IMG/VR virus record: IMGVR_UViG_3300037067_027649 | Coordinates: 14,964 to 78,963 of that record | Length of the DNA: 64,000 nucleotides | DNA from: a virus | Taxonomy: Duplodnaviria; Caudoviricetes | Reading direction: 5' to 3' (one strand) | In this document: positions 1 to 64,000 of the stretch, piece after piece | How positions within the stretch are numbered: the stretch's first letter is position 1 | Layout of the letters: each line of letters starts with the position of its first letter | Made by a program: the position numbers and the translations under genes | The notes under the pieces: model-generated | The model's input: the letters and a program-made list of their open reading frames with translations, nothing else | Told to the model about the DNA's origin: nothing | Databases searched by the model: none

Positions 1-636
1 ACTTTTATAGAATTACAAAATAATCCAATAAATAAACCATTTGATAGTTTTAAAAAACTTGAAGAATTATATGATTATATTCAATCATATACTGGTGATA
101 AAAAAGTAAATCAAATGTTAAAAGCATTACCATCAGGCACACGTTCATTTGCCGAAAAAAGTAAAGAATTGAAAGATTTATTAAAAATGAACATAAAATA
201 CACTAAAGCTATTGTAGATTTATATTCAAAAAAAGGTGGTAGATATAAAGAAATAAAAAAATTAATAAGTGATACTATTGATTATATTACAAATATAAGT
301 GGTGATTTTAATTTAGAAAATATGTTAGAAAAAATAAAAGATTATAATGTTGAAATTATTGAAGCTAATCCTGAAATTTTAATGATAAAAGTTAATGATT
401 ATAAAGCTGCTCATGATTTAGGTTCAATACATTGGTGTATAAGTACATCAAAATCAACATTTGAACAGTATGCAAATGCTTTTACTGTTCAATATTTTAT
501 TTATGATTTTACTAAAAAAATATCTGATATAAGTCATTTAATTGGTGCTACATTAAATCCAAATGGTGAAATAGCATATGCACATTATGCTGATGATTCT
601 AAAGTAGAAGATTTATCTATTTTTGATGAATTATAA
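1..636 (+). CDS. hypothetical protein, 5'-truncated at window edge
   Basis: Frame 1 is open from base 1 (TFIELQNNP...) into ORF 115..636; contains HWCIST..F..Y..QYFIYDF motif. Confidence 0.7.
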   Translation, partial: TFIELQNNPINKPFDSFKKLEELYDYIQSYTGDKKVNQMLKALPSGTRSFAEKSKELKDLLKMNIKYTKAIVDLYSKKGGRYKEIKKLISDTIDYITNISGDFNLENMLEKIKDYNVEIIEANPEILMIKVNDYKAAHDLGSIHWCISTSKSTFEQYANAFTVQYFIYDFTKKISDISHLIGATLNPNGEIAYAHYADDSKVEDLSIFDEL

Positions 637-646
637 AACTAATATT

Positions 647-1480
647 ATGAAAACTTTTAAACAATTTATATATGAAGGAAAACAAGTTGGATTATTATAT
701 CATTTTACTAATAATGAATCTTTAAATAAAATTTTAGATGAAAATAAAATGATTGGTTCTTTTATGTATGAAGAAAACGGTAAAGATATATATGGTGTTT
801 CTACAACAAGAAATAAAAATTTAAATTATGATTTTAAAAAAAATAATATACGAATTACTCTTGATGGTGATAAATTATCTAATAATTATAAAATTAAACC
901 AAAAGATTATTGGTATAGACAATATAACATTCCATTCAACCCACAAACAGTAGATGAAGATGAAGAAACTATATTAACACCAAAAGGATATATATATAAT
1001 ATTAAAAATTATATAATATCAATTGATAATATTAAAAATCAAAATTACATTAATGAAAATTCTAATAATGATAAAATAATATATCATTTTACTGAAAATA
1101 TAGATTCACTATTATCTATTTTAGATAGTAATTCGTTACAATCTGGTTCTTTTAATGGTAGATTTGGAAGAGGATATGAAAATATATCTTTTACTTGGAA
1201 TCCTAATTTATGGGATATTGAATATGTTGGAGATATTGAAGAAAGATATAAAATAAGAATATCTTTTGATTATACTAAAATGAGTAAAAAATGGGAATTT
1301 AAACCATTTGATTATGGAATACCAGAAGAACAAGAAGAAATTGTAGAAGAAGAAGAAATGTATGGAATTTTAGAATACATTACTGAAATTTTAATTAGTT
1401 CTAAAGAATCTAAAAAAGAAGTTCAAAATTTAAAAATTCGTTATCCAAAATTAAATATAAAAATAGTTAAAAGAAAATAA
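647..1480 (+). CDS. tandem DarT-like/ART-fold protein with capsid-targeting-like leader
   Basis: Probable start MKTFKQFIYE at 647; two repeats of YHFT..L..IL...(S/T)..N...RI..D..K.....KP....E.EE joined at YINE. Confidence 0.55.
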   Translation: MKTFKQFIYEGKQVGLLYHFTNNESLNKILDENKMIGSFMYEENGKDIYGVSTTRNKNLNYDFKKNNIRITLDGDKLSNNYKIKPKDYWYRQYNIPFNPQTVDEDEETILTPKGYIYNIKNYIISIDNIKNQNYINENSNNDKIIYHFTENIDSLLSILDSNSLQSGSFNGRFGRGYENISFTWNPNLWDIEYVGDIEERYKIRISFDYTKMSKKWEFKPFDYGIPEEQEEIVEEEEMYGILEYITEILISSKESKKEVQNLKIRYPKLNIKIVKRK

Positions 1481-1483
1481 TAA

Positions 1484-1666
1484 CTAATTTTCATTTACTT
1501 TAAATAGAACATCTATAATTAAATCAGTGTTAATTAAATATCCATCTTTATCAAAATAAAGTGGTTTACCATTTTCAGAAAAAGTATTAGTTTTTCTAAA
1601 TTTGTTATCACAATATTCTTTATATTTTATTTTTTGACAAAATGTCAATTCTTTATATTTATTCAT
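1484..1666 (-). CDS. hypothetical protein (probable start MNKYKELTF)
   Basis: The ORF-track extension to 1705 runs into the attC hairpin; ATG at 1666. Confidence 0.6.
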   Translation of the reverse strand: MNKYKELTFCQKIKYKEYCDNKFRKTNTFSENGKPLYFDKDGYLINTDLIIDVLFKVNEN

Positions 1667-1669
1667 TAT

Positions 1670-1762
1670 AATAAACGGCTGCGTGTATGAAACGTAGCCA
1701 CGCACAACACTTGATATAAACCACAGACCTTAATTGGCTATGTTTTATACACGATGTTAGCA
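1670..1762 (-). other. attC-like recombination site
   Basis: AAC...GTT-bounded ~90-nt imperfect palindrome; arms CGTGTATGAAACGTAGCCA (1682-1700) and TGGCTATGTTTTATACACG (1735-1753) give 17 WC plus 2 G.T pairs. Confidence 0.65.
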
Positions 1763-2398
1763 CCAGTACGGGTTATTTAGTGGAATTTTAAATTTGGAAT
1801 ATTTATATATAAAGATAAAACGATGAGTAAAGAAATACGACAAATGATAGACAAAGTGAAAAACTTTAAACAATTTGTGAATGAACAACAAGAAATTGAA
1901 ACCAATATAAATAATAATTTTAGAAAATGGTTTAGTGGTAGTAAAGTTGTTTATAATGGAAAACCATTACCTGTTTATCATGGTTCTCATTCTGATTTTG
2001 AAGAATTTATGGGTGATACATATTTCACAGATGATTATATGAATGCTGACGGATATGCTGGTGGTGAATATGTATATGAGGTTTTTATATCAATAAAAAA
2101 TCCACTAATTATTGATGCAAAAGATAGAAAATGGGATGATATTGAAACCGAAGATGGTGTAACATCAACACAAGGTATTGTTGGTATGGTAGATAGAAGT
2201 AAATATGATGGGGTTATTTTTATTAACGTTAAAGATAGTTGGATAGATGATGTTGACTATCAAGATGCTTCAACCATATATGTTACATTTAAACCTAACC
2301 AAATTAAATCTATTGATAATGATGGAACTTGGGATATAAATGATAATAACATATATTCATAATGCTTAATCGAAGCACTTCCGTAGTATTGGTGCTAA
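1676..2398 (-). mobile_element. integron-like gene cassette inserted at a GTT site
   Basis: Ends TGTTAGCACCAGTA (1755-1768) and TATTGGTGCTAACA (2387-2400) are 13/14 inverted complements; attC-like hairpin at one end; removal restores a TAATG gene overlap. Confidence 0.7.
1823..2362 (+). CDS. ART-PolyVal-like ADP-ribosyltransferase-fold protein
   Basis: WFSGSKVV..G.PL.VYHGS, YFTDD, ISIKNPL, YDG, FKPNQIKS; leader ...VKNFKQFVNE; paralog of 49508..50179. Confidence 0.65.
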   Translation: MSKEIRQMIDKVKNFKQFVNEQQEIETNINNNFRKWFSGSKVVYNGKPLPVYHGSHSDFEEFMGDTYFTDDYMNADGYAGGEYVYEVFISIKNPLIIDAKDRKWDDIETEDGVTSTQGIVGMVDRSKYDGVIFINVKDSWIDDVDYQDASTIYVTFKPNQIKSIDNDGTWDINDNNIYS

Positions 2399-2520
2399 CA
2401 ATTAAATAACCAAATAAAAAATTTACATAGATACACACCAATTGTAATTAAACCAACTACACTTAATAGTAATACAACAACCCAAAAATAATCGGAATCA
2501 GTGTTAATAAGTTTTTTCAT
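2395..2520 (-). CDS. 41-aa membrane protein, C-terminus clipped by cassette insertion
   Basis: MKKLINTDSDYFWVVVLLLSVVGLITIGVYLCKFFIWLFNC*; the TAG stop lies in the cassette end. Confidence 0.55.
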   Translation of the reverse strand: MKKLINTDSDYFWVVVLLLSVVGLITIGVYLCKFFIWLFNC

Positions 2521-2524
2521 AATT

Positions 2525-3040
2525 TTAAAATAAAGATGTATTTGTAGATTTAGAAAATCTATCAATAAGTTTTAAGATAATTTCATTATCTGAATTTATC
2601 ATTAATTCATTTTTATCATCATATTGAATATCAACATCTTTAATTTTATTTTCTATGATTGAAGATAAAATATTTTTATTGATTGTTGGTAAATTTTCAA
2701 TTTTTGGGTAAGCAGCAATTATTTTAAAACAATTATGTTTTATCATAAAATGTGTATTACATCTATCAGCTTCATCATCATCTTGACATTTCATAATTTC
2801 AAAATCATTACCTTTATCTGTAACGTCACTTAAATCATAAAGATAATAATCATCAGTTTTGATAATATCTTTTGATATTAAAATCATTTGATACGGTGTC
2901 CAATGAATATCATTACAACTTTCCATCATTTTGATGATATTTTCATCTAAAATTATTATAGTATCTGTTAATTTTGATTTACAGATATCACCAACTTCTA
3001 AGTTCTTTTTAATAGGAACAAAATATAAATGTTTTTCCAT
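2525..3040 (-). CDS. hypothetical protein
   Basis: 171-aa ORF in a tightly packed minus-strand operon. Confidence 0.7.
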   Translation of the reverse strand: MEKHLYFVPIKKNLEVGDICKSKLTDTIIILDENIIKMMESCNDIHWTPYQMILISKDIIKTDDYYLYDLSDVTDKGNDFEIMKCQDDDEADRCNTHFMIKHNCFKIIAAYPKIENLPTINKNILSSIIENKIKDVDIQYDDKNELMINSDNEIILKLIDRFSKSTNTSLF

Positions 3041-3041
3041 A

Positions 3042-3317
3042 TTATAAAATATTTTTTAATTTCATTCTTCTTTTTAAAGAAATATCATCAGTATCCCAAA
3101 ATTCACAAGGAATTTTTTCATCTAAGATTTTAAAACAATTTTTACTTATTTCACAATCATCATTATATCCAAATATTTCAGAACCACTATATGCATGATA
3201 TTTACATGAATGACATAATTTTAATTTAGGATTAAAATTACATATTTTTTCATGTTCTTTAATCTTTTCTTTAGTTCCAGTTTCACTACAAAAATCACAT
3301 TTCCAAACTAATTTCAT
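3042..3317 (-). CDS. small Cys-rich (Zn-finger-like) protein with C-terminal basic tag
   Basis: WKCDFC..HEKIC..NP..KLCHSC..C..C.FW; ends RRMKLKNIL. Confidence 0.65.
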   Translation of the reverse strand: MKLVWKCDFCSETGTKEKIKEHEKICNFNPKLKLCHSCKYHAYSGSEIFGYNDDCEISKNCFKILDEKIPCEFWDTDDISLKRRMKLKNIL

Positions 3318-3607
3318 TTATTTAAAATTTTATTAATTTTAAGTTTTCTTTCTAATTTATTATTTTGTGCTTCCCAAAATTTACAAGGTATATTATTATC
3401 CATTATTATACTTTTGATGAATTTAGATTTTGGACATGTAAAAAGAACTTCACAATTTTCATTTTCAGAATAATAATGATATTTACAAGTTGGACATAAT
3501 TTATTTTTCAAATTATATACACAACTATCTTCATGTTTAGCTACAATTCGTCTACTTTTATCACTAAAATTACAATATTTATATTTACATTTCCAAATTA
3601 TTTCCAT
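3314..3607 (-). CDS. paralog of 3042..3317
   Basis: Probable start MEIIWKCKYKYC at 3607 behind TATATTTG (3622-3629); ends ERKLKINKILNK. Confidence 0.65.
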   Translation of the reverse strand: MEIIWKCKYKYCNFSDKSRRIVAKHEDSCVYNLKNKLCPTCKYHYYSENENCEVLFTCPKSKFIKSIIMDNNIPCKFWEAQNNKLERKLKINKILNK

Positions 3608-3652
3608 ATAATTATAAAATACAAATATAATAATTTTTATTATAAAAAACAA

Positions 3653-4144
3653 TTAAATATCTTTATTTTCTTCTTTTTTCAAATGTGGAAATAGTTTATA
3701 AAATCTTTTCCAAGCTGTTTTTCTTTTTTTACTTGGATATCTTATACTATTATAATTATCATGACCACTACCACAATTTATATAAGTTTTATTATCTTGT
3801 CTTGGTGGTTTTGTCATAGTATTCATATGTTTATGCTTAACGTGTTGATCTAAATTATTATAAGTCCAATGATATTGTAAATCTATAACACTAACATTAG
3901 CTTTATCATATAACAAATAAACTTTTATTGAATCATCTAATTTTTTTCTTTCATTTTTTTGTCTTGTACTATAAGAAATCATCATATTTTTTAATGATGA
4001 TTTAAGTATGAAATTATTGGAACGTATTAATGATGTTAATACACCATATTCTTTATCGGTTAAAGATTTTAATAAATCTTCAACCTTTAATATAGTATCT
4101 TTATAATTTTCAAAATATTCCTTTACATCATCTTCACTGTGCAT
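3653..4144 (-). CDS. hypothetical phage protein
   Basis: 163-aa ORF; C-terminal IRYPSKKRKTAWKRFYKLFP. Confidence 0.7.
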   Translation of the reverse strand: MHSEDDVKEYFENYKDTILKVEDLLKSLTDKEYGVLTSLIRSNNFILKSSLKNMMISYSTRQKNERKKLDDSIKVYLLYDKANVSVIDLQYHWTYNNLDQHVKHKHMNTMTKPPRQDNKTYINCGSGHDNYNSIRYPSKKRKTAWKRFYKLFPHLKKEENKDI

Positions 4145-4424
4145 AAGGCTTCCATTCTTTATATTTAATTAATTCTTTTTCATCATCATTAAGAAGATAT
4201 TCAAGTACTTCAAGTACTGCTTTATCTTCTTTTTTCAAAAGTCCAGAATAATCCCATTTATCAGGATTTGCTATATATTCAAACCATTCATATAATTCAT
4301 CTGGTTTTTCTTTTTTATATTCAACACAAATTCTTGCTTGCTGCTGAATTTTACTTAACATATTACCTCTAATTTCAGCAAGAATTTTATATGTTTTTAA
4401 TTCAATATCTTTTGTTGTTTTCAT
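4134..4424 (-). CDS. hypothetical protein
   Basis: 96-aa ORF, operon-packed. Confidence 0.65.
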   Translation of the reverse strand: MKTTKDIELKTYKILAEIRGNMLSKIQQQARICVEYKKEKPDELYEWFEYIANPDKWDYSGLLKKEDKAVLEVLEYLLNDDEKELIKYKEWKPYAQ

Positions 4425-4426
4425 AT

Positions 4427-4627
4427 TTATTTATTAAAAAATTTTCCAGTTCCACCACATTTACTACAAGTGAAAGTTAAACTACTTCCACAATAACCAC
4501 GTTTACCAACATATGTTTTACCACTTCCATAACAATTAGGACATTTGTTATGAAATAACCCATAAAACCATTCATGTATAGTTTTAAAAAATGGTTTACC
4601 ATTAATATTTATTTCTATAAATGCCAT
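4427..4627 (-). CDS. mini protein with DnaJ-type CxxCxGxG zinc finger
   Basis: CPNCYGSGK and CSKCGGTGK. Confidence 0.7.
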   Translation of the reverse strand: MAFIEININGKPFFKTIHEWFYGLFHNKCPNCYGSGKTYVGKRGYCGSSLTFTCSKCGGTGKFFNK

Positions 4628-4631
4628 AATT

Positions 4632-5024
4632 TTATTTATAAATAGTTCCTATTTTAACTCGTTTATATGTTGGTACATCAATAAAATATGTTTCTTCTTT
4701 TGGTGTTATTATTTGTGCTATTGTATGATTTCTTCTTAATATTGCATCATAATAACTATCAATAATAATAGCTTTATAACCAACTGGCATATCTTCGCCA
4801 TCATCTAAAATAGAATCATGAACATAATCATACATATCATCACTTTTATTATTTTTAAAAAGTTCTTTATGTAAATTTCTTCTTTCTTCTGTTAGAATAT
4901 TTATTTTTTTAGATGCTAATCTATGTTCTTCTGATCTAACATCAGTTTCCGCAAATCTATTAAGAGCATCAGATGTTTGATTTTCAAAATCTTTAAATGT
5001 GTTTATTAATTCTTCTATATTCAT
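4632..5024 (-). CDS. hypothetical protein
   Basis: 130-aa ORF. Confidence 0.65.
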   Translation of the reverse strand: MNIEELINTFKDFENQTSDALNRFAETDVRSEEHRLASKKINILTEERRNLHKELFKNNKSDDMYDYVHDSILDDGEDMPVGYKAIIIDSYYDAILRRNHTIAQIITPKEETYFIDVPTYKRVKIGTIYK

Positions 5025-5037
5025 AAAAAATATTTTT

Positions 5038-5217
5038 TTATTTATAGTCAGGTAATAAAGATTTGTTGTTATCTTCTAATATTTTTCTCGCTATCTTTCT
5101 TGCATCATCAGCAAAATCACCTTTAATTTGTTTTCTACCTAAAGGTGTATCAACAACAGCCATTAAATTAATAATACAGTCCAATAGCTCCTGTTTTGAT
5201 TGTTTTATTTCATCCAT
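5038..5217 (-). CDS. 59-aa hypothetical protein (not in ORF track)
   Basis: MDEIKQSKQELLDCIINLMAVVDTPLGRKQIKGDF...; fills an operon gap exactly. Confidence 0.6.
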   Translation of the reverse strand: MDEIKQSKQELLDCIINLMAVVDTPLGRKQIKGDFADDARKIARKILEDNNKSLLPDYK

Positions 5218-5229
5218 GATTTATATTAT

Positions 5230-5739
5230 TTAATAATAAACTATTTCTAATTTTTCATTTAAATATCCAACAATTCTAATTGTTGAATCTCCATCATAAC
5301 CACCAGAATAATCATCAAATGTAATATCATAATTAATTTCAACAACAATATAATTTGTTGTTGGTATTATGTGATGCATTAAATCTTCTTCTGTATGTGG
5401 TGTGAATACCGATAAAATATGTTCAAAATTAAAATTTTTAAATAAATCATCACAGCCAGCATTATCAATTTCTTCTTTCAATAAACTATCTATGGTATCA
5501 AGATTAAAAATTAAAAATTTTTGAGGTTCATCTTTATATGAAAATCCCATATATTGTAAATAAAAATCTGATAATGTTGGACATTTATTATTTTTTTCAT
5601 TTAAAGTATATTTAGGTAAAAATTTAAAAATATTTTCAGGTATTTTTTGTTTTTCTCTTAATTTAAATAAATAATTATCAGTTATTTCATATAACTGAAC
5701 ACCTAATAAAGTTCTAACTGTATGATTGCCAGTTTCCAT
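5230..5739 (-). CDS. hypothetical protein
   Basis: 169-aa ORF. Confidence 0.7.
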   Translation of the reverse strand: METGNHTVRTLLGVQLYEITDNYLFKLREKQKIPENIFKFLPKYTLNEKNNKCPTLSDFYLQYMGFSYKDEPQKFLIFNLDTIDSLLKEEIDNAGCDDLFKNFNFEHILSVFTPHTEEDLMHHIIPTTNYIVVEINYDITFDDYSGGYDGDSTIRIVGYLNEKLEIVYY

Positions 5740-5740
5740 T

Positions 5741-5917
5741 TTATTTTTTATTTACATTTTTACACCACCAAATATACAATTCTTCTGTTGTATATTTCTT
5801 ATTATGAATATCATCTATAGTATAAAATAAATCATACCAATCGTTTTCAACTAAATCTTCTGGATTATTTTGAAATTTAACCCTTAACCATTCGGCAAAT
5901 TTTATAATATCATTCAT
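5741..5917 (-). CDS. 58-aa hypothetical protein (not in ORF track)
   Basis: MNDIIKFAEWLRVKF...; overlaps the DHFR stop and fills the gap. Confidence 0.55.
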   Translation of the reverse strand: MNDIIKFAEWLRVKFQNNPEDLVENDWYDLFYTIDDIHNKKYTTEELYIWWCKNVNKK

Positions 5918-6434
5918 ATTTTTTATAATAAATTATTTTGTAAGATATATTTGATATACTTCTTTGTATATCTGTTTCTCTTATTGAATCAAAATTTGAA
6001 AATATTTTTTCAATAGGAAATTTTCTATTACCATTTGGAAATTCTTTATATACCCAAGTAATAATAGCTTCATCACAATAATCAATTAAAAATTGATAAA
6101 TAGAAGAACCACCAGCAACATATATTTCATTTATATCAGTTAATTTTTCTAATATAGAAATATCGTTACAGAAATATAATTTATAATCACCATTATTTTC
6201 AATAATCAAATCATTTTCCTGATCTTTATTTAAAATTATATAATTTCTGTTTTCAAAAGCTTTTTTTGGTAAAGTTAAATAAGTAACATACCCAACTAAT
6301 AATGTATTATTTATAGTTGTATTTCGAAAATGTTTAAAATCTTCTGGTATTCTCCAAGGTATTTCGTTATCCACACCAATTGTACCATCAGTTGATACTG
6401 CAGCTATTGCTATGAGTTTTTTATTATATAACAT
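5910..6434 (-). CDS. folA: dihydrofolate reductase
   Basis: IAAV...IG.DNEIPWRIPEDFKHFR..T....LVG..T..LP....NR; IYVAGGSSIY. Confidence 0.93.
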   Translation of the reverse strand: MLYNKKLIAIAAVSTDGTIGVDNEIPWRIPEDFKHFRNTTINNTLLVGYVTYLTLPKKAFENRNYIILNKDQENDLIIENNGDYKLYFCNDISILEKLTDINEIYVAGGSSIYQFLIDYCDEAIITWVYKEFPNGNRKFPIEKIFSNFDSIRETDIQRSISNISYKIIYYKKYE

Positions 6435-6448
6435 ATATTTTAATTATT

Positions 6449-6661
6449 TTAATCCCATTCTTCTTTATCAGCTTGTGTTTGTGCCATGACAGCTATAATT
6501 TGACGTTCACGTTGTGTAAATTGTTCCCAATTATTTTGCCATTCATAAGGAACATAATTTCTCCAATCATGAACTTTATCTTTATTTTCAAATTCTGGTT
6601 TATCAATATTTATCATTGATAATTCTTCTGTATATTCTTTAAATAAATTCATATTATTCAA
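6449..6661 (-). CDS. small phage hypothetical protein
   Basis: VHDWRNYVP..W...W..FT..ERQIIA.MA...AD.EEWD. Confidence 0.7.
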   Translation of the reverse strand: MNNMNLFKEYTEELSMINIDKPEFENKDKVHDWRNYVPYEWQNNWEQFTQRERQIIAVMAQTQADKEEWD

Positions 6662-6905
6662 TTATTTTAAGTAAACAAATTTTTCTTTCTTCCCACGTAT
6701 ATATACCTTGTTGACAATCATCAATAAAATCGTGATCGCAATATTTTAAATTATTTATTTTATCAATTAAATATTGTATCATTTCATCAAAAAATTTTAA
6801 TGCTTCATCTTTACCTTTTTGAATTATATATTCACGTGTAGTTCTTTCGATATAGATATCATAAGTTTCAAACATAATGTTAATTTTTATTTTCAATATA
6901 TCCAA
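6654..6905 (-). CDS. hypothetical protein
   Basis: 83-aa ORF. Confidence 0.55.
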   Translation of the reverse strand: MDILKIKINIMFETYDIYIERTTREYIIQKGKDEALKFFDEMIQYLIDKINNLKYCDHDFIDDCQQGIYTWEERKICLLKIIE

Positions 6906-7122
6906 TATAGTTCAATAAAACTTCTTTTGTCCATTCAGGCGGTAAAGAATTTTCAAATATATTTAAGAATTCTTCAAGAATATCATTATTATTTACAATA
7001 ATATCACATATGAAAATTTGTTTATCAACTATTTTTTTCTTTTTTAAATATGATAAAAATAAAATTCTTTTATTTTCATCTTTAATTTTCTTTATTTCTT
7101 CTTTTAAATTATTCATCAACAT
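6880..7122 (-). CDS. hypothetical protein
   Basis: 80-aa ORF. Confidence 0.55.
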   Translation of the reverse strand: MLMNNLKEEIKKIKDENKRILFLSYLKKKKIVDKQIFICDIIVNNNDILEEFLNIFENSLPPEWTKEVLLNYIGYIENKN

Positions 7123-7423
7123 TACAATCTTTATATTTATTTAACATATATGTTTGAATAATATCTTCAATGATAAGTAAATCTTTTATATCAATTGTAA
7201 CAGTATCTTTTAATTGTTTTGTTTTATCTAAATATAAAAGCATAGAATTTCTTCCTACACTTTTACCAATTTCAATATTTTGTTCAGCTTTAGATTTTTC
7301 GTAATTAAGTCTTATGTTTGAATATTCTTTTACCAAAAGAATAATACATATAAAACAAAAAATAATAACCACCACAAAGGTTAATTTTAAAATTATTGCT
7401 TTTTTTGATGTTTTGTTATTCAT
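7109..7423 (-). CDS. single-pass membrane protein
   Basis: N-terminal hydrophobic helix. Confidence 0.6.
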   Translation of the reverse strand: MNNKTSKKAIILKLTFVVVIIFCFICIILLVKEYSNIRLNYEKSKAEQNIEIGKSVGRNSMLLYLDKTKQLKDTVTIDIKDLLIIEDIIQTYMLNKYKDCNVDE

Positions 7424-7478
7424 AATATTATTTTTTAAACTTGATGTAAATATAGTAAATATTATTTAAATAAAAAAA

Positions 7479-7757
7479 TTAATTAAACATTGTATCATCA
7501 ACCCAAATTGGTGTTTTTTCACCAACATAAGCACATTCTACATTATATGAAAAATATTCTTGTGCATCTTCTAAAGTAAGACCATCCCTTAACATGAGTA
7601 TTTTTATACACTGAGATACTGAATATACTAATTTTTCACCACAAACACCTATTATAGCATTTTCAAATCCATCTGCAGATAAATATTCAGTTTCATTATC
7701 TAAGAATGTTATTTTTTCAAGATTATTCATTAAAAATATTATTTTTATTGTGTTCAT
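7479..7757 (-). CDS. conserved phage hypothetical protein
   Basis: ADGFENAIIGV...LVYS...DA.EYF.YN...AYVGEKTPIWV; true start probably the second Met. Confidence 0.75.
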   Translation of the reverse strand: MNTIKIIFLMNNLEKITFLDNETEYLSADGFENAIIGVCGEKLVYSVSQCIKILMLRDGLTLEDAQEYFSYNVECAYVGEKTPIWVDDTMFN

Positions 7758-8253
7758 CTAAAAAATTTTTCAAATTATCTTCACCTAATTTATTCATAAA
7801 CATTTGATTAGAGTGTAACAATTCGTTAATTAAAAATGGATGAATAAAATCTACTAATTTTTCATTTTTTTGTACACCTGAAACATATTTATTAGCTATA
7901 ACAAAATCGTTTTTCCTTATATTAAAAATAATAAGATGTAAGAAATTATACTGACGATATAATTTTATATCTTTTAAATATTTTATTCTTTTATTTGCAT
8001 ATTTATTACTAATATGTAATGTTATATTTATATTTAAAAAAATAAATATAAGAAAGGAAAAAATTAGGTAGTTATTATTTTTAAATAAACCTATAAAGAA
8101 TAAAGAAGAAAATAAAATAGTTAAAAAAACTAAAATTGTTTTATAAATAATTGATTTTCTTTTATATTTTCTTTTAGTAATAAAATCCATAATATTAATT
8201 TTTAAATTATTTCTTTTTCTTCTTAAAGATTGTTGACGATTTTTTAGAATCAA
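7723..8253 (-). CDS. membrane protein
   Basis: Two hydrophobic segments; true start probably MDFITK. Confidence 0.6.
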   Translation of the reverse strand: MILKNRQQSLRRKRNNLKINIMDFITKRKYKRKSIIYKTILVFLTILFSSLFFIGLFKNNNYLIFSFLIFIFLNINITLHISNKYANKRIKYLKDIKLYRQYNFLHLIIFNIRKNDFVIANKYVSGVQKNEKLVDFIHPFLINELLHSNQMFMNKLGEDNLKNFLDEHNKNNIFNE

Positions 8254-8641
8254 TTTTTTTAGATTCAGTTTTTTTTGTTTCTACTTTTTTTGTAGGTTCA
8301 ATTTTAGATTCTTCTTTTTTAGATTCAATTTTAGGTTCATCAACTACATCTCTAACAATCTCTATAACATGCTTTGAATTTATAGTATTTTCACTTTTAT
8401 CAGAAAAAATTATATCAATATAACCATCAGAATTAACATTTGTTACTAATGGTGTTTCTTTTTCAAGTTTTGAAAAAACACTATTATATTTTTCTTCAAG
8501 TGCTGAAATTTGTTTTTTATAAAAATCATTATTTCTCATTCTAAATGGTATAGATTTATAAAATAATTTATAATTTAAATCTAATTCTTTTCTGAATGAT
8601 TCTAAATTAATTTTTATTTGTTGACCTTTTTTTATATTCAT
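8207..8641 (-). CDS. hypothetical protein with K/E-rich tail
   Basis: 144-aa ORF. Confidence 0.65.
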   Translation of the reverse strand: MNIKKGQQIKINLESFRKELDLNYKLFYKSIPFRMRNNDFYKKQISALEEKYNSVFSKLEKETPLVTNVNSDGYIDIIFSDKSENTINSKHVIEIVRDVVDEPKIESKKEESKIEPTKKVETKKTESKKIDSKKSSTIFKKKKK

Positions 8642-8695
8642 GATATTTTTATTTTATTTTTATAATTTTTAAAAATATTATTATCTATCATATTA

Positions 8696-9004
8696 TTAAA
8701 TATAATGTCTACGATAATATTCTAAATTTTGTTCAATGCTATCTGATAATACAAAAAGCATTTTCCTATTACTTTTTGGATTGTCAGTTTTACTTGGAAT
8801 TCTCCAATTACTATTAACAGCCCTTTCATATGCTAATTCTCTACCTTCTTTTCTATTAAATTTATCACCTTCATGCAAAAAAGAAACACCAAGTTTTATA
8901 GAATCACCATCTTTTATACCACAAAGAGTAAATCTACCACCAAAATATTTATTTCCAGCATAAACAATAAACAAATTCTTCGAGTTGTAATCAATTTTTT
9001 CCAT
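8696..9004 (-). CDS. phage hypothetical protein
   Basis: GVSF..EGDKFNRKEGRELAYERA. Confidence 0.7.
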   Translation of the reverse strand: MEKIDYNSKNLFIVYAGNKYFGGRFTLCGIKDGDSIKLGVSFLHEGDKFNRKEGRELAYERAVNSNWRIPSKTDNPKSNRKMLFVLSDSIEQNLEYYRRHYI

Positions 9005-9031
9005 AATTTTATTTTATTTTTTAATTTATTT

Positions 9032-9268
9032 TTAATACAATTTATTAAATTCATATTCATCATCTGGTTTAAATACATAAACCAAACCAACAGCAAAACA
9101 AATAAATTCTAATGTTATACATATTGAACTTACAATAAACATTAAATATAATACATATATATTTAATGTTATATTTTTATCTAATAAAAAATCTATACTA
9201 TTTAATATTAAAGAACAAAATAATACAATAAAAAATAAAATATAAGATTTTAGTTTATTACTTTCCAT
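9032..9268 (-). CDS. small membrane protein
   Basis: Two TM segments. Confidence 0.6.
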   Translation of the reverse strand: MESNKLKSYILFFIVLFCSLILNSIDFLLDKNITLNIYVLYLMFIVSSICITLEFICFAVGLVYVFKPDDEYEFNKLY

Positions 9269-9277
9269 AATATTGTT

Positions 9278-11215
9278 TTATAAATTTAAAAATTCATTGA
9301 CATACATAATCGGAATACCAAGACTTCTTGCTTTTGTAGCTTTAGAACTTGTAGTATCCTTATCTTTTACTAACAAATGTGTTGTTTTCTTTGAAACACC
9401 ACTTGCAATAATTCCTCCATTTTTAACAATAATATCTTCCAATGAAGCATCTCTGAAACCTGTCATACAAACAGAAAAACCAACATATTTATCACCTGTT
9501 AATTCTTTTTTGGGTGTTTGAATATATGAAATCTTAACAGGGAAATTTTGATATTTCGAATAATATAAATTTCTTCCTTTAATAAACCAATTTGCAGTTA
9601 TATCAGAAACTCCATCAATATTGCATAATCTTTCAACTACATTATTTTCAAAATCAAAATCACCATCAAATTCATCAAAAATTTTCTGAGCCACTTTCTT
9701 ACCAAGTTTACCATTGAACAAATCCAAAGCTTGCATCAAATTAGCAAGTGGTACACCTTCTTCTCTCAATTTTTTAAATTGGGAAAATAATTTGTTAATA
9801 GATTTATCAGCCCAACCTTCCATATTTTTTAATTCTTCATGTGTTATAGTAAGAATTTTTTCTGGTGTATCATAACCTTTATCAAATAATTTTTTAATTT
9901 CACCTTCTCCAAAATCATCAATTTCAAGAGAACCGAAAAAATAAATCAAAGTTGAAAGCATTCTTTCTGAACATTTTTCATTAGGACAAACAAGTTGAAT
10001 ATTATTTTCATTCCATTCTGTTTGTGTTCCACAATATGGACAATATTCTAAACTCTTAATATAATTATCAACATCTGATTTTACAAATTTTGTTGTTTGT
10101 AAATGTTTAGGTATAACATCACCTGAACGAATGATATTAATTTCACTACCAATACAAATATTATTATCAATCACGTATCTCATATTATAACCAGTGACAT
10201 TTGATATTTGAACACCGCCAACAATAACTGGTTCAACACCAATAACTGGATTGAAAAAACCTTGTTTTGATACACCAATTTTTATTGATATGACCTTTGT
10301 TTTTTTAACTTCAGCCCATTCTGGATTTTTATATGCTATTGACCAAGCTGGATTATTATTTTCTTCCCTACCTAAGTCTTGACGAAGACTGATATCATTC
10401 AATTCAAGAACAATACCATCAATATCAAACATTTTACCCCATTCTTTATATAGGTTATCCAATTTCTCTTTAAGATTTTCATCATTCAATTTTAAAACAA
10501 CATATGGTACTTCAATTGTATTTAAACAATTTAATGTATCAAGCTGATCAATTTTAGAAAGTTCTTCACCAGATTTCTTTACAAGACCATAACGCATAAA
10601 AACCACATGTTTTAAAATATCTGGTGTAGGTATTTTGTTATTAAACAATCCAGCAACTGTATTACGAGCAGCTTTATACAACTTACCATTCTTAGGGTTA
10701 ATTTTACCTTCAAAATATTCTTTCCATGCTGGTTTAGGTATTAATGCCTCACCATATGAATAGAAATTGTGATTATTTACATTCAACGAACTGAAAAAAG
10801 ATTCTTTGTTAATATATTTAAAATGTTCAGTTCTATTCTGACCAAAAAAACCATCACCTCTTGTTAAGGTTTTATTATTAGTTTCTTCATCATTACATAA
10901 TGATATACCGTCATATTTTGATGTAGCTATTAATTCAACATCTTCTGGTAATCCCTTATTTTTAGCCCAACTTCTAATTTCTTGAATAGATTTTTTCTTA
11001 TTCAAAGAAAACATAGCAATAGGCATTTTTTCCTTATCATTATCATCAGGAATTTCTTCCATAACACTATCTTGTGCTAAAATATCATCTGGATATTGTT
11101 CACAAAATTTGTAATATCTTTCATCATAAACTGCATCTGAAACAGTTGGATCACCTGCACGATATTCTTTATTTCTATCAATTAACCATTGTCTTTCTTG
11201 ATCTATCGTATTCAT
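9278..11215 (-). CDS. ligA: NAD-dependent DNA ligase
   Basis: KYDG adenylation motif, TRGDG.G, ARNTVAG, DIDGIV, AIAYK-like motif, Zn finger CPYC..C..C, HhH and C-terminal BRCT. Confidence 0.97.
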   Translation of the reverse strand: MNTIDQERQWLIDRNKEYRAGDPTVSDAVYDERYYKFCEQYPDDILAQDSVMEEIPDDNDKEKMPIAMFSLNKKKSIQEIRSWAKNKGLPEDVELIATSKYDGISLCNDEETNNKTLTRGDGFFGQNRTEHFKYINKESFFSSLNVNNHNFYSYGEALIPKPAWKEYFEGKINPKNGKLYKAARNTVAGLFNNKIPTPDILKHVVFMRYGLVKKSGEELSKIDQLDTLNCLNTIEVPYVVLKLNDENLKEKLDNLYKEWGKMFDIDGIVLELNDISLRQDLGREENNNPAWSIAYKNPEWAEVKKTKVISIKIGVSKQGFFNPVIGVEPVIVGGVQISNVTGYNMRYVIDNNICIGSEINIIRSGDVIPKHLQTTKFVKSDVDNYIKSLEYCPYCGTQTEWNENNIQLVCPNEKCSERMLSTLIYFFGSLEIDDFGEGEIKKLFDKGYDTPEKILTITHEELKNMEGWADKSINKLFSQFKKLREEGVPLANLMQALDLFNGKLGKKVAQKIFDEFDGDFDFENNVVERLCNIDGVSDITANWFIKGRNLYYSKYQNFPVKISYIQTPKKELTGDKYVGFSVCMTGFRDASLEDIIVKNGGIIASGVSKKTTHLLVKDKDTTSSKATKARSLGIPIMYVNEFLNL

Positions 11216-11226
11216 ACTATTAGTTT

Positions 11227-11553
11227 TTAAAATAATTTATTGAAATAATCACTCACATAAAGAGAATCACCAAGCCAACCAATAGTATCATCAATTGGGA
11301 ATGGTTCTTTACAAATAAAAATCATAGAATCATTTTCCATTAATATTTTACCAGCTACTTTATATTCAGTATCATAAAAAGATTTTCCTGATTCACTATC
11401 TTTCTTAAAGAGAACAAGTTGTTCAGTTTCCATTAATAATGAACCTTTTACGATTACATATTTATTTTCTTCTTTACATGAAGAAAAAAGAAAAGGAAAA
11501 AGAAATAGAAATAAAAATATTTTTTTCATAATTTTTATTTTTTTAAAGTACAA
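11227..11553 (-). CDS. putative lipoprotein
   Basis: MKKIFLFLFLFPFLFSSC lipobox (true start probably 11529). Confidence 0.65.
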   Translation of the reverse strand: MYFKKIKIMKKIFLFLFLFPFLFSSCKEENKYVIVKGSLLMETEQLVLFKKDSESGKSFYDTEYKVAGKILMENDSMIFICKEPFPIDDTIGWLGDSLYVSDYFNKLF

Positions 11554-11584
11554 ATATATAAAAGATATTTAATATAAACAAATA

Positions 11585-12103
11585 TTAACACAAATTATTA
11601 TCTAAAATATTTTTTTGCTTTAAATTATTAATACTATCATTTTTAAATTGTAACATTTTAAAAAATTCATGTGGATAACCATGTTTAATATTTTTTAATT
11701 TATATTCTATCATCATATTACTATATTCTATTCTAATTTGAATTGTTTTATCTTTTTTAAAAGATATATCAGTATTACAAATAACATAACTTTCGTCTAC
11801 GCTACGAATTTTAAATATTCTATTATTATCAATATATTCATCAGATTCTTGTTTCAAAAACATATATCTACTATATTGAGAATTAGTAACACCAAAAAAA
11901 CCAAAATTCCAATCGAAATATACAATTATATTATTATTATTATCAACTTCTGTCCATTCACTCCATTTAGATATTTTATTTTTTTCAACAGTACAATATC
12001 TATATTCATAGATAATACCATAAAAAGTTTTAGGAATACTATCTTGTGAATACAAAGATATATATGATAATAAAATCATTAAAACTAAGGTTACTTTTTT
12101 CAT
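11585..12103 (-). CDS. secreted protein
   Basis: Signal peptide MKKVTLVLMILLSYISLYS|QD. Confidence 0.6.
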   Translation of the reverse strand: MKKVTLVLMILLSYISLYSQDSIPKTFYGIIYEYRYCTVEKNKISKWSEWTEVDNNNNIIVYFDWNFGFFGVTNSQYSRYMFLKQESDEYIDNNRIFKIRSVDESYVICNTDISFKKDKTIQIRIEYSNMMIEYKLKNIKHGYPHEFFKMLQFKNDSINNLKQKNILDNNLC

Positions 12104-12104
12104 A

Positions 12105-12551
12105 TTATTTATTTATTTTTTTTAATTTTTCTTTTCTTTCTTCAATTAACATTTCTCTTTCTTCATCAATTAATTTAATATCTTGTAATATACCTTTTTT
12201 AAATTTTACTTCAAATGTATAAAATTTTTTATTGTTATCTTCACCATAAAATCTAAATTTACCTGTATATTTTTTATTAACTATTCTTTCATTTACTCTT
12301 TTAATACAACCCATTAAACTTTTAATTCCAGTTGCATTTGGATATGGTCTTTCTTCTGGTGGAACAGATTCATATTTCCATTTTGCTATTTTAAGTTCTT
12401 TTTCTTTAGTAATATAAATTTCAGTTAATATACAATCAAAATCTTTAGTTTGTAACTCATAACTTTTCTTAAAAGAATTTTTTTCTTTTTCTGATATAGG
12501 TAATATATCAATATCTTCTATTATAACTCTATCAAACATTCCCATAATCAA
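12105..12551 (-). CDS. phage hypothetical protein with C-terminal basic tag
   Basis: MGMFD...QTKDFDC; ends EERKEKLKKINK. Confidence 0.7.
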   Translation of the reverse strand: MIMGMFDRVIIEDIDILPISEKEKNSFKKSYELQTKDFDCILTEIYITKEKELKIAKWKYESVPPEERPYPNATGIKSLMGCIKRVNERIVNKKYTGKFRFYGEDNNKKFYTFEVKFKKGILQDIKLIDEEREMLIEERKEKLKKINK

Positions 12552-12865
12552 TGTAATCTATGAAAATCATTTTCACTATCAGTAACGTTAGTCACATTTT
12601 CAACTATTAAATTACCATTACCATCACCTTTTAATACTACATAATACCAGTTTTCTTCTTTTAATAATTTAAATTCTGGTAATTTTTTAAAAAATTTATC
12701 GGGATTTTTTAAAAACCAAAACAATAACCCAACACGAACATATTTACAATTCTGAATTGATGTGACTTGATAATAAAACTTATGAGATTTTGTTAAATCA
12801 GCGTGTTTATAAATAACCACTTCAAGTATATTATTTTCTACTGCTTCTTTATCATTATAATGCAT
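12548..12865 (-). CDS. hypothetical protein
   Basis: 105-aa ORF behind TATATTTG (12885-12892). Confidence 0.65.
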   Translation of the reverse strand: MHYNDKEAVENNILEVVIYKHADLTKSHKFYYQVTSIQNCKYVRVGLLFWFLKNPDKFFKKLPEFKLLKEENWYYVVLKGDGNGNLIVENVTNVTDSENDFHRLH

Positions 12866-13013
12866 AATACTAATATTTATTTTACAAATATAGTATTTTT
12901 TTATTATAAAGTTTATGTTTTAAAAAGATTTTTAAACTTTTTTCATTTTTTTGTTTATAATATAAAAACTAATATTATATTTGTTAAAAAATTTTTTTAA
13001 ACCCTTATAACCT

Positions 13014-13334
13014 ATGAAATATACAAATTATTTAATTAATGGAAATGTTTTTGATTTTGATAAAATTATTTCTCAAAAAAAACACATAAAAGAAATATCA
13101 CAACTTATAGTAGTACCACTTTCTATTGTAGCTTTATTTGGATGTGTAATGATACTTCCTTTAACTGTATCTTATGATACATATCGTAATGTAAAATGTT
13201 TCTTTTTAATTAATACTAAAGATTCTCATTTAATTGCAGAAATAAAAGATACAAATGACAAATTAATTAATAATATTAAAAAATCAAATTTTATAAAAAA
13301 TAATATTAATGATTTTCATAATATATTAAATTAA
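13014..13334 (+). CDS. membrane protein
   Basis: One TM segment; TATATTTG at 12976-12983. Confidence 0.55.
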   Translation: MKYTNYLINGNVFDFDKIISQKKHIKEISQLIVVPLSIVALFGCVMILPLTVSYDTYRNVKCFFLINTKDSHLIAEIKDTNDKLINNIKKSNFIKNNINDFHNILN

Positions 13335-13457
13335 TAATTACCTTATTTATTTTATCCAAAGATATTTTTATTTAAAATTTTTCTTTGGTTTTTTTGTTTT
13401 TTAAATATATTTTATTATTTTTATATAATATTATTAATTTTTTAAAAATTTATTAAA

Positions 13458-13592
13458 ATGAATACAGAAACTTTAAATCAAGTACTTTTAGTTTTAAAAG
13501 AATTCATACCTCTTTTAATTACATTTTTCGGTTCTATTATTTTTCTTTTTTCTATTAATTATTATATAGAACACGATAAAAAAAATAAATAA
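13458..13592 (+). CDS. 44-aa membrane protein (not in ORF track)
   Basis: MNTETLNQVLLVLKEFIPLLITFFGSIIFLF... Confidence 0.45.
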   Translation: MNTETLNQVLLVLKEFIPLLITFFGSIIFLFSINYYIEHDKKNK

Positions 13593-13598
13593 AAAATA

Positions 13599-13633
13599 AA
13601 AAGGTGAATTTATATTTGTAAAATTCACCTTTT
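13599..13633. terminator. inverted repeat / possible bidirectional terminator
   Basis: AAAAGGTGAATTT..AAATTCACCTTTT. Confidence 0.55.
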
Positions 13634-13648
13634 TAAAAAATAAATATT

Positions 13649-14158
13649 ATGAAAAAGAAAACATTTTATATAATAATATTAGCTATTATTATATTATTTA
13701 CATCTTGTAATAACAAGAAAATAAAATATGAAATTGATGAATATTTCAATAAAGATGAATGGGTTGTTTTAAAGTTTAATTATGGTGAAAAATTATATGA
13801 AATTGATAAATATATTTATGTTGAAAATAAAATAACAAATCTATTTGATTATGTTAATTTTAAAATAGAACCTATAAATTATGAAACATATTTAAAATTA
13901 CCTGATCCAAAAAAATTAAAATATATTTTAGAAGGAAATTTATATAATGTTAATTATTATAGTTCTGCCTTTAATTTAAAAACAATAGAAATATTATATT
14001 TTAGTAGTGAAAATAAATTTTCATCAAAATGGGTTATACATTTTGAATTAAAATCTGAAAATAATAATAAATTTGATTATTATTTTAATTATGATTTAAG
14101 TTATTTTATTTTAATTGATAAACAAGTTTTTTTTAATAATGAATTAATTTCAAATTAA
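13649..14158 (+). CDS. putative lipoprotein
   Basis: MKKK...IILFTSC lipobox. Confidence 0.65.
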   Translation: MKKKTFYIIILAIIILFTSCNNKKIKYEIDEYFNKDEWVVLKFNYGEKLYEIDKYIYVENKITNLFDYVNFKIEPINYETYLKLPDPKKLKYILEGNLYNVNYYSSAFNLKTIEILYFSSENKFSSKWVIHFELKSENNNKFDYYFNYDLSYFILIDKQVFFNNELISN

Positions 14159-14344
14159 TGAAATTTTTTCATTAAAATATAAATCAAGATTTTTATATGG
14201 TATATTTCTAATTATAAAAAGTACACTATGTATATTATTTTTTGATAATTATTTATTATTATTGATAAAATATTTTATTAATTTATTATTTTAATATATA
14301 TTTTAATATGAATAATAATATCAGAAAAATAACTTAATTAGAAT

Positions 14345-14677
14345 ATGAAAAATGTTAATAATTTCAATGAACATCTATTTGAGAGTTCCGATTTAACAGT
14401 AGCTAAAGAAATATATAATCAACTTGGAAAAAAAGCCATGTTTATGATGGGTGCAAAAAATATAGCTGGTGATAATAATTCTCTTTCTTTTAAAATAAGT
14501 GGATCACCTAAATATAATTTCATTAAAATAACTTTAAATTCTTTAGATTTATATGATGTCAAATTTATAAAATATTTTAATTATAAAATAACAAGAGAAG
14601 TTGAAGTAAATAATGTTTATAATGATCAATTAAAAGATGTTATAGAAAAAAATACTGGTTTATATTTAAGTCTTTAA
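14345..14677 (+). CDS. conserved phage hypothetical protein with leader
   Basis: MKNVNNFNEHLFE; IYNQLG...MMGAK...DLYDV.F...VY.DQL...IE..TGL. Confidence 0.75.
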   Translation: MKNVNNFNEHLFESSDLTVAKEIYNQLGKKAMFMMGAKNIAGDNNSLSFKISGSPKYNFIKITLNSLDLYDVKFIKYFNYKITREVEVNNVYNDQLKDVIEKNTGLYLSL

Positions 14678-14692
14678 AAAATAAAATTATAT

Positions 14693-15295
14693 GTGTTGAA
14701 ATATTTAAAATCATATAACGAATCACTAAGAGATAAAATGAAACCAAAAAGTGATGAAGAAATTTTGAAAGATTTAGGTAAGTTATCACCAGAAGAAATG
14801 CTATTAACATCTATTAAAAATAATTATGTAAATGGTGTTAAAAAAGCTTTAGAAAGAGGTGTTAATATAAATAAAAAAAATGAACGTGATTATAATAGAA
14901 CAGCTTTATTATATGCTTCTATATATGGATATAAAAATATTGTTGAAATTCTTCTTAAAAATGGTGCTGATATTAATATTCAAGATGTAAATGGTTGGAC
15001 AGCTTTAATATTTGCTTCAAATCATGGTCATAAAGATATTGTTGAAATTCTTCTTAAAAATGGTGCTGATGTTAATAAAAAAATATTTAATGGTGAAACA
15101 GCTTTAATGTCAGCATCAAATAAAGGTTATAAAGAAATAGTTGAATTATTATTAAAACATGGTGCTGATATTAACATAACAAATAAATTTGGTTATACAG
15201 CTTTATACTATGCTTCATTAAAAAAATACAAAGCTTTAATAAAAGAATACAAAGAAATAATTGAATTATTAAAAAAATATGGTGCTAAAGAATAA
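14693..15295 (+). CDS. ankyrin-repeat protein with shared leader
   Basis: About 4 G.TAL..A...G...IV.ILL..GADIN repeats; N-terminus LKYLKSYNESLRDKMKPKSDEEIL. Confidence 0.92.
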   Translation: MLKYLKSYNESLRDKMKPKSDEEILKDLGKLSPEEMLLTSIKNNYVNGVKKALERGVNINKKNERDYNRTALLYASIYGYKNIVEILLKNGADINIQDVNGWTALIFASNHGHKDIVEILLKNGADVNKKIFNGETALMSASNKGYKEIVELLLKHGADINITNKFGYTALYYASLKKYKALIKEYKEIIELLKKYGAKE

Positions 15296-15303
15296 TTTAA
15301 AAA

Positions 15304-15615
15304 TTATTCAAATAAATTTTTCATTTCATCTTTATATTCTAATTTATTAACATATTTTACTATAATGTCACCATGACAAATACTACTCTTTTTACATACA
15401 CATCCAAGTCTTTTACGTTTTAATTCATGAAGTGATTCCATCAAATCTTTATTTTTAATCAAATATTCTTCAAATTTTTCAACAGCTTCTTCAACTGTAT
15501 CAACTTTATATAAAGCTGTTGAAAAACTTAAATGACTATATGGATTACCCCATTTTGATGGTCTACATATATCCACATCATATTCTTCTGTTAATTTACA
15601 AACTCTTATACACAT
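15304..15615 (-). CDS. DUF4326-like protein
   Basis: DI.RPSKWGNPY...LGC.CK....CHGD. Confidence 0.8.
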   Translation of the reverse strand: MCIRVCKLTEEYDVDICRPSKWGNPYSHLSFSTALYKVDTVEEAVEKFEEYLIKNKDLMESLHELKRKRLGCVCKKSSICHGDIIVKYVNKLEYKDEMKNLFE

Positions 15616-15619
15616 AAAT

Positions 15620-16063
15620 TTAAATTATTTTTTCAAGTTTTCTATTTCTAATATAAGAATTCATTTTACCTAAAATTATATTTTTATGATTATTTTCAAT
15701 TATTGATAACATATTATTATCATCAAATAATTCTATATTTTTTAATATTTTTGAATCATAATATTCTTCATTATATAATGAATAAAACCAATATAATTGA
15801 TAACCTACTATATCATAAATAACTTCAACAAAACCAAATCTTTCTATATATGTATCATCAATAAATTCACATAACGAATTTTTAATAGAACTTTTTTCAT
15901 AAATATAATATAAATGATTTAAATATAATTCATTCATAAAATTAATATATTCATCAAATGTTAAAAAATCAAAATATAAATCATCATATTCTTTATGTAT
16001 AAATAAATATTTTTTATTAGTTTTATTAAAATATTTTAATATACTATCAGATTTTAACTTCAT
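15620..16063 (-). CDS. hypothetical protein with C-terminal basic tag
   Basis: Ends IRNRKLEKII. Confidence 0.6.
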   Translation of the reverse strand: MKLKSDSILKYFNKTNKKYLFIHKEYDDLYFDFLTFDEYINFMNELYLNHLYYIYEKSSIKNSLCEFIDDTYIERFGFVEVIYDIVGYQLYWFYSLYNEEYYDSKILKNIELFDDNNMLSIIENNHKNIILGKMNSYIRNRKLEKII

Positions 16064-16070
16064 TTCTAAA

Positions 16071-16964
16071 TTATTTTGGTTTATATGTTATCATCAAACC
16101 TGAACTATCCTCTGGTGTTAAATGTGTTTGAAAATAAGACATAGGATTTTCAGTTTTATTATTATAATGAATCTCATAATGTAAATGTGGCCCACTTGAC
16201 ATACCACTATTACCAACTTTTCCAATAGATTGTCCTTGTTTTACTTTTTGACCTTTCTTAACTTTAATATAATCCAAATGTGCATATAATGTTTTATACC
16301 CATTATTATGATTAATTACAACCTTATTACCATATCCATGTAAAGAATAAACAATTTTTTCTACAACACCATCTGCAGTAGAAATAATATTTGTTCCAAC
16401 TTCTGCAGATAAATCTATACCATCATGGTGTATAGCTGTTTTGTAAAAAGGATGATATCTTACACCATATGGTGATGATATACAAATTAAATCAACATTT
16501 GATATCGGTTGTATAATAGGTATTTTATTAAAATATTTTATATTATTATTTTTTAAATTATTTTTAATTTTTTGTCTTGACAATAATTCATCTTCAATTG
16601 ATTCATTTAAAATAAAATATTTTTCTTTTAATTTATATACATCATTTACATTTTCTATACCTATAACATAACTATTTGGATATTCTACTATATTATTAAA
16701 ATTCATCATTTTTCTATATAATCCATTATCTTCTTCTATTAATTGATTAATAATTTCATTTAATTCCTCACTTTTTTTGTTTAATTTTTTTAATTCACAT
16801 ATAATATCTTTATTCATATCATAAATTTCAAAATTTTCTTTTTTGAAATTAACACCAGAAAAACTAAACATGAATATAGATATAACACCAAAAACAGCTA
16901 GAATATTAATTAATAATTTATAATAATTAATATTTTTTCTTTTTAAAGTTTTTTCATTTTTCAT
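16071..16964 (-). CDS. M23-family metallopeptidase (peptidoglycan hydrolase)
   Basis: N-terminal TM plus coiled coil; SSPYG.R.HP, HDGIDL, GYGN.V, YAHL, SSGPHLHYE. Confidence 0.93.
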   Translation of the reverse strand: MKNEKTLKRKNINYYKLLINILAVFGVISIFMFSFSGVNFKKENFEIYDMNKDIICELKKLNKKSEELNEIINQLIEEDNGLYRKMMNFNNIVEYPNSYVIGIENVNDVYKLKEKYFILNESIEDELLSRQKIKNNLKNNNIKYFNKIPIIQPISNVDLICISSPYGVRYHPFYKTAIHHDGIDLSAEVGTNIISTADGVVEKIVYSLHGYGNKVVINHNNGYKTLYAHLDYIKVKKGQKVKQGQSIGKVGNSGMSSGPHLHYEIHYNNKTENPMSYFQTHLTPEDSSGLMITYKPK

Positions 16965-16984
16965 AATTATAATTTATTTTTTAT

Positions 16985-17085
16985 GATAGTTAACCACACA
17001 ACAACCAATAAACACGCATTATAAACAAAATGTGAAATAATATCCTTTTTTATTTTTTAAGATACTATTTCACATGGTAACTATC
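16985..17085 (-). promoter_or_regulatory. candidate structured 5' leader RNA of the M23 gene
   Basis: Two nested stems: 16985-16995/17076-17085 and 17030-17046/17059-17075. Confidence 0.4.
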
Positions 17086-17228
17086 TGATTAATAGATATT
17101 AATTTAATATACTATTTAATAGAATTTTTTCATTTTTTATGTCTTTTTTAGAAATCATTTTATGTTATATATAGTTTAAAAATACTGAAAAGTTGCTATT
17201 TTTAGATAATTATCTTAAATTCAATATT

Positions 17229-18692
17229 TTATATATCTATTGTTTCTTCTTTATCTAATTTTTCAAATATTTTTTCAACTCTTTTGATAACTATTTTTCT
17301 ACCTTTTGATATTTGAGATTTTATTGTTGATAAATTTATATTTAATTGTTCAGATATATCTTTATATTGCATTTCTTCAATTTCTCTCATAATCAATACT
17401 GTTCTATATTTTTCATATTTTTCTGGTAAATTATAGATAGTATCTTTAAGAATTTCAGCTTTTTTGATATATAGTTCATTTTTCAATTCTTCTGAATTAT
17501 CACTTTTATCATAAAATACATTTAAAAGGTTTAAATCATCTTTAGTGGATTTATCAAAAGATATTGTTGATAATTTTTGTTCATCTTTATAATTTTTTCT
17601 TACTAAATTTTCACCTATTCTATAAATCCAAGTATGTATTTTTGATTTATTTGGATCATATGTATTTATTTTATCTAAACCTTGTATAAAAGCTTCATTA
17701 GCGAAATCTTGTGCCTTTTCAATATCATTAGTATATTTAGATAAAAACCATGTTAATTTGTTAAAATGATTAGCATAAAATCTTTGAAAATTAATACCAG
17801 TTTTAACTTCAAAAATATGTTCATACTTATTTTTAATATTTGATTCATCTAAAATTTCAAATATATTTTTTATTGCTCTATTACTTTCTCTTGTTATAGT
17901 AACAATATTATATTCTTGAAATAAATTAATGTAGGAATGAAATAATTTATTTGAATTGATTGTAATATCTAAATTTGATGATAAAAACGTTTCTGGTTTA
18001 CTTAATGCTGTTTTAATATCTTCTTCTTGAACAAAATTATTTTTTATATTTTTATTTAACCTAACTACATTATATCTTAAATTTGATTTTATTTTTTTAT
18101 TATCTTCATATTCTATAATTTTTTCCACAAATTTTTTATATGAAGTTTTAATATTATATGTTTTATGTAATAAATCTACATATTTTGTTACAACATTATC
18201 AATGTTAGAAAAAGATTCATTAAAATTATTTATTCTTTCACTAAATGATTTATTACTAAATTTCCATTTATTAGTAACATTTTCAATATTATCATTAACA
18301 ATAAAAATGTTATTAGTATTTTGATGTAATAAACATATATTAGTTTGGAGTGCTATCTTATTATCAATAGAATCGGATATTAAGAAATATTTAAAATACT
18401 TCTCATTATTTACAGTTATATCATCAAAAATAATACCTAAATCAACACAAGAATCTTTAACTTTTAATGTTAAAAATAAAGGATTCTCTATATAATTGTG
18501 AATATTCAATATAAACTCTTTAAATATATCTGTTTCGAAAAACAAAGGTTTATCTACATTATCAGAAGTTAATACTAAATAATTATCAAAGTATATTTTT
18601 ATTTTATCATTTTCTTTTACTCTTTTAAAATCGTTACACAACCTATTAATACAATAATCATTAAATAGCCAAGACTGAGAAAAGTTATTCAT
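17229..18692 (-). CDS. ECF-type sigma factor with N-terminal DUF932-like domain
   Basis: C-terminal region 2 (AQDFANEAF......Y....SKIHTWIYRI..N) and region 4 (LP..YR.V..MR.......IS....I...T.KS.I..GR); N-terminus aligns to 18851..19711. Confidence 0.85.
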   Translation of the reverse strand: MNNFSQSWLFNDYCINRLCNDFKRVKENDKIKIYFDNYLVLTSDNVDKPLFFETDIFKEFILNIHNYIENPLFLTLKVKDSCVDLGIIFDDITVNNEKYFKYFLISDSIDNKIALQTNICLLHQNTNNIFIVNDNIENVTNKWKFSNKSFSERINNFNESFSNIDNVVTKYVDLLHKTYNIKTSYKKFVEKIIEYEDNKKIKSNLRYNVVRLNKNIKNNFVQEEDIKTALSKPETFLSSNLDITINSNKLFHSYINLFQEYNIVTITRESNRAIKNIFEILDESNIKNKYEHIFEVKTGINFQRFYANHFNKLTWFLSKYTNDIEKAQDFANEAFIQGLDKINTYDPNKSKIHTWIYRIGENLVRKNYKDEQKLSTISFDKSTKDDLNLLNVFYDKSDNSEELKNELYIKKAEILKDTIYNLPEKYEKYRTVLIMREIEEMQYKDISEQLNINLSTIKSQISKGRKIVIKRVEKIFEKLDKEETIDI

Positions 18693-18788
18693 AAGTTTTT
18701 AGGATTTTTTTTATGTTTATAATTTTATGTTGTTAAATATAGTATAAAAATTTTTATTAAACAACAAAAATTATATTATTTATAATAA

Positions 18789-18825
18789 AAAAATGGTTTA
18801 TCTCTTTTGGAAATAAACCATTTTT
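18789..18825. terminator. rho-independent terminator
   Basis: AAAAATGGTTTAT..ATAAACCATTTTT. Confidence 0.65.
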
Positions 18826-18850
18826 CAATTTTATGATATTATAAAAACTT

Positions 18851-19711
18851 TTAAGCTTCCATTAAAGCGTTATAAATTCTTCTTGTTTCTCTTTCAATAG
18901 TTGTACTATCATAATTCTTATACATTGAAACAAAAACATCCATAACATCTTTTGCATTAACTTCAAGATCATAATTACTGTTATAAAAATCCTGATAGTG
19001 TGTTAACAAATTCAAATGTTGTGATACTTCTTCTGATACAAATTCAATACCTGCATTTTTCAAATTTTTTACAAACATACGAATTCTCAAAACATCACTT
19101 GGTAAAACAACACCATCTTCATCAATACGAATAAGTTTCTTATAAAGATTTTTCAAAGAAATTTTCTTTTCTGATAAAGTATTCAACAAAGAAACCTGCT
19201 TGTCGATTATAACATTAAACTCAGGAAGAACTTGAAAAAATTCTTCTAATTTTGTAGGCAAAGATTTGAAAAAATGTTTACCAGATACTGAGGCATTTTC
19301 ATTTTCAACAGCAAGAACATAATAAGTTCCAGTTTTTCTATGAACAAGACCAATGTTCATCTGCAAACAACGAGTTTTATCAGATGAATTTACAAGATTA
19401 AACACCTTGAAATATTCATCATCTTTTATAGTAACTGATTCTCCAACAAGTCGAATTTCCTGAGCTCCTTTGTTAATTCTTAAAGTATAAGTTTCAGGTA
19501 CAAAATAATCATTGATTTTCTCAATAATATCCTTTGCAAAATTTTTGAAGTCAAACGACCAATACTTTTCACTTACTTCCACGTTGGAAATAATTCTACC
19601 ATCATAAAATGTTGATACAATCAATCCTTCATGTCTGATATCAAACTTTGAAATTCTTTCTTGAACTTCATCCTTTGTATAAGGAATATAAACAATTTTT
19701 CTTCGTGCCAT
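18851..19711 (-). CDS. DUF932-like protein
   Basis: F.LVNSSDKT..L....GL motif resembling the DUF932 NS.DG core. Confidence 0.5.
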   Translation of the reverse strand: MARRKIVYIPYTKDEVQERISKFDIRHEGLIVSTFYDGRIISNVEVSEKYWSFDFKNFAKDIIEKINDYFVPETYTLRINKGAQEIRLVGESVTIKDDEYFKVFNLVNSSDKTRCLQMNIGLVHRKTGTYYVLAVENENASVSGKHFFKSLPTKLEEFFQVLPEFNVIIDKQVSLLNTLSEKKISLKNLYKKLIRIDEDGVVLPSDVLRIRMFVKNLKNAGIEFVSEEVSQHLNLLTHYQDFYNSNYDLEVNAKDVMDVFVSMYKNYDSTTIERETRRIYNALMEA

Positions 19712-19770
19712 AGTTTTATTTTTTATTGATTAATGATACAAATATAATAATTTTTATTTAAATAAAAAAA

Positions 19771-20028
19771 TTATAATTTAAACCATTCATTATCAGTTTT
19801 TTCATTAAGAAGTTTTTCAACTTCTGAGGTATCACCTGGACAATAAAAAGAGTGTGTATTTTTTATTTTCATTTCCAATTCTTTTAATTTTTCAAAATCA
19901 CCATCAACCAATTGAAAAAGAAATTGTGTTTGTCCTTTTGAACGATTGGTTCTATCAGATAACCAATTTAATCTTTCTAAATCAAGACTAAATTTATATT
20001 CTTCTGTTTTTCCGTAATTTACATTCAT
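19771..20028 (-). CDS. phage hypothetical protein
   Basis: LERLNWLSDRT.RSKGQTQFLF. Confidence 0.7.
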   Translation of the reverse strand: MNVNYGKTEEYKFSLDLERLNWLSDRTNRSKGQTQFLFQLVDGDFEKLKELEMKIKNTHSFYCPGDTSEVEKLLNEKTDNEWFKL

Positions 20029-20075
20029 AATAAAAAATTTTTAAATTATTACCAACTATTTATACCATTTTCATA

Positions 20076-20252
20076 TTAAAAATCAACTTTGTCATCAAAA
20101 ATTTCTTTTATTTTTCGAGTTCGTTGTATCTTTTTAATTTTTTTAAAAAAATCATCATTTACAACCGTTTCAACCATATGTGGATATAATGATGTAAAAT
20201 CCATATTAATATTTACTTTTTTATTTTGTTTCTTATTTTTTTGTTTATTCAT
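20076..20252 (-). CDS. micro-protein with PolB motif-A-like peptide and basic tag
   Basis: Probable start MNKQK at 20252; NMDFTSLYPHM; ends RTRKIKEIF. Confidence 0.55.
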   Translation of the reverse strand: MNKQKNKKQNKKVNINMDFTSLYPHMVETVVNDDFFKKIKKIQRTRKIKEIFDDKVDF

Positions 20253-20409
20253 CATCTTTAAAAATTTCTTTAATTTTTTCAATTCGTTTCATTCTTTTAT
20301 TGATTTTATTTATCATATCAAAAGTTTTAGATAATTGTTCTTTATTATATTTTGATTTTTTAATATTTATTAAATCAAAATGATCTATTATTATTAAATT
20401 ATCTCTCAT
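20245..20409 (-). CDS. 54-aa micro-protein with Walker-B-like peptide and basic tag (not in ORF track)
   Basis: MRDNLIIIDHFDLI...MKRIEKIKEIFKDDE*; stop overlaps the next ATG. Confidence 0.55.
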   Translation of the reverse strand: MRDNLIIIDHFDLINIKKSKYNKEQLSKTFDMINKINKRMKRIEKIKEIFKDDE

Positions 20410-20417
20410 TTTTTAAA

Positions 20418-20936
20418 TTATTTAGGTATTTTCATATTGTATTTTTCAAAAAAATATAATAAAGCTTCTGCGTTTCCTTTAGCATCATCAACTGGATTGT
20501 GACTATGAGAAGTTTTTCTATATTTTTTCCATCTATAATATAAATTTTGTTCTGCTCCACAAAATAAATCACCAATTCTTCTACTTGACCACCCAAATGG
20601 ATTACTACCATAAAATTTTAAAAAATAATAATTTATCCAAGATGCATCATAACCATTATTATCAGATATTAATATGGGATTACTAACACTATTTTCTTTT
20701 AACCATATAGCAAAATTATTCATAACAATAGTTGGTTCATCAAATTTAATATGTTCTTCTCTACTAAATCCACTTATTTTAAGAGCTTCTGGATTATATG
20801 AATCACTTATTGGTTTAATTTGACCATAAAAAGTTTTATCTAATTTTTCATCAACTTTAACAGCACCAAAACAAACCATACTATTTTCTGATATTAAACC
20901 ACCATCAGTTTCAACATCAACAACAAATAATGACAT
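20418..20936 (-). CDS. DEDDh 3'-5' exonuclease
   Basis: VDVETDG, N.YD, H.P.DDA. Confidence 0.88.
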   Translation of the reverse strand: MSLFVVDVETDGGLISENSMVCFGAVKVDEKLDKTFYGQIKPISDSYNPEALKISGFSREEHIKFDEPTIVMNNFAIWLKENSVSNPILISDNNGYDASWINYYFLKFYGSNPFGWSSRRIGDLFCGAEQNLYYRWKKYRKTSHSHNPVDDAKGNAEALLYFFEKYNMKIPK

Positions 20937-20937
20937 A

Positions 20938-21483
20938 TTATAAAATTTTGTAATTAATAATTATATAAATATAAGAATATTTTTCATTAATTTTCTTAAT
21001 TACATAAATTATTTTTGTATTTATTTTCTTAGAAATTTCAATTAAACCTAAACCAGCACCACCTTTTTCACTAAAACCTTTATTATTAAGAACATCCATA
21101 TATAAATCTATTAATCCTTCTCTATCTAAAGAATTAATATAATCTACACTATTGGTTAATTTCTTAATTCTATCATTAGAAACTATATTACCAGTAGTAA
21201 ATGTTATAATATCATCTTTTTTATGAATTATTAAAATAGATTTTTCTTGTTCATCATCTTTATGTCTTAATATATTCTGAATTAATTCTATTAAAATATA
21301 ATATAATTTTTTAGTATTAGATTTACCAAACATTGAAAATAAATGTTCTAATTTATCTAAAGGAACATCATTTGGAACAAGAACATAATTTTCATATAAT
21401 ACCTTTATACTTCCTGAATAGATTTCTGGATATTTTAATTTTAAAAAATTAATATGTTTTTTTATATTTAAAATGTTTTTCAT
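20938..21483 (-). CDS. SiaB-family (GHKL-like) protein kinase
   Basis: ELIQNI.RH, GN.V.N, INSL....L..LY...L....FSEKGGAGLGLIEI. Confidence 0.8.
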   Translation of the reverse strand: MKNILNIKKHINFLKLKYPEIYSGSIKVLYENYVLVPNDVPLDKLEHLFSMFGKSNTKKLYYILIELIQNILRHKDDEQEKSILIIHKKDDIITFTTGNIVSNDRIKKLTNSVDYINSLDREGLIDLYMDVLNNKGFSEKGGAGLGLIEISKKINTKIIYVIKKINEKYSYIYIIINYKIL

Positions 21484-21536
21484 TTATAACTTATATAATT
21501 AAAAGTTAATATATATATTAAAAATAATATTAAGTT

Positions 21537-22070
21537 TTGAAAACATATAATCAATTTTTATACGACATTTTTACAGAAAAGTATGATAAACAGTACAATT
21601 ATTACATGAACAGATATAAATATTATTTTATTAATCAATATTCATTGACAATAAAAAATATATTTCCAATAATATCTCTTTTATTTTATAATGAATTTAC
21701 AGAAAAATTAAATAAAGATTATATAGTAAGATATACATTAATAGCATTATGTTCAATACTAAACGAAAGAGAAGATGTTATAAGATTATTAAAAAAAGAT
21801 ATAATGGGAGAATTTAATGAAAATTTAATTGAAAATATAAGATTAACAATACTTACAATATTAGAACTTTATAAGAAAATAGAAAAAAAAGATATTTATT
21901 ATTTAGATATATTTAAAGATACAAGGAATTTTATATCTTTTTTAATAATAATGTTTGAATTCATAAAACAAAATAATTTTAAATATATTGATTTTATTAA
22001 ATATAAAGATAATATAGATAATGTAATTTTAGATAAAATAAAGAAAAAATATAATAATATAAATAAATAA
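21537..22070 (+). CDS. hypothetical protein with leader
   Basis: TTG start, (M)KTYNQFLYD; palindromic TTAATATATATATTAA upstream. Confidence 0.55.
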   Translation: MKTYNQFLYDIFTEKYDKQYNYYMNRYKYYFINQYSLTIKNIFPIISLLFYNEFTEKLNKDYIVRYTLIALCSILNEREDVIRLLKKDIMGEFNENLIENIRLTILTILELYKKIEKKDIYYLDIFKDTRNFISFLIIMFEFIKQNNFKYIDFIKYKDNIDNVILDKIKKKYNNINK

Positions 22071-22150
22071 TAAATTATATATATCATTATTCTGTACCTT
22101 TTTTCAAACTTCGATATGTTTTTTGACTATAATCATAAAATTCAACTTTT

Positions 22151-23338
22151 ATGACAGAAAATAATTTTAATAATTTTAGGATTTATTGTTTTATTCCAAA
22201 AAAGCTGGAATTTATGGTATCTGAGAAATTTATATATCATAAAGGGTTTAAGTTAAAAACAGCATACATAGCTCATATTCTTAATGAAATAATATTTAAA
22301 TATACATCAACTGGAGAACAAAAATTTAAAATTTGGACAACTGTTCTACAACAAATGTATGGTAAACATTATGCAAGATATATTGAATTTTTAATTGATG
22401 AAGGTGTAATAAAACTTATAGCAAATAAACAAGTAGGTAAAACATCAAGAAGATATAAATTAAATTTAGATTTTATAAGAGGCGAAAAAATTAAAAGATA
22501 TTATTTTTATGATAAATTTTTAAGAAAAAAAATTGATTCAAGAAAATTAGAAACAACATTTACAAGTTTATTAGATACTACAATATTAAAAGAAGTTAGA
22601 GAAAAATTAGTTAGAGATTTAGATTTTGTTAGTTTAGATTGTCAAAAATCATTAAAATATTTACTCAGTATAAAAAATAATATAACATCTGAATCTTTTA
22701 TAAAAAATTTCTTATCTATAACAAATATTGATAATAAAGAAATATTTTTTAAATTTGATGGTTACGGTAGATTTCATACAAATTTTACTATTTTGAAAAA
22801 ATATATAAGACAAAATTTTTTAAAAATTGATAATAGCGATGTTTTTGAATTAGATATACAGAATTCACAACCATTCTTCTTAACTATTTTAATGAAAAAT
22901 GAATATAAAGATAAACAAATGCCACAAGGACTAATTAATTTTATTGGATTAGTTAATAATAACATTTTTTATGATGATTTTAAAGGAAAAGAAAGTAAAT
23001 ATATCAAAGATAGAGATACTTCAAAAAAATTCATTTATAAAGTTTTATTTGGAACAAATCAAGATACTAAAATAAATAGAATGTTTAAAGAACATTATCC
23101 AGAAGTTTTTGATTTTATTGTATCATATAAAAAGAAAAATGGTAGCCATAAAACATTAAGTCATAAGTTACAAAGGATGGAAAGTGATTTTTTATTTAAT
23201 GTAGTAATATATGAAATTATGGCACTATATCCAGATGTTAGAATAGTTACTGTTCATGATTCTATAATGTTTCCTGTTAAATATAGAATGGAAGTTGAAA
23301 ATATTTTTCATAATCATTTAAATGAATTGAAAAAATAA
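22151..23338 (+). CDS. minimal family-A polymerase-like protein with N-terminal wHTH-like region
   Basis: GRFH, ELDIQNSQP (motif A), RDTSKKFIYKVLFG (motif B), LQRMES, VHDS (motif C); no exonuclease domains. Confidence 0.7.
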   Translation: MTENNFNNFRIYCFIPKKLEFMVSEKFIYHKGFKLKTAYIAHILNEIIFKYTSTGEQKFKIWTTVLQQMYGKHYARYIEFLIDEGVIKLIANKQVGKTSRRYKLNLDFIRGEKIKRYYFYDKFLRKKIDSRKLETTFTSLLDTTILKEVREKLVRDLDFVSLDCQKSLKYLLSIKNNITSESFIKNFLSITNIDNKEIFFKFDGYGRFHTNFTILKKYIRQNFLKIDNSDVFELDIQNSQPFFLTILMKNEYKDKQMPQGLINFIGLVNNNIFYDDFKGKESKYIKDRDTSKKFIYKVLFGTNQDTKINRMFKEHYPEVFDFIVSYKKKNGSHKTLSHKLQRMESDFLFNVVIYEIMALYPDVRIVTVHDSIMFPVKYRMEVENIFHNHLNELKK

Positions 23339-23339
23339 A

Positions 23340-23687
23340 TTATAATATTTTTTCATTCCAAAAATAACGTGTTTTTAATATTGTTTTTGAATTATATTCT
23401 TTAAAATTCAAACAAGTTCTAATAACTTTTTTTATAGCATCCTCAAACACATTATTATCAATACTAACTACAAGATATTTGAATGGTTTGGTGATTTCAT
23501 ATTCATTATAATATAATTCATTAGTTTCTTCAATATATTCAAAATAAATTTTTTGATTTTTTACAAATATTAATCTTTTTTTAGATTTAAGTTTTTTACA
23601 CCCTTTAATATTATTATAAATAAATCTTTCATCTGGACTTAAACGTGATAATTTAATTTTCTTTATTTGTTTATCAATTTCATCCAT
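23340..23687 (-). CDS. hypothetical protein, paralog family with 23711, 37182 and the 56117 C-terminus
   Basis: KIKLSRLSPDERFIY...FEY.....LY. Confidence 0.65.
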   Translation of the reverse strand: MDEIDKQIKKIKLSRLSPDERFIYNNIKGCKKLKSKKRLIFVKNQKIYFEYIEETNELYYNEYEITKPFKYLVVSIDNNVFEDAIKKVIRTCLNFKEYNSKTILKTRYFWNEKIL

Positions 23688-23710
23688 ATTTTACTAATTA
23701 AAGATTGTTT

Positions 23711-24064
23711 TTATTTATCATAATATTTATTTTTCATATTATGATACATTATATCAATACCAACATCTTTTTTAATATTTAATGGTACACAAATATATTT
23801 ATAAACAAGTTTTTGTATATCTTCATAATTTATGTTAAATCTATTTTCTATATTATCCCAAAAAAAATAAAAATTACACCAAAAAATATTTTGGTCTTTA
23901 TCATACATAAATAATATTGAAGTTTCTACATGATAATAAATTATAGAAGATTGTTTAGTTTCTATATTTACTTTTAAATTTTTAAAAATTTTGTAAACAT
24001 AACGTTCTTCTGGTTTCATTCTTGAAACTTTAATTCTTTCTATATCTTTATCTAAATTATCCAT
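23711..24064 (-). CDS. paralog of 23340..23687
   Basis: Probable start MDNLDKD at 24064 behind TATATTTG (24082-24089). Confidence 0.65.
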   Translation of the reverse strand: MDNLDKDIERIKVSRMKPEERYVYKIFKNLKVNIETKQSSIIYYHVETSILFMYDKDQNIFWCNFYFFWDNIENRFNINYEDIQKLVYKYICVPLNIKKDVGIDIMYHNMKNKYYDK

Positions 24065-24186
24065 AATAATGAAAATTGTCACAAATATAATAATAAATAA
24101 AATATAAAAAAAATACATTTTGCTTTTTTAATATATAAAAACAAAAAGAATATTAATGATTTTTTACAAAAAAGTAAAGAATTATA

Positions 24187-24196
24187 TTAATATATA
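24187..24196 (+). promoter_or_regulatory. candidate late promoter TTAATATATA
   Basis: 33 nt upstream of the sheath ATG; the same 10-mer precedes many structural and leader genes. Confidence 0.5.
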
Positions 24197-24229
24197 AATA
24201 AGTAAAAATAAAAAATAAATTAAATAAAT

Positions 24230-27200
24230 ATGCCAATCAAGGATTTAGGTAAGTACAAAAGACCAGGTATTTTCATCGAAGAAATTGACAACTCATTAGT
24301 TGAATTACCTATTCAAGATGTGTTAATTAATTTAGTTCCTGGATTTTCAAAAAAGGGACCAGTTAATAATCCTGTATATATTGATAACACAGTCGATTTT
24401 GAAAAAATATTTGGAACATTAGATAAACAACTTGAAAATAAAGGTTCGTTTTTTCACAGAACATCATTACAAATGTTAAAATCTGGCCCAATTTGGGCTT
24501 TGAATCTATTAAAAACTGATCCAACAAGAGATAAGTTAAATTGGAAATCTATTTCAGTATCAGCTATGTATAAAAATGGTACATTAAAACAAGATGCTTA
24601 TGAAAGATTTTTTAATAGACAAGATTTTTGGACAAGAGATTCAGAATCTTTTATGGATTTAGTTAATGATCCAACACCTGAAAATGATAGATTATTACAT
24701 TTAACTAATATGGGTGATAAAACAATCACTGTGTTTTTATTTAAATCTTCTATTACAGGTTTTGATGTAACAGCAGAAAATTGGTATGTTGGTTCAGTTA
24801 ATGTACCTTCATATATTGATCCTAAAGATTATATTTCTGATTATATGGTAGATGTATTAATTTTAGCTGGTGATTGGACTGATTATAATACATTAAGTGT
24901 TGATACTACATGGAGTAGATATTTTACATCAACAGGTCTTATTAAAGAAAAAGTAGAAGATTTTGTTAATGAAAAAAATGTTACTGTTGTAGCAAATTAT
25001 GATGCATGTTTAATACCTAAATTTAGAGATAAAGATGGTAGAGATATGTATATTAAAAATGTTATTAATAATGATACTGATAAAACTGGTTTATTCTGTG
25101 CATTTAACGAAGATGTTTTATATGCAGCAGATTTTCAAGAAGGTAAAATTGACTTACTTGGTAATACATTAGTTGGTTCAGAAATTGATGAAATAGAATT
25201 TTTATCATATAAAGAAACTTTAACAGAAGCTATCACATATACACAAAAATATTTAGATAGTGCTGCTAACGTTTTTAGTTTTACACCTGATTTTGGTTCA
25301 GTTGATCAAAGAACAGGTACTTATACAAATTGGATAACATATGGTTTAACATATACAAGTGTTTCTGGTCAAACTATATCTTTTTCTGTAGATTCGTCAT
25401 CATCTTATTATGTATTAGGTGGTAATAAAATAACATTTGCTTTAACTGGAACATCAGCATATAATATAGTTCTTGATGATATAACAGATAATACAAGAAG
25501 AGTAGATCAATTATATTTAACAACAGATAATACAAAAATTCAAGTGTTAAAAGGTTATGAATTACCTACATCTGGTGTATTTACATTACCAAATTATAGT
25601 GTTAATAATGAAGATACTATTCATTTAGGTTATGTTTTAGTTGAAAAAAATACTGGTGTTACGTCATTATTTTATACGGGTGTAACTGTTGATGATTCTG
25701 GTTATATGCCATTACAAACAGGTTCTACTGGTATACTTGGTATGAATATAGTTTCTGATTTAAATAAAATAACTATTGAATTTTATGAAACATATGGAAC
25801 TAAAGATTTAACAGATTATAAATCATTAAGATATTATAAAATATTTGATGAACTTGCTTTAAATATAGAAGGTGGTAAAGCTGTTATTATAAATAATTCA
25901 ACACAAGATAAATATGAAATTGGTACAAATTATCAAATTTCAGATTCCACAGCAACATCTAATTGTAAAATTAGTTTATATGTTGATAGTGCAGCTAATT
26001 ATGATATAACAGGTTTGTTAATTTATTATGTAGATAATGAGTTTTATTTAACTAATACAACTAATAGTATGAAAACTCAGAATAATGTTGGTACTACAAC
26101 AATAGGTGGAAGAATTATGGGTACTGTTGCTAAATATTCAACATTCTATCAAAATTTCTATGATGGTGTTATTAATTCATTAGATTATTTTGTTGTTGAT
26201 AATGTTGATCCATCAGCAAGTGGTGCTACAAGAGTTTATGTTAGACCTTTCTTAGATGCTAATGGTATTTTAACTGTTGATTTTAGAGGTAGTAAAGATC
26301 AAACAGCAGGTTTAATAACAACATCAACTTGGACAAGTGGATATGAATCAAAATTAATTATATATTCAGAGAGAAATAATTGGAAACAAACTCTTGAAAT
26401 TGAATTACCTTTATCAACAACAGATTTTACTAAAATAACACAAGTTAGTGTTGATAAAAATAGATATCCAGAAGTTAGTAAAGGTTCTTATTTAGAAGCT
26501 TATGTTGATGAAACTGATGTTGATGTGGAATCTGGTGAGAAAAAACCAAGAAGAATGACAAGAATTGTTAAAACTACTATTGATCCAGCTAATTCTAATT
26601 ATAAAATTCTTTATACAGATGCACCAATAAAAGTAGAAGATAATGATCTTTCAGGTAATACAGATTATATAACAACTGTATATCCTTCAATTGATATTTA
26701 TGTAACTGATTATAAAGGCGTATCATTAACACCATTTAAAATTCATATTGATTCAATTCCTAACGGTACTGAAACAAGACAAGCTGATATTTTAAGTGTA
26801 ATAGGTGTTAATGCAACAAGTTCTTTAGCAAAAGGTTTAGTAAATAAAAATAAAATATCTTGGAGATATTTGGTTGATTCATTTGGTTTAGGTTTAATAG
26901 AAAATTCTAAACAAGAATTTATGTCACTTTGTGGTAAAAAATTAAATTGTTTAGGTTTCTTAAATATGCCATCTGCAAGAATGTTTAGAAAATCTAATAA
27001 TCCAAGTTTTGTTAATGATGATGGTTCATTAAATTTAGAGTATGTTATGAATGGTGGAGATGAAAATAAAAATCCATCATTTTTATACAGTTTTGGTATT
27101 GGAGTTGGTGAAACATGTGTTGGTTATTTTTTCCCATATGTTAAGAACAATACTGATGGTGATGAAAAAATGGTTCCACCTGCAGCTTTTGTTGCAACAA

Positions 27201-27757
27201 CATACATGCAGAAACATATATCAACTGTTGCTGGTATACAACCTTGGACTATTGCAGCAGGTTTACAAAACGGTGGTGTTTCTATAAGTGGAACTGAAAT
27301 GGACTTTACTAATGAAGATTTAGAATTTTTATATCAAATGAACGCTAATCCAATTGTTCGTGATATTAGAAGCGGTTACTATATCAATTCAGAAAGTACA
27401 GCACAAGTTAATCCAACAACATCATTAAGTTATATTCATAGTAGAGAAGTTCTTATTGAACTTGAAAACGACCTTTATGATATGTTGTTAAGATATCAGT
27501 GGAGATTTAATACACCTTCTGTTCGTGCTGAAATTAAATATAGAGCAGATAAAATCTGTAAAGAATATATGGATGCTGGTGCTTTGTATGATTTTAGAAA
27601 CATTATGGATGAAACTAATAATACATCTGAAATTATTGACACACAAAAAGGTGTATTGGATACTTATGTTGAAATCGTTAAAGGTATGGGTATGATTATT
27701 AATAATATTACAATATTAGGTGTTGGTAAAATTTCTTCAAGTGGTTTTGCTGCTTAA
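24230..27757 (+). CDS. contractile tail sheath protein (T4 gp18-like, enlarged)
   Basis: PGIFIEEID N-terminus, GFSKKGP.N.P, C-terminal PPAAFVA, NANPI, HSRE.LI.LE, FNT...R, IN..TI. Confidence 0.92.
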   Translation: MPIKDLGKYKRPGIFIEEIDNSLVELPIQDVLINLVPGFSKKGPVNNPVYIDNTVDFEKIFGTLDKQLENKGSFFHRTSLQMLKSGPIWALNLLKTDPTRDKLNWKSISVSAMYKNGTLKQDAYERFFNRQDFWTRDSESFMDLVNDPTPENDRLLHLTNMGDKTITVFLFKSSITGFDVTAENWYVGSVNVPSYIDPKDYISDYMVDVLILAGDWTDYNTLSVDTTWSRYFTSTGLIKEKVEDFVNEKNVTVVANYDACLIPKFRDKDGRDMYIKNVINNDTDKTGLFCAFNEDVLYAADFQEGKIDLLGNTLVGSEIDEIEFLSYKETLTEAITYTQKYLDSAANVFSFTPDFGSVDQRTGTYTNWITYGLTYTSVSGQTISFSVDSSSSYYVLGGNKITFALTGTSAYNIVLDDITDNTRRVDQLYLTTDNTKIQVLKGYELPTSGVFTLPNYSVNNEDTIHLGYVLVEKNTGVTSLFYTGVTVDDSGYMPLQTGSTGILGMNIVSDLNKITIEFYETYGTKDLTDYKSLRYYKIFDELALNIEGGKAVIINNSTQDKYEIGTNYQISDSTATSNCKISLYVDSAANYDITGLLIYYVDNEFYLTNTTNSMKTQNNVGTTTIGGRIMGTVAKYSTFYQNFYDGVINSLDYFVVDNVDPSASGATRVYVRPFLDANGILTVDFRGSKDQTAGLITTSTWTSGYESKLIIYSERNNWKQTLEIELPLSTTDFTKITQVSVDKNRYPEVSKGSYLEAYVDETDVDVESGEKKPRRMTRIVKTTIDPANSNYKILYTDAPIKVEDNDLSGNTDYITTVYPSIDIYVTDYKGVSLTPFKIHIDSIPNGTETRQADILSVIGVNATSSLAKGLVNKNKISWRYLVDSFGLGLIENSKQEFMSLCGKKLNCLGFLNMPSARMFRKSNNPSFVNDDGSLNLEYVMNGGDENKNPSFLYSFGIGVGETCVGYFFPYVKNNTDGDEKMVPPAAFVATTYMQKHISTVAGIQPWTIAAGLQNGGVSISGTEMDFTNEDLEFLYQMNANPIVRDIRSGYYINSESTAQVNPTTSLSYIHSREVLIELENDLYDMLLRYQWRFNTPSVRAEIKYRADKICKEYMDAGALYDFRNIMDETNNTSEIIDTQKGVLDTYVEIVKGMGMIINNITILGVGKISSSGFAA

Positions 27758-27776
27758 TATTAAGTTTATAAAAATA

Positions 27777-27805
27777 AAAAAGTCCAATGTTTCATTGGAC
27801 TTTTT
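27777..27805 (+). terminator. rho-independent terminator
   Basis: AAAAAGTCCAATG-TTT-CATTGGACTTTTT. Confidence 0.8.
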
Positions 27806-27857
27806 TGTTTTATTAATATAAAACAAAATTAAAACATTTAACTATATAATTTAAAAT

Positions 27858-28760
27858 GTGAAATTTTTATTTATGTATAAATTAACAACAAAAGAATTTA
27901 TTATAAAATTTAAAAATATTTATGAAGATAAATATTTAATAGATTTAATTAATTATTCTGGATATAATAATAAAGTTAAAGTAATATGTAAAATACATGG
28001 TGTGTTTGAACAAACACCTAAAAAATTATTAATTTATAAAAAAGGTTGTCCACATTGTAATAATAAACAAAAAACAGTAAAAGAATTAATAAAAAAATTT
28101 AATATTGTACATAATAATAAATTTAATTATAGTTTATTCATAAATTTTAAAAATGAAAAATCTATAATTAATATTATTTGTCCTATTCATGGTATATTTA
28201 AACAATCCATTCAAAACCATTTAAAATATGGTTGTAAAAAATGTTCAGAAAAATATTTAGATAAAAATAGTTTTATTGAAAAAGCTAATAAAATACATAA
28301 TAATTTTTATTCTTATGATAATGTGGATTATAAAACAAATAAGACTAAAGTTATTATAATATGTCCTAAACATGGAGATTTTATTCAAATACCAAATGAT
28401 CATTTAAATGGTGCAGGTTGTCCTATATGTAAAAAAAGTAGAGGTGAGAAAATTATTTTTTCTTATTTAAAAGAAAATAATATAGAATTTGAAATTCAAA
28501 AAAAGTTTAAAAATTGTATAAATACTAAAAATTTATATTTTGATTTTTATATAAAAAAATATAACATGTGCATTGAATTTGATGGAAGACAGCATTTTGA
28601 AAATTCAGATTATTTTGGTGGTGAAAAAGAATTTATGAAAATTAAAAAAAGAGATGAAATAAAAAACAAATTTTGTTTAGATAATAATATTAAATTAATA
28701 AGAATCATGTATAATGAAAATATAATAGAAAAATTAAAAGATATTTTTTATAATTTATGA
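27858..28760 (+). CDS. free-standing homing-type endonuclease (CPxHG repeats plus Vsr/PD-(D/E)xK domain)
   Basis: I.CP.HG.F.Q....HL.G.GCP.C repeats; FDFY.....IEFDG.QHF. Confidence 0.8.
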   Translation: MKFLFMYKLTTKEFIIKFKNIYEDKYLIDLINYSGYNNKVKVICKIHGVFEQTPKKLLIYKKGCPHCNNKQKTVKELIKKFNIVHNNKFNYSLFINFKNEKSIINIICPIHGIFKQSIQNHLKYGCKKCSEKYLDKNSFIEKANKIHNNFYSYDNVDYKTNKTKVIIICPKHGDFIQIPNDHLNGAGCPICKKSRGEKIIFSYLKENNIEFEIQKKFKNCINTKNLYFDFYIKKYNMCIEFDGRQHFENSDYFGGEKEFMKIKKRDEIKNKFCLDNNIKLIRIMYNENIIEKLKDIFYNL

Positions 28761-29650
28761 CTGTTGAAACATTTATTAATAAAGCAAGAATTACACATGG
28801 TGATAAATATGATTATAGTTTAATTAAAAAAGTTGATAAATATGTTGATATAATTTGTCCAATACATGGTAAATTTACTATATTAGCATCAGAACATATT
28901 TATAAAAAAGGTGGTTGTAAAAAATGTTATTTGTTAAAAAGAACAAAAACGATTGATAAATTTATAGAAGATTCAAAAATTGTACATGGCGATAAATATG
29001 ATTATTCATTATCAGTATATGTTAATTGGAAAACAGAATTAAAAATAATATGTCCTAAACATGGAGTTTTTGAACAAAGACCTGCACATCATGTATCTTT
29101 AAAACAAGGATGTCCTAAATGTAAAATTGAACAACAAACTTTAACAAAAGAAGAATTTATAATAAAATCTAAATTAATACATGGCGATAAATATAATTAT
29201 TCTTTAGTTGATTATATAAATAATTCATCAAAAGTAATAATATTGTGTCCTAAACATGGTGAATTTAAACAAACACCAATAAATCATCTAAAAGGAAATG
29301 GGTGCGAAAAATGTAAAACATCTAAAGGCGAAATAAAAATTATTAATTATTTAGAAAAACATAATATTAAATATGTATATCAAAATAAGTTTGAAGATTG
29401 TAAAAATATTAGAAAATTAGTTTTTGATTTTTATTTACCAGATTATAATTTATGTATAGAATATGATGGTGTGCAACATTTTAAAGAAGTTAAAAATTTT
29501 GGTGGAAAAAAAGGATATGATAATATTAAAAAAAGAGATATTATAAAAAATAATTATTGCTTAATAAATAATATATTCTTATTGAGAATTAAATATACTG
29601 ATAATGTAGAAGAAAAATTAATTGATTATTTTGAAAAAAATGAATTTTGA
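28757..29650 (+). CDS. free-standing homing-type endonuclease, paralog
   Basis: Same repeats; FDFYLPDYNLCIEYDGVQHF. Confidence 0.8.
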   Translation: MTVETFINKARITHGDKYDYSLIKKVDKYVDIICPIHGKFTILASEHIYKKGGCKKCYLLKRTKTIDKFIEDSKIVHGDKYDYSLSVYVNWKTELKIICPKHGVFEQRPAHHVSLKQGCPKCKIEQQTLTKEEFIIKSKLIHGDKYNYSLVDYINNSSKVIILCPKHGEFKQTPINHLKGNGCEKCKTSKGEIKIINYLEKHNIKYVYQNKFEDCKNIRKLVFDFYLPDYNLCIEYDGVQHFKEVKNFGGKKGYDNIKKRDIIKNNYCLINNIFLLRIKYTDNVEEKLIDYFEKNEF

Positions 29651-29710
29651 TTATTAATATATATTATTACAAAGGAAATAAATTAATTTTTAAAAAATAA
29701 TCAAATAAAA

Positions 29711-30274
29711 ATGGGATTACCACATTTCACAAACGTTGACTCACATATGAATAAATGGGAAGTTATTCATAAAAATTTATATGAAGTTGATATAATATTA
29801 CCTGCTGCAATTCAAGCTTTACATCCAAATGCAACTCATTTGTTATTGGAGAATACAACCGAAATAAACATGCCAAAATATCCATCTTTAGGTAAAGCAC
29901 AACAGAGATTTAAATATTCAACGAGATTGTTCACTATGATGCCAGAATCAACATCATTTGAAGATTTAACAATCAAATTAAATTTAAATCAAAATGAACA
30001 GAAACAAATTTTCAATTTTAGGATGATGAAAGATTGGTACGATCTTGCATGGAATAATGAGGATGGTTCTACATCATATAAAAGAAATATGACAGGTGAT
30101 GTTATTATTTACCAACATGATAAACAAGGTGAAGTTATAAGAAGGGTTACATGTCATAATGCTATGATATACGATTTCGGTGGTGTTGAAGATTTAGTAT
30201 GGGAAGATACTGCAGCGATTATGGATTTGACTTGTAAGTTTTATGTTGATTATTGGGAAGATTTCTATTTTTAA
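29711..30274 (+). CDS. tail tube protein (T4 gp19-like)
   Basis: Follows the sheath; NLYEV.I..P, F.MM.DW.DL..N...G, Y...M.G...I.Q.D..G..IR. Confidence 0.8.
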   Translation: MGLPHFTNVDSHMNKWEVIHKNLYEVDIILPAAIQALHPNATHLLLENTTEINMPKYPSLGKAQQRFKYSTRLFTMMPESTSFEDLTIKLNLNQNEQKQIFNFRMMKDWYDLAWNNEDGSTSYKRNMTGDVIIYQHDKQGEVIRRVTCHNAMIYDFGGVEDLVWEDTAAIMDLTCKFYVDYWEDFYF

Positions 30275-30292
30275 TAGTAAAAATAATAATTT

Positions 30293-30319
30293 ATAAAAGC
30301 ACCTTTTTGGTGCTTTTAT
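30293..30319 (+). terminator. rho-independent terminator
   Basis: ATAAAAGCACC-TTTTT-GGTGCTTTTAT. Confidence 0.8.
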
Positions 30320-30374
30320 TTTTTTATAAACTTTTGATTATTATTTGTATATAATATTTAAAAAATAATATTTT

Positions 30375-31052
30375 ATGGAAAAAATTATTGAAAGAAAAAT
30401 ATGTTCTGAATGTAAAATCGAAAAAGATATATCAAATTTCTCAAAAAAGTATAAAACTTCAACTGGAGAACAAAGATATCAACCAAAATGTAAAGATTGT
30501 GTAAGTAAAGAAATGGAAATAAGAAGAATTGGTAAAGAAGAAGAAAGAAAAAATTATGATAAAATTTATTATGAAAAAAATAAAGAAAAAATTCTTTCTT
30601 ATAAAAAAGAATACCATCAAAAAAATCAAGATACAATTTTAAAAAAGAAAAAAGATTATAGAGATAAACCAGAATCTAAATTAATACAAAAAATTTATAG
30701 ACAGAATAACAAAGAATATATAAAATCTTTACAAAAAGATTATAGAGATAAACACCCTGAAGAAGTAATATGGAGAAATATATTATGGAGAGCAATAAAA
30801 CATTTAGGAACAAAAAAAGAAGGACATACAATAGATATGTTAGGTTATTCTGCAACTGACTTAAAAAATCATATAGAAAGTTTATTTAAAGAAGGTATGT
30901 CATGGATTAATTTTGGTGAATGGGAAGTTGATCATATAAAACCTGTAAGTAAATGGTCAAAAGATTCTCTAATATCAGATGTTAATGCTTTAAGTAATTT
31001 ACAGCCATTATGGAAAGAAGAAAATAGAGCAAAATTTAATAAATTTGAATAA
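30375..31052 (+). CDS. HNH homing endonuclease
   Basis: CSEC..C..C N-terminus; W.VDHIKP.S......N.L.NLQPL...N..K. Confidence 0.88.
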   Translation: MEKIIERKICSECKIEKDISNFSKKYKTSTGEQRYQPKCKDCVSKEMEIRRIGKEEERKNYDKIYYEKNKEKILSYKKEYHQKNQDTILKKKKDYRDKPESKLIQKIYRQNNKEYIKSLQKDYRDKHPEEVIWRNILWRAIKHLGTKKEGHTIDMLGYSATDLKNHIESLFKEGMSWINFGEWEVDHIKPVSKWSKDSLISDVNALSNLQPLWKEENRAKFNKFE

Positions 31053-31234
31053 AATCATATTTTTTAATTAATATATAAAGAAATCTAATAATATTTTATA
31101 TTTTATAAAAAACACATAATTAATAAATTTAAAAATAATGTAAATCAATAATATTTTGATTATATTTTTTTAATAAAAATATTTGAATAGAACCATTATA
31201 TAATAATATATAATTAAAAAATAATATTTTAACA

Positions 31235-32194
31235 ATGAATAATAATGAGAAAGAACATCAAGAATATTTAGATAATTTTCTAAATAATACATCTGATAAT
31301 ATACAATCTATTAAAAAGGATGTTAAAAAAATGTCTAATAAATCTCAAAATATGCAAGATTCTAATTATTTAGAATATATTAATGTATCTATTGATATGT
31401 TACCAGCAGGTAATTTTTATAAAAAAGGAACTCAAATAAAAATTAGAGGTGCAAAAGTAAATGAAGTTCAGAATTATTCAGTTGTAGATGATAATAATTA
31501 TTTAGATATAACTGAAAAGATGAATGAAATGTTATCAAGTTGTGTTAGGTATATTCATCCTGATGGTAGTGTTGGTTCTTATAAATATGTGAAAGATGCA
31601 GATAGAATTTATTTAATATTTATGATAAGAGAATTAACGTTTCAAAGAGGTAATTCATTAGCAAAAGATGTTGTTTGTGAACATTGTAAACATGAATTTA
31701 AAATACCATTTAGAGCAACACCAAGTCCAAATCAACCAAGAACGTTTGTTAATTATCCAATGCCAGAAGAATTAAATAAGTTTTATGATGATATTGAAAA
31801 AGTTTATAAATTAGTTATAAATGATGTTGAATGGAAACTTGCACCACCAACAATTGGAATTCAAGAAATATTTTTTGGTGATATAAAGAAAAAAGTAACT
31901 AATGAAAAAACACCAAATGTATCTTTTTTAAAAATAATTCCATATTTATTGTATGATAGAGAAAAAATATCTGATGAAGGTATTGCTGCAAAAGAAAAAG
32001 AATTTCAAAATATGGATATGGACACATTTCAAATTTTAAATTATGCTGTTGATAAAATGAAATTTGGTGTAGAAAAATTAAAAATGAAATGTCCAGAGTG
32101 TAGTTTGGAGGTCTACACTGGAATGCAGTTTCCTGGGGGTGCATCAAGAATTTTCGTTGTTTCAAACCCACTTAGTTACTTTACTAAAGAATAA
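31235..32194 (+). CDS. baseplate hub / tail assembly protein (T4 gp26-like)
   Basis: LP.G.FY, D..YL...IR..T, CEHC and CPEC; position after the tube gene. Confidence 0.65.
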   Translation: MNNNEKEHQEYLDNFLNNTSDNIQSIKKDVKKMSNKSQNMQDSNYLEYINVSIDMLPAGNFYKKGTQIKIRGAKVNEVQNYSVVDDNNYLDITEKMNEMLSSCVRYIHPDGSVGSYKYVKDADRIYLIFMIRELTFQRGNSLAKDVVCEHCKHEFKIPFRATPSPNQPRTFVNYPMPEELNKFYDDIEKVYKLVINDVEWKLAPPTIGIQEIFFGDIKKKVTNEKTPNVSFLKIIPYLLYDREKISDEGIAAKEKEFQNMDMDTFQILNYAVDKMKFGVEKLKMKCPECSLEVYTGMQFPGGASRIFVVSNPLSYFTKE

Positions 32195-32417
32195 GTTTGA
32201 ATTTATGTCACAGTTGGGTATTGGAACTGATGTAATAGATTCTTGGGTTTATTGGGAATTTGAAGAATATATTAAATATCTCAATGAAAAAAATGAAAAA
32301 GAAAAAGAAGAGAGAGAAAAACAAGAAAAAGAAACGCAAAAATCTCAAAGCAACAGTTCATATAGAATGCCTAATATGCCTAATATTAGAATGCCTAATT
32401 ATAAAAAATTTAGATAA
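32139..32417 (+). CDS. T4 gp51-like hub assembly domain, overlapping in the +1 frame
   Basis: LL.NKF.FM......ID.W.YWE.E.Y..YL.E.NE.E. Confidence 0.55.
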   Translation: MHQEFSLFQTHLVTLLKNKFEFMSQLGIGTDVIDSWVYWEFEEYIKYLNEKNEKEKEEREKQEKETQKSQSNSSYRMPNMPNIRMPNYKKFR

Positions 32418-32418
32418 T

Positions 32419-32449
32419 AAAAAAGCCATCTTAAAAAGGTGGCTTTTTT
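32419..32449. terminator. bidirectional terminator
   Basis: AAAAAAGCCATCTT-AAA-AAGGTGGCTTTTTT between convergent genes. Confidence 0.8.
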
Positions 32450-32506
32450 CATTAAATATATTCTAAAGTGGGTAGTAGCACTACCCAACTGGTAACATTT
32501 TTAATG

Positions 32507-33865
32507 TTAAAAATTATTTACATCTGTAAATTTAGTATTTTTGTTTATAATTTTTGTAATATCAGATAATATTTTTTTATCTTCAATTGATAATTTAGAT
32601 ATATCTAAATTTTCCCATATATCATCAGATATAATATAATTATAAAATTTATAATCTTTATCATCTTTATTGTTATCAATTTCAACAACAATTTGCAATA
32701 TTTGGTTATCAATTCTATTATAAATTGATATATCTGAAATGATACCATTTAAAAATGGTTTATTTAAAAAATTATAAAAAACTTTTTCACTAAATTTTAA
32801 ATTATTATCAGTTTTAATGTTAGATAAATTCAAAAATTCATTCATATCTTCTTCTTTAATTTCTTCATCTTTAATATCATAAATTCTCATACTACCATCA
32901 CCATCCCAACCAAATGGTTTTTTATATTCTTTATCACCATCAGGATCAACCATAATGGTAAAGCTATGGCCTATATTCCCTATACTTTTTATATGATTTA
33001 ACATTTTAATAAGAATATCTGCACCAGAAGCATCAGTTTCTATTGTAATTTTATGATTTAACTGTTCTTCTCTATTTTCATATTGTTGTTTAGCTGGAAT
33101 AACATAACCAATCTTATTTCTTTCATCCCAACACATGATAAGTTCATGTTCAGTTTCAAATAACATTAAAGAATTTTTAGCATCATCACTTAAATTTTGA
33201 TTTCCACTATCAGACCATGTTAAATATTCATCTTTATCATAAAAACAATGTGAAAAACTAGCTGAAAAATATTTTTGATTTTCTACAAATTTAACTAATT
33301 CGTCTTTATTTGTAAATTTTATAGCATTTTTATTTTCAGATAAAATTTTTATAGCATCTGGAATTAAAGGTAAAACAAGTGTTCTATTATTGTATTTATT
33401 TACATAAATATTATCATTATCTTTTTCAGTTTCACCATCAGCTATAAAAAGTTCATTTATTTCATCTTTTGATTCTTTAAACTTAATATTATGTTTTTTT
33501 AATAATTCTCTTGCTTCTTCTTTTGTCATACCGCCCATAACTTTAGCCATAACATCATTAGTATTTAAAACTTTTTTAGCAACTTGAATTTGATTCCATA
33601 AAGCTGGATTCGTATTTTTTAAATTAACACTTTCGTTAATTATTTTTTTAAAATTTTCTGGATTATGAAAATATTTATCATCTTCAAATTTTAACCAATC
33701 AGACATATAATCAATACTTTTAATAGTATGTTTAGTTCCAATTTTTAATGATCTTTTTTCATCATCAGATGTATCATCTTTAACGACTTCAACAGTATCT
33801 CCAACTTTAAATTTAGGTTTTTTACTTTCATTTACACTAAATTCAGAAAATTTTTTTAATGACAT
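32507..33865 (-). CDS. multi-module protein with leader and repeated xNE junctions
   Basis: MSLKKFSEFSVNES; KOW-like FKVGDTV; modules separated by INES/INEL/MNEF. Confidence 0.7.
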   Translation of the reverse strand: MSLKKFSEFSVNESKKPKFKVGDTVEVVKDDTSDDEKRSLKIGTKHTIKSIDYMSDWLKFEDDKYFHNPENFKKIINESVNLKNTNPALWNQIQVAKKVLNTNDVMAKVMGGMTKEEARELLKKHNIKFKESKDEINELFIADGETEKDNDNIYVNKYNNRTLVLPLIPDAIKILSENKNAIKFTNKDELVKFVENQKYFSASFSHCFYDKDEYLTWSDSGNQNLSDDAKNSLMLFETEHELIMCWDERNKIGYVIPAKQQYENREEQLNHKITIETDASGADILIKMLNHIKSIGNIGHSFTIMVDPDGDKEYKKPFGWDGDGSMRIYDIKDEEIKEEDMNEFLNLSNIKTDNNLKFSEKVFYNFLNKPFLNGIISDISIYNRIDNQILQIVVEIDNNKDDKDYKFYNYIISDDIWENLDISKLSIEDKKILSDITKIINKNTKFTDVNNF

Positions 33866-33899
33866 TTTTTAAATATTATTTTTTATTATATATTAATTA

Positions 33900-34499
33900 T
33901 TAATAATTAATTTCTTTCTTAAAATCTTTATCGTAACCTATAAATTTTTTATTTTTAAAAAGTTTTGCTAATTCTAAAATATCATTAGATACTTTTTTAC
34001 TCATATAAAAATCTCTACAAAAATTTTCTACAAATTCTTCTTCATCTTCAAATTGTAATACATTACTATCTTCATTAAATATATAAACGTTATCAATATC
34101 AACCATAGCATGACCTAATTCATGAAAAATAGTTTCTTTAATTATTAAATCTTTTTCTTCATCTATTTCTTCTTTATTATTAAGACTTTCTAATTCTTTT
34201 ATTATAGAATCTTCATATAATAATATTATTGGTTCACCAGCTAATGAACTTGAATGAACATATTCAGCTATTGTATTACTTTTATCTTTTTCGATCCATA
34301 ATATATGTATTTTTTTAAAAATATTTATTTTTGATTTAAATTCATCAATAGCTTCTTTAGCTATAATATCAAAAGATAAATCTTTAGATTTTTCTTTTAA
34401 ATCATATACATAAGATAATTCATTTACTATTCTATCTTTTGAACTGGTAATATTAATATAATTGTTATTAAAATTTTCAAATGTTTTAATAAAATTCAT
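33900..34499 (-). CDS. HExxH zinc metallopeptidase-like protein with leader
   Basis: MNFIKTFENF; TIFHELGHAMVD...EEEFVENF. Confidence 0.7.
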   Translation of the reverse strand: MNFIKTFENFNNNYINITSSKDRIVNELSYVYDLKEKSKDLSFDIIAKEAIDEFKSKINIFKKIHILWIEKDKSNTIAEYVHSSSLAGEPIILLYEDSIIKELESLNNKEEIDEEKDLIIKETIFHELGHAMVDIDNVYIFNEDSNVLQFEDEEEFVENFCRDFYMSKKVSNDILELAKLFKNKKFIGYDKDFKKEINY

Positions 34500-34549
34500 A
34501 TTTAAAGCTTTAATTTTTTAATATATATTAAAAAACATAATATTATTTA

Positions 34550-35407
34550 ATGAATAAAGAAATTCATTTTTTCGATTTAGATGGAACACTTTGGGAAATT
34601 CAAGGTAAAGTTTGGGTTATATCAAAAGATAATCCAAATGTACCTTTATTAAAAATAGATAGAGAAGAATTTAATCTTATAAAAAGTGGTTTATATAAAG
34701 AAGATAATATTCAAGTGAATTATAATGACCAATGGTATTGGATACCATCAGAATTAATGGATAGAATTAAAAAGAAAAGAAATTTAGATGAAGATAATAT
34801 TGGTTTTTCATTTAGAGAATTTTTTGATGTTAATTATATAAATAGAATAAAGATTATATTAAAAAACATAATAGATTTAAACAACAAAAAGATTGATGTT
34901 GGTATTATTACTGGTAGACATGATAGAGAAGGTGAACAAGAATTCTTAAATAAATTAAGAATTAAATTAAATGAATTAAATCTTGATATAAATAAAATGT
35001 ATTATCTTGGTGATAGATTTTCATATGAATTAAGAGATAATATATCTTTTTCTAAATCAAAACTTTTATTAGAACATTTAATTGGTATTAAAATAGAAAA
35101 AGATAAATTCGTACCTTTAAAACAAGATTGGTATAAAACTATTTATTTCTATGATGATGAAATACAAAATATATATACAGCTAATAAAATACAACAATTT
35201 TTTAATGAAATTATTAGAAATACAGATGATGAAGTATTTAATATTATAAAAGAAAAAATAACAGAAAACGAATTAATATTATATACTAATTATATATCTA
35301 ATAATGAATTAAATAAATTTAAAACAACAAAAATAATATTAAAAGAACCTGAAAAATTTCCTATAAAATTAGAAAATTTAAATGTTAAAAAATTTAAAGA
35401 ATTTTAA
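34550..35407 (+). CDS. HAD-superfamily protein
   Basis: FFDLDGTLW, ITGR, FYDD. Confidence 0.75.
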   Translation: MNKEIHFFDLDGTLWEIQGKVWVISKDNPNVPLLKIDREEFNLIKSGLYKEDNIQVNYNDQWYWIPSELMDRIKKKRNLDEDNIGFSFREFFDVNYINRIKIILKNIIDLNNKKIDVGIITGRHDREGEQEFLNKLRIKLNELNLDINKMYYLGDRFSYELRDNISFSKSKLLLEHLIGIKIEKDKFVPLKQDWYKTIYFYDDEIQNIYTANKIQQFFNEIIRNTDDEVFNIIKEKITENELILYTNYISNNELNKFKTTKIILKEPEKFPIKLENLNVKKFKEF

Positions 35408-36879
35408 TGTCAAGTTATAGTGGTGTACCAGTTGAAATAAGTTCGATATTAAGTATAACTTTTCCTGTTGATAAACTTGTTGATGAGTTTGTTGCTAGTG
35501 TATTTAATATAAAAGTGGATTTTGAAAAACAATCAAAAGAAGAAATTCAGAAGATTATTTATGAAGATAATAATGTTCCTACGGTGGATGAACCTGGATT
35601 GGCTACGTTGATAGACACATTTATTAGAATGATAATAAAATGTATTGGAAGTTTTGCACAACAAATATTCATATTAACAGAATTGGTTAAAAAAATAAAA
35701 GAAGCTTTAAAAAATCCAACATCAAAATCTAATGCAGAATATTTAGCATCTATACCTAAAAAAATAAAAGAACTTATAAAAGAAGTAAAAACGTTTTTTG
35801 CTGATACTGCTAAATGGATTATGGATAAGTTTTTAGGTGCTTTATCAAAAATTAATATACCAATACCATCTTTTGATTTTAATATCTTGGGGTTTAAATT
35901 AACAATACCTAAAATAGATAATAAAGGAGCATTAAATGATGATTCTAAATTAAATATACCAAAGCATGAGGATGATGAGTTAAAAGATATTAAAAATAAA
36001 ATAGAAGAATTAAATAATAAGATATCAAATTCTAATAAAAATATAGGAGATGATATTGATAATATAACAGATAAATTACAACCTGACTTAGATAAATCTA
36101 AGAAAAAATTAGATGATGGTGAAAAAAAATTAAAAGATAATAATGATAATATAAAAAAATTAGAAAATAAAAAAATTAGAACAGTAGCAGAAAACAAAAA
36201 ATTAAAATTGTTAAAAGAAGAAAATAAAAAATTAACAGAAAACGTAGAAACTTATAAAAAAGATTATGAAAGTAAAAAAGTTCAAATTGATGAACAAATG
36301 AATAAAATTGAAAATAATTTAAATACAAGTGATACAGAAACAGAATTAAAAGAAGCAAAAAACGAATTAAAATCTAAATTAGGTGAAAATCCAGTTTCAG
36401 CATATACTGAAAAAATTAAAGAAATGGTTATAAATATTATAAAATTTCCAGTTGATTTTGTATTTAATTTATTTAAACAATTATTAAAAGCTTTAGTAAA
36501 AATATTTTCATTTGATTTTGGAGAATTTGAAAAATTAATTCAAATGTTAAAACCGAATATTGATAGTGTCGGTCTTTTAATAGGTACTGTTTTAGATGGT
36601 TTCATAGATGGTTTTTCTACATTATATAAAGCAGCTAAAGATAAATTTGGTAATATAAAAGAAAATATAGAAGAAGTTGTTTTATATTTAAAAGATGAAG
36701 GTAATAAAATATTAGGTAGAACTGATTCTGATGAAAATAAAGAAAAATTGAATCAGACAATTAGTTATTTTGTTGTTGGTGTTAATATAATTACAGCTTT
36801 TCCAATTTTATTTTTAAATTTGATAGTAGAATTATTTAATTATGCTTTAAATCCAATAGGTATTAAGATTATAATTTAG
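35407..36879 (+). CDS. coiled-coil protein, possibly structural
   Basis: 490 aa; repeated hydrophobic flanks around a K/E/N-rich coiled coil. Confidence 0.65.
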   Translation: MSSYSGVPVEISSILSITFPVDKLVDEFVASVFNIKVDFEKQSKEEIQKIIYEDNNVPTVDEPGLATLIDTFIRMIIKCIGSFAQQIFILTELVKKIKEALKNPTSKSNAEYLASIPKKIKELIKEVKTFFADTAKWIMDKFLGALSKINIPIPSFDFNILGFKLTIPKIDNKGALNDDSKLNIPKHEDDELKDIKNKIEELNNKISNSNKNIGDDIDNITDKLQPDLDKSKKKLDDGEKKLKDNNDNIKKLENKKIRTVAENKKLKLLKEENKKLTENVETYKKDYESKKVQIDEQMNKIENNLNTSDTETELKEAKNELKSKLGENPVSAYTEKIKEMVINIIKFPVDFVFNLFKQLLKALVKIFSFDFGEFEKLIQMLKPNIDSVGLLIGTVLDGFIDGFSTLYKAAKDKFGNIKENIEEVVLYLKDEGNKILGRTDSDENKEKLNQTISYFVVGVNIITAFPILFLNLIVELFNYALNPIGIKIII

Positions 36880-36889
36880 TTTCAACATC

Positions 36890-37202
36890 ATGAACTACTA
36901 CTAAACTAAAGATTTAGCAGTTTCACGTTTCACAGACTTCTCCAACGAGAACGCCTCACCGTGTTTTTGTTTAAAGTCCAACTTGCGTTCCACAACCAGA
37001 CTATTTTTTTAAATTAAAATTTTTACTTTTTTGATTTTACGTGTTTTAAGATTTTAAAACACAACCAAATATATCAAAGAACTTTTTTATAAATTTATAT
37101 ATTAAATATTTTGGGTCTAAAAATGGTTTTTTTAAATATTTTTATTATATTTGAATAAAATTTTGAAATTCATCTACGAAACTAAAGATTTCGTAGTTTT
37201 CT
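36890..37202 (-). mobile_element. non-autonomous IS200/IS605 (ISDra2-like) miniature element with TnpB 3' / omega-RNA remnant
   Basis: Subterminal hairpins with identical CTAAAGA loop (36897-36921, 37174-37196); target TTGAA, right end TTCAT; remnant KQKHGEAFSLEKSVKRE. Confidence 0.75.
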
Positions 37203-37508
37203 TTCAACAAAAATATAAATTTTATCAATTCTTTCATTACTTAAATATGACATTTTAATGTTTTTAATATTTAGAAATTTTTTAATTGATTTTTCTAATA
37301 TTTCTTTACTTTCTATCATTGTTAAATTGTAGGTAAATTGTAATCTTTCATAAATGAGGTTGTAACAATAAACTCTATTGTTTTCTATATTATATTCTAA
37401 AACAATATTGGTATCTTTTATGTAAAAAACTGAATTTGAATATTTTTCTAATTTAAGTTTCTTTAAATCAGATAACCAAAATTTTATGAAATTTTCTTTA
37501 GTTTTCAT
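37182..37508 (-). CDS. hypothetical protein; last 6 codons supplied by the mini-IS left end
   Basis: ...YIFVE|RKLRNL*; paralog of the 23340 family. Confidence 0.7.
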   Translation of the reverse strand: MKTKENFIKFWLSDLKKLKLEKYSNSVFYIKDTNIVLEYNIENNRVYCYNLIYERLQFTYNLTMIESKEILEKSIKKFLNIKNIKMSYLSNERIDKIYIFVERKLRNL

Positions 37509-37822
37509 TATAATTTTTTATTTATGTTTTCAATCATACCAACATCAATATTATCATCTTTAAATATTTTATTTAATTTTAGTTTTCTATATTCTTTTAA
37601 TGATATAAATCTATCTTCATCGAAATAAAAATCTAATTTTTCTATTATTTTTACTAATTTTCCTATTCCACTTGTTTTTATATCAATAATTTTATATTTT
37701 TTTCCTTTTTTTAAATATAAAAGAGCATTATGAAATTCAGTATCATATTCACCTATTGAATCTGGTATAATGTTATTAGATACACAAACAACCGTTTCGC
37801 CTATTTTAAAATTGTTATTCAT
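37508..37822 (-). CDS. small KOW/SH3-like protein with basic tag
   Basis: FKIGETVVCV...Y.I; EYRKLKLNKIF. Confidence 0.7.
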   Translation of the reverse strand: MNNNFKIGETVVCVSNNIIPDSIGEYDTEFHNALLYLKKGKKYKIIDIKTSGIGKLVKIIEKLDFYFDEDRFISLKEYRKLKLNKIFKDDNIDVGMIENINKKL

Positions 37823-38033
37823 CTAAAATTTTATTAATCTTTTGTTTTCTCAAATCTTTTTTTGTTTTAAAAACATATTTTATTATTCGTATAGTATTAC
37901 CTTTATGATTAAACCAAAGATATCCAAAATTATTTACATCAACAATTGTGTATTCTTTATATTTTTCAAAATATGGTTGTTCATCATCACCAATGTAAAC
38001 AACTTTATCACCAATTTTATAATTATATTTCAT
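37815..38033 (-). CDS. small KOW/SH3-like protein with basic tag
   Basis: YKIGDKVVYI; DLRKQKINKIL. Confidence 0.7.
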   Translation of the reverse strand: MKYNYKIGDKVVYIGDDEQPYFEKYKEYTIVDVNNFGYLWFNHKGNTIRIIKYVFKTKKDLRKQKINKILDE

Positions 38034-38250
38034 TTAAAATTTTATTAATCTTTTGTTTTCTCAAATCTTTTAATGTTATAAAATTTTTTTTATTATATGA
38101 ACATAGTACATTATTATCATTTATTAATACAATAAAAATATCATCAGGAATATTACAGATTTTATATTTTTTATACAATTTTATATATTGATAAGCAGAA
38201 TTATCAACACATAATACTATATCATCTTTTTTAAATTTATTTTTATTCAT
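38023..38250 (-). CDS. small KOW/SH3-like protein with basic tag
   Basis: FKKDDIVLCV; DLRKQKINKIL. Confidence 0.7.
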   Translation of the reverse strand: MNKNKFKKDDIVLCVDNSAYQYIKLYKKYKICNIPDDIFIVLINDNNVLCSYNKKNFITLKDLRKQKINKILNEI

Positions 38251-38551
38251 TTAAAATTAAATTTAATTTTAAAATTTTTAATTTTCTTAAATTCTTTTCA
38301 TTTATTAAAAATATATCTTTATCACCTAAAATGTTTTTTTCTTCATCTGTTGCAAGTCTTATATGTTGATAATATAATGAATTATGAGATTTTGCTGTAG
38401 TTTTATAATTATATCCAGCTATTTGTTTTGTAATTCTTGTTATACAAGGTTGTTCACCACGCCAAACTATAATATCACCCTTTATATAAATATGATATGA
38501 TCCAAATGGTGTGTTTGGTTTATATAAAAATTTTTCTACATTATTATTCAT
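38243..38551 (-). CDS. hypothetical protein with basic tag
   Basis: NLRKLKILKL. Confidence 0.65.
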   Translation of the reverse strand: MNNNVEKFLYKPNTPFGSYHIYIKGDIIVWRGEQPCITRITKQIAGYNYKTTAKSHNSLYYQHIRLATDEEKNILGDKDIFLINEKNLRKLKILKLNLILNE

Positions 38552-38781
38552 TATTTAAATATTTTTTTAAGTTTTGTTACTCTTTCTTCATTTTTTGAAT
38601 AAAAATTTGTTATTCTAAACCAAGAATGAATATTATCTATCATAATAAAAGTTTTTGTTAAATTTATTTTTATTATAGTATAATGTTTACCTATTTTTAG
38701 ATTACTCATGTTAAGATCATATTTTATAGGTTCATTTTTAATACAAATAACTTTATCCCCTATTTTAAAATTATTATTCAT
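38551..38781 (-). CDS. small KOW/SH3-like protein with basic tag
   Basis: FKIGDKVICI; EERVTKLKKIF; TATATTTG at 38786-38793. Confidence 0.7.
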   Translation of the reverse strand: MNNNFKIGDKVICIKNEPIKYDLNMSNLKIGKHYTIIKINLTKTFIMIDNIHSWFRITNFYSKNEERVTKLKKIFK

Positions 38782-38847
38782 TATACAAATATAATATTTT
38801 TTTGTTAATATTAAAAAAATTTTATTATATTTACAAAAAAAATATAA

Positions 38848-39099
38848 ATGGATTTTAAAGAAGGTGATATTGTAGTTTGTATTAAAAAACCAGCTTTACA
38901 AAATTCAATTTTTGGTATACAATTGAATTTATATCAAAAATATAAAGTTGTTAGTGTTTATGTAAAAACTATATCAATATCTGATATTATATCAGATGAT
39001 GATAATAAATTTATTCCTGTTCAAAATTTTAAAAAGAAATATTTCATATCTGAAAATGAATTTAGAAAAATGAAAATTAAAAAGATTTTACATGGATAA
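38848..39099 (+). CDS. small KOW/SH3-like protein with basic tag
   Basis: FKEGDIVVCI; EFRKMKIKKIL. Confidence 0.7.
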   Translation: MDFKEGDIVVCIKKPALQNSIFGIQLNLYQKYKVVSVYVKTISISDIISDDDNKFIPVQNFKKKYFISENEFRKMKIKKILHG

Positions 39100-39379
39100 A
39101 AAATTTAAAATAGGAGATAAAGTTGTTTTAATTAATAAAAATGTATTAAACGATAAAGAAGATTTAAGTAGTAAAAATATAAAATCTAAATTAAATAATA
39201 TTTTAAAAATAATAGAAATAGGTAAAATTTATATAATTAAGGATATATTTAAATATGGTGATGATAAAATCCTCATAAAAATTAATGTAGACGAAAATTT
39301 TTATTTTAATAAAGATAGGTTTATATCACTAAAAGAATATAGAAAACAAAAAATTAATAAAATAAATGAAAAATGTTAA
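39092..39379 (+). CDS. small KOW/SH3-like protein with basic tag
   Basis: FKIGDKVVLI; EYRKQKINKI. Confidence 0.7.
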   Translation: MDKKFKIGDKVVLINKNVLNDKEDLSSKNIKSKLNNILKIIEIGKIYIIKDIFKYGDDKILIKINVDENFYFNKDRFISLKEYRKQKINKINEKC

Positions 39380-40220
39380 TTGGATAATAGAAAAAAATTT
39401 ATTTGATGATTATGAAAATAAATTAGTAGAAGCCATAAATAAAAATGGTTCTAATTGTATTTTATATGATAATGATAGATGGAATTCAGATTTAAAAAAA
39501 GATTTATCTAAATTATTAAAAGATGATGATATTGTTATATTTCATGGTTCATTGGGTTTGGGTAAAAAAATGTTAAGAGAAACATCATACTATCCTGGAA
39601 TTTATTTGACGTTAGAAAGTTATGAATGTTTTAAATATTATGGTTATTATGGAGATAATTTATTAAATAATAATTATTTAATGTTTGGATTGAATGATGT
39701 TTTAAGAAATAAAAATTTCATTTTTAATATTTTTAATTCAGAAAAAATATTTATTAGACCATCTAATGGATATAAAACATTTACTGGACAATGTTTATCT
39801 AAAATTAATTTTGAAAAAGATTTTGATTTACTTATTAAATCTTATGGTGGTATTGATTTAGATACTCTGTGTTTAATATCTCCAGCACAAGATATAGAAG
39901 AAGAATATAGACTTGTTATAGTAGATAAGAAAATAATATCAGGAAGTTTATATATGGATTCTAAAAATAGAGAATCTTGGATAGCTTATTATGATAAATT
40001 GTGTGAAGATGTGAATGTGTTTAAATTTGCAGAAAGTTTAATTGAAATGTATCAACCAGATTTTTGTTTTGATATGGATATATGTAGATTATCCAATGGT
40101 GATTATAAATTAATAGAAATAAATTCTTTCTGTTGTGGTTCTATGTATGGAAATGATTATGAAAAAGTAGTTTCTGCTGTTAATGATATGTGTTTAAAAG
40201 ATTATAATGATATATTTTAA
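39366..40220 (+). CDS. R2K-like ATP-grasp protein
   Basis: FIRP....K.FTG, EYR......IISGS.Y, MDI......K.IE.N. Confidence 0.75.
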   Translation: MKNVNWIIEKNLFDDYENKLVEAINKNGSNCILYDNDRWNSDLKKDLSKLLKDDDIVIFHGSLGLGKKMLRETSYYPGIYLTLESYECFKYYGYYGDNLLNNNYLMFGLNDVLRNKNFIFNIFNSEKIFIRPSNGYKTFTGQCLSKINFEKDFDLLIKSYGGIDLDTLCLISPAQDIEEEYRLVIVDKKIISGSLYMDSKNRESWIAYYDKLCEDVNVFKFAESLIEMYQPDFCFDMDICRLSNGDYKLIEINSFCCGSMYGNDYEKVVSAVNDMCLKDYNDIF

Positions 40221-40423
40221 TTTTTTAATAAGTTTTTCTTTTCTTGTTTGTGTAATATCTTTTTTATAAATATAATTCATTCCACACATCACATTAACAT
40301 CATTAGTATTAAGTAAACAAAACCATTTATATTTAAATCACAACAATTACACGAAAAATCATTATTTCTTAATGTTTTAACATATACGATACTATTGTGA
40401 TAATATTTTATTGGTTTATTCAT
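40195..40423 (-). pseudogene. frameshifted Cys4-family member
   Basis: MNKPIKYY...SCNCC...NGF stops early; adding 1 nt near 40320 gives CLLN...CG..Y.YKKDITQTRKEKLIKKL. Confidence 0.55.
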
Positions 40424-40424
40424 T

Positions 40425-40622
40425 TTAGAATTTCTTCAATTTTATTTTTCTTATACTTTTAATATCTTTAAAAACCATACCAATATTACAAACATGATTA
40501 CTATCACAAAAATTATTTTTTTTTAATATATAGCAGCCATCACAAACATTATTATTAAATTCTTCTTCAGTTTGTTTTACTAAATATAATTTAACACCTT
40601 TGTATGTTATAGATGTAGTCAT
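40425..40622 (-). CDS. small Cys4 protein with basic tag
   Basis: YKGVKLYLV...CDGC...C...C; SIRKIKLKKF. Confidence 0.7.
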   Translation of the reverse strand: MTTSITYKGVKLYLVKQTEEEFNNNVCDGCYILKKNNFCDSNHVCNIGMVFKDIKSIRKIKLKKF

Positions 40623-40820
40623 TTATCTTAAAAATTCTTCAATTTTATTTTTTCTCAAATCTTTTTTTGTTTTAAAAACCATACCATCTATACATAGTAA
40701 TTTAAAATATGATACCGAATTATTATTAAAATAACAACCACCACATGTATGTGATTTACGTTCATCATAAGTTTGTTCTACAAGATATAATTTAATATCA
40801 CCATAATGAAATTCTTTCAT
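40623..40820 (-). CDS. small Cys-containing protein with basic tag
   Basis: YGDIKLYLV...CGGC...C; DLRKNKIEEFL. Confidence 0.7.
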   Translation of the reverse strand: MKEFHYGDIKLYLVEQTYDERKSHTCGGCYFNNNSVSYFKLLCIDGMVFKTKKDLRKNKIEEFLR

Positions 40821-40827
40821 ATATTTT

Positions 40828-41091
40828 TTAAAATAATAGATTAATACTTTTTGCTCTCATATAAGCTTGTGCAAGATGATCATCAAATAAACCTTTTTTT
40901 ATTGACATTTTAGCAAAAATTAATCCAGATTTATAATCTGATGGTTCATTACTAAACCTTGCTAATACTGTAGGTATTTGTTTAATTTTATCACAAAAAT
41001 ATAAATCTGCGCCATTAAAATTACCTAAAAATTTGCAATAGTCACAATCATGCTTAAATTTTGGTTTTTGATTACTTGTTAAATTTTCCAT
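40828..41091 (-). CDS. phage hypothetical protein
   Basis: F.HDC..C.FLG....ADLY.C......V.AR.S.E.SDY.SG. Confidence 0.7.
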   Translation of the reverse strand: MENLTSNQKPKFKHDCDYCKFLGNFNGADLYFCDKIKQIPTVLARFSNEPSDYKSGLIFAKMSIKKGLFDDHLAQAYMRAKSINLLF

Positions 41092-41096
41092 AATAT

Positions 41097-41306
41097 TTAT
41101 TTTAAAATTTGTTTTATTTTATCTTTTCTTAATTCGGATACTTTTTTATATACGGTGTCATTTGTACATTTAACATTTTTATTTTCAATACAATTAATAA
41201 TATTTAATGAACAACCACCACAAAGACCATAAAAACTTTCAGATTCTTTTTGTCGAACTAATTTATATTTAACCCCATCAATAATTATATTATTATTTTT
41301 TATCAT
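41097..41306 (-). CDS. small Cys4 protein with basic tag
   Basis: IDGVKYKLV...CGGC...C...C; ELRKDKIKQIL. Confidence 0.7.
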   Translation of the reverse strand: MIKNNNIIIDGVKYKLVRQKESESFYGLCGGCSLNIINCIENKNVKCTNDTVYKKVSELRKDKIKQILK

Positions 41307-41509
41307 TTAATATTTTTTTTTATTTTAGATTTACGTATATCAGATAATTTTTTATATATTGTGTTATATTCGCATTTAATATTTTTAACATTAAGACAAC
41401 TATATCCTTCAATATTAAATGAACAACCTTCACACACTCCATCATTTATCGTTTGTTTTACTAGTTGATATTTAATGCCATCAACAATTATATGATTTTT
41501 TTTAGTCAT
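41303..41509 (-). CDS. small Cys4 protein with basic tag
   Basis: VDGIKYQLV...CEGC; DIRKSKIKK. Confidence 0.7.
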   Translation of the reverse strand: MTKKNHIIVDGIKYQLVKQTINDGVCEGCSFNIEGYSCLNVKNIKCEYNTIYKKLSDIRKSKIKKNIK

Positions 41510-41732
41510 TTAATATTTGATTTATTTTAAATTTTCTGATATTTTTTAACATTTTATAGTTATAATCTCTACCGCAAGTTATACCAAGTCTTATACATGA
41601 TGGTAAAGAAAAAGCACATCCTTCACATGTGCAATATTTTGTCATATTTTTAATATATGCAATATTATTTATGAATATTATATCTTCACTTTTCATTAAA
41701 TAATTTTTTAATTTTTTCTTCTCTGAAATCAC
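41502..41732 (-). CDS. small Cys4 protein with basic tag
   Basis: Probable start MKSED; CEGC..C..C; NIRKFKINQIL. Confidence 0.65.
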   Translation of the reverse strand: MISEKKKLKNYLMKSEDIIFINNIAYIKNMTKYCTCEGCAFSLPSCIRLGITCGRDYNYKMLKNIRKFKINQILND

Positions 41733-42081
41733 TAACTTTTTTTAATATACCTTCACCACAGTATAACCAACAATTAGTTAACATTAATCCATCAACTGCA
41801 CAATATCGACAAATTCCTTTATTTGGATTATCAACTACATAATAATATGTACCATTTAAAAATACTTTTTTCATATTCCAAATATTTTTTAATTTTTTTT
41901 TTATTTCACTAACTTTTTTAAAAAAATATTTATCTTGACAGTCAAACTCACTACCAATTTGACAATTATCACGACATATAAAATCTTTTATGTTTATAAA
42001 AAAACAACTTTTACAAGGATTATTATCATTAGTATGAACTAATTCTAATTTAACACCTTTATATATAAATTGTTTTTCCAT
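41686..42081 (-). CDS. in-frame fusion of two Cys4 units
   Basis: Probable start MEKQFIY at 42081; two complete units; ends DFREEKIKKLF. Confidence 0.6.
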   Translation of the reverse strand: MEKQFIYKGVKLELVHTNDNNPCKSCFFINIKDFICRDNCQIGSEFDCQDKYFFKKVSEIKKKLKNIWNMKKVFLNGTYYYVVDNPNKGICRYCAVDGLMLTNCWLYCGEGILKKVSDFREEKIKKLFNEK

Positions 42082-42088
42082 TAAAATA

Positions 42089-42685
42089 TTAAGATAAATA
42101 AGCCAAACATTTGTTTTTAGCTTCTGTGATTTCAATAAATTTATCTGAGTTACCACCTTTATCTGGATGATGTTGCATTGATAATTGTCGATATGCATTT
42201 TTAACATCATCTGTGGATGCTTCACTATCTAAACCTAAAACTTTAAAAGATTCAATAGGTTTATTGTCTTTTATCATAGATGCTAAAAGAAAATCCCAAA
42301 AAAATCCACTACCAAATCCAAACCCACCAAATTCTCTTCTTTCGAAATCTTCATATTCCCTACGTCTTTTATCACGTTCTTCTGCATCTTTTTTACGTTG
42401 TGCCATAACATCAGGAAATAATTCATTTCTTGTCTTTGCAATAACACTTGCATAAAAATAATTCCAAAGCTTATCAGGGAGAACACCTGCAGTTTTATTG
42501 CTAATTGCATCCCATTTCATTCTAATGGCACGAACAGCATTTTCATAACCTTTTATATTTTTTGTTGAATTACCAACCTCTAAAAGAGTTATAAAATCAA
42601 AAGTTAAATCAGAAATAAAACCGTTATGGTTGAAATTTACACCTTTATCAAGATTGTACTTTGAAACATATTCTTTTGTTTTCAT
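42089..42685 (-). CDS. J-domain protein (C-terminal J domain)
   Basis: F..LGL...AS..DVK.AYR.L....HPDKGG...F..I..A; G/F-rich stretch before it. Confidence 0.9.
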   Translation of the reverse strand: MKTKEYVSKYNLDKGVNFNHNGFISDLTFDFITLLEVGNSTKNIKGYENAVRAIRMKWDAISNKTAGVLPDKLWNYFYASVIAKTRNELFPDVMAQRKKDAEERDKRRREYEDFERREFGGFGFGSGFFWDFLLASMIKDNKPIESFKVLGLDSEASTDDVKNAYRQLSMQHHPDKGGNSDKFIEITEAKNKCLAYLS

Positions 42686-42690
42686 ATTTT

Positions 42691-42946
42691 TTAGATATTT
42701 AATTTTTTACAAATTTCATCAACACACTCATCATTTAATTCACAAAAATTTCTTTTAATATTATCTTTAGATAAAGGTATATCTAAAATATTAAACATTT
42801 CAACTAAAAATGATATACCAACATCAAATACAGCTTCTGCTTCATCTTTAGAAACCCCCTTGGATGTATAATTTACCGCAGGTTTTACTTTTTTTTTCGT
42901 AAAAACTTTCTAATATTTTAATTTTATTTTCTACTTCTGTTGACAT
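42691..42946 (-). pseudogene. gene interrupted by a +1 frameshift in an A9 run
   Basis: MSTEVENKIKILESFYEKK; removing one A gives VKPAVNYTSKGVSKDEAEAVF...KLNI* (84 aa). Confidence 0.55.
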
Positions 42947-43045
42947 GTTTATTTGTATTTATTATACAAATTTATAAAAATATTAACAAATAAAAAAATT
43001 ATTCATATAATATTTTCATAAAATAGTGAAAATAAGTGTTTTTTA

Positions 43046-43303
43046 TTAAAAAAGTTTTAATTGATTTGGATTATCGTTTGGTTCTATTGTGTTATCCATT
43101 AGTAATTTTAAAAAATAATCAGCAGCATTATTGGCTATAATGTGTTTATCTGTTCTATTTAAGTGCTTCTTTCCAGTTTTTTCTTTATACCATCTTTCAC
43201 AATCTATATAAGCCATAGCAATATTAGCTTTCCAACCATAGTAATATTCTTGGTCTTTTTTTAATTCTTTACTTAATCTTAATATAACATGCCTAATACT
43301 CAT
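43046..43303 (-). CDS. phage hypothetical protein
   Basis: D.EYYYGWKANIAMA..D...N.AA..FL.LL. Confidence 0.7.
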   Translation of the reverse strand: MSIRHVILRLSKELKKDQEYYYGWKANIAMAYIDCERWYKEKTGKKHLNRTDKHIIANNAADYFLKLLMDNTIEPNDNPNQLKLF

Positions 43304-43373
43304 AAATTATTATATTCATAAAATATTATTTTGTTTAATTTTAATATATAATAAAAAATATTTTATTTTTGTT

Positions 43374-43922
43374 ATGTATGTAAAATTATTCGAAAAATTC
43401 AATGAAAAATGGTATCATGGTTCAAAAGAATATTTTACCGAATTTAAATTGAAAAAAGGTACTTTATTGGATTATAATTATATAGCTCCTATATTTTTAA
43501 CAAGTGATAAAGAATTTGCTAAAGAACATGCAGGTTATAAAACACCTTATATTTATGAAATTGAAGTTTTAACTGACAATATTTTTGATTATAAAAAATT
43601 ACCATCTGGTTATAATCTAATGTATTATGTAGAAGATAATATTAAAAAAGATAATAAAGATTATGAATTAGGTAAAAAATTATACATGGATATTTTTTTA
43701 GAAAATATTGATGTTAAACCATATTCATATCAAGATGTTGATGAATTATATAGTAGAATTATTACTGGTGATTATTGTTATTTAGAAGAAGTTTGGTTTT
43801 ATGAGTGGTTAAAATTTAATAATTTTGATGGTGCTTATATTAATGAAACAGGTGCTAAAAATTTATATATTTTTAACCCAAATGATTTAAAAATAATAAA
43901 TGTGGAAAAATTAAATTATTAA
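43374..43922 (+). CDS. ART-PolyVal-like protein with leader
   Basis: MYVKLFEKFNE; WYHGS..F.EF, IFLT....FA, FDG, IFNPNDLK. Confidence 0.6.
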   Translation: MYVKLFEKFNEKWYHGSKEYFTEFKLKKGTLLDYNYIAPIFLTSDKEFAKEHAGYKTPYIYEIEVLTDNIFDYKKLPSGYNLMYYVEDNIKKDNKDYELGKKLYMDIFLENIDVKPYSYQDVDELYSRIITGDYCYLEEVWFYEWLKFNNFDGAYINETGAKNLYIFNPNDLKIINVEKLNY

Positions 43923-43932
43923 TTTTTCATTT

Positions 43933-44127
43933 TTATGCTTTGTTTATTTTTCTCAATTTTTGTTTTCTAATTTCTTTTATATCAATTTCTACATAATAAC
44001 CATCATCACAATTAAATTTAGAACAATTCATACCATAAAATGCACATAAACCACACATATAACATATAGTATCTTCATTATGTTTTATAAATTTATAATA
44101 TTTATTTTCATATTTAACAATTTCCAT
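43933..44127 (-). CDS. small Cys4 protein with basic tag
   Basis: KYENKYYKF...CGLC..C..C.DGYY.EI.IKEIRKQKL. Confidence 0.72.
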   Translation of the reverse strand: MEIVKYENKYYKFIKHNEDTICYMCGLCAFYGMNCSKFNCDDGYYVEIDIKEIRKQKLRKINKA

Positions 44128-44311
44128 TATTAATTTTTTCTATTTTTTGTTTTCTAATTTCTTTTATATTAATTTCTACATAATATCCACCATCACAATT
44201 ATATTTAGAACAAAACATATCATGACAAAATGCACAATTAGTACAAGAAAAATCATAAAACGGATAATCAATAAATTTATAATATTTATCTTCGTATTTA
44301 ATAATTTTCAT
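44114..44311 (-). CDS. small Cys4 protein with basic tag
   Basis: Near-duplicate of 43933..44127. Confidence 0.72.
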   Translation of the reverse strand: MKIIKYEDKYYKFIDYPFYDFSCTNCAFCHDMFCSKYNCDGGYYVEINIKEIRKQKIEKINNGNC

Positions 44312-44534
44312 TATTATTAATTTTTTCTAATTTTTGTTTTCTTATTTCTTTTATATCAATTTCAATAAAATAACCATTACTACAATCTAAAATTTCAAAA
44401 TTTGTGTTAATACATTTTGAATTTACATATAAAGAACATGTAGAACAATTTACAAATATTGAGTTATCATTTATTTTTTTGTAATATTTACTTTTAAATT
44501 TTATTATATTCATATGAATTAGTATATTATTCAA
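44298..44534 (-). CDS. small Cys4 protein with basic tag
   Basis: Probable start at the second Met; EIRKQKLEKI. Confidence 0.7.
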   Translation of the reverse strand: MNNILIHMNIIKFKSKYYKKINDNSIFVNCSTCSLYVNSKCINTNFEILDCSNGYFIEIDIKEIRKQKLEKINNNENY

Positions 44535-44580
44535 ATATAGTAATTAATTTTTAATAATTTAAAAAATATAAGGACATTTT

Positions 44581-44661
44581 GTCCTGATTTATGTCCTGAT
44601 TTATGTCCTGATTTATGTCCTGATTTATGTCCTGATTTATGTCCTGATTTATGTCCTGATT
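44581..44661. repeat. perfect 12-bp tandem repeat (GTCCTGATTTAT)x6.75
   Basis: Read directly; intergenic; flanked by GACA-N3-TGTC palindromes. Confidence 0.97.
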
Positions 44662-44883
44662 AAATTAAAAATATATATCTGGACACATTTTTTACTTTTT
44701 ACATAGACACTTTGTCTATGATTATGTCTATGTTTAATTTAAAATGAATGATAAATCGTTCATTATTATCATAAATAGTATTTTTTGAATTAAAAACCAT
44801 TCAATATTAATAAAAATAATAAAATTTTAAAACTTTATTAACATTTTGTTATATAATATTTTATAAAAAATAATTATTATGTT

Positions 44884-45978
44884 TTGGAATTATCAGAAAA
44901 AAGTTTGTTGTTTATCGAAAAAGCAAGAAAAGTTCATGGTGATAGGTATGATTATTCTTTAGTTGATTATAAAAATAATAAAACTAAAGTTAAAATAATT
45001 TGTAAAGAACATGGTGTATTTGAACAAAGACCTGATATGCATTTACATCAGCAACAAGGTTGCCCGACATGTGCTAATAAAAATGTCAATATTAATACAT
45101 ACCTAGAAAGATTTAAAATTGTACATGGTGATAGGTATGATTATAGTTTAGTTGAATATAAAGATTGTGACACACTTGTAAATATAATTTGTAGAATTCA
45201 TGGTATATTTCAGCAATCACCATATAATCATAGTAAAGGTCAAAATTGTCCAACATGTATAGGAAGAAATAAAACAAATGAAAAAATTATAAAAGAATTT
45301 AAAGAAATTCATGGTGATAAATACGATTATTCATTAATAGATTATGAAAATGATAAAACAAAATTGAAAATAATATGTAAAATTCATGGTATTTTTAAAA
45401 AAACTTATAATCAACATAAAAGAAATAAAGGTTGTCCTAAATGTCTTAATAGAAATAAAACTAACTTAGATATTATAGAAGATTTTAAAAAAATACATAG
45501 TGATAAATATGATTATTCTTTAGTTGATTATACTAGTAATAAGAATAATGTTATAATAATTTGTAAAAAACATGGAAAATTCTTACAAAGTCCAAATTCG
45601 CATTTAATGGGTAGAGGGTGTCCAATATGTAATGAAAGTCAAGGAGAAAAAAAGATATCTGATATTTTAGACAATTTCCAAATAAAATATATTAGAGAAT
45701 ATAAAATTAATAATTCAAATAATTCTTTAAGATTAGATTTTTTCATACCTCAATATAACATAGGAATAGAATATAATGGTAGACAACATTACGAAATAGT
45801 AGAAAAATTTGGTGGAAAAAAAGAATTTTTAAAAACTATTGAACGTGATAAAAGGAAAATTAAAATATGTGAAGAAAAAAATATTAAATTATTAATAATT
45901 CCATATAAAATAAATAAAATAGAAGATATAAAAAATGAAATTGTGGATTTTTTAGAAAAAGAAAAGGTCAGCTATTAA
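44884..45978 (+). CDS. free-standing homing-type endonuclease
   Basis: Four HGD.YDYS...I.C..HG.F repeats; LDFFIP....IEYNGRQHY. Confidence 0.8.
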   Translation: MELSEKSLLFIEKARKVHGDRYDYSLVDYKNNKTKVKIICKEHGVFEQRPDMHLHQQQGCPTCANKNVNINTYLERFKIVHGDRYDYSLVEYKDCDTLVNIICRIHGIFQQSPYNHSKGQNCPTCIGRNKTNEKIIKEFKEIHGDKYDYSLIDYENDKTKLKIICKIHGIFKKTYNQHKRNKGCPKCLNRNKTNLDIIEDFKKIHSDKYDYSLVDYTSNKNNVIIICKKHGKFLQSPNSHLMGRGCPICNESQGEKKISDILDNFQIKYIREYKINNSNNSLRLDFFIPQYNIGIEYNGRQHYEIVEKFGGKKEFLKTIERDKRKIKICEEKNIKLLIIPYKINKIEDIKNEIVDFLEKEKVSY

Positions 45979-45989
45979 ACTGACCTTTT
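45962..45989. terminator. bidirectional terminator
   Basis: AAAAGGTCAG..CTGACCTTTT between convergent genes. Confidence 0.7.
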
Positions 45990-46011
45990 TTGATTTATTT
46001 AATAATTTTGT

Positions 46012-47880
46012 TTACTTAACTTCTTCAAAATCTACATTCGTTGCACTATCGTTTGGTTTACTATTTTCACTATCATTAGTAGTAGAATTACCACTTTGAT
46101 AAATTCTTGTACTAATCTTATTCCAAATTGTAGTAAGTTCTTCTGATATCTTATTCATGTTACTAAAATCTTTGGAATCTTTTGCTTTTTTCAACTCTTC
46201 AACTTTAGATGTAAGTTCATCTTTTTCATTACCAACAAACTTATCTTCCATTTCTTTCATCTGTTTCTCAGTTGAAAAAATTAATGAATCTGCTTTATTG
46301 ATATTATCAATTTCTTCTTTTGCTTTACGATCATTTTCAGCATTTTCTTCAGCTTCTTTTTTCATTCTTTCAACTTCTGATTTATCAAGGTTAGAAGAAC
46401 CATCAATACGAATGTTTTGTTTTTTCCCAGTTCCCTTATCATGAGCAGATACTTCTAAAATACCATTAGCATCAATATTGAATGTTACTTCAATTTGTGG
46501 TGTACCACGCATTGCGGGTGGAATTCCATCAAGATTAAATCTACCTAAAGATTTATTATCTTTAGCCATAGGTCTATTTCCTTGTAAAACATGTATTTCA
46601 ACAGATGGTTGATTATCAGAAGCAGTACTAAATACATTAGATTTACTTACAGGAATTGTAGTATTCGATTCAATCATCACCGTAGATACACCACCCATAG
46701 TTTCTATAGACAAATTTAAAGGAGTCACATCAAGAAGAAGAACATCTGTAACATCACCAGTTAAAACAGCAGCTTGAACAGCAGCACCCAAACTCACCGC
46801 TTCATCAGGATTAACATTTTTATTTGCTTTTTTGTCAAAAACTTTTTCAACTACGGCTTGAACTGCTGGTATACGTGTAGAACCACCAACTAAAATTACT
46901 TCATCAATATTTTCTTTGTTCAAACCAGAATCCTTCAATGTTGTTTCACAAAGTTTAGTCAATTTATCCAAATATTTATCAATCATTTGTTCAAATTGTG
47001 AACGAGTAATAGTTTTTACCAAATGCATAGGAATACCATTAATTGGTATAATATAAGGTAAATTAATTTCAGTTTGAGTTGATGTTGATAATTCAATTTT
47101 AGCCTTTTCAGCAGCTTCTTTTAATCTTTGATGTGCAATAGCATCTTTTCTTAAATCAACATTATTTTCTTTATAAAAATCTTCTGCAAGCCAATTAATA
47201 ATTTCTTCATCGAAATTATCACCACCAAGTAAAGAATCACCTTTTGTTGCTTTAACTTCAAATACACCATCACCCATATCGAGTATGGAAACATCGGATG
47301 TTCCACCCCCGATATCGTAGACAACTATTTTTTTATCACCTTTTTGTTCAAGACCATATGCTAATGCTGCTGCAGTAGGTTCATTGATAATACGAAGGAC
47401 ATTCAAACCAGCAATTTCTCCAGCTTCTTGTGTACTTTTTCTTTCTTGATCATTAAAATACGCTGGAACTGTAATAACAGCATCTTTAACTTCATAACCC
47501 AAATAATCTTCGGCAGTTTTCTTCATTTTCTGCAAAATCATAGCAGAAATTTCTTGTGGTGTATAATCCCTTCCACCAATTTCAACAACAGCATTTCCAT
47601 TTGAACCACTTTTAACTTTATAAGGCATTTTAAGGTTTTCAACATCTTTATATTTCTTACCCATAAAACGTTTTATACTATAAATTGTATTTGTCGGGTT
47701 AGTTACAGCTTGACGTTTTGCTGGATCACCAATTTTTCTTTCACCATTTTCCAAAAAAGATACAATTGATGGTGTAGTTCTTTTACCCTCACTATTTGGG
47801 ATTACTACTTTTTCATTTCCTTCGAATACACTTACACAAGACGTTGTTGTTCCAAGATCAATTCCTATACATTTTTTCAT
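46012..47880 (-). CDS. dnaK: Hsp70 chaperone DnaK
   Basis: [50 protein letters not shown]. Confidence 0.98.
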
Positions 47881-48010
47881 AATTTATTAAATTTTTTATT
47901 TTTTGTTAAATATATTTTAATTATTTGGATTTAACAAAAATTAAACCAACAAAATTTGTCATGACATTTTGTCATAATTTTTAATCCCATAAAAAATAAT
48001 ATATAAAAAT

Positions 48011-49453
48011 ATGACAAAAGGAAATATTATTAATAATTTAACTGAGAACCAAAGAAGAGATTTTTATTTTAAAAATCATTATCCTGATTTATACAATGAA
48101 ATTATTCAAAGTAATAAATTAAATATTACATATTTTTCTCAAATTTTATATAATTATTGTTATGATATCAAAGAAATTCCTAAATGTAAAATATGTGGAA
48201 ACGAATTGAAATTTGTGAGATTCACAATTGGGTATAGAACATTTTGTTCTACAAGTTGTGCAATGCATGATAAAGATTTGATTAAAAAAAGAAATGAAAA
48301 AACTAAAAAAACATGTTTAGATAAATATGGCGTAGAAAATGTAATGCAAACAAAAGAATTTAAAGAAAAAATAAAAGAAACTTGTATTCAAAAATATGGG
48401 AAAGAATTTTTTATGCAAACTGATGAATTTAAAGAAAAAATGATAAAAAATAATAAAAAAAAATATGGTGTGGATTATTATTTTCAAACTGAAGATTTTA
48501 AAGAAAAAGTTAAAAATTATAGTTTGAATAAATATGGTATTGAACATTATAACCAAAGTGAAGAAATTATAAATAAAAAACATAAAACTAATTTAGAAAA
48601 ATATGGTAATATTTATCCAACAACATCAAAACAAGTAAAAGATAAAATAAAAGAAGCGTTTTTAAATAAATATAACTTCGAACATCATATGACATATAAA
48701 AAAGAAATGAATTTATTAAAAGATTTTTTTAAAAATAAGTCTGATGAATATTATAAAAAATATGAAAATGATATAATTTCTATTATTGATATAAATGATG
48801 ATATATTACATATGTTTGATAAAAATTGTAATCATGATTTTTATATAAACAAACAATTATTATATTTAAGAAACAAAAATAATCATAAAATATGCACTAA
48901 ATGTAATAATGTGTTTAGTAAAAATACATCATATATGGAAAAAGAGTTATTAGAATTCATTAAAAATAATGTTAAATATGGTGTTTTATATAATGTTAAA
49001 AATGTAATTAAATTAGAACTTGATATTTATATACCAGAATTGAGTGTTGCTTTTGAATTTAATGGTTTATATTGGCATAATGAATTATATAAAGATAAAT
49101 ATTATCATTATAATAAAACTAAATTATGTGAAGATAAAAATATTAGATTGTATCATGTTTATGAAGATGATTGGGTATATAATAATGAAAAAATAAAAAA
49201 TGATATTTTAAATATTTTAAATAAAAATTATTTAAAATTAAATGATGAAAATATTTTAGATAGAGGATGGAATTTATATAATATTAAAAATAAACATTAT
49301 ATTTACACAGAACCTAATTGTTATTTTATTATTGATAAAAAAAGATTTAATAGTTATTTGTTTATTAATAATAATGAATTTAACGATATTAATTTTTTAA
49401 AACAAAATGATATTTATAGAATATATGATTCTGGTTATATAAAAATAATATGA
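48011..49453 (+). CDS. homing-type endonuclease with KYG repeats and PD-(D/E)xK domain
   Basis: Repeated T..EKYG....Q; ELDIYIPEL..AFEFNGLYWH. Confidence 0.75.
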   Translation: MTKGNIINNLTENQRRDFYFKNHYPDLYNEIIQSNKLNITYFSQILYNYCYDIKEIPKCKICGNELKFVRFTIGYRTFCSTSCAMHDKDLIKKRNEKTKKTCLDKYGVENVMQTKEFKEKIKETCIQKYGKEFFMQTDEFKEKMIKNNKKKYGVDYYFQTEDFKEKVKNYSLNKYGIEHYNQSEEIINKKHKTNLEKYGNIYPTTSKQVKDKIKEAFLNKYNFEHHMTYKKEMNLLKDFFKNKSDEYYKKYENDIISIIDINDDILHMFDKNCNHDFYINKQLLYLRNKNNHKICTKCNNVFSKNTSYMEKELLEFIKNNVKYGVLYNVKNVIKLELDIYIPELSVAFEFNGLYWHNELYKDKYYHYNKTKLCEDKNIRLYHVYEDDWVYNNEKIKNDILNILNKNYLKLNDENILDRGWNLYNIKNKHYIYTEPNCYFIIDKKRFNSYLFINNNEFNDINFLKQNDIYRIYDSGYIKII

Positions 49454-49507
49454 TTTAAGGTCAGAATTTGAGTAAACATTAAAATTTAGATTTTTTAATG
49501 TCTGATA

Positions 49508-50179
49508 TTAATCTTTATTTTCAAAAATATTATTATTATTTATATTAAAAGTTCCAACATTATCAACAGATTTGATATGATTTGGAAAAAACACAACATA
49601 TATTTTTTGTTCTTTTTTCCATTCTGGTCTATCGACTATAATACCATCATAACCTAATGTTTCATATAAAACTTTATAACCTTCTTGATAATCACCAAAA
49701 ACATTTAAAATATCATGAATCATATCAACATCAGTATCATTATATTCAAATTCATCGTTAACAGCTTTTCTAAGTAAATTATTATAACCTTCATGATTAA
49801 CATCACCAATATTTGAAAGAAAATTACCAGTACCATCTTTATCTAATTTATTAATAAATTTTGCTAATTGTGGTTTTGTAATTGTTTTCTTAGTATAATT
49901 TAATGGTTTTTCTATTTTAAGGTAAGCTTGAATTAATTTACCACCTTCTTTGTTAACATAACCTTTTGCTACATCTTCTTGGTCTGTGAAATAAAAACCT
50001 TTTCCTTCTCCTGTGCCATGAGTTCCTATCATTCTATATTGAAATTCTTTAAATTCATTATCAGTACCATGATATGTAATTAAAGGATTTCCGTTATCAT
50101 CAACAACTTTTGATTTACCAAACCAATTATAAAAATTATCATTAAGATTACTTTCAAATATTTTAAATTTTGTTATCAT
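49508..50179 (-). CDS. ART-PolyVal-like protein with leader
   Basis: MITKFKIFES; WFGKSKVVD..G.PL..YHGT, G.GFYFT, AYLKIEKP, GYDG, FFPNHIKS. Confidence 0.7.
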   Translation of the reverse strand: MITKFKIFESNLNDNFYNWFGKSKVVDDNGNPLITYHGTDNEFKEFQYRMIGTHGTGEGKGFYFTDQEDVAKGYVNKEGGKLIQAYLKIEKPLNYTKKTITKPQLAKFINKLDKDGTGNFLSNIGDVNHEGYNNLLRKAVNDEFEYNDTDVDMIHDILNVFGDYQEGYKVLYETLGYDGIIVDRPEWKKEQKIYVVFFPNHIKSVDNVGTFNINNNNIFENKD

Positions 50180-50204
50180 AATATTTATATATTAAAATTT
50201 AAAT

Positions 50205-51101
50205 TTAGTCAACATAAAAAATATGTTTCAATTTTGCTGTTTTAACTAATATTTCGTCATCAGTTTCTTTTATGATATCTTTATTATCATAAACAAAATC
50301 AAAAATATTTAATTGCATATATCTATCACCAATAACATCTTTTGTGTTTATATTGGGATGATTTATTGGTTTTTCTTTCATTAAATATAAGTTTTCATAA
50401 TTGTAACCAACAACTAACTCATATATTTTTTTATTTTTTTTGTTTAATGGTATAGAAACTTCTTTAAATGATCTATATTTTGATTTTTCCATTTCTTCAT
50501 GACCTCTTATATAATAGGCATAGGCATGGTGTATCTTCTTAATAGGGTGATTTAATATAAAATTAATATAATCATCATCTTTTTTTATAACACTTTTTTC
50601 TTGAATATATAATTCTATATTTCTTTCTTTTATTAAAGTTATTATTTCTTTTAATAATTCTGGTATATTTTTTCTACCACTTTCAAAATAACCACCATCT
50701 GTTGTGAACCAAGCAGTTTCTTTTCTTAATCTTTCTAACCTACTTTTAATAATAATTATTTTTTTAATGTATTTAGATGCATTTTTAATCATATATGTTT
50801 TAACTTGTTCTTCTCTTTCATCATTAAAATATATATCAGTATTAGATTTATAAACATATGGTATTATTTTATAATTATTTGATAATTTATCACCATCAAT
50901 TTCAAGTTTAAATATAGATGCTGGACTATCACCAAGATAACCACTTAACATTTTATTTCTTGTTAATGATATATTAGAAAAATTTTTAGATGAAATTACA
51001 TTATTTTTTAAAATATAAAATAGTTTTTCAAAATCCACTATATGATATAATGAACCTAAATTTTTATATTCTAATAAAAAATCTATTAATTTTGTTTTCA
51101 T
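50205..51101 (-). CDS. DarT-like/ART-fold protein with leader
   Basis: LYH......ILKNN.I, ISLTRN, IDGDKLSNNYKI.PY, EREEQV; homologous to the 647 domains. Confidence 0.55.
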   Translation of the reverse strand: MKTKLIDFLLEYKNLGSLYHIVDFEKLFYILKNNVISSKNFSNISLTRNKMLSGYLGDSPASIFKLEIDGDKLSNNYKIIPYVYKSNTDIYFNDEREEQVKTYMIKNASKYIKKIIIIKSRLERLRKETAWFTTDGGYFESGRKNIPELLKEIITLIKERNIELYIQEKSVIKKDDDYINFILNHPIKKIHHAYAYYIRGHEEMEKSKYRSFKEVSIPLNKKNKKIYELVVGYNYENLYLMKEKPINHPNINTKDVIGDRYMQLNIFDFVYDNKDIIKETDDEILVKTAKLKHIFYVD

Positions 51102-51619
51102 TTAACAAAATTTTTTATTTTTTCTAAATCATGTTCAAGTAAACCTTTTAAACCAAAATGTTTTGGTTCAATTTTAATTAATTCATCAAAAGTTACCCAT
51201 TTAAATTTTTTTGTTTCCCAATTTAATTTTGGAGTAAATTCATTTTCAAATAAACCAATAAAATTATAATATTTAAAAGATTTATTTGGAGTTTCAAATA
51301 TATAAGCTGGAACAAGTTCAAAACAATTACAATCATAATCAGTTTCTTCTTTAAATTCTCTTCTTACTACATCTTGAATATCTGTTTGTACTTCATCTTC
51401 ATCAAGTTTACCACCCCATATACCCCATGTATTTGGTTCATTTACAAACTCTGAACGTAAAGGTAAAAGAATTCTTTTAGTTTTTAAACAAATTGGTAAA
51501 ACACCACCACCTATATTACCCCAAAATTTATGTGGTTCATCTTCAACACCATTACCAGAAAAAGCTGCATAAGCACCTTTTCCAACTTCTTTAATATAAT
51601 CTTTATAATCTTTAATCAT
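51098..51619 (-). CDS. Nudix hydrolase with leader
   Basis: WGIWGGKLDEDE......VRREFKEET Nudix box; MIKDYKDYIKE. Confidence 0.88.
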   Translation of the reverse strand: MIKDYKDYIKEVGKGAYAAFSGNGVEDEPHKFWGNIGGGVLPICLKTKRILLPLRSEFVNEPNTWGIWGGKLDEDEVQTDIQDVVRREFKEETDYDCNCFELVPAYIFETPNKSFKYYNFIGLFENEFTPKLNWETKKFKWVTFDELIKIEPKHFGLKGLLEHDLEKIKNFVK

Positions 51620-51620
51620 T

Positions 51621-52538
51621 TTATATTTTTAATTTATATTTTAAAATGTTATTTATATTTTTAATGTCTGTATATTTTATTCTTATTAAAGAAATTTTAT
51701 TATTTAAACAATATATATTTTTAATATTATCATTTCTTAGTGTATCATTAAACTTTTTAATATTTATATTATTATATGGTATAAAATGTTGTTTACCATC
51801 AAATTCTATACAAGTATTTAAATTAGGTAAATAAAAATCAAATGGTAATAAACGAATATGCCTACATTCTTTAAAAGTTTTTTGATTTTCGAATTTTATA
51901 TTATTTAATGTTAAAAATTTTTCTATTTTTCTTTCACCGTTACTTAATTTACATTTTGGACAACCAGTTTCACCTTTAACTACATTTCTACATATTGTAG
52001 TCCATTCATTTTGACATATTTTACATTTAAATTTTGCTTTTTTTGATATTTTTTCATATGTTTCTTCAAATATATCTATTTTATTATTATGATTTAAATA
52101 TAATTCATTTTTAATATAATTTATATTATAATGTAAATGGTTGGTACATTTAGGACAACATTTTTTTCCTGTATATATATTTCTCAAAAAAGCTGTCCAT
52201 TCATAAAAACAATCTAAACATTTAAATTTATATTGTTTATCTAATGAATACAAATCTAATATATTTAAAATTGAAATATTTTTTTTATTTAAAAAATTTT
52301 TAACATCATCATATTTTATTTTTGGTTTAGAACATTCAGAACAAGCATTTTTTTTATTTAATATTTTATTTATAGATAATTTAAAAATTCTTCCACATTT
52401 TTGGCATTCAAATTTACTTTCATAATGAGTTCCTAAATATTCATTTTCTGTTGTTAACATTTTTACAGTATCATCAAATTTGTTATATAATAAAGATAAT
52501 ATATTAGTATATTTTATTCTTATACTTCTTTTAATCAT
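51621..52538 (-). CDS. homing-type endonuclease
   Basis: C..C...W......CP.C repeats; PFDFYLP....IEFDGKQHF. Confidence 0.78.
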   Translation of the reverse strand: MIKRSIRIKYTNILSLLYNKFDDTVKMLTTENEYLGTHYESKFECQKCGRIFKLSINKILNKKNACSECSKPKIKYDDVKNFLNKKNISILNILDLYSLDKQYKFKCLDCFYEWTAFLRNIYTGKKCCPKCTNHLHYNINYIKNELYLNHNNKIDIFEETYEKISKKAKFKCKICQNEWTTICRNVVKGETGCPKCKLSNGERKIEKFLTLNNIKFENQKTFKECRHIRLLPFDFYLPNLNTCIEFDGKQHFIPYNNINIKKFNDTLRNDNIKNIYCLNNKISLIRIKYTDIKNINNILKYKLKI

Positions 52539-53415
52539 TTTCTTTTTTTATTTTTTCAAATGTATTAATATTCATTAAAATATATTTAGAATCAGTCCAC
52601 AATTCTCTTGGTTTATCAAATAAAACATCATCGTAATTATTATTCCAACTAAACGTAATTCTATTAAAATTATTATCTTCTGGATTAAAAATATCAATTA
52701 AAAAATTAATCAAACTTTTTTCTTTAATATCAATTATTATTTTTTTAATATTTTCATCATTATAAAAATTATTCCAATATTTAGATTTATTTAAACATGC
52801 TATAATATTATCAACAGTTTCCTCTTTAATAAAATTGTTTACTGTATTTATAAATACAAAAAAAGATGTTTCTGTAAATTTCATGTTTGATTCATAATCA
52901 AATGTATTGTTTGTTATATAATTATAAATAATTTTTAAAAATTTATTAAATATACCTAATGTTATATTATATTTTTTAAATATTTTATCAAATTGATCTT
53001 TCATGTTTATATCAAAATTATTAGAAATTGCAATATTTGCATTATTAAATGGTAACATGTAATATAGATTTTGTTTATTGTTCCAATTATTAGTATACAT
53101 ACCATAATATTTTTGTATAGTTTCAAAATCATTTAAAAAAGATGATGAATTAAATCTTTTTGGATAATTAGGCCACATAGACATAATATAATTATTAAAA
53201 TCATCACCTGTTTTAGATTTTCTAATTAAGTTTTTTGGATTAATTAAATACATTTCATCTTTATTTTTATTTATTCTTGGTTCAAACACTCTATAAAATT
53301 GTTTTTTATCTGGTGTCCATCCATATAATTCATTTTTTAATAAAGATTTGAAATAATCTAAATCAATTATATTTTCAAATTTATTATCAATATTAAATTG
53401 TTCATATGTTTTCAT
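52531..53415 (-). CDS. putative R-S-E ART-fold protein with leader
   Basis: MKTYEQF; FYR, P....RKS, W..YPKR..S, Y..LPF, ELWTDS; paralog of 61960-64000. Confidence 0.5.
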   Translation of the reverse strand: MKTYEQFNIDNKFENIIDLDYFKSLLKNELYGWTPDKKQFYRVFEPRINKNKDEMYLINPKNLIRKSKTGDDFNNYIMSMWPNYPKRFNSSSFLNDFETIQKYYGMYTNNWNNKQNLYYMLPFNNANIAISNNFDINMKDQFDKIFKKYNITLGIFNKFLKIIYNYITNNTFDYESNMKFTETSFFVFINTVNNFIKEETVDNIIACLNKSKYWNNFYNDENIKKIIIDIKEKSLINFLIDIFNPEDNNFNRITFSWNNNYDDVLFDKPRELWTDSKYILMNINTFEKIKKEND

Positions 53416-53417
53416 AT

Positions 53418-53951
53418 TTAAGCCATATTAGAATTTGTACTTTCATCATAAATAACATCTTGAATTAAATCATCAAATTCATAATGTAAATCATATTCAG
53501 TAGGTTCAAATTCAACACCATTTTTATCTTCAATGAAAGCATAATCAAAATATTCAGTTTTTTTATTTTTAGATATATAACCAGTATAAATTATACCTCT
53601 AAAATGTATTTCACCCATATAAATAACATTTTCTTTATCATCAATTATTTGTTTTAATAAAAAACATATTTCTTTTGAAGAATCAAAATATTTTTTATTT
53701 ATTACGTTTTCATCACTAAAAAAAGCTTTACCTGTTTTATCATCAAACCCACCTAAAATTTCATCATCGTCACCATTGTTATTTAATAATTTTTTAACTT
53801 CGGGTGATTCAATAGTGTCTAACTTTTGTAACATATTTTTTTCTTCTGGTGTTAATGAATCAACACCATTTTTAGAAATTTTGTCTAATAAATCATCCAT
53901 TATTTTTTCTTGATAGGATGAATAAGCTTCAAAAAGCATAATATATTTCAT
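53418..53951 (-). CDS. protein with DUF6576-like motif and leader
   Basis: MKYIMLFE; LLDKIS.NG.DSLT.EEK..L. Confidence 0.6.
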   Translation of the reverse strand: MKYIMLFEAYSSYQEKIMDDLLDKISKNGVDSLTPEEKNMLQKLDTIESPEVKKLLNNNGDDDEILGGFDDKTGKAFFSDENVINKKYFDSSKEICFLLKQIIDDKENVIYMGEIHFRGIIYTGYISKNKKTEYFDYAFIEDKNGVEFEPTEYDLHYEFDDLIQDVIYDESTNSNMA

Positions 53952-53970
53952 AATTAATATGTTTTTAATT

Positions 53971-55854
53971 TTAAATTAATTCCATAGCATTTTCTACTTT
54001 GGTTTTAATTATTTCTTTTACTTCATTTTTTGTTAAATCTTTATTTATATTTAAGATTTTTTGTATTTCATTTTGAATATATGCTACTAATAAATCATTT
54101 TGATCTGAATTTATAATTTTATCTTTATTAATAACAGTATCTATTATTTCTTGAATATTTAATTTATCAGGCATTATATTATTATCTAAAATATAGTTTT
54201 TAATATCTTGGAAATTATCATTTATATATTTTTTGATTTTATCTCTGGTGTTTATATTTTTATCATCATAAAATTTATCAATTTTATCTTTATATTTTTT
54301 AGGTAATTTATAATAGAGTTTTATTAAAGTTTGTTTATTATTTGGAAACGAATTTAAATATGTAAATTTATCTGCATATATTCTTTGTTCTCCAACTTGT
54401 TGATTACCATGTATTAATAAACCAAATTCTGATATATCACCTCTCATAGCAAGAGTATCATTAATATCAATTTTTAAACCTCTTTCTTCGGCTTCTTTAA
54501 ATGTGTTAAATAATATTCTTGTTTTTAAAACACCTTTTTCTTTTATTGAGTTAATAATATCTTCGGTATCACTTTTGAATAATCTTGTTAAATTTTCTTC
54601 TGATTCACTAAATACAAAATTTATAGGTAAACTACCTCTTTTTTCAGAAACAATTTTTAAAAAATTAATACTGGTTGTGTAAGCATAAAATAATATTTTA
54701 GGATGTAATTCTGCTACATTTAACCAAGCTGAAAGATAATCGGATGAGAAAAAATCACCAGCATCATGTACTCTAACAATGGAATTATCACTAAATCCGT
54801 TAACCATAGTGTTTAAAACTTTTGTTTTATCTTCAACAGAAGTACATAATTCTTTTAAGATTTTAAAATTAACCATCGCATTATAATATTTTGTTGGATA
54901 TAAACTTTGACCTTGAGCTCCATAACATGTGAATTTATTACCAGCAAGTTTTTTTAAAGTGCTTTTTTTAAAAAATTCATCAACAACAACTGTTGTTTTA
55001 CAATTTGTTGCATTTGGACAAGCTTTACCAGCAGGTAGAGAAAAAATATAAACATTATTATCAAGTTTTTCATTACCTTCTGAAAAATATAAAAGTTTAC
55101 CCATTTGTGATTTAGGAACATCTTTTAAACAAATATTTAAAGCTTCTGCAATTTCTTCTTCTGATGGATGTTGAAATTTTAAATCAACTTTTTCATAACC
55201 ACCTTCATTTAACCAATAAGATATATTATAACATCTAAAAAGTAAAGGTAAAACAACTTCTTGTAAAAAATAATTTAAATTAGCAATTTTATTAACATCT
55301 TCCATTTTAAATTTTTTTGCTAAAGCTTCATGTTTAGATATCAAATTATATTCAGCAAATCTATTGACAACAGTTTTTGTAGATTCAAATAATGTAAATA
55401 TTCTATTATAATCATTATAATTTTTATCTTGTTCAAGTTTTTCTATTTCTGTTTTTATTTCTTTGGATTTTTTTAATAAATCTTTGCTTAAATATTTACT
55501 AAATTCATCAATAGATTTATCAATTATAGAATATTCTGCACATTTTTCAATTAAATGATTAAATATTTTTATTAAACCACCAGAATAACCATCTTTTATT
55601 ATTTTAGCACCTAGTGTATCATTATTTAATTCATCTAATTTAGATGTATATAAACACAATTTTATTAAATATTGTCTATATTTTTTCTCATCATATTCAC
55701 CTAATCTTTTTATTTTAATATCTTTTAATTCTGTTTCAAAATCATCTTTTAAACTTTCATTTAATTTCTTAGCTGAATTGAAAACTATTTCATCAAAATT
55801 TTCAATGAAATATTCAGGGGAATTAAAATATTTGTAATCATTAACATAATTCAT
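53971..55854 (-). CDS. Gp88-like (radical-SAM-related) domain protein with long extensions
   Basis: FSLPAG.ACP.A..C, CY, VRVHD.GDF.S..Y...W......P...FYAYT, F.L.IHG.Q. Confidence 0.7.
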   Translation of the reverse strand: MNYVNDYKYFNSPEYFIENFDEIVFNSAKKLNESLKDDFETELKDIKIKRLGEYDEKKYRQYLIKLCLYTSKLDELNNDTLGAKIIKDGYSGGLIKIFNHLIEKCAEYSIIDKSIDEFSKYLSKDLLKKSKEIKTEIEKLEQDKNYNDYNRIFTLFESTKTVVNRFAEYNLISKHEALAKKFKMEDVNKIANLNYFLQEVVLPLLFRCYNISYWLNEGGYEKVDLKFQHPSEEEIAEALNICLKDVPKSQMGKLLYFSEGNEKLDNNVYIFSLPAGKACPNATNCKTTVVVDEFFKKSTLKKLAGNKFTCYGAQGQSLYPTKYYNAMVNFKILKELCTSVEDKTKVLNTMVNGFSDNSIVRVHDAGDFFSSDYLSAWLNVAELHPKILFYAYTTSINFLKIVSEKRGSLPINFVFSESEENLTRLFKSDTEDIINSIKEKGVLKTRILFNTFKEAEERGLKIDINDTLAMRGDISEFGLLIHGNQQVGEQRIYADKFTYLNSFPNNKQTLIKLYYKLPKKYKDKIDKFYDDKNINTRDKIKKYINDNFQDIKNYILDNNIMPDKLNIQEIIDTVINKDKIINSDQNDLLVAYIQNEIQKILNINKDLTKNEVKEIIKTKVENAMELI

Positions 55855-56116
55855 AATATTATATAAATATTTTTCTTTTATATATTAAAAAAATAAGATA
55901 ATATTATTTATTTTAATGGTAATTCATAAACTCTAACATAATTAACTAAAATTTTTATATAATAATTTTTATTATCTAATTCTATTATAATATATTCATG
56001 ATTATTTATATCATAATTTATAACTACTATTATCTCTCATTTCTATCTCATATTTAGATATAAATTTAATAAGAGGTTTATTTTTAAATTGTTTTTTATC
56101 AAATATAAGATGATGA

Positions 56117-56713
56117 TTAAATTTTATCAACTTTTAAATTTAATTTTTTTTCTACCATATATTTTATTAAAAATTTTAAAGAATATGCAAAAATTGGATA
56201 TTTTTTAAAAAAATCTAAAAAGAAATTATAATCATATGTAAGTGTTTTAGTAGTTTTCTCCCAAAAAAATATACTTTTAGAATCTAATTTAAAATCAATA
56301 ATATTTAAAAGTTCTTTTATTTCTAATTTATCAAATACATCATTTAAATATACTTCAAAATCTTTGTTTTCATTTTGGTGTAAACCTAATTTATATTTTT
56401 CTACTACATAAATAAAATCTTTAGGTAAAAATCCATATAAATTTTTATTATACAAAACATATTTTATTTGTTCTTTGTTATCAATAACTGTTAAAAAATC
56501 AAATAAACGATTTAAATTAAAACTTTGTAAATTTGAATTAAAATCAATATCTTTATCTAAAACATATTTAATACCAGCAAAAAAATTATTTTTTAATGAT
56601 TCCGAAAGTATTTTTTCATCAGGAAGATTTTTTAAAGAATTAAGAATATCTCCATCAGATTTAGGTTTCATTTTGTCACGAAGACTCTCATTATATGTTT
56701 TTAAATATTTCAT
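56117..56713 (-). CDS. chimeric protein: ankyrin-type leader plus 23340-family domain
   Basis: MKYLKTYNESLRDKMKPKSD; C-terminal ..IK..VE..L.LKV. Confidence 0.65.
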   Translation of the reverse strand: MKYLKTYNESLRDKMKPKSDGDILNSLKNLPDEKILSESLKNNFFAGIKYVLDKDIDFNSNLQSFNLNRLFDFLTVIDNKEQIKYVLYNKNLYGFLPKDFIYVVEKYKLGLHQNENKDFEVYLNDVFDKLEIKELLNIIDFKLDSKSIFFWEKTTKTLTYDYNFFLDFFKKYPIFAYSLKFLIKYMVEKKLNLKVDKI

Positions 56714-56783
56714 AACACTATATATAAAAAATTATAATTAAACCTGAAAAGTTTTAATATATAAATAAAAATAAATTTATAAT

Positions 56784-57461
56784 ATGGCTGATAATGAGAT
56801 TAAACAAAAAATTAATAATAGTATAACTCAATTAGAAGATCAAATAAATTCTATATCGGATGAATTAAATATAGACCCTGAAAATTATTTTCCAAGTGAA
56901 AAGGATTTACCTGGGTTGGGATTAGAAATAAAAATATTTGATTATGAAGGAGAAATATTAAAAATAAAAGATGAATGTAGAGAAACATTATCATGTCTTT
57001 CCAGTTTATATTTAAGTGAAGAAATTATAGAAAGAAAAAACGTGTTTAATATTATACAGAATGATGCAAATTTATTAAGTGATTTAAAATTTTCATTATC
57101 TATGTCAAAAAGAGCTTTAATATCATTAATGTCACAAATTGATGCTGGTGTAAATCATCCAGATATGTACGAAGCAGTTGGTACATCTCAAAAAGAAATT
57201 AGAGAAACAATAAAAATGTTATACGACACACAAAAAAGGATGAAAGAATTTTATAAAGAATTAAAAACTGAATTAGGTGAAATAAATATTGGTAATGATA
57301 AAAACGATCAACAACCAAAAATAATTGACGAAGTTCTTACACCAACAGATACAAAATTAATAAATCAATTGATAGAAGAGTTTAGAGAAAATCCTGATTT
57401 ATTATCAAATGAAATAAAGAAAATTGAAAAGAAAAAAGAAACAAGAAAAAATAAAAAATAA
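56784..57461 (+). CDS. hypothetical protein, possible terminase small subunit
   Basis: Helical; HPDMYEAV resembles the HPRAYEV motif of T4-like gp16; late motif upstream. Confidence 0.35.
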   Translation: MADNEIKQKINNSITQLEDQINSISDELNIDPENYFPSEKDLPGLGLEIKIFDYEGEILKIKDECRETLSCLSSLYLSEEIIERKNVFNIIQNDANLLSDLKFSLSMSKRALISLMSQIDAGVNHPDMYEAVGTSQKEIRETIKMLYDTQKRMKEFYKELKTELGEINIGNDKNDQQPKIIDEVLTPTDTKLINQLIEEFRENPDLLSNEIKKIEKKKETRKNKK

Positions 57462-57496
57462 TTGTGTTCTTTTTAGTTTATTCTGTTGTACTATTT

Positions 57497-57919
57497 TTAG
57501 TTTATTCTGTTTTTATTAATTAATAATTCAATATTTGATTTACATATAGGACTTATTATAATATCAAAAAATTCCATATCATTTAAAATTATTGTATTAT
57601 AGATATCATCTTTTAATTCTTTAAATTTATCATTATACATCATATCTTCTGAAAATTTTATTTCATATTTTGGATTTAATAATTCTTCAATATATTCATC
57701 TGAATATGGTATAAAATCTAATTTTCTTATAACAACAGATACTCTATTTTCATTTGGATTTTTTGTTATAAAATATGCATGTAAATCATAATTTGGATAT
57801 GTTTCTTTTAATTCATTATTTATATTTTGTTTAATTTGTTCTAAATCATTATCAGAAAAACTTTGTTTTTCATTAATATTTTTATTTTTAAATTCTTCGT
57901 ATAATTTTAAATATTTCAT
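57497..57919 (-). CDS. hypothetical protein with leader
   Basis: MKYLKLYEEF...INE. Confidence 0.65.
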   Translation of the reverse strand: MKYLKLYEEFKNKNINEKQSFSDNDLEQIKQNINNELKETYPNYDLHAYFITKNPNENRVSVVIRKLDFIPYSDEYIEELLNPKYEIKFSEDMMYNDKFKELKDDIYNTIILNDMEFFDIIISPICKSNIELLINKNRIN

Positions 57920-58389
57920 TCTGTTGCACCATATTTTTTAAGTAATTCAACTATATCATTAAATTTTTTATAAAAAGCTAAATCTAAAGCTGTTCTTCCA
58001 AATCTATTTTTAATATTAATGTCTGCACCATTTTGAATTAATAATTTAATAATTTCTTTTTGATTATTCATAGTAGCTATTATTAAAGCTACATTTTCAT
58101 TATAATTTCTAATATTAATATCTGCACCATTTTGAATTAATAATTCAGCTATTTTTTTATCACCGTTAACTGATGTATACATTAAAGCCGTCCACCCATG
58201 TTTATCTTTAACATTAATATCAACACCATTTTCTATTGCTTTTTTAACACCTTTTAAAAAATTATTTTCAGTAGATTTAAATAATAATTCATTTGGTGTT
58301 AAATTACTTAAACCTTTTAAAATTTCTTCATCAGATTTAGGTTTCATTTTATCCCTAAGACTTTCGTTATATGTTTTTAAATATTTCAT
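57916..58389 (-). CDS. ankyrin-repeat protein with shared leader
   Basis: Probable start at 58389, MKYLKTYNESLRDKMKPKSDEEIL; 3-4 ANK repeats. Confidence 0.92.
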   Translation of the reverse strand: MKYLKTYNESLRDKMKPKSDEEILKGLSNLTPNELLFKSTENNFLKGVKKAIENGVDINVKDKHGWTALMYTSVNGDKKIAELLIQNGADINIRNYNENVALIIATMNNQKEIIKLLIQNGADINIKNRFGRTALDLAFYKKFNDIVELLKKYGATE

Positions 58390-58397
58390 TTTAATGA

Positions 58398-59231
58398 TTA
58401 TTTTAAAAGATTTAAGGTATATCCAGAAAAATATTTTAAATAATCTGAACAACGAGTACCATTACCATCTTTTCTATCTTTTTTTCCATTTGAATCTAAA
58501 AAATTTTTAATACTTTTTTGACCAACTAAATGTGCTGCAGCTAATATACCTGATTCAGTTATTTCAATACCATTAATAGTTTGTCCAATATATTTATAAT
58601 AATTTTTTAAATATGTTTTATTTTTCTTTAATAATTTTATAACATCTTGATTTTGTTCTATTTCTGGATATATATTAGGATTTTTTTGAAAATCATCATG
58701 TTTAATTTCATCTTTTCCGATATCTTTAAATGCATATTTACCTAATTGATATTGACCAATATAACCTTTTTTTGATATTTTCCAATTATTTCTTGACTCT
58801 CTATATGATAATTTTTCTAAAAAATCTACAGTTTCATCTTCTAATAAATCCATAGTGTTAAAAAATATACTATTTTCTCCAATATCCATAATACCCATAT
58901 CAAATAATTTATTTACATATTGTGCAACATATTTTTCTAATTGAAGATGATTTTTTATTTCAGATGATGAAATTTTTGATGATGCTAAAAATAATAAAAT
59001 TAATATTAATTTTTTCCCAATATTAGAATTAAATTTATAAAATTTAGGTATATATTTATTTAAAAATGATAATATTGATTTTTTATCTTTTAATTTATTA
59101 AATAAATTTATTAATTTAGCTTTTAATAAAACAAAATTATTAGAATTAAATTCTAATAAGGAATCAAATTCATCATAAACATTATTTAAATCTTCTACTA
59201 AAAAATCATTATACTTTTTGATGTGTTTCAT
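58398..59231 (-). CDS. lysozyme-like / lytic transglycosylase protein with leader
   Basis: L..RES...W......Y.G.YQ.G, ITESG.LAAAHL.G. Confidence 0.75.
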   Translation of the reverse strand: MKHIKKYNDFLVEDLNNVYDEFDSLLEFNSNNFVLLKAKLINLFNKLKDKKSILSFLNKYIPKFYKFNSNIGKKLILILLFLASSKISSSEIKNHLQLEKYVAQYVNKLFDMGIMDIGENSIFFNTMDLLEDETVDFLEKLSYRESRNNWKISKKGYIGQYQLGKYAFKDIGKDEIKHDDFQKNPNIYPEIEQNQDVIKLLKKNKTYLKNYYKYIGQTINGIEITESGILAAAHLVGQKSIKNFLDSNGKKDRKDGNGTRCSDYLKYFSGYTLNLLK

Positions 59232-59293
59232 ATTATCTATATATTATTATTAAAAATTTAAAATTTAATATATAAATAAAAACTTCATTTTTT

Positions 59294-60058
59294 ATGATAA
59301 AATCTTATAATAAATTTAAAAAAACGAAAGAAAATAATATTACAACATATGCTATATTAATAGAAGATTTAGAAAATTTATATAAACATTTTCATATTTC
59401 TTTACAATATATTATTGATGATGAAAAAAATAAAAAAATGACTTTTAGAATAAGAATTCCATCTGAACCATATAAAGATTATGATGGTAATATTATAGAA
59501 GATGATTTTACTAAAAGAATTTCTTTATCTGATAGTGTTAAAAAATGTTTATTAGCTTTACCTAATGATGTTAATAATGGTATGTTATATTTATATGGTA
59601 TAGATTTAAAAAAAGATAATTCTGATGATATTGAAACTATAAGTTTGAAAAAAATGATAAACAAATGTCCAGTTATTAAAGGAAAAAAATATGGTGAAGA
59701 TTTTAAATTATTTGATTGGTTAGATTCTTTATCTAAAGAAGATTATGAAAATATTAAAAAATTTACATATGAAGATATGACAAATGATTTACCTGATATA
59801 AAAAATGAAGTTAGTTACGATGAATTTGAAATGAAAGATTTTATAATAACACCATCAGATTTACCAAATAAATATAGGAAAATGTTTTTTGCTTGTGTTC
59901 CAGATGCTGATAAAACAAACGAGTTTTGGTCATTAAATAATTTAAAAATGGATTATTTGGGTATTATTTATGATATAAATGATAAATATGTTTATCTTAA
60001 AGTTGAAAATGATAATGATATACCAGCAGTTATTAAAAATCTAATTAAATCTAATTAA
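59294..60058 (+). CDS. putative ART-fold protein
   Basis: RIP......ED..T.RIS.S.S...CL.A...VPDA..T.E.W. Confidence 0.45.
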   Translation: MIKSYNKFKKTKENNITTYAILIEDLENLYKHFHISLQYIIDDEKNKKMTFRIRIPSEPYKDYDGNIIEDDFTKRISLSDSVKKCLLALPNDVNNGMLYLYGIDLKKDNSDDIETISLKKMINKCPVIKGKKYGEDFKLFDWLDSLSKEDYENIKKFTYEDMTNDLPDIKNEVSYDEFEMKDFIITPSDLPNKYRKMFFACVPDADKTNEFWSLNNLKMDYLGIIYDINDKYVYLKVENDNDIPAVIKNLIKSN

Positions 60059-61910
60059 TTCTTTCTTCAATAGATATAATTTTATTATTAACAGCATCAT
60101 AATTTATGTTTGCTTTATCGTATTTTTTATATTGTTTAACAAGTCTATTAAAACAATATCCACACATATGTATTCCTATTTTAAACCCATTTTGATATGA
60201 TAATGATACATTATCTTGCATCATAGCTAAAGGATTTACATTATCAAGAATTGAATTTCCATGATACGGAATTAAAACACTACTTTTATATAACTTAAAC
60301 CAATCTGGTATTTCTTCCCATTTCATACCAAACATTAATTGAACTTGCTTTGCACTATCAAAAGATAATATAATATTTTTACTCTCAGTGTGATTATTAC
60401 AAATTTTACAATTACCTTTTCTAATTGGATATTTTATATCATAATCTCTTATTGATAATGTTGAATATTTAAAATGTTCATCATTTCTAAATATTCTAAT
60501 AGTTTTAGTATTATTATCAGAACCAAATTTGGAAATATTATCATGAATTATAATAACTACTTCATTTGCAATAAAAGCATATTGAAATATATTGTTAATA
60601 TAAGGTGATAATATATTTGAAAAATCATTATGTAATTTATCTTTTTGTTTATAATCTTGTGAATATAATTTATCGAGTTTTTCTTCATATTCATTTCTAA
60701 TTTTATCATTAGCTATCCAATTATTTAAATTTTGTAATGATTCTGGTGTAGCTAACCATTCAGGATCATAGTGTTCAGATTTTAGTACAACATCTTTATT
60801 AATAATAGCTAATTCTTTTGAGTTTTCATTTAGAAAACTTTCTATTTCATTTATTCTTTCTTCAACACCATCAAATCTATTATTGGAAAAATTATTTTCT
60901 TTTCTAATATCTTCACCTGATGGTAAAGACAAAACAACATCTTCATATGATGCTATTTTTTGAATATTTTCGTTATTTAAAGTGTTAACAACATGTGCTG
61001 CTAATTGATTCATAAAAGCTTTATGATAAACATGTAAATCTACCATTTTTAAAACATGTAGTTCAAAACCTGCATTTGGAACAGGTACTTTAGTATCTTG
61101 ACGAATTTTATCAATATTATCTAATATAATATAAGGTAAATCAAGATATTCGAAATATTCTTCTCTTGAACGTGTAGGATTTCTTCTATGATATTTATTA
61201 TTAGGATTTGCAAACATGATTTTATCAGTACCAACCCAAACATTACCTTTATATTGAATAACTAAACAAAAATATGAATATTCAATAATATCTTCTATTT
61301 TTAATATATAAGTAACTTTTATATCATCATTATTTTCTTTTTTTGCATATTTTAAAAAAGAATTTATTGAATCTACAATATATAAATTTTGATTTAATAA
61401 AAATTTAGAGTTCTTTTCAGGAATTGACTTATTTTCAATATGATATGCATAAGTTTTGAATAAATTCTTTTCTAAAGCCATATCAATTCTAGGTAATATA
61501 TCTAAACTACCAAGTTCTTTTTTCAAATCATTACCTTTAAATAACCAAAAATCTTTATATGCATTAACATATTGATCCATTAATATGTTATTGTGGTGAT
61601 TATAATAATCTAAAATATCAGCTATTTTTAATAAATTTGATGATAGGTTTCTTAAATATTCATTATTAACCTTTACTCTTATGCTACTTGCATGTTCAAT
61701 AACAACATCATTTAAAGTTATTAAAGATTCAATTAATTTATTTTCTTCTGCAAGTTTATATACACCAAAAATATCTTTGGAAAAGAAATATTCACCTATT
61801 GGTAATGCTTTTGAATTTTCTTGTTTTAATTTTTCTTCAAAATCAATTCCAAAAATTTTAGAAAATTCTATAACGTAATTTTGTATATTTTCTTTGTTTA
61901 ATTCTTTCAT
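60051..61910 (-). CDS. large hypothetical protein
   Basis: 619 aa; PYHGNSILDNVNP and C..C..H/C..C; TATATTTG at 61928-61935. Confidence 0.75.
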   Translation of the reverse strand: MKELNKENIQNYVIEFSKIFGIDFEEKLKQENSKALPIGEYFFSKDIFGVYKLAEENKLIESLITLNDVVIEHASSIRVKVNNEYLRNLSSNLLKIADILDYYNHHNNILMDQYVNAYKDFWLFKGNDLKKELGSLDILPRIDMALEKNLFKTYAYHIENKSIPEKNSKFLLNQNLYIVDSINSFLKYAKKENNDDIKVTYILKIEDIIEYSYFCLVIQYKGNVWVGTDKIMFANPNNKYHRRNPTRSREEYFEYLDLPYIILDNIDKIRQDTKVPVPNAGFELHVLKMVDLHVYHKAFMNQLAAHVVNTLNNENIQKIASYEDVVLSLPSGEDIRKENNFSNNRFDGVEERINEIESFLNENSKELAIINKDVVLKSEHYDPEWLATPESLQNLNNWIANDKIRNEYEEKLDKLYSQDYKQKDKLHNDFSNILSPYINNIFQYAFIANEVVIIIHDNISKFGSDNNTKTIRIFRNDEHFKYSTLSIRDYDIKYPIRKGNCKICNNHTESKNIILSFDSAKQVQLMFGMKWEEIPDWFKLYKSSVLIPYHGNSILDNVNPLAMMQDNVSLSYQNGFKIGIHMCGYCFNRLVKQYKKYDKANINYDAVNNKIISIEERIN

Positions 61911-61959
61911 ACTACAATAATATAGTACAAATATACTAAAAATAAATTAATTAAAAAAA

Positions 61960-62778
61960 TTATTTGTTGATAAAAGTGTTAAAATCTTTTATTAAATAAC
62001 TTTCATTCTTCTTTTTAGAAAATAACTCAATAAGACTGCTTTCTGCCATTAAAATACAACTACTATCAGTCCAAATTTCATGTTCAACATCTCTCTTATT
62101 ATAATTACCAATTAAAGTGTTATATTCTAACAATTTGAAATTATTTTTATTAGGGTCTGTTATATCAACTAATAATTCATATAAATTATCATATTTATCT
62201 ATATTATCTTGTATATATTTAACAAAATCCCCAACATGAACATTTATATTCATATTATTCTTATTTGTATCAATTAAACTTTTTAAAATTAAATCTTGTT
62301 TATCAAAATCATGATATCGTAAATCATTTGGAATTAAATTAAATATTTTAAAGTTAAATTCATTCATATTATAAAATTCATCAAATGCAATTCTCTTAAT
62401 ATTGTTAAATGAAAACCATATATCAGATTTTTCACAAACACCCCATTTTGAATTATCAAATGGTATTACTCTATAATTTTTTCCATAATTTTTAGATTTT
62501 TTTATATCTAATGTACATATTAAACTTTTTGAACGTTTAGGATAATCTTTCCATAATGGTGAATTATCAATTAGTGTTGTATAAATATTAAATCTCGCAT
62601 TTGCAGATGTTCTTAATCTTTCTGATGGATTAACTAAAACATTATCATAACCTAAATCTGAACCCCTATAAATTGGTAAATCATTATAATCCCAATCTGA
62701 ACATTTATCTTTAATTATATCAAAAGCTTCTTGTTTTTCTAATCCATAAACACCTATTTTATCTAATGATTTTATCAT
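61960..62778 (-). CDS. putative R-S-E ART-fold protein
   Basis: IYRG, R.S.N, YT..IDNSP.W..YPKRS.S.IC, YG..Y.VIPF, HEIWTDS. Confidence 0.55.
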   Translation of the reverse strand: MIKSLDKIGVYGLEKQEAFDIIKDKCSDWDYNDLPIYRGSDLGYDNVLVNPSERLRTSANARFNIYTTLIDNSPLWKDYPKRSKSLICTLDIKKSKNYGKNYRVIPFDNSKWGVCEKSDIWFSFNNIKRIAFDEFYNMNEFNFKIFNLIPNDLRYHDFDKQDLILKSLIDTNKNNMNINVHVGDFVKYIQDNIDKYDNLYELLVDITDPNKNNFKLLEYNTLIGNYNKRDVEHEIWTDSSCILMAESSLIELFSKKKNESYLIKDFNTFINK

Positions 62779-62780
62779 AT

Positions 62781-63587
62781 TTATTTTATAAAATTTTTAA
62801 ATTTTTTTATTTTAAAATTTTCATTTAATGTTGGTATCGAATCTATTAATTTATTAAATAAATCATATTTAATTAATATACATTCACTATCTGTCCAAAT
62901 TTCATTATTAACATAATATTCTTTATAAATATTTAATTTATCATAAGTCATAAGTTCAAATTTGTTTATATCAGGTTTAGTTATATCTATTAATAAATCA
63001 TATAAATTATTATAATCTTTTAATAAATTATATATTGTTTTTTCGAGATTATTAAATTCTATATCTGAATAATTATCAATTATAATGTTTTCATAATTAA
63101 TATTTTTTAAAATATCTAATAGTTCATTTTGATCGGTTGGTAATTTTTCTTTTGATATCATATTACCTATAATAAGATTGAAATCTTCCATATTATAAAA
63201 GTTTAAAACATTTCTTATATAATCAAAAGATACCCAAATATCATTACTACTACAAACACCCCAATTTGAATTGTTAAATGGTATAACAATATAAATATCA
63301 CCATATTGTTCAGATGTATAAAAATTTGTTGAACAAACAATACTTTTTGATCTTTTTGGATATTCTTTCCAATATGGAGAATTATCAATTATAGTCGTAT
63401 ATATGTTATTGGTGTTTTGTGATATTCTTACATAATCTGTTGGTTTAATATATAAATAATCATCGTTATTCAACATACCTCTATATATTGATATACCATT
63501 ACGACTGAAATTATAACATTTTTCAGTTATAATATTAATAGCTTGATTTCTGTCAATAACTTTAGACCTTGTGTTTGTATCTATCAT
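62781..63587 (-). CDS. putative R-S-E ART-fold protein, tandem paralog
   Basis: Same motifs; NEIWTDS. Confidence 0.55.
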   Translation of the reverse strand: MIDTNTRSKVIDRNQAINIITEKCYNFSRNGISIYRGMLNNDDYLYIKPTDYVRISQNTNNIYTTIIDNSPYWKEYPKRSKSIVCSTNFYTSEQYGDIYIVIPFNNSNWGVCSSNDIWVSFDYIRNVLNFYNMEDFNLIIGNMISKEKLPTDQNELLDILKNINYENIIIDNYSDIEFNNLEKTIYNLLKDYNNLYDLLIDITKPDINKFELMTYDKLNIYKEYYVNNEIWTDSECILIKYDLFNKLIDSIPTLNENFKIKKFKNFIK

Positions 63588-64000
63588 TTACAAAAATTTT
63601 TAAATTTTGTTATAATTTTATTTTCATTCACATAATTCTCAGTATATAAATCATTCATTATTAAAATAAGAATATCATCTCTTACTAATATAGCTGTGCT
63701 ATCAGTCCAAACTTCATTATTGGCTATAACGTAATTATTTTTAATTAATTCAGAATATTTGAAATTCTTAAATTTATTTTTTACTGGATCAGTTATATCA
63801 ATTAATAATTCATATAAGTTATCATATTTTTCAATATTATCATAAATATAATCGGAAAAATTGTCAGTATCAGGATATGTTATAATATTATCTTTGTTAG
63901 TATTCTTTAAAGAATTAATTATATTATCTTCAAATAAAAAAGTATGATTAATATATTCATCTGGAATACATTGTATAACTAAATCATTAAACATATTCAT
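63584..64000 (-). CDS. third tandem paralog, 5'-truncated at window edge
   Basis: Matches the C-terminal half of its neighbours (YDNLYELLIDITDP..N.F, NEVWTDS). Confidence 0.65.
   Translation of the reverse strand: MNMFNDLVIQCIPDEYINHTFLFEDNIINSLKNTNKDNIITYPDTDNFSDYIYDNIEKYDNLYELLIDITDPVKNKFKNFKYSELIKNNYVIANNEVWTDSTAILVRDDILILIMNDLYTENYVNENKIITKFKNFCK

Follow-up and report, generated by a model that had tools for sequence, protein, structure and literature searches.

A probable lone cassette of a phage-borne, integron-like system in a minus-strand operon of a large phage

How does a small plus-strand gene come to lie inside a packed minus-strand operon of a large phage, between boundaries that can be placed to the base? 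The question is raised by positions 1676–2398 of the stretch analyzed here (the window; 64,000 nucleotides of a 79-kb phage contig). The integron is generally seen as an invention of bacteria that is bound to a single specialised enzyme, IntI. Here we make the case that a parallel system arose in phages with a plain Xer-like recombinase and that this segment is probably a lone cassette of it, moved by a mechanism that we deduce from comparison of sequences.

The initial annotation had proposed a discrete segment with GTT-type ends, and these ends proved exact. The whole cassette (1676–2398, plus strand, 723 bp) is delimited by the ends of its homology to L102, by its G+C content and by breaks in Logan contigs. 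L102, a JGI metagenome contig, carries the same cassette at 92–96% identity within an array of five sites, and the alignment spans window positions 1674–2399 exactly, with unrelated flanks at the background level of 55–63%. Identity between the two copies is 92.5% from the box to the start codon, 95.7% in the ORF (174 of the 179 cargo residues match) and 91.9% in the 3' end; the hairpin is conserved less than the cassette core (78% vs 95%). A 647-nt sediment contig corresponds to positions 1755–2395 at 98.4% and terminates at those borders; a contig from freshwater sediment follows the cassette as far as 2399 and departs from it beyond that point, and in Logan contigs of other samples the match breaks off, by contig end or by divergence, at 1755/1760 and 2395/2399. 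Other samples also contain the hairpin (1676–1760) joined to other DNA at the R' box, and the 3' end from 2368 onward is shared by contigs with other or no cargo (joint 1813>2368). The composition of the cassette is foreign to the contig, with a G+C content of 30.0% as compared to 21.2% (top 2.5% of 723-bp windows); the median in the relatives described below is 29.7%, matching the cassette. These comparisons support the view of 1676–2398 as a discrete and presumably mobile cassette with the ends proposed earlier.

The unit has AAC on both flanks and contains, in order, a spacer, a hairpin with a 19-bp stem, a 16-nt box, a promoter-like motif, a plus-strand ART-PolyVal gene and, once more but inverted, the box. 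The left AAC (1674–1676, plus strand; GTT on the minus strand) is the presumed crossover core and recurs as a 3-bp repeat at 2397–2399; a repeat of this kind would fit a microhomology-mediated accident too. In the alignment of family sites the left core is TAAC, whereas the window has AAAC, which indicates that the base 5' of the window AAC is derived from the target. The same alignment identifies the unpaired spacer GGCTG (1677–1681, plus strand; family consensus GGTTG) ahead of the imperfect hairpin (1682–1753, plus strand), itself recognized by its fold, by a covariance model and by covariation in the family. An R'-like box of 16 nt (1756–1771, plus strand), composed of GTTA, four to five variable bases and CAGTACGG, forms the 5' end of the cassette core. 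The conserved 3' end (2368–2399, plus strand), recognized by sequence sharing, closes in an R''-like box (2381–2399) with a final TAAC, and this box is the inverted partner of 1756–1771.

That the two cassette ends pair, as had been suggested, is borne out by the 10-mer GTTAGCACCA, which occurs exactly twice in the 79-kb contig, at 1756–1765 (plus strand) and, inverted, at 2390–2399 (minus strand); the chance expectation at one mismatch or less is 0.73. With one indel allowed, the inverted match grows to about 16–19 nt (1756–1771 vs 2381–2399). The identical R' 16-mer is also found in L002, L010, L016, L034, L043 and L102, and relatives too display complementarity between the two ends of a cassette that is specific to that cassette.

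The AAC-hairpin-GTT unit described initially is present, with a hairpin of 72 nt instead of about 90 nt. Its stem of 19–20 bp (1682–1700 with 1735–1753) encloses a loop of 32–34 nt. The two non-Watson-Crick pairs are G.T on the plus strand and C.A if the minus strand is folded, in agreement with the claim that they are G.T on the strand opposite the cassette orientation, and the wobbles occupy the fixed positions of the family. Wobbles on the sense strand would suit an RNA structure equally well. The folding energy alone is unremarkable (z of -1.7 on the plus strand and -0.8 on the minus strand), and the case for a site therefore rests on covariation in the family. The covariance model scores the window hairpin at 82.2 bits on the plus strand as compared to 15.5 bits on the minus strand. 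Structure statistics, compiled from 34 sites, revealed compensatory changes in 14 of 23 hairpin pairs and 97.9% paired cells as compared to 82% in shuffles, with none of 500 shuffles reaching 97.9%. Three G.T positions are kept in 31–34 of the 34 sites, the loops range from 19 to 90 nt, AAC and GTT show little or no variation, and the boxes pair with each other. Hairpin types are joined to a wide variety of boxes, and the spacer and hairpin type of the window recur together in L031:1349 and L104. It is the structure of the hairpin, rather than its sequence, that is conserved, with a strand bias and a variable terminal loop.

The architecture of the window site (AAC, spacer, imperfect hairpin, GTT) supports its description as attC-like. 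Sites of the family run from TAAC through a spacer of 5 nt and the hairpin to one or two further nucleotides and GTTA. Its boxes (GTTAGCA and the complement), like the common boxes of the family, break the attC R/Y pattern at one or two positions, and the deviation of GTTAGCA from GTTRRRY noted in the initial annotation thus holds. Rfam and tRNA scans of the window gave no match; Rfam holds no attC model. A full covariance-model scan of the window and of the 79-kb contig located no second family site. A crude AAC-hairpin-GTT detector gave many matches in the 21% G+C DNA of the contig, which are chance matches and not sites; the three strongest (24588, 47667 and 48848) were rejected, being without every family feature.

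The cassette lies between two genes of the host operon. A small membrane-type ORF (2395–2520, minus strand; 41 aa from the ATG at 2520) now takes its TAG stop (2397–2395) from inside the cassette, and a 60-aa ORF (1484–1666, minus strand) lies downstream of the insertion. Removal of 1676–2398 in silico yields a predicted 29-mer in which the membrane ORF ends in WLFNCLL and a stop that overlaps the ATG at 1666 as TAATG, exactly as had been reconstructed before. Since adjacent genes in this minus-strand operon touch or overlap one another, the gap of 729 nt is anomalous, and it vanishes on deletion. Neither IMG/VR nor the JGI metagenome contigs contain the 29-mer that represents the empty allele, and no relative conserving both flanks was found among viral and metagenome contigs; the insertion is therefore inferred rather than observed.

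Searches with the flanks gave few matches. L098 and L103 carry these flank proteins and represent the same allele (100% identity), the search with the 171-aa flank protein gave a single distant homologue, encoded on a contig of 1 kb, and the 60-aa ORF has no homologue outside this phage. A blastn search of window positions 1–5000 against 50,697 phage records returned nothing. Sequencing runs X2 and X3 contain the phage in short pieces at a depth of about 3–4x, with neither junction bridged. A joint 1664>2401 in X5 was not counted as an empty site, with 22 letters on one side, an A/T-rich sequence and 88% likeness. The initial annotation had reported no integrase in the window, and this extends to the whole 79-kb contig, in which no tyrosine recombinase (PF00589) was detected. 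The contig, about 11% of the phage by the CheckV estimate, has one site and no recombinase, and the data support the placement of the cassette at an AT-rich G|TT site that belongs to no array.

The cargo gene (1823–2362, plus strand), which was absent from the initial annotation, reads against the surrounding minus-strand operon. Its 179-aa product matches PF18760 (ART-PolyVal) with E 8e-19 over 134 of the 140 positions of the profile, scoring 69.2 bits where the gathering cutoff is 31.2, and is a predicted ADP-ribosyltransferase of the ART-PolyVal family, with homologues at 66–85% identity in IMG/VR contigs. The 22-residue N-terminal leader of the protein is common to unrelated cassette cargos and ends in (L/V)-N-E, ahead of the ART domain here and of a GNAT in L014. 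An A/T-rich, promoter-like motif (1795–1813, plus strand), conserved before cassette ORFs in many loci, sits 10 nt before the start codon of the cargo gene. The motif is not enriched elsewhere in the window, and a sigma-70 scan performed no better than chance; it may act as a promoter.

Where do such cassettes accumulate? The covariance model gave 251 matches in 86 related loci, almost all of them on the strand of a recombinase gene and upstream of it, with one downstream; 217 relatives of this array-linked recombinase were found in IMG/VR. The arrays, which belong to related huge AT-rich phages, contain up to about ten sites in 6 kb, arranged head to tail in a single orientation, and end at a conserved junction directly upstream of the gene for a 285-aa Xer-like tyrosine recombinase. 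This junction, TAAC|TAT.ATATATA, precedes the recombinase gene in nearly all of 53 loci, a loose count that includes short TAAC-CATAAC variants. From the junction TAAC on, L037 and L038 are 99.97% identical; ahead of it they are unrelated. The nearest cultured relatives of the recombinase are in Polaribacter and Cellulophaga phages, and in the comparison of Freya_1 with Freya_10 identity starts just upstream of the integrase. The cassettes hold one or two small accessory genes each, and the cargo genes point towards the recombinase, each with the conserved promoter-like motif. L024, L016, L010, L011 and L104 display one hairpin per cassette, on the 5' side, with the 3' box abutting non-cassette DNA.

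These arrays might be read without a role for the recombinase, if hairpin and promoter were a terminator/promoter module of the PeSL type, a regulatory repeat between copies of which genes are shuffled by homologous recombination. The promoter-like motif just before each cassette ORF and the position of the G.T wobbles on the transcribed strand agree with this explanation, and for T4-type phages both PeSLs and mini-circles are on record (PMC2839356, PMC4122927). It would also account for exchanges in the short-hairpin lineage L018/L021/L022, in which there are two cases of spacer SNPs going with the left-hand neighbour; these SNPs fit either a crossover on the other side of the hairpin or homologous exchange, with crossovers within identical 40-nt hairpins. 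However, the window flanks have no repeat homology beyond AAC, and homologous recombination therefore cannot have placed the window copy. The hairpin loops of 30–70 nt, the lack of a T-run and a terminator scan that found none also disagree with this explanation, as do the complementary ends of each cassette and the restriction of the sites to one strand and one side of the recombinase gene, with a base-precise junction, in dozens of loci. We consider the PeSL explanation unlikely.

The array-linked enzyme was compared with known tyrosine recombinases. Its catalytic motifs R (GLRVSE), HTLRHS, GHS and IYTH align with those of XerA, XerD and IntI. It is judged to be Xer-like and an orthologue of no named Xer, because it stays under the cutoff of every NCBIfam equivalog (XerA 189/220, XerD 162/330, XerC 161/335). 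Nor is it an IntI: the score on TIGR02249 is 156 bits, under the cutoff of 265, and the alignment with VchIntIA (2a3v) falls into two pieces separated by 22 residues where IntI has 73, so that about 50 residues of the IntI-specific insert are absent. The closest solved structure is XerA (4a8e), and IntI was not seen in any locus. The IntI-like tyrosine recombinase for which the initial annotation had suggested a search has a counterpart beside the arrays of the relatives, but one that is Xer-like, and none is present in this contig.

These results bear on a second alternative, that the segment is a classical integron cassette with a true attC, moved by the IntI of a host bacterium and carried passively by the phage, as in phage CALINs. 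The AAC...GTT core, the imperfect hairpin, the variable loop and the strand bias all resemble attC, and IntI1 recombined phage-borne attC sites experimentally (PMC9892861). Yet the boxes depart from the RYYYAAC/GTTRRRY consensus, those of the L type are direct instead of inverted, the cargo lies in inverted orientation with an upstream motif of its own, and the sites are found in hundreds of phage contigs; the sole recombinase co-occurring with arrays is phage-encoded and Xer-like. A classical cassette is, in our judgment, very unlikely.

Lone and dispersed sites also occur in related huge-phage contigs. L104 is a lone cassette with the same polarity and ends as the window copy; at the lone sites in L105 and L106, no complementary 3' box was seen. 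The initial annotation had envisaged cassettes trafficked singly through huge-phage genomes without attI or an array. The dispersed sites agree with the first part and this contig with the second, whereas the relatives have arrays that end at the junction beside the recombinase. Chance capture, a single event of microhomology-mediated end joining that pasted a fragment of an array here while two phages shared a cell and left an inactive site, would be in line with a junction homology of only 3 bp, a single copy and a contig that lacks the recombinase. It is nevertheless disfavored to the same degree as the classical cassette, given that both breakpoints fall exactly in the conserved TAAC core of the family, that the fragment is exactly one complete unit and that L104 repeats its polarity and ends. 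The least probable explanation is a MITE-like, non-autonomous transposon moved by an unknown transposase, with imperfect terminal inverted repeats of 16–19 bp (1756–1771 and 2381–2399) bounding the gene and the hairpin merely adjacent, as the Logan breaks at 1755 and 2395 might suggest; against it, the homology to L102 includes spacer and hairpin and starts at AAC 1674–1676 and not at 1756, the repeats in arrays always flank a hairpin in one direction relative to the recombinase, and we saw no duplication of the target other than the AAC common to both ends, no cassette with a transposase and no copies bounded at 1756/2399 without the hairpin and with target duplications.

We return to the preferred reading, a lone cassette of a phage-borne integron-like system. 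The Xer-like recombinase would excise cassettes as circles and insert them at the junction beside its own gene, and occasionally at secondary A/T-rich sites with GTT/AAC. The window copy would be such a secondary insertion, between the small membrane-protein gene and the next gene of the packed operon, and the recombinase would have come from this phage or from a co-infecting one. The crossover would have been in or beside the plus-strand AAC (minus-strand G|TT), so that the hairpin travelled on the 5' side of the cargo gene. Homologous cassette pairs, only 9 among 268 cassettes, conflict on which hairpin travels: L020/L055 favor the left hairpin, whereas the spacer SNPs of L018/L021/L022 favor the right. 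The lower conservation of the hairpin relative to the cassette core in the comparison with L102, and the variety of boxes to which hairpin types are joined, also count against the preferred reading.

To a broader proposal we give slightly less than an even chance: an AT-rich lineage of uncultured large phages may run its own integron analogue, in which a compact Xer captures cassettes with their own promoter-like motif beside its gene and scatters single ones into operons in cis or, during co-infection, in trans; the leader common to many cargos may send them into the capsid for injection. If this is true, the integron-like system would provide an exchangeable set of effectors for injection, among them ART and GNAT, and a compact Xer-type recombinase would work without the domain thought necessary for the chemistry of hairpin sites. 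A parallel integron-like system in phages would explain the base-precise gain and reshuffling of small accessory genes by huge phages, and the presence of the same effector gene in unrelated contexts in groundwater, landfill and sediment samples. The lone cassette is informative, as it displays the exact ends of the unit against non-repeat DNA, the parts that travel together and an insertion beyond the platform site. It makes the necessity of the IntI-specific domain for folded-site recombination testable, and the compact pair of recombinase and site may serve as a tool.

Several known systems share some of these features. The leaders of T4 internal proteins, the capsid targeting sequence, are cut at L/I-x-E by the prohead protease. 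Like the internal-protein genes, the cassettes place a short conserved N-terminal leader, ending in (L/V)-N-E, before unrelated cargos; unlike the T4 leaders, those of the cassettes are putative packaging signals. Xer-family recombinases move discrete modules elsewhere too: the host XerCD, at dif-like sites of 28 bp, is used by IMEX of the CTX-phi type, in which the site is a folded single strand, and by the pdif modules of Acinetobacter plasmids. Both share with the phage cassettes a Xer-family recombinase acting with discrete DNA modules, and differ in that the phages encode the enzyme, the hairpin unit is 100–140 nt long and the cassettes accumulate in arrays.

PeSL shuffling in T4-type phages is ascribed to homologous recombination between repeats (PMC2839356, PMC4122927). 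In both systems, repeats that combine a promoter or promoter-like motif with a stem-loop flank small accessory ORFs, which lie in the hyperplastic regions of large lytic phages and are exchanged whole among relatives. PeSLs have neither a dedicated recombinase nor a fixed insertion junction, whereas the phage cassettes have a recombinase-linked junction, and one copy, that in the window, is at a site without homology; the cassettes have a promoter-like motif, a stem-loop that is not terminator-like and, in L018/L021/L022, some exchanges compatible with homology.

Qi et al. (2023; PMC9892861) reported clusters of attC sites (CALINs) from phages of both virulent and temperate lifestyle. Those are IntegronFinder-type attC sites recombined by the bacterial IntI1, with phages as carriers and no phage recombinase platform named. 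Hairpin cassette sites in phages without IntI, including a Polaribacter phage, are common to both systems, which are set apart by description, bacterial IntI1 there and a phage recombinase platform here. A blastn search of the family consensus site against the 50,697 phage records returned nothing, and the only published phage counterparts found were these recombinase-less attC clusters (PMC9892861).

The closest comparison is with integrons themselves, whose IntI is a tyrosine recombinase with an extra domain (I2 alpha-helix) needed for recombination of single-stranded attC (PMC7790495). Both systems have co-oriented arrays of small cassettes separated by imperfect hairpins with an AAC...GTT core, structure conserved above sequence, a strand-biased fold, cassette ends that pair, and stray cassettes at GTT-type secondary sites. 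In both, too, the insertion junction immediately adjoins the gene of a tyrosine recombinase, whose reading direction leads away from the array; this attI-like platform of junction and co-oriented array is present in the relatives only and is absent from this contig. The geometry matches that of integrons when the G.T-paired strand is taken as the bottom strand. In contrast to integrons, the phage enzyme is a Xer-like protein of 285 aa that lacks some 50 residues of the IntI-specific insert, RYYYAAC/GTTRRRY does not describe the boxes, and the stems of 19–22 bp have fixed G.T wobbles instead of the known extrahelical bases. The phage cargo genes face the recombinase with a promoter-like motif of their own, whereas integron cassettes are mostly promoterless, and in lone or terminal phage cassettes the hairpin is 5' of the ORF, whereas in integrons the ORF is followed by its attC. 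The carrier differs as well, being a large phage of the lytic type.

On the minus strand, the initial annotation had read window 1676-2398 as a lone attC-like cassette, and a sequence check found every base of that reading right. Viewed on the plus strand, the unit consists of AAC (1674-1676), a 5-nt spacer (1677-1681), a hairpin with a stem of 19-20 bp, a loop of 32-34 nt and two G.T pairs (1682-1753), and, two bases further on, a 16-nt box opening with GTTA (1756-1771). These are followed by an A/T-rich motif conserved in relatives (1795-1813), a 179-aa ORF (1823-2362; Pfam E 8e-19) and a conserved tail from about 2368, which finishes in an inverted copy of the box and TAAC at 2396-2399. From its sequence, the cargo is a predicted ADP-ribosyltransferase of the ART-PolyVal family. 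Across the 78,963-bp contig there are exactly two copies of the box's 10-nt core, one per strand, and the only match of each hairpin stem arm is the other arm. In a motif scan of the window, the conserved upstream motif did not emerge as one used generally by this phage.

The cargo gene runs opposite to the surrounding minus-strand operon, and the G+C content of the cassette is 30.0% as compared to 21.2% for the contig, placing it in the top 2.5% of equal-size windows. Neighbouring genes of the operon abut or overlap, and the 729-nt gap at the cassette is therefore an anomaly. Deletion of 1676-2398 (723 bp) recreated the predicted 29-mer empty site; the small membrane ORF then stops two codons later, its stop overlapping the next start as TAATG, also as predicted.

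The source of the window is a large myovirus-type phage, encoding a 1175-aa tail sheath, an NAD-dependent ligase, a sigma factor and a DHFR-like ORF, and the contig covers approximately 11% of the genome (CheckV). IMG/VR labels the 79-kb record a provirus; no integrase was found in it, and with its tail sheath, ligase and sigma factor and a G+C content of 21% along its whole length it resembles part of a large phage of lytic type. Beside the insertion, the ORF at 623-1480 (+) scored above the Pfam Tox-ART-HYD1 cutoff (27.8 bits vs 25) and the ORF at 1-636 (+) gave a faint SpvB-type match. Thus, there are three putative ADP-ribosyltransferases locally, only one of them in a cassette. Adjacent ORFs of 91 and 112 aa at 3042-3652 (-) are paralogues with common Cys-rich motifs and a similar basic C-terminus, resembling a tandem duplication within the cassette-receiving operon. 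A further mobile element of the window is a 480-aa HNH-type homing endonuclease ORF at 48011-49453 (+) (PHROG 3339, E 6e-54), located between the minus-strand ORF 46012-47880 upstream and the downstream genes.

The ends of the unit were examined in other samples. Using an exact 26-mer from the cargo gene, we found one JGI metagenome contig, L102, that holds the window's cassette within a five-site array. The two copies are 92.5% identical over the box-to-start-codon stretch, 95.7% in the ORF (174 of 179 residues), 91.9% in the 3' tail and 78% in the spacer and hairpin, where the stem has a compensatory G-C to A-T change; identity in the 60 nt on each side is 55-63%, which is background. The BLAST alignment covers window 1674-2399 and nothing else nearby, so that the unit ends are those proposed initially, within the shared AAC. 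In public sequencing runs, a 647-nt sediment contig matched window 1755-2395 at 98.4% and ended there, a freshwater-sediment contig tracked the window to 2399 and then continued into unlike DNA, and several contigs joined the hairpin (1676-1760) at the box to other sequence. Contigs of two landfill metagenomes (runs X2 and X3) contained the joint 1813>2368, in which the 5' leader region leads directly to the 3' tail and the ART gene is skipped. The frame of this cassette apparently also occurs with a different cargo or with no cargo at all. Each cassette is a discrete unit whose ends are defined to the base, in the TAAC/GTTA core. The empty allele was not found in the IMG/VR and JGI metagenome contigs searched, nor was a 723-bp circle or empty site found in the contigs searched, and in the public runs that contain the window's phage no contig bridged the junctions.

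Homologues of the cargo protein (66-85% identity) were present in IMG/VR on contigs as long as 270 kb, most of them in the same flanking architecture. In this family, a box ending in TAAC is followed by the spacer GGTTG, a hairpin that differs in sequence but not in shape, one or two bases, a box opening with GTTA and closing with CAGTACGG, the A/T-rich motif, the ORF and a tail whose terminus is the complement of the cassette's own 5' box. The consensus fold from an alignment of 34 sites comprises 23 pairs, 14 of which show compensatory double changes. Paired cells amounted to 97.9%, as compared to 82% after shuffling and 37-57% in slid registers, and none of 500 shuffles matched the real value on any of five measures. 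G.T is kept at three positions in 31-34 of the 34 sites, which restricts the fold to the ORF-sense strand. Against a covariance model built from this alignment, the window site scored 82.2 bits (+) and 15.5 bits (-). The inter-cassette site is a strand-specific fold under selection. A second, short site type with an 11-bp stem, an 11-nt loop and the same TAAC...GTTA frame (about 62 nt in total) was observed at L018:580-640, L021:1554-1600, L022:3935-3985 and 5020-5070, and L024:5537-5590 and 5862-5912; some phages carry identical repeats of it, and long sites can occur alongside it in the same array.

An N-terminal stretch almost identical to the first 22 residues of the cargo (window 1823-1888) is found on cassette proteins that are otherwise unrelated (L012:3001, L013:3001, L014:3001 and L015:3001): one GNAT acetyltransferase (L014) and three without an assigned family. 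A related leader is found on the ART homologues of L001, L002 and L004. All leaders finish in (L/V)-N-E, similar to the site cut by the T4 prohead protease, and they may serve to target effectors to the capsid for injection.

Five records were searched for tyrosine recombinases: the window's contig had none, and that of L003 had one, located some 0.7 kb downstream from the last hairpin site. The last cassette of that contig starts with a 16-mer identical to the window's and ends in the same TAAC box, running straight into the recombinase upstream region without an intervening hairpin. The 285-aa enzyme has its best profiles in XerA, XerD, XerC and integron integrase, every score being below cutoff; its closest solved relative is archaeal XerA, and the catalytic motifs are present in the alignment. 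Alignment to the Vibrio integron integrase (IntI) was in two pieces separated by 22 residues, compared with 73 in IntI, and so the IntI-specific insert is missing. There are 217 relatives of the enzyme in IMG/VR, and the nearest cultured carriers of a related enzyme are Cellulophaga and Polaribacter phages (at most 38% identity).

In nearly all of 53 loci, a variable box, TAAC and a conserved A/T-rich stretch opening with TAT precede the recombinase. The covariance model identified 251 sites in 86 loci at E <=0.001, of which nearly all precede the recombinase gene and share its strand and one lies downstream; about 10 of these matches are the same sites read in reverse with a weaker score. The arrays are anchored on one side of the Xer-like recombinase gene. 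Loci L037 and L038 have unrelated sequence ahead of TAAC and share 99.97% identity from that point on, and L018, L021 and L022 carry the same cassettes with the order changed or one extra site-bounded cassette. Other large contigs have sites on either strand, both as single copies and in small scattered groups. At L016:1084-1140 and the 53 junction loci, the longest recombinase frame opens at a TTG inside the terminal box of the last cassette. The junction therefore overlaps the 5' end or promoter of the gene, and every new cassette would alter the sequence immediately upstream of the recombinase. Among the cultured Polaribacter phages Freya_1 to Freya_10 (MT732463-MT732472), genome lengths vary by as much as 4.9 kb. 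The Freya_10 integrase is preceded by ten small hypothetical genes, and the genome becomes 99.8% identical to Freya_1 at a point 67 nt ahead of the integrase start, immediately before a box ending in TAAC. The Freya phages may offer a culturable model of how the junction gains cassettes.

We infer that the Xer-like recombinase cuts cassettes out and integrates them, as a rule at the junction next to its own gene, and that the window copy would be an off-target insertion at an A/T-rich site, between G and TT. The enzyme may be encoded in the unassembled 89% or so of the genome or by another phage. A crossover between TAA and C (+) would let the hairpin travel on the 5' side of the cargo. Such a crossover would fit the window, the recombinase-proximal junction, the pair L020/L055, L024 (three hairpins and three cassettes, a hairpin left of each) and the lone cassette of L104, which shares the window's hairpin type, spacer and polarity and has the hairpin 5' of the cassette and the 3' box abutting ordinary DNA. 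However, two spacer SNPs in L018, L021 and L022 track the left neighbour, and the hairpin is less conserved than the cassette core, both of which count against it. This conflict may be due to exchanges within hairpins of identical sequence or to both strands being used.

Stem-loop cassettes of T4-type phages have been described as PeSL repeats (PMC2839356, PMC4122927). Movement of such a repeat by homology was rejected, at least for the window copy, because its flanks have only AAC in common with the family. A MITE-type reading fails because the L102 homology takes in the hairpin and begins at the AAC at 1674-1676. A terminator scan showed that the hairpin is not terminator-like.

Phage genomes are known to carry attC clusters without an integrase, which are recombined by bacterial IntI1 (PMC9892861); our literature search turned up no account of a Xer-type platform in phages. 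Strict membership of the integron family was rejected, as the enzyme is not IntI, the boxes are off consensus and the polarity of the cargo is different. If the G.T-bearing strand is taken as the bottom strand, the Xer-like system has the integron order of recombinase, insertion site and array, whereas the cargo genes are inverted and each has its own upstream motif.

Follow-up and report, generated by a model that had tools for sequence, protein, structure and literature searches.

Recent work has found genes for defence against phages stored in the integrons of bacteria. In CTX-type phages, a folded single-strand attP is recombined by XerCD. T4-type phages reportedly contain PeSL (promoter-early stem-loop) cassettes; PeSLs carry early sigma-70-type promoters and recombine on the basis of homology, and to our knowledge no dedicated recombinase, self-matching ends or leader has been described for them. 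The Alt protein of phage T4 is an ADP-ribosyltransferase that is packaged and injected. The T4 internal proteins are diverse, and a capsid targeting sequence is all that they share (Rao and Black 2010, PMC3012670). The closest prior description to the locus presented here is that of attC clusters in virulent phages, methyltransferase cassettes included (Qi et al. 2023, PMC9892861). A literature search, which was not exhaustive, found no phage platform with an insert-less recombinase and no promoter-plus-leader cassettes.

The window (the whole stretch of DNA that was analysed, 64,000 nt) is part of an IMG/VR record of 78,963 bp with 21% G+C, which is about 11% complete. The record encodes a 1175-aa tail sheath protein, a sigma factor, an NAD-dependent ligase and an Hsp70, and is thus a piece of a very large contractile-tailed phage. 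Positions 1677–2399 of the window are best explained, with somewhat better than even confidence, as a solitary mobile cassette of a phage integron-like system, which has its own promoter and carries a leader-tagged ADP-ribosyltransferase.

TAnnTTTG-type boxes, typical of Bacteroidota promoters, are found before many resident genes of the window, and AATATATA(A/T)A-type boxes precede a second set of resident genes. A TAnTATATTTG box (Bacteroidota -7 type) is found before roughly a dozen of the resident genes, which suggests a Bacteroidota host for this 21% G+C phage.

The cassette and its borders

The elements of the locus, together with the resident genes referred to below, are as follows (positions are those of the window; ^ marks a boundary or crossover point):

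1484–1669, minus strand: resident ORF, 61 aa; before insertion, translationally coupled to the ORF at 2395–2519
1677–2399, plus strand: solitary cassette, 723 nt; left junction ...TAAAC^GGCTG, right junction ...GCTAAC^AATT
1682–1753, plus strand: recombination-type hairpin; arms 1682–1700 and 1735–1753, 34-nt loop
1756–1771, plus strand: 5′ arm (R′-like); GTTA, 4-nt variable core GCAC (1760–1763), then CAGTACGG (8 nt)
1780–1814, plus strand: promoter-like module, with DNA-level conservation with the cassette in other phages
1823–2362, plus strand: ORF, 179 aa, ART-PolyVal ADP-ribosyltransferase
1823–1885, plus strand: 21-codon leader ending F-V-N-E, putative capsid-targeting propeptide
1886–2362, plus strand: ADP-ribosyltransferase body with stop codon, ART-PolyVal PF18760
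2363–2399, plus strand: 3′ tail; R″-like arm 2381–2399, with variable core GTGC (2392–2395) and TAAC (2396–2399)
2395–2519, minus strand: resident small membrane-type ORF, 41 aa; its last codons and stop are now supplied by the cassette end
49508–50179, minus strand: distant paralogue among the resident genes, ART-PolyVal; its short leader ends I-F-E

The order of elements in the cassette is hairpin, 16-nt arm, promoter-like module, 21-aa leader, enzyme and complementary arm. AAC is found at both junctions, so that the borders could equally well be set one base to the left, at 1676–2398. The stem of the hairpin is 19 bp, two G.T pairs included, and it is set off by spacers of 5 nt (1677–1681) and 2 nt (1754–1755). 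The 3′ arm complements the 5′ arm except at one G.T pair and for a bulge of 2 nt, and other cassettes show these two irregularities as well. The cassette ends pair through their GCAC and GTGC cores. An earlier note, made from the letters alone, had placed an attC upstream of the gene and referred to inverted GTTAGC/GCTAAC ends and hairpins. These are the hairpin at 1682–1753 and the arms at 1756–1771 and 2381–2399, and all other items that it listed, including the N-terminus as it was quoted, are also present in the sequence.

The 11-mer core of the window arms has no other copy in the window at 0–1 mismatch; the 19-mer at 1753–1771, which includes the 5′ arm, has exact copies in 13 further viral contigs. 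These features go beyond chance expectation. With a covariance model trained on related sites, the window site itself among them, this site scores 85.8 bits and the next best window match 14.7 bits. By this model it is the single site of its family in the window, and none is found beside the resident paralogue at 49508–50179.

Of all non-coding G+C peaks in the 79-kb record, the richest 40-nt stretch lies in this hairpin. The tRNA and Rfam scans of the window gave no match, and so this G+C-rich hairpin is not a known RNA gene. The compositional outlier is the non-coding hairpin rather than the gene. The gene had been judged by eye to be more G/C-rich than its neighbours; this is correct in direction (27.8% GC versus 21.2 ± 4.2% for 134 ORFs), but the difference is mild (z 1.57, rank 13). 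In the codon-usage check that had been proposed, the fit of the gene is 14th worst of 93, and its GC3 is 13.3% versus 10.0 ± 4.0% (z 0.83).

A second non-coding G+C-rich island, with up to 55% in 40 nt, is present at 36915–36992, immediately following the ORF at 35407–36879. An ORF of >30 aa, an Rfam match and a match to the cassette-site model were sought in this island and none was found.

In-silico deletion of 1677–2399 restores a minus-strand ORF of 43 aa, which begins at 2519 and gains two more codons and a TAA. This TAA overlaps the ATG of the ORF at 1669–1484 (TAATG), which is also on the minus strand. Such an overlap is typical of coupled phage gene pairs and argues for a base-precise insertion. 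This reconstruction of the empty site, like 63 array/recombinase junctions of related contigs, places the borders at AA^C on the gene strand (G^TT on the opposite strand). A homologue of the ORF at 1484–1669 was sought in order to find a relative with an uninterrupted gene pair, and none was found. A DNA query with positions 1400–2700 gave no match in 50,697 deposited phage genomes, and the protein matches in these genomes are only 28–37% identical.

Promoter-like module, leader and enzyme

Related loci in IMG/VR contigs (L numbers) were gathered via the enzyme, the arm, the leader and the recombinase. In the cassettes of other phages, conservation at the DNA level encompasses 35 nt 5′ of the ATG. 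In the window this module holds TATTTATA (1800–1807) and ATATATAAA (1805–1813), and TTTATATATA, which the earlier note had placed just before the ATG, is at 1802–1811, 11 nt from it. The 9-mer ATATATAAA has 31 copies in the record. It is found 1–60 nt before a same-strand start nine times, as against 1.6 expected under uniform positions, and the tail sheath gene and the resident paralogue are among the nine genes concerned. In three relatives a TATTTATA-type box is located about 30 nt upstream of the prohead protease genes; the capsid genes of relatives sit within operons, and their upstream regions are uninformative on promoters. Since the cassette is antisense to the surrounding operon, its gene needs a promoter of its own, and by its motifs the module fits a late promoter. 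Judged by a crude motif test, no more than about 20% of cassettes overall have a recognisable promoter. Thus the earlier proposal that the cargo brings its own promoter applies to the leader-bearing subclass described below (late-like motif in 30/32) but not to cassettes in general.

A DNA-pattern scan for the last nine leader residues matched 32 stretches, and the full leader was found on 28 distinct metagenomic ORFs with unrelated bodies (those of L015–L018 counted). A hairpin site is present on at least one side of 22 of these 28 ORFs (upstream in 20, downstream in 14). The refuting condition set in the earlier note, that this N-terminus is rarely associated with attC-like ends, therefore does not apply. 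Pfam matches are lacking for the majority of the leader cargoes; the exceptions include a GNAT acetyltransferase and a weak match to ART-PolyVal. When the N-termini of 190 cassette ORFs were clustered without reference to any motif, exactly two large families were obtained, of 17 and 15 ORFs. Both end [YF]-x-N-E and are found on unrelated bodies, and they make up the 32 ORFs with the high incidence of the late-like motif given above.

The leader tags end F-[VILM]-N-E and homology stops past the Glu; identity falls to 50% directly after E21. The end of the leader would coincide with the expected protease site. Among 26 distinct leader DNAs, codon position 2 is 98% conserved and position 3 only 77%, and one leader arginine is encoded by five different codons. 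This synonymous variation with kept residues shows that selection acts on the leader peptide.

Genes for gp23-type capsid proteins are present in all five cassette-bearing relatives searched, three of them complete genomes, and Peptidase_S77 (gp21-type prohead protease) is present in four of four. Thus the cassette platform sits in T4-type jumbo phages. The capsid proteins of these relatives have I-N-E or L-T-E near residue 60, the position where T4 gp23 is trimmed. In the 79-kb record, which covers about 11% of its genome, neither a gp21-type prohead protease gene nor a gp23-type capsid gene was found. The tail sheath of the window phage is only 26–28% identical to the sheaths of platform-bearing phages (C-terminal domain), and by this comparison it is only a distant relative of them.

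The cassette leader resembles the tags of T4 IPI-III and Alt in being a short conserved N-terminal segment on unrelated, fast-changing proteins, and in ending aliphatic-x-Glu, a form suited to the gp21 protease. It differs from the T4 tag in sequence and in its length of 17–21 residues. The leader genes also lie in recombinase-linked, hairpin-bounded cassettes, unlike the T4 ip loci, where exchange is homologous.

The leader could instead serve as another address (membrane, tail or partner protein), or as an expression head for translation initiation or a recombination patch. The promoter and leader do travel as one DNA block, and the T4 tag is shorter, about 10 residues. Still, this alternative is considered unlikely, because it is the residues rather than the codons of the leader that are kept, and because both leader families end [VILF]-N-E, which resembles the gp21-type cut sites in the capsid proteins of relatives. 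The T4-type head genes of these relatives, and the resident proteins of the record that start with T4-like tags (e.g. 647), also argue against it. By analogy with the T4 system, the preferred reading is that the leader directs the enzyme into the phage head late in infection, is cleaved off behind its Glu, and allows the enzyme to be injected.

Several tagged ART-fold genes are present in the record (647, 50205, 43374 and 49508). Two of these, 647–1480 and 50205–51101, encode ART-like proteins with T4-like tags at the N-terminus, and the protein of 647–1480 matches Tox-ART-HYD1. The resident ART pair is adjoined by a 480-aa ORF at 48011–49453, which has repeated DUF7487 units and a C-terminal nuclease-like part and may be a homing-endonuclease-type gene.

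The cassette ORF matches Pfam ART-PolyVal at residues 45–167 with 69.2 bits, versus a gathering cut-off of 31.2 bits (8e-19). The structure model is poor (AlphaFold with a 7-row alignment, pLDDT 53). The domain belongs to the same family as the ART-PolyVal of polyvalent proteins (PF18760), but in the window it stands alone behind a cleavable-looking leader. An ART domain in the polyvalent-protein form, 52% identical and embedded in an ORF of >2000 aa, was seen at L012:166-6432.

The protein of 49508–50179 also matches ART-PolyVal (7e-27). The paralogy between the two genes reported in the earlier note is real but distant: BLASTP shows 30% identity (E 1e-15). The window enzyme is 71–76% identical to cassette-borne homologues in L004, L005 and L007. 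The gene is the terminal member of cassette arrays in related phages, where a conserved attI-like sequence adjoins it. As it is closer to these than to the resident paralogue, the gene was acquired and not duplicated in place.

The window cassette is a mosaic. Its head (arm, promoter and leader) and its short 3′ tail match the GNAT cassette of L017, and its body matches the enzyme of L004/L005, which has another leader and a long tail. The nearest homologues of the window enzyme bear the other leader, and the joint is exactly at the shared N-E codons. This points to two levels of exchange, i.e. of whole cassettes at sites, and of bodies inside a constant head-and-tail frame; with an L017-like frame around an L005-like body, ordinary homologous recombination also moves cargo. 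The window cargo circulates in an AT-rich, phage-only pool. The suggestion that it is foreign DNA pre-adapted to the phage is not upheld, given this pool and the swapped body within a head-and-tail frame. The L017 cassette was considered as a second solitary insertion and rejected, as its left side is a normal arm with one C-to-G change; its right side resembles an attI remnant.

The GCAC core of the window cassette is also present at L029:99-720 and at 12 similar loci (L019–L031), which encode DNA methyltransferases of about 200 aa. In these the ATG is inside the 5′ arm and the TAG stop inside the 3′ arm. The possibility that the window cassette replaced a methyltransferase gene, raised by the shared 19-mer, was rejected because the methyltransferases are cassettes themselves.

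The site family and its recombinase

The related contigs contain a repeated tandem unit: an arm ending in TAAC, a spacer of 4–5 nt, a hairpin, a spacer of 1–2 nt, an arm starting with GTTA, and a gene. A strict regular expression for the arms under-calls the sites, and a second arm type exists; therefore a structure-based finder was used. With it, 384 oriented sites were identified, along with 266 distinct cassettes whose median length is 413 nt. In 380 sites the median length is 117 nt, the 5′ spacer is mostly 4–5 nt and the 3′ spacer mostly 1 nt. A G follows TAAC in 96% of these and a T precedes GTTA in 97%; it should be noted that the finder demanded TAAC and GTTA, and those four letters are fixed by construction.

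The sites have the form of attC, that is, an imperfect palindrome closed by AAC ... GTT with unpaired spacers. The classical R′ and R″ consensus sequences are rare: 32 of 380 sites fit GTTRRRY at R′, 31 of 380 fit RYYYAAC at R″, and the window sequence is GTTAGCA.

The two ends of a cassette match each other. When the core that follows GTTA upstream of a gene is compared with the one that precedes TAAC downstream of it, a mean of 3.22 of 4 positions are complementary, the match being perfect in 182 of 266 cassettes, with 56 different cores. Across one hairpin the mean is 1.51, which is no better than in shuffled pairs (1.42 ± 0.06, maximum 1.62 in 1000 shuffles). Self-matching ends are the logic of integron cassettes, in which the single self-matching site of a circular cassette is split on insertion. 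Only three cassette pairs are informative on whether the upstream or the downstream hairpin travels with the cargo, and they divide two to one, too few for a decision.

An alignment of 62 diverse sites shows compensatory changes in 14 of 21 predicted pairs. The G.T pairs in all stems lie on the mRNA-sense strand, and two of them are nearly invariant. The coding strand folds best, since its stem G.T pairs turn into A.C on the opposite strand. It corresponds to the "bottom", recombining strand of classical usage. As the mRNA has this strand's sequence too, an RNA role is possible. The hairpin loops are constrained (alignment columns about 50–90) and a TTcAAATTAgCAC-like stretch recurs in them; GAAGCAC and GAAACAC motifs recur in cassette tails. 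These recurrent motifs may be binding sites for an accessory protein.

In one contig, a gene for a 285-aa tyrosine recombinase (L032:1105-1959) abuts the last cassette. This protein has 217 relatives in IMG/VR. Across 80 recombinase loci, the 303 kb of DNA upstream of the gene contain 257 sites, 253 of them co-oriented with it, and the 421 kb downstream contain 5. The junction in 63 distinct loci consists of a variable core-TAAC followed directly by TAT(T/C)ATATATA, with the start codon about 40 nt further on. This conserved junction between array and recombinase gene is an attI-like arrangement. A recombinase homologue is present in all three complete jumbo genomes tested (362, 362 and 288 kb). 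In two of these, disrupted forms were seen, a fragment with a TGA (G005:C1:15098-15490) and a gene with an in-frame TAA (G009:C1:55310-56143); arrays may often outlive their recombinase.

The best solved relative of the recombinase is archaeal XerA (4a8e, 2.5e-35). Aligned with VchIntIA (2a3v), it has 22 residues (query 197–218) opposite 73 in that chain (181–253), and thus lacks the IntI insert of about 50 residues between patches II and III; on TIGR02249 it scores 156 bits, under the 265-bit cut-off. This insert is thought necessary for integron chemistry, and its absence counts against an integron-like reading.

Of the 217 cassettes whose open reading frame is at least 50 aa long, 211 have it directed at the recombinase, with the GTTA arm before it and the TAAC arm behind it, and its stop is within 20 nt of the TAAC end in 120 of these 211. 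Classical cassettes are promoterless, are read from Pc and have ORFs directed away from attI; here the ORFs point the other way, and the leader subclass has its own promoter-like module. The gene of the window is antisense by classical polarity, where G^TT is at the 3′ end of the site. Hence the inverted orientation that the earlier note described is correct if polarity is set by the crossover point, but it is the rule of the cassette family and not a special adaptation of the window cargo.

The platform resembles integrons and CALINs (attC clusters that lack an integrase) in its arrays of single-gene cassettes, in the palindromes closed by ...AAC / GTT..., in the pairing of cassette ends, in the tyrosine recombinase and attI-like site at one end of the array, in the apparent insertion at a secondary site at G^TT, and in the frequency of DNA methyltransferases as cargo. 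It is unlike integrons in several respects: the recombinase is short, Xer/XerA-like and without the IntI insert; only 8% of the arms fit GTTRRRY, and the arms are up to about 18 nt long; the reading direction of the ORFs is towards the recombinase and opposite to classical polarity; cassettes of one subclass are equipped with a promoter and leader of their own; and the platform is housed in T4-type jumbo phage genomes. With CTX-type attP it would share an Xer-type enzyme acting on a hairpin of two inverted half-sites in single-stranded DNA; the CTX-type system differs in that a whole phage genome enters the host dif site and no cassettes are moved within the phage. With PeSLs it shares small novel phage genes between repeated promoter-plus-hairpin elements, and modular shuffling.

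Another explanation is that the hairpins and arms have a regulatory function at the RNA or DNA level (as terminators, processing sites or PeSL-like promoter/stem-loop repeats) and that the gene arrived by short-homology recombination between such repeats. The strand bias and near invariance of the G.T pairs, the conserved loops, and the swapping of cargo within a constant head-and-tail frame at the shared N-E codons are in accordance with this, as is the failure to find any tyrosine recombinase in the 79-kb record (about 11% of the genome), which also counts against site-specific entry. It is nevertheless quite unlikely. The sites are tied to one recombinase gene by the count of 257 versus 5 and by the conserved junction, cassette ends match each other and not the neighbouring ends across the hairpin, and the 723-nt insert is base-precise at an AAC in surrounding DNA that has no repeat homology. 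Site-specific movement of a cassette therefore remains the preferred reading.

In a scan of bacterial and archaeal genomes, the site was found only on MAG contigs, whose taxa are mutually inconsistent. Dense arrays, with up to 12 sites in 5.7 kb, are seen on short contigs (L148, L151, L158 and other MAG contigs) that were binned as Methanolobus, Patescibacteria, Saccharibacteria, Gammaproteobacteria and others. Most of these array-bearing MAG contigs are probably mis-binned phage DNA. One site match is on a 2.9-Mb Bacteroidales contig (L168), and a Crocinitomicaceae contig (L150) has four sites adjoining a 41%-identical recombinase on the opposite strand.

The cargo was sampled by taking 10 random cassette ORFs beside recombinase genes (among them L079:4280-4912, L079:3489-4058, L099:4442-5335 and L068:888-1952). 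The sample includes a homologue of the Tad6 type I Thoeris inhibitor (4.6e-41), MT-A70 and N6_N4 DNA methyltransferases and an RNA ligase. In their cargo, the arrays look like libraries of genes for counter-defence.

Proposed mechanism and significance

It is very unlikely that the cassette is merely the inert remnant of a stray insertion, with a gene that has lost its expression or function in this phage: the site is solitary with no recombinase in view and the insert, antisense to the operon, splits a translationally coupled gene pair, but the ORF is intact with all family-invariant residues kept and 71–76% identity to homologues, the promoter module and both arms are intact, and codon usage is near that of the resident genes.

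The reading of the locus as a mobile, expressed cassette leads to the following proposal. The cassette, which sits away from the arrays, would have entered a secondary site between two overlapping genes, antisense to both, by site-specific recombination. A circular cassette with one folded site (arm, hairpin, arm) would recombine with phage DNA at an AAC, with a crossover at AA^C on the gene strand, and the enzyme would be the short Xer-like tyrosine recombinase. As the gene is antisense to its surroundings, it would be expressed solely from the promoter-like module that travels with it, whose 9-nt core is also found before the tail sheath gene of the phage. The 21-residue helical leader ending V-N-E would then carry the enzyme into the prohead core, in analogy to the T4 internal proteins and Alt, and would be clipped off behind its Glu by a gp21-type protease. 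Injected along with the DNA, the mature enzyme would modify a host target as the following infection begins.

The more general proposal, for which confidence is about even, is that T4-type jumbo phages run an integron-like platform of their own. In this platform, one class of cassettes would combine a late promoter, a packaging propeptide and an effector as a plug-in unit, so that a single recombination event alters the set of injected proteins, and the unit would work even in a distant phage, such as that of the window, into which one appears to have been inserted. The idea of phage-specialised cassettes put forward in the earlier note is supported in this form, i.e. by a phage-borne recombination platform with a subclass that has both the late-like motif and the leader.

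The phage platform looks like a counterpart of the defence-storing bacterial integrons: a recombinase-linked library in which DNA methyltransferases, a homologue of the anti-Thoeris protein Tad6 and an RNA ligase are among the cargo sampled. One subclass of its cassettes looks built for delivery in the virion. If the leader is a packaging tag, dozens of unknown small proteins would be flagged as injected effectors by sequence alone, and the promoter-plus-leader head would be a natural tool for loading foreign proteins into phage heads. The platform would also offer a testable case of integron-type recombination without the IntI domain.

What the first reader, a model, noticed from the sequence alone, without database searches (positions are those of the whole stretch)
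36869..37207. 313-bp mini IS200/IS605 element retaining an omega-RNA end and a phage-type promoter
Seen (minus strand): TTGAA|AGAAAACTACGAAATCTTTAGTTTCGTAG...CTGCTAAATCTTTAGTTTAGTAGTAGTTCAT|GATGTTGAAACTAAATTATAA. Both ends have hairpins with the same loop. No tnpA/tnpB ORF is present, only a TnpB-tail remnant (SGCGTQ / KQKHGEAFSLEKSVKRE). Excision restores the host gene end ...YIFVE|DVETKL*. TTAATATATA (37096-37105) points into the scaffold. Established: the TnpB omega-RNA spans the right end, its guide is the flanking DNA, and it targets TAM plus empty site. Inference: a guide-only parasite that, with TnpB in trans, would cut empty alleles; its guide is also antisense to the end of 35407..36879.
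Basis: partly seen in the sequence, partly recalled or inferred. Interest (0 to 1): 0.7.

Follow-up and report, generated by a model that had tools for sequence, protein, structure and literature searches.

The report
Gene-less TnpB guide-RNA mini-transposon in megaphage
A 325-base jumping element that has lost its genes but keeps both transposon ends, a phage-type promoter box and a complete guide-RNA scaffold for the RNA-guided nuclease TnpB sits at the 3' end of a small gene of a very AT-rich giant phage. This kind of element is already described, so the finding is real but fairly ordinary.

Summary
The element is real, but its left boundary and TAM were misread. It is a protein-less IS200/IS605 derivative (PATE type) on the minus strand at 37214..36890. 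That makes it 325 bp, not 313.

The insertion motif is TTTAT (37219-37215), not TTGAA. TTGAA is the 5' arm of a covarying stem inside the left end. An uninterrupted allele of the sister full-length element in the same phage record shows that the 12 nt before AGAAAAC belong to the element.

The right ~177 nt fold into four helices that match compensatory changes across 13 related copies. They are homologous to the 3' end of an intact tnpB elsewhere (L028). The box TTAATATATA is conserved in most minis and recurs upstream of at least 12 phage genes.

At least six other minis of the same build (221-348 bp) lie at different sites in other giant-phage contigs, so the miniature itself has spread.

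No RNA data, no empty allele of this copy, no TnpA and no matching TnpB were found in the 79-kb record, which is about 11% of the genome. The only TnpB there has a different scaffold and Gly at the RuvC-II Glu position.

PATEs encoding omega-RNAs are already described (Meers 2023). This scan has also met the type in other phages. Verdict: a new member of a known kind.

The parts
37215..37219 (-). TAM/target pentanucleotide TTTAT, immediately 5' of the element; not part of the element
   Evidence: TTTAT or TTTAA lies 11-14 nt (mostly 12) before AGAAA in every related LE. The empty allele L086 of the sister element ends its left flank exactly at TTTAT.
36890..37214 (-). Whole non-autonomous IS200/IS605 (PATE-type) element, 325 bp
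   Evidence: Boundaries. No ORF of 40 aa or more lies inside it.
37163..37214 (-). Left end. It comprises a 12-nt leader ATTTTTGTTGAA; an outer stem TTGAAA (37207-37202) pairing with TTTCAA (37168-37163); AGAAAAC in the guide position; the hairpin CTACGAAA-TCTTTAG-TTTCGTAG (37196-37174); and GATGAA.
   Evidence: Fold. The outer stem shows 13 compensated variants in 17 LEs. The mini in L021 has the identical 12-nt leader behind a different flank.
37096..37105 (-). Promoter-like box TTAATATATA, pointing toward the omega-RNA region
   Evidence: Conserved in the minis of window, L007, L021, L025 and L042. The motif occurs 19 times in the window against 6.4 expected, mostly 19-47 nt upstream of gene starts. 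Function not tested.
37031..37066 (-). GGTT, then stem-loop 1 (9 bp, loop AATC), then the conserved GTAAAATCAA
   Evidence: MFE fold. The stem has five different compensated versions in related minis. GTAAAATCAA corresponds to GAAAATCAAGG in the tnpB 3' coding region of L028.
36975..37002 (-). Scaffold helix AGTCTGG-(TTGTG GAA CGCAA)-TTGGACT
   Evidence: Outer pairs come from RNAalifold. The inner stem varies with compensation: TTCAG/CTGAA, ATCAG/CTGAT, TTTAG/CTAAA, TTCTG/CAGAA.
36924..36974 (-). A-rich linker TTAAACAAAAA, then the helix CACG..GAGGCGTTCTC-GTTG-GAGAAGTC..CGTG. This stretch doubles as the TnpB-tail remnant KQKHGEAFSLEKSVKRE.
   Evidence: The CACG/CGTG stem has compensatory changes.
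36890..36923 (-). Right end: GAAAC in the guide position, the hairpin ACTGCTAAA-TCTTTAG-TTTAGTAGT, and the TEM TTCAT (36894-36890)
   Evidence: Hairpin pairs show up to 8 of 13 sequences changed on both sides.
36870..36889 (-). Predicted guide/target segment GATGTTGAAACTAAATTATA, which is flanking phage DNA. It is antisense to the stop codon and last codons of gene 35407..36879.
   Evidence: By its position immediately 3' of the RE. The exact 16-mer is unique in the window. Its use as a guide is inferred.
37182..37508 (-). Host gene (108-aa ORF as it stands). Its last 10 codons and the TAG stop are supplied by the element. The pre-insertion end is inferred as ...RIDKIY|DVETKL*.
   Evidence: It is an orphan apart from a 30%-identical syntenic gene in L079.

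Best explanation
This is a 325-bp non-autonomous IS200/IS605-family element of the PATE type. It inserted 3' of TTTAT in the last codons of a small gene of a roughly 700-kb, 20% GC phage.

It keeps the two subterminal hairpins that a Y1 (HUH) TnpA transposase needs, the promoter-box region of the parent element, and the full 3'-terminal omega-RNA gene of a canonical TnpB element. The tnpB ORF itself has been deleted.

Proposed working: transcription from the internal box runs through the scaffold and across the right end, so the RNA ends in a guide copied from the flank (GATGTTGAAACTAAAT...). Loaded on a cognate TnpB made elsewhere, this RNA would cut TTTAT+guide. That sequence is the donor joint left by excision, and also the unoccupied site in a co-infecting sister phage. 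Recombinational repair from an occupied copy would then restore or spread the element. Movement to new sites needs TnpA in trans.

Shown here: the anatomy, the boundaries, homology to intact elements, RNA covariation, and spread of the miniature as a family.

Inferred: transcription, the TnpB partner, cleavage, and present-day activity.
For: - Ends and hairpins.
- Boundary and TAM: TTTAT or TTTAA precedes every LE. The uninterrupted allele (P0011/L086) of the sister element joins ...AATTTAT directly to the right flank and lacks the 12-nt leader.
- Family membership: an element with the same ends in a related 421-kb phage contig carries a Y1 tnpA and a canonical tnpB.
- Scaffold homology: the same scaffold forms the 3' end of an intact 407-aa TnpB with the RuvC-II Glu (CIEDL), the RuvC-III DRD motif and two CxxC motifs (L028). 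It is also present in L019.
- RNA structure: 11 of 29 predicted pairs have double-sided changes. The inner stems and stem-loop 1 are compensated. The MFE fold gives the same four helices, z = -2.96.
- Spread as a miniature: minis of 221-348 bp with the same internal layout sit at different sites in L007, L013, L021, L024, L025 and L042.
- Promoter box: conserved in the minis and enriched upstream of phage genes.
- Literature: PATEs 'often encode omega-RNAs' that need TnpB in trans (PMC10055086).
Against: - No TnpA is present in the 79-kb record.
- The only TnpB there shares just the last ~40 nt of scaffold with the mini. It also has Gly at the RuvC-II Glu column and has lost three of four Zn-finger Cys.
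- The record is only about 11% of the genome, so absence is weak evidence.
- No empty allele of this particular insertion was found.
- The RE hairpin stem of this copy has one G-T mismatch at the DNA level.
- The Rfam library gave no match. That may only mean that no suitable model is in it.
Confidence: 0.72

Rival explanations
1. Inert relic. The anatomy is the same, but this copy is a dead leftover that is neither transcribed into a working omega-RNA nor mobilisable, because no compatible TnpA or TnpB is present in this phage-host pair. It persists only because it is harmless at the 3' end of a small gene.
For: There is no TnpA and no matching TnpB in the record. The resident TnpB looks non-canonical. 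The host gene remains open with a replaced C-terminus. The tnpA in the related contig appears frameshifted.
Against: All four helices are intact in this copy, and the family shows compensatory rather than random change. The promoter box is retained. Only about 11% of the genome is available.
Confidence: 0.2
2. One reading: a 313-bp element inserted after TAM TTGAA, whose excision restores ...YIFVE|DVETKL*.
For: The junction is in frame. TTGAA resembles the ISDra2 TAM TTGAT (from my own knowledge, not tested here).
Against: TTGAA varies between copies and covaries with an internal segment. The L021 mini shares the 12 nt upstream of AGAAA but not the flank before TTTAT. The empty allele of the sister element lacks those 12 nt. 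With the TTGAA boundary, the gene interrupted by the sister element stops after two codons; with TTTAT it restores the 57-aa protein found intact elsewhere.
Confidence: 0.03
3. Exapted phage RNA or terminator. The element now serves the phage, for example as an antisense RNA against the 3' end of gene 35407..36879, or as a bidirectional terminator between convergent genes, independently of TnpB.
For: The read-through transcript would be antisense to the last 10 nt of the 490-aa gene. On the + strand the LE hairpin is followed by a T-run and scores as terminator-like.
Against: Related minis sit in unrelated contexts with unrelated flanks. The conserved parts are those of the omega-RNA scaffold and the transposon ends. 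The 81%-identical relative has the same convergent gene pair with no element between them.
Confidence: 0.05

Closest known systems
PATE-like minimal IS200/IS605 elements encoding omega-RNAs in Geobacillus stearothermophilus (Meers et al. 2023, PMC10055086)
   Same: Protein-less; LE and RE with subterminal hairpins; omega-RNA retained at the RE; dependent on TnpA and TnpB supplied in trans; guide is the DNA flanking the RE.
   Different: This one lies in a giant-phage genome rather than a bacterial chromosome and carries a box identical to the phage's recurrent gene-upstream motif. It belongs to a diverged lineage of minis spread over many phage contigs. No partner proteins were seen in the available fragment.
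PATEs of haloarchaea (Dyall-Smith et al. 2011, PMC3119063, the paper found)
   Same: Short, gene-less derivatives of IS200/IS605 elements with palindromic ends.
   Different: Those were described before omega-RNAs were known. The host domain and the sequences are different.
IS608 / ISDra2 (autonomous IS200/IS605 elements; comparison from my own knowledge of the published work)
   Same: Insertion 3' of a 4-5 nt motif with no target duplication. The hairpin foot lies 19 nt from the left cleavage site, as in IS608. A related motif (TTCAT) ends the RE. A short segment 5' of each hairpin (AGAAAAC, GTGAAAC) sits where the DNA guides lie.
   Different: No tnpA or tnpB. The TAM is TTTAT. The LE has an extra covarying outer stem that encloses the hairpin.
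Gene-less TnpB guide-RNA minis noted earlier by this scan in other phages (e1-5642301, e1-5666462, e1-5758259, e1-5841675, e1-5780841)
   Same: The same kind of object: 170-315 bp, both ends, an omega-RNA scaffold, and often a phage promoter motif.
   Different: Those are on other genomes and other sequence families. They are AI notes that I did not check.

Membership tests
IS200/IS605 family, non-autonomous (PATE-type) | Subterminal imperfect palindromes at both ends instead of terminal inverted repeats | tested here: met
   LE and RE hairpins with the same loop TCTTTAG. The hairpins are conserved with compensatory stem changes in about 25 copies.
IS200/IS605 family, non-autonomous (PATE-type) | Insertion 3' of a fixed short motif (TAM), with no target-site duplication and scarless excision | tested here: met
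   Met for the sister element with the same ends: empty allele L086 against occupied L002 shows no duplication and a junction TTTAT|flank. For the mini itself this rests on homology of the ends; no empty allele of its own was found.
IS200/IS605 family, non-autonomous (PATE-type) | Association of the end type with a Y1 HUH transposase (TnpA) | tested here: inconclusive
   None is present in the window's record. A Y1_Tnp gene, read in two frames, lies inside an element with the same LE, RE and TAM in related contig G001.
IS200/IS605 family, non-autonomous (PATE-type) | No protein-coding gene between the ends | tested here: met
   No ORF of 40 aa or more in 36890-37214. The tnpB tail is present only as a frame-shifted remnant of 35 codons.
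TnpB omega-RNA (OMEGA guide RNA) | Scaffold derived from the 3' end of tnpB plus the RE, with the guide read from the flank | tested here: met
   The scaffold aligns with the 3' end of intact tnpB in L028 and L019. It abuts the RE, and the flank differs in every copy.
TnpB omega-RNA (OMEGA guide RNA) | Conserved secondary structure supported by covariation | tested here: met
   RNAalifold finds 11 of 29 pairs with double-sided changes. Compensated inner stems are shown. The MFE fold gives the same helices, z = -2.96. Caveat: the RE hairpin could be conserved for TnpA at the DNA level.
TnpB omega-RNA (OMEGA guide RNA) | A cognate TnpB available to bind it | tested here: not met
   The only TnpB in the 79-kb record has a different scaffold upstream of the last ~40 nt, and has Gly at the RuvC-II Glu column. 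The record is about 11% of the genome, so this is a weak negative.
TnpB omega-RNA (OMEGA guide RNA) | The RNA is made and processed | not testable with these tools

The most novel reading that the evidence does not exclude
The minis are a long-lived, phage-adapted lineage of guide-only gene-drive elements. Transcribed from the phage's own (possibly late) promoter type, they borrow a TnpB from a co-resident element or from the host. They use it to cut sister or competitor megaphage genomes that lack the insertion during co-infection. The result is spread by homing, or exclusion of rivals, much as free-standing homing endonucleases do in T4-like phages but without encoding any protein.
Probability: 0.2. 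Interest if true: 0.55.

Novelty: new member of a known kind. Interest (0 to 1): 0.3.

Why it matters
It adds a well-delimited example, and a family of at least seven sister copies, of omega-RNA-only mini-transposons living in giant phages. It comes with a defined TAM (TTTAT), TEM (TTCAT) and a covariation-supported scaffold.

That gives a concrete substrate for testing whether guide RNAs can parasitise TnpB in trans in phage populations. It does not change what is known about how these systems work.

A practical point for annotation: the left boundary of such elements can be misplaced when an internal stem arm resembles a known TAM.

Tried and rejected
- Rfam scan of 35000-39000 at E up to 1: no match.
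- Empty allele of the mini:
  - The host 108-aa protein has no relative in viral contigs and only itself among 5.8 billion proteins.
  - An exact-pattern scan of metagenome contigs for TTTAT-(0-12 nt)-guide found nothing.
  - The same kind of scan for the L021 mini in viral contigs found nothing.
- Neighbouring 490-aa gene:
  - No relative in viral contigs.
  - An 81% homologue on Logan contig L079 has the same convergent gene pair with no element. The small gene's C-terminus is not alignable there, so it gives no junction.
- Sequencing runs: groundwater, landfill and manure metagenome runs hold the stretch or parts of it, and no RNA holder is listed.
- Genome-contig scan with a 19-base scaffold pattern: mostly chance hits in GC-rich coding DNA. 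The only real members were three contigs of one Saccharofermentanales MAG, one of which has the same length as an IMG/VR phage contig.
- Sigma-70-type promoter scan of the region: no more sites than in shuffles.
- Alternative genetic codes: table 11 already gives dense coding, and I did not pursue recoding further.
- Guide matches elsewhere in the window: only the site itself at 2 or fewer mismatches.

Full report
**Setting**

The window is bases 14964-78963 of a 78,963-bp IMG/VR record, which CheckV rates as about 11% complete. GC content is about 20% throughout. Relatives of the neighbouring gene lie on contigs of 640-678 kb. Related records holding the same transposon family are rated 11-59% complete at 76-421 kb. 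Together this indicates a phage of roughly 700 kb. Table 11 gives dense coding.

**What is at the site**

Read on the minus strand, the small ORF 37508..37182 runs into a hairpin, CTACGAAA-TCTTTAG-TTTCGTAG. About 270 nt further on there is a second hairpin with the same 7-nt loop, followed by GTAGTTCAT. No ORF of 40 aa or more lies between them. Both hairpins fold better than shuffled sequence.

**A sister element with a gene**

A search of the whole record with the element found its two ends again 1.4 kb apart, just upstream of the window. They bracket a 407-aa ORF that matches OrfB_IS605, the Cas12f1-like TNB domain and HTH_OrfB_IS605. That is a TnpB-only IS605-type element.

The two copies share the LE over about 130 nt, including the promoter-box region, and the last ~40 nt of the RE. 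The region between is not shared.

**The family**

- An exact search with the RE in IMG/VR gave 11 loci.
- A search with a scaffold motif gave 18 viral loci. It also gave three contigs of one Saccharofermentanales MAG, one of which has the same length as an IMG/VR contig.
- All copies end in GTAGTTCAT, and the sequence after it is unrelated from copy to copy.
- The scaffold of the window's mini occurs as the 3' end of an intact, canonical TnpB in L028 (407 aa, with CIEDL, two CxxC motifs and DRD) and in the partial L019 copy. Their C-termini read ...SGLGTKS-VKQK-GEAFSLEKS....
- The window keeps this tail as SGCGTQ in one frame and KQKHGEAFSLEKSVKRET in another, separated by a 1-nt indel. Coding constraint has gone while the RNA helices remain.
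- Minis of 221-348 bp with the same internal order sit at different sites in L007, L013, L021, L024, L025 and L042. The order is LE, AT-rich segment, TTAATATATA box, GTTC-TTGA segment, GGTT-stem-loop-GTAAAATCA, AT-rich linker, scaffold, RE. The miniature form itself has therefore transposed and diverged. It is not a one-off deletion.

**Left boundary and TAM**

Three observations contradict this.

1. The 5-8 nt before AGAAA differ between copies and always pair with the bases that follow GATGAA. Across 17 left ends there are 13 different arm sequences, with 5-9 contiguous pairs each. This is an internal stem of the LE, not a fixed target motif.
2. TTTAT, or TTTAA in the AGAAATC subgroup, lies 11-14 nt (mostly 12) upstream of AGAAA in every LE. 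The L021 mini has the identical 12 nt ATTTTTGTTGAA behind an unrelated flank.
3. This is the decisive one. The sister element interrupts a small gene on the other strand. Joining its flanks at TTTAT restores a 57-aa ORF, while joining at TTGAA gives a stop after two codons. A search found an uninterrupted 57-aa homologue at 89% identity (P0011). Its DNA (L086) reads ...AATTTAT followed directly by the right flank, without the 12 nt.

The TAM is therefore TTTAT and the TEM is TTCAT. There is no target duplication. The hairpin foot lies 19 nt from the cleavage site, the same spacing as in IS608 (from my own knowledge).

By homology of the ends, the mini spans 37214..36890, which is 325 bp. Its pre-insertion gene end is ...RIDKIY|DVETKL*. 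This also leaves the R-x-x-K-I-x-x-hydrophobic motif, shared by about 20 small proteins here, within the usual 0-7 residues of the stop. That last point is weak support only.

**Link to TnpA**

The record has no Y1 transposase. In a related 421-kb contig, an element with the same layout carries a Y1_Tnp gene and a canonical 387-aa tnpB. Its ends read TTTAT|ATTTTTGTGAA-AGAAAACC... at the LE and ...GCGGTAGTTCAT| at the RE. The tnpA hit falls in two frames, so it is either frameshifted or affected by a sequencing error. The end type therefore belongs to a genuine IS200/IS605 lineage.

**The RNA**

An alignment of 13 distinct scaffolds gives a consensus of three helices plus the RE hairpin. Of 29 predicted pairs, 11 are kept through double-sided changes.

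Reading the variable inner stem directly shows compensated versions:
- TTGTG/CGCAA
- TTCAG/CTGAA
- ATCAG/CTGAT
- TTTAG/CTAAA
- TTCTG/CAGAA

The upstream stem-loop 1 shows five compensated 9-bp versions. The window's 177 nt from GGTT to the RE fold into exactly these four helices, at -39.2 kcal/mol with z = -2.96.

One caveat: the RE hairpin is also a DNA signal for TnpA, so its covariation is not specific to an RNA role.

**The promoter claim**

TTAATATATA occurs 19 times in the window against 6.4 expected, and no shuffle reached 19. At least 12 copies lie 6-47 nt (mostly 19-47 nt) upstream of the start of an ORF of 60 aa or more. It is a real recurrent upstream motif.

The same box is conserved in five of the six full-length minis compared. 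A one-mismatch version precedes tnpB in the sister element. That it points into the scaffold is correct. That it fires is untested, and a sigma-70 consensus scan is uninformative in DNA this AT-rich.

**Partners**

The record's only TnpB has a different scaffold. An alignment with four canonical relatives shows:
- Gly where the RuvC-II Glu sits (IVGDL against IEDL, VEDL or LETL).
- Only one of the four Zn-finger Cys retained.
- The RuvC-I Asp and the DRD motif intact.
- The same state in a 74%-identical homologue in another contig (L006).

It is therefore an unlikely partner for the mini's RNA. A cognate L028-type TnpB must be sought in the missing 89% of the phage or in the host.

**What could not be done**

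No empty allele of this insertion exists in the collections searched. The closest relative (L079) lacks the element between the same convergent genes, but it is too diverged at the junction to give a boundary.

**Comparison and verdict**

Meers et al. 2023 describe PATE-like elements that lack protein genes, and state that PATEs often encode omega-RNAs that must be acted on in trans by TnpB from other IS elements (PMC10055086). A 2026 review of OMEGA homing that I checked did not mention phage-borne guide-only elements. This scan's own notes list several in other phages; those are AI notes that I did not check.

The object is a clear, well-delimited new member of a known kind. Its structural identity is secure. 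Its present activity, and any role in competition between phages, are open.

Noticed in passing
L002:1646-2869 (+) = G000:C1:8110-9330, outside the window: The record's only TnpB sits in an IS with intact ends. It has Gly at the RuvC-II catalytic Glu column (IVGDL) and keeps one of four Zn-finger Cys. A 74%-identical homologue in another phage contig (L006:811-2046) shares both features. It may be nuclease-dead, or its active site may be rearranged.
   Followed up: partly
window, 19 sites, e.g. 21506, 24187, 34518, 43341, 56754, 59265 (+); 33896, 50195, 55888 (-): TTAATATATA is about three-fold over-represented and mostly lies 19-47 nt upstream of gene starts. It is a candidate promoter element of this phage, shared with the transposon family.
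   Followed up: partly
window, C-termini of about 20 small ORFs, e.g. 3042, 3314, 37815, 38023, 38848, 41097, 43933: Many small proteins end in R-K-x-K-I-x-K-I plus 0-7 residues. The TAM TTTAT of the mini lies inside this motif in gene 37508..37182.
   Followed up: partly
L024:5583-5930 (-), L030, L049: One mini carries a 17-nt insertion, itself palindromic (CCCTTTAGGG core), inside the RE hairpin loop. The same insertion allele appears in two IMG/VR contigs and in a contig binned into a Saccharofermentanales MAG.
   Followed up: no
L084 (G001:C1:297000-301200), tnpA at about G001:C1:300335-300699: The only Y1 transposase found in this element family is read in two overlapping frames. This could be a frameshift, programmed or not, or an assembly error.
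   Followed up: no
window 37174-37196 (+): On the plus strand the LE hairpin is followed by TTTTCTTTCA and scores as an intrinsic-terminator-like site, about 300 nt downstream of the stop of gene 35407..36879.
   Followed up: no
L007 minus strand, around position 3244 of the reverse complement: An LE variant in which the usual AGAAAAC/GATGAA internal loop is replaced by a fully paired 19-bp palindrome (GTCAAATTCATCTACGACA ... TGTCGTAGATGAATTTGAC).
   Followed up: no
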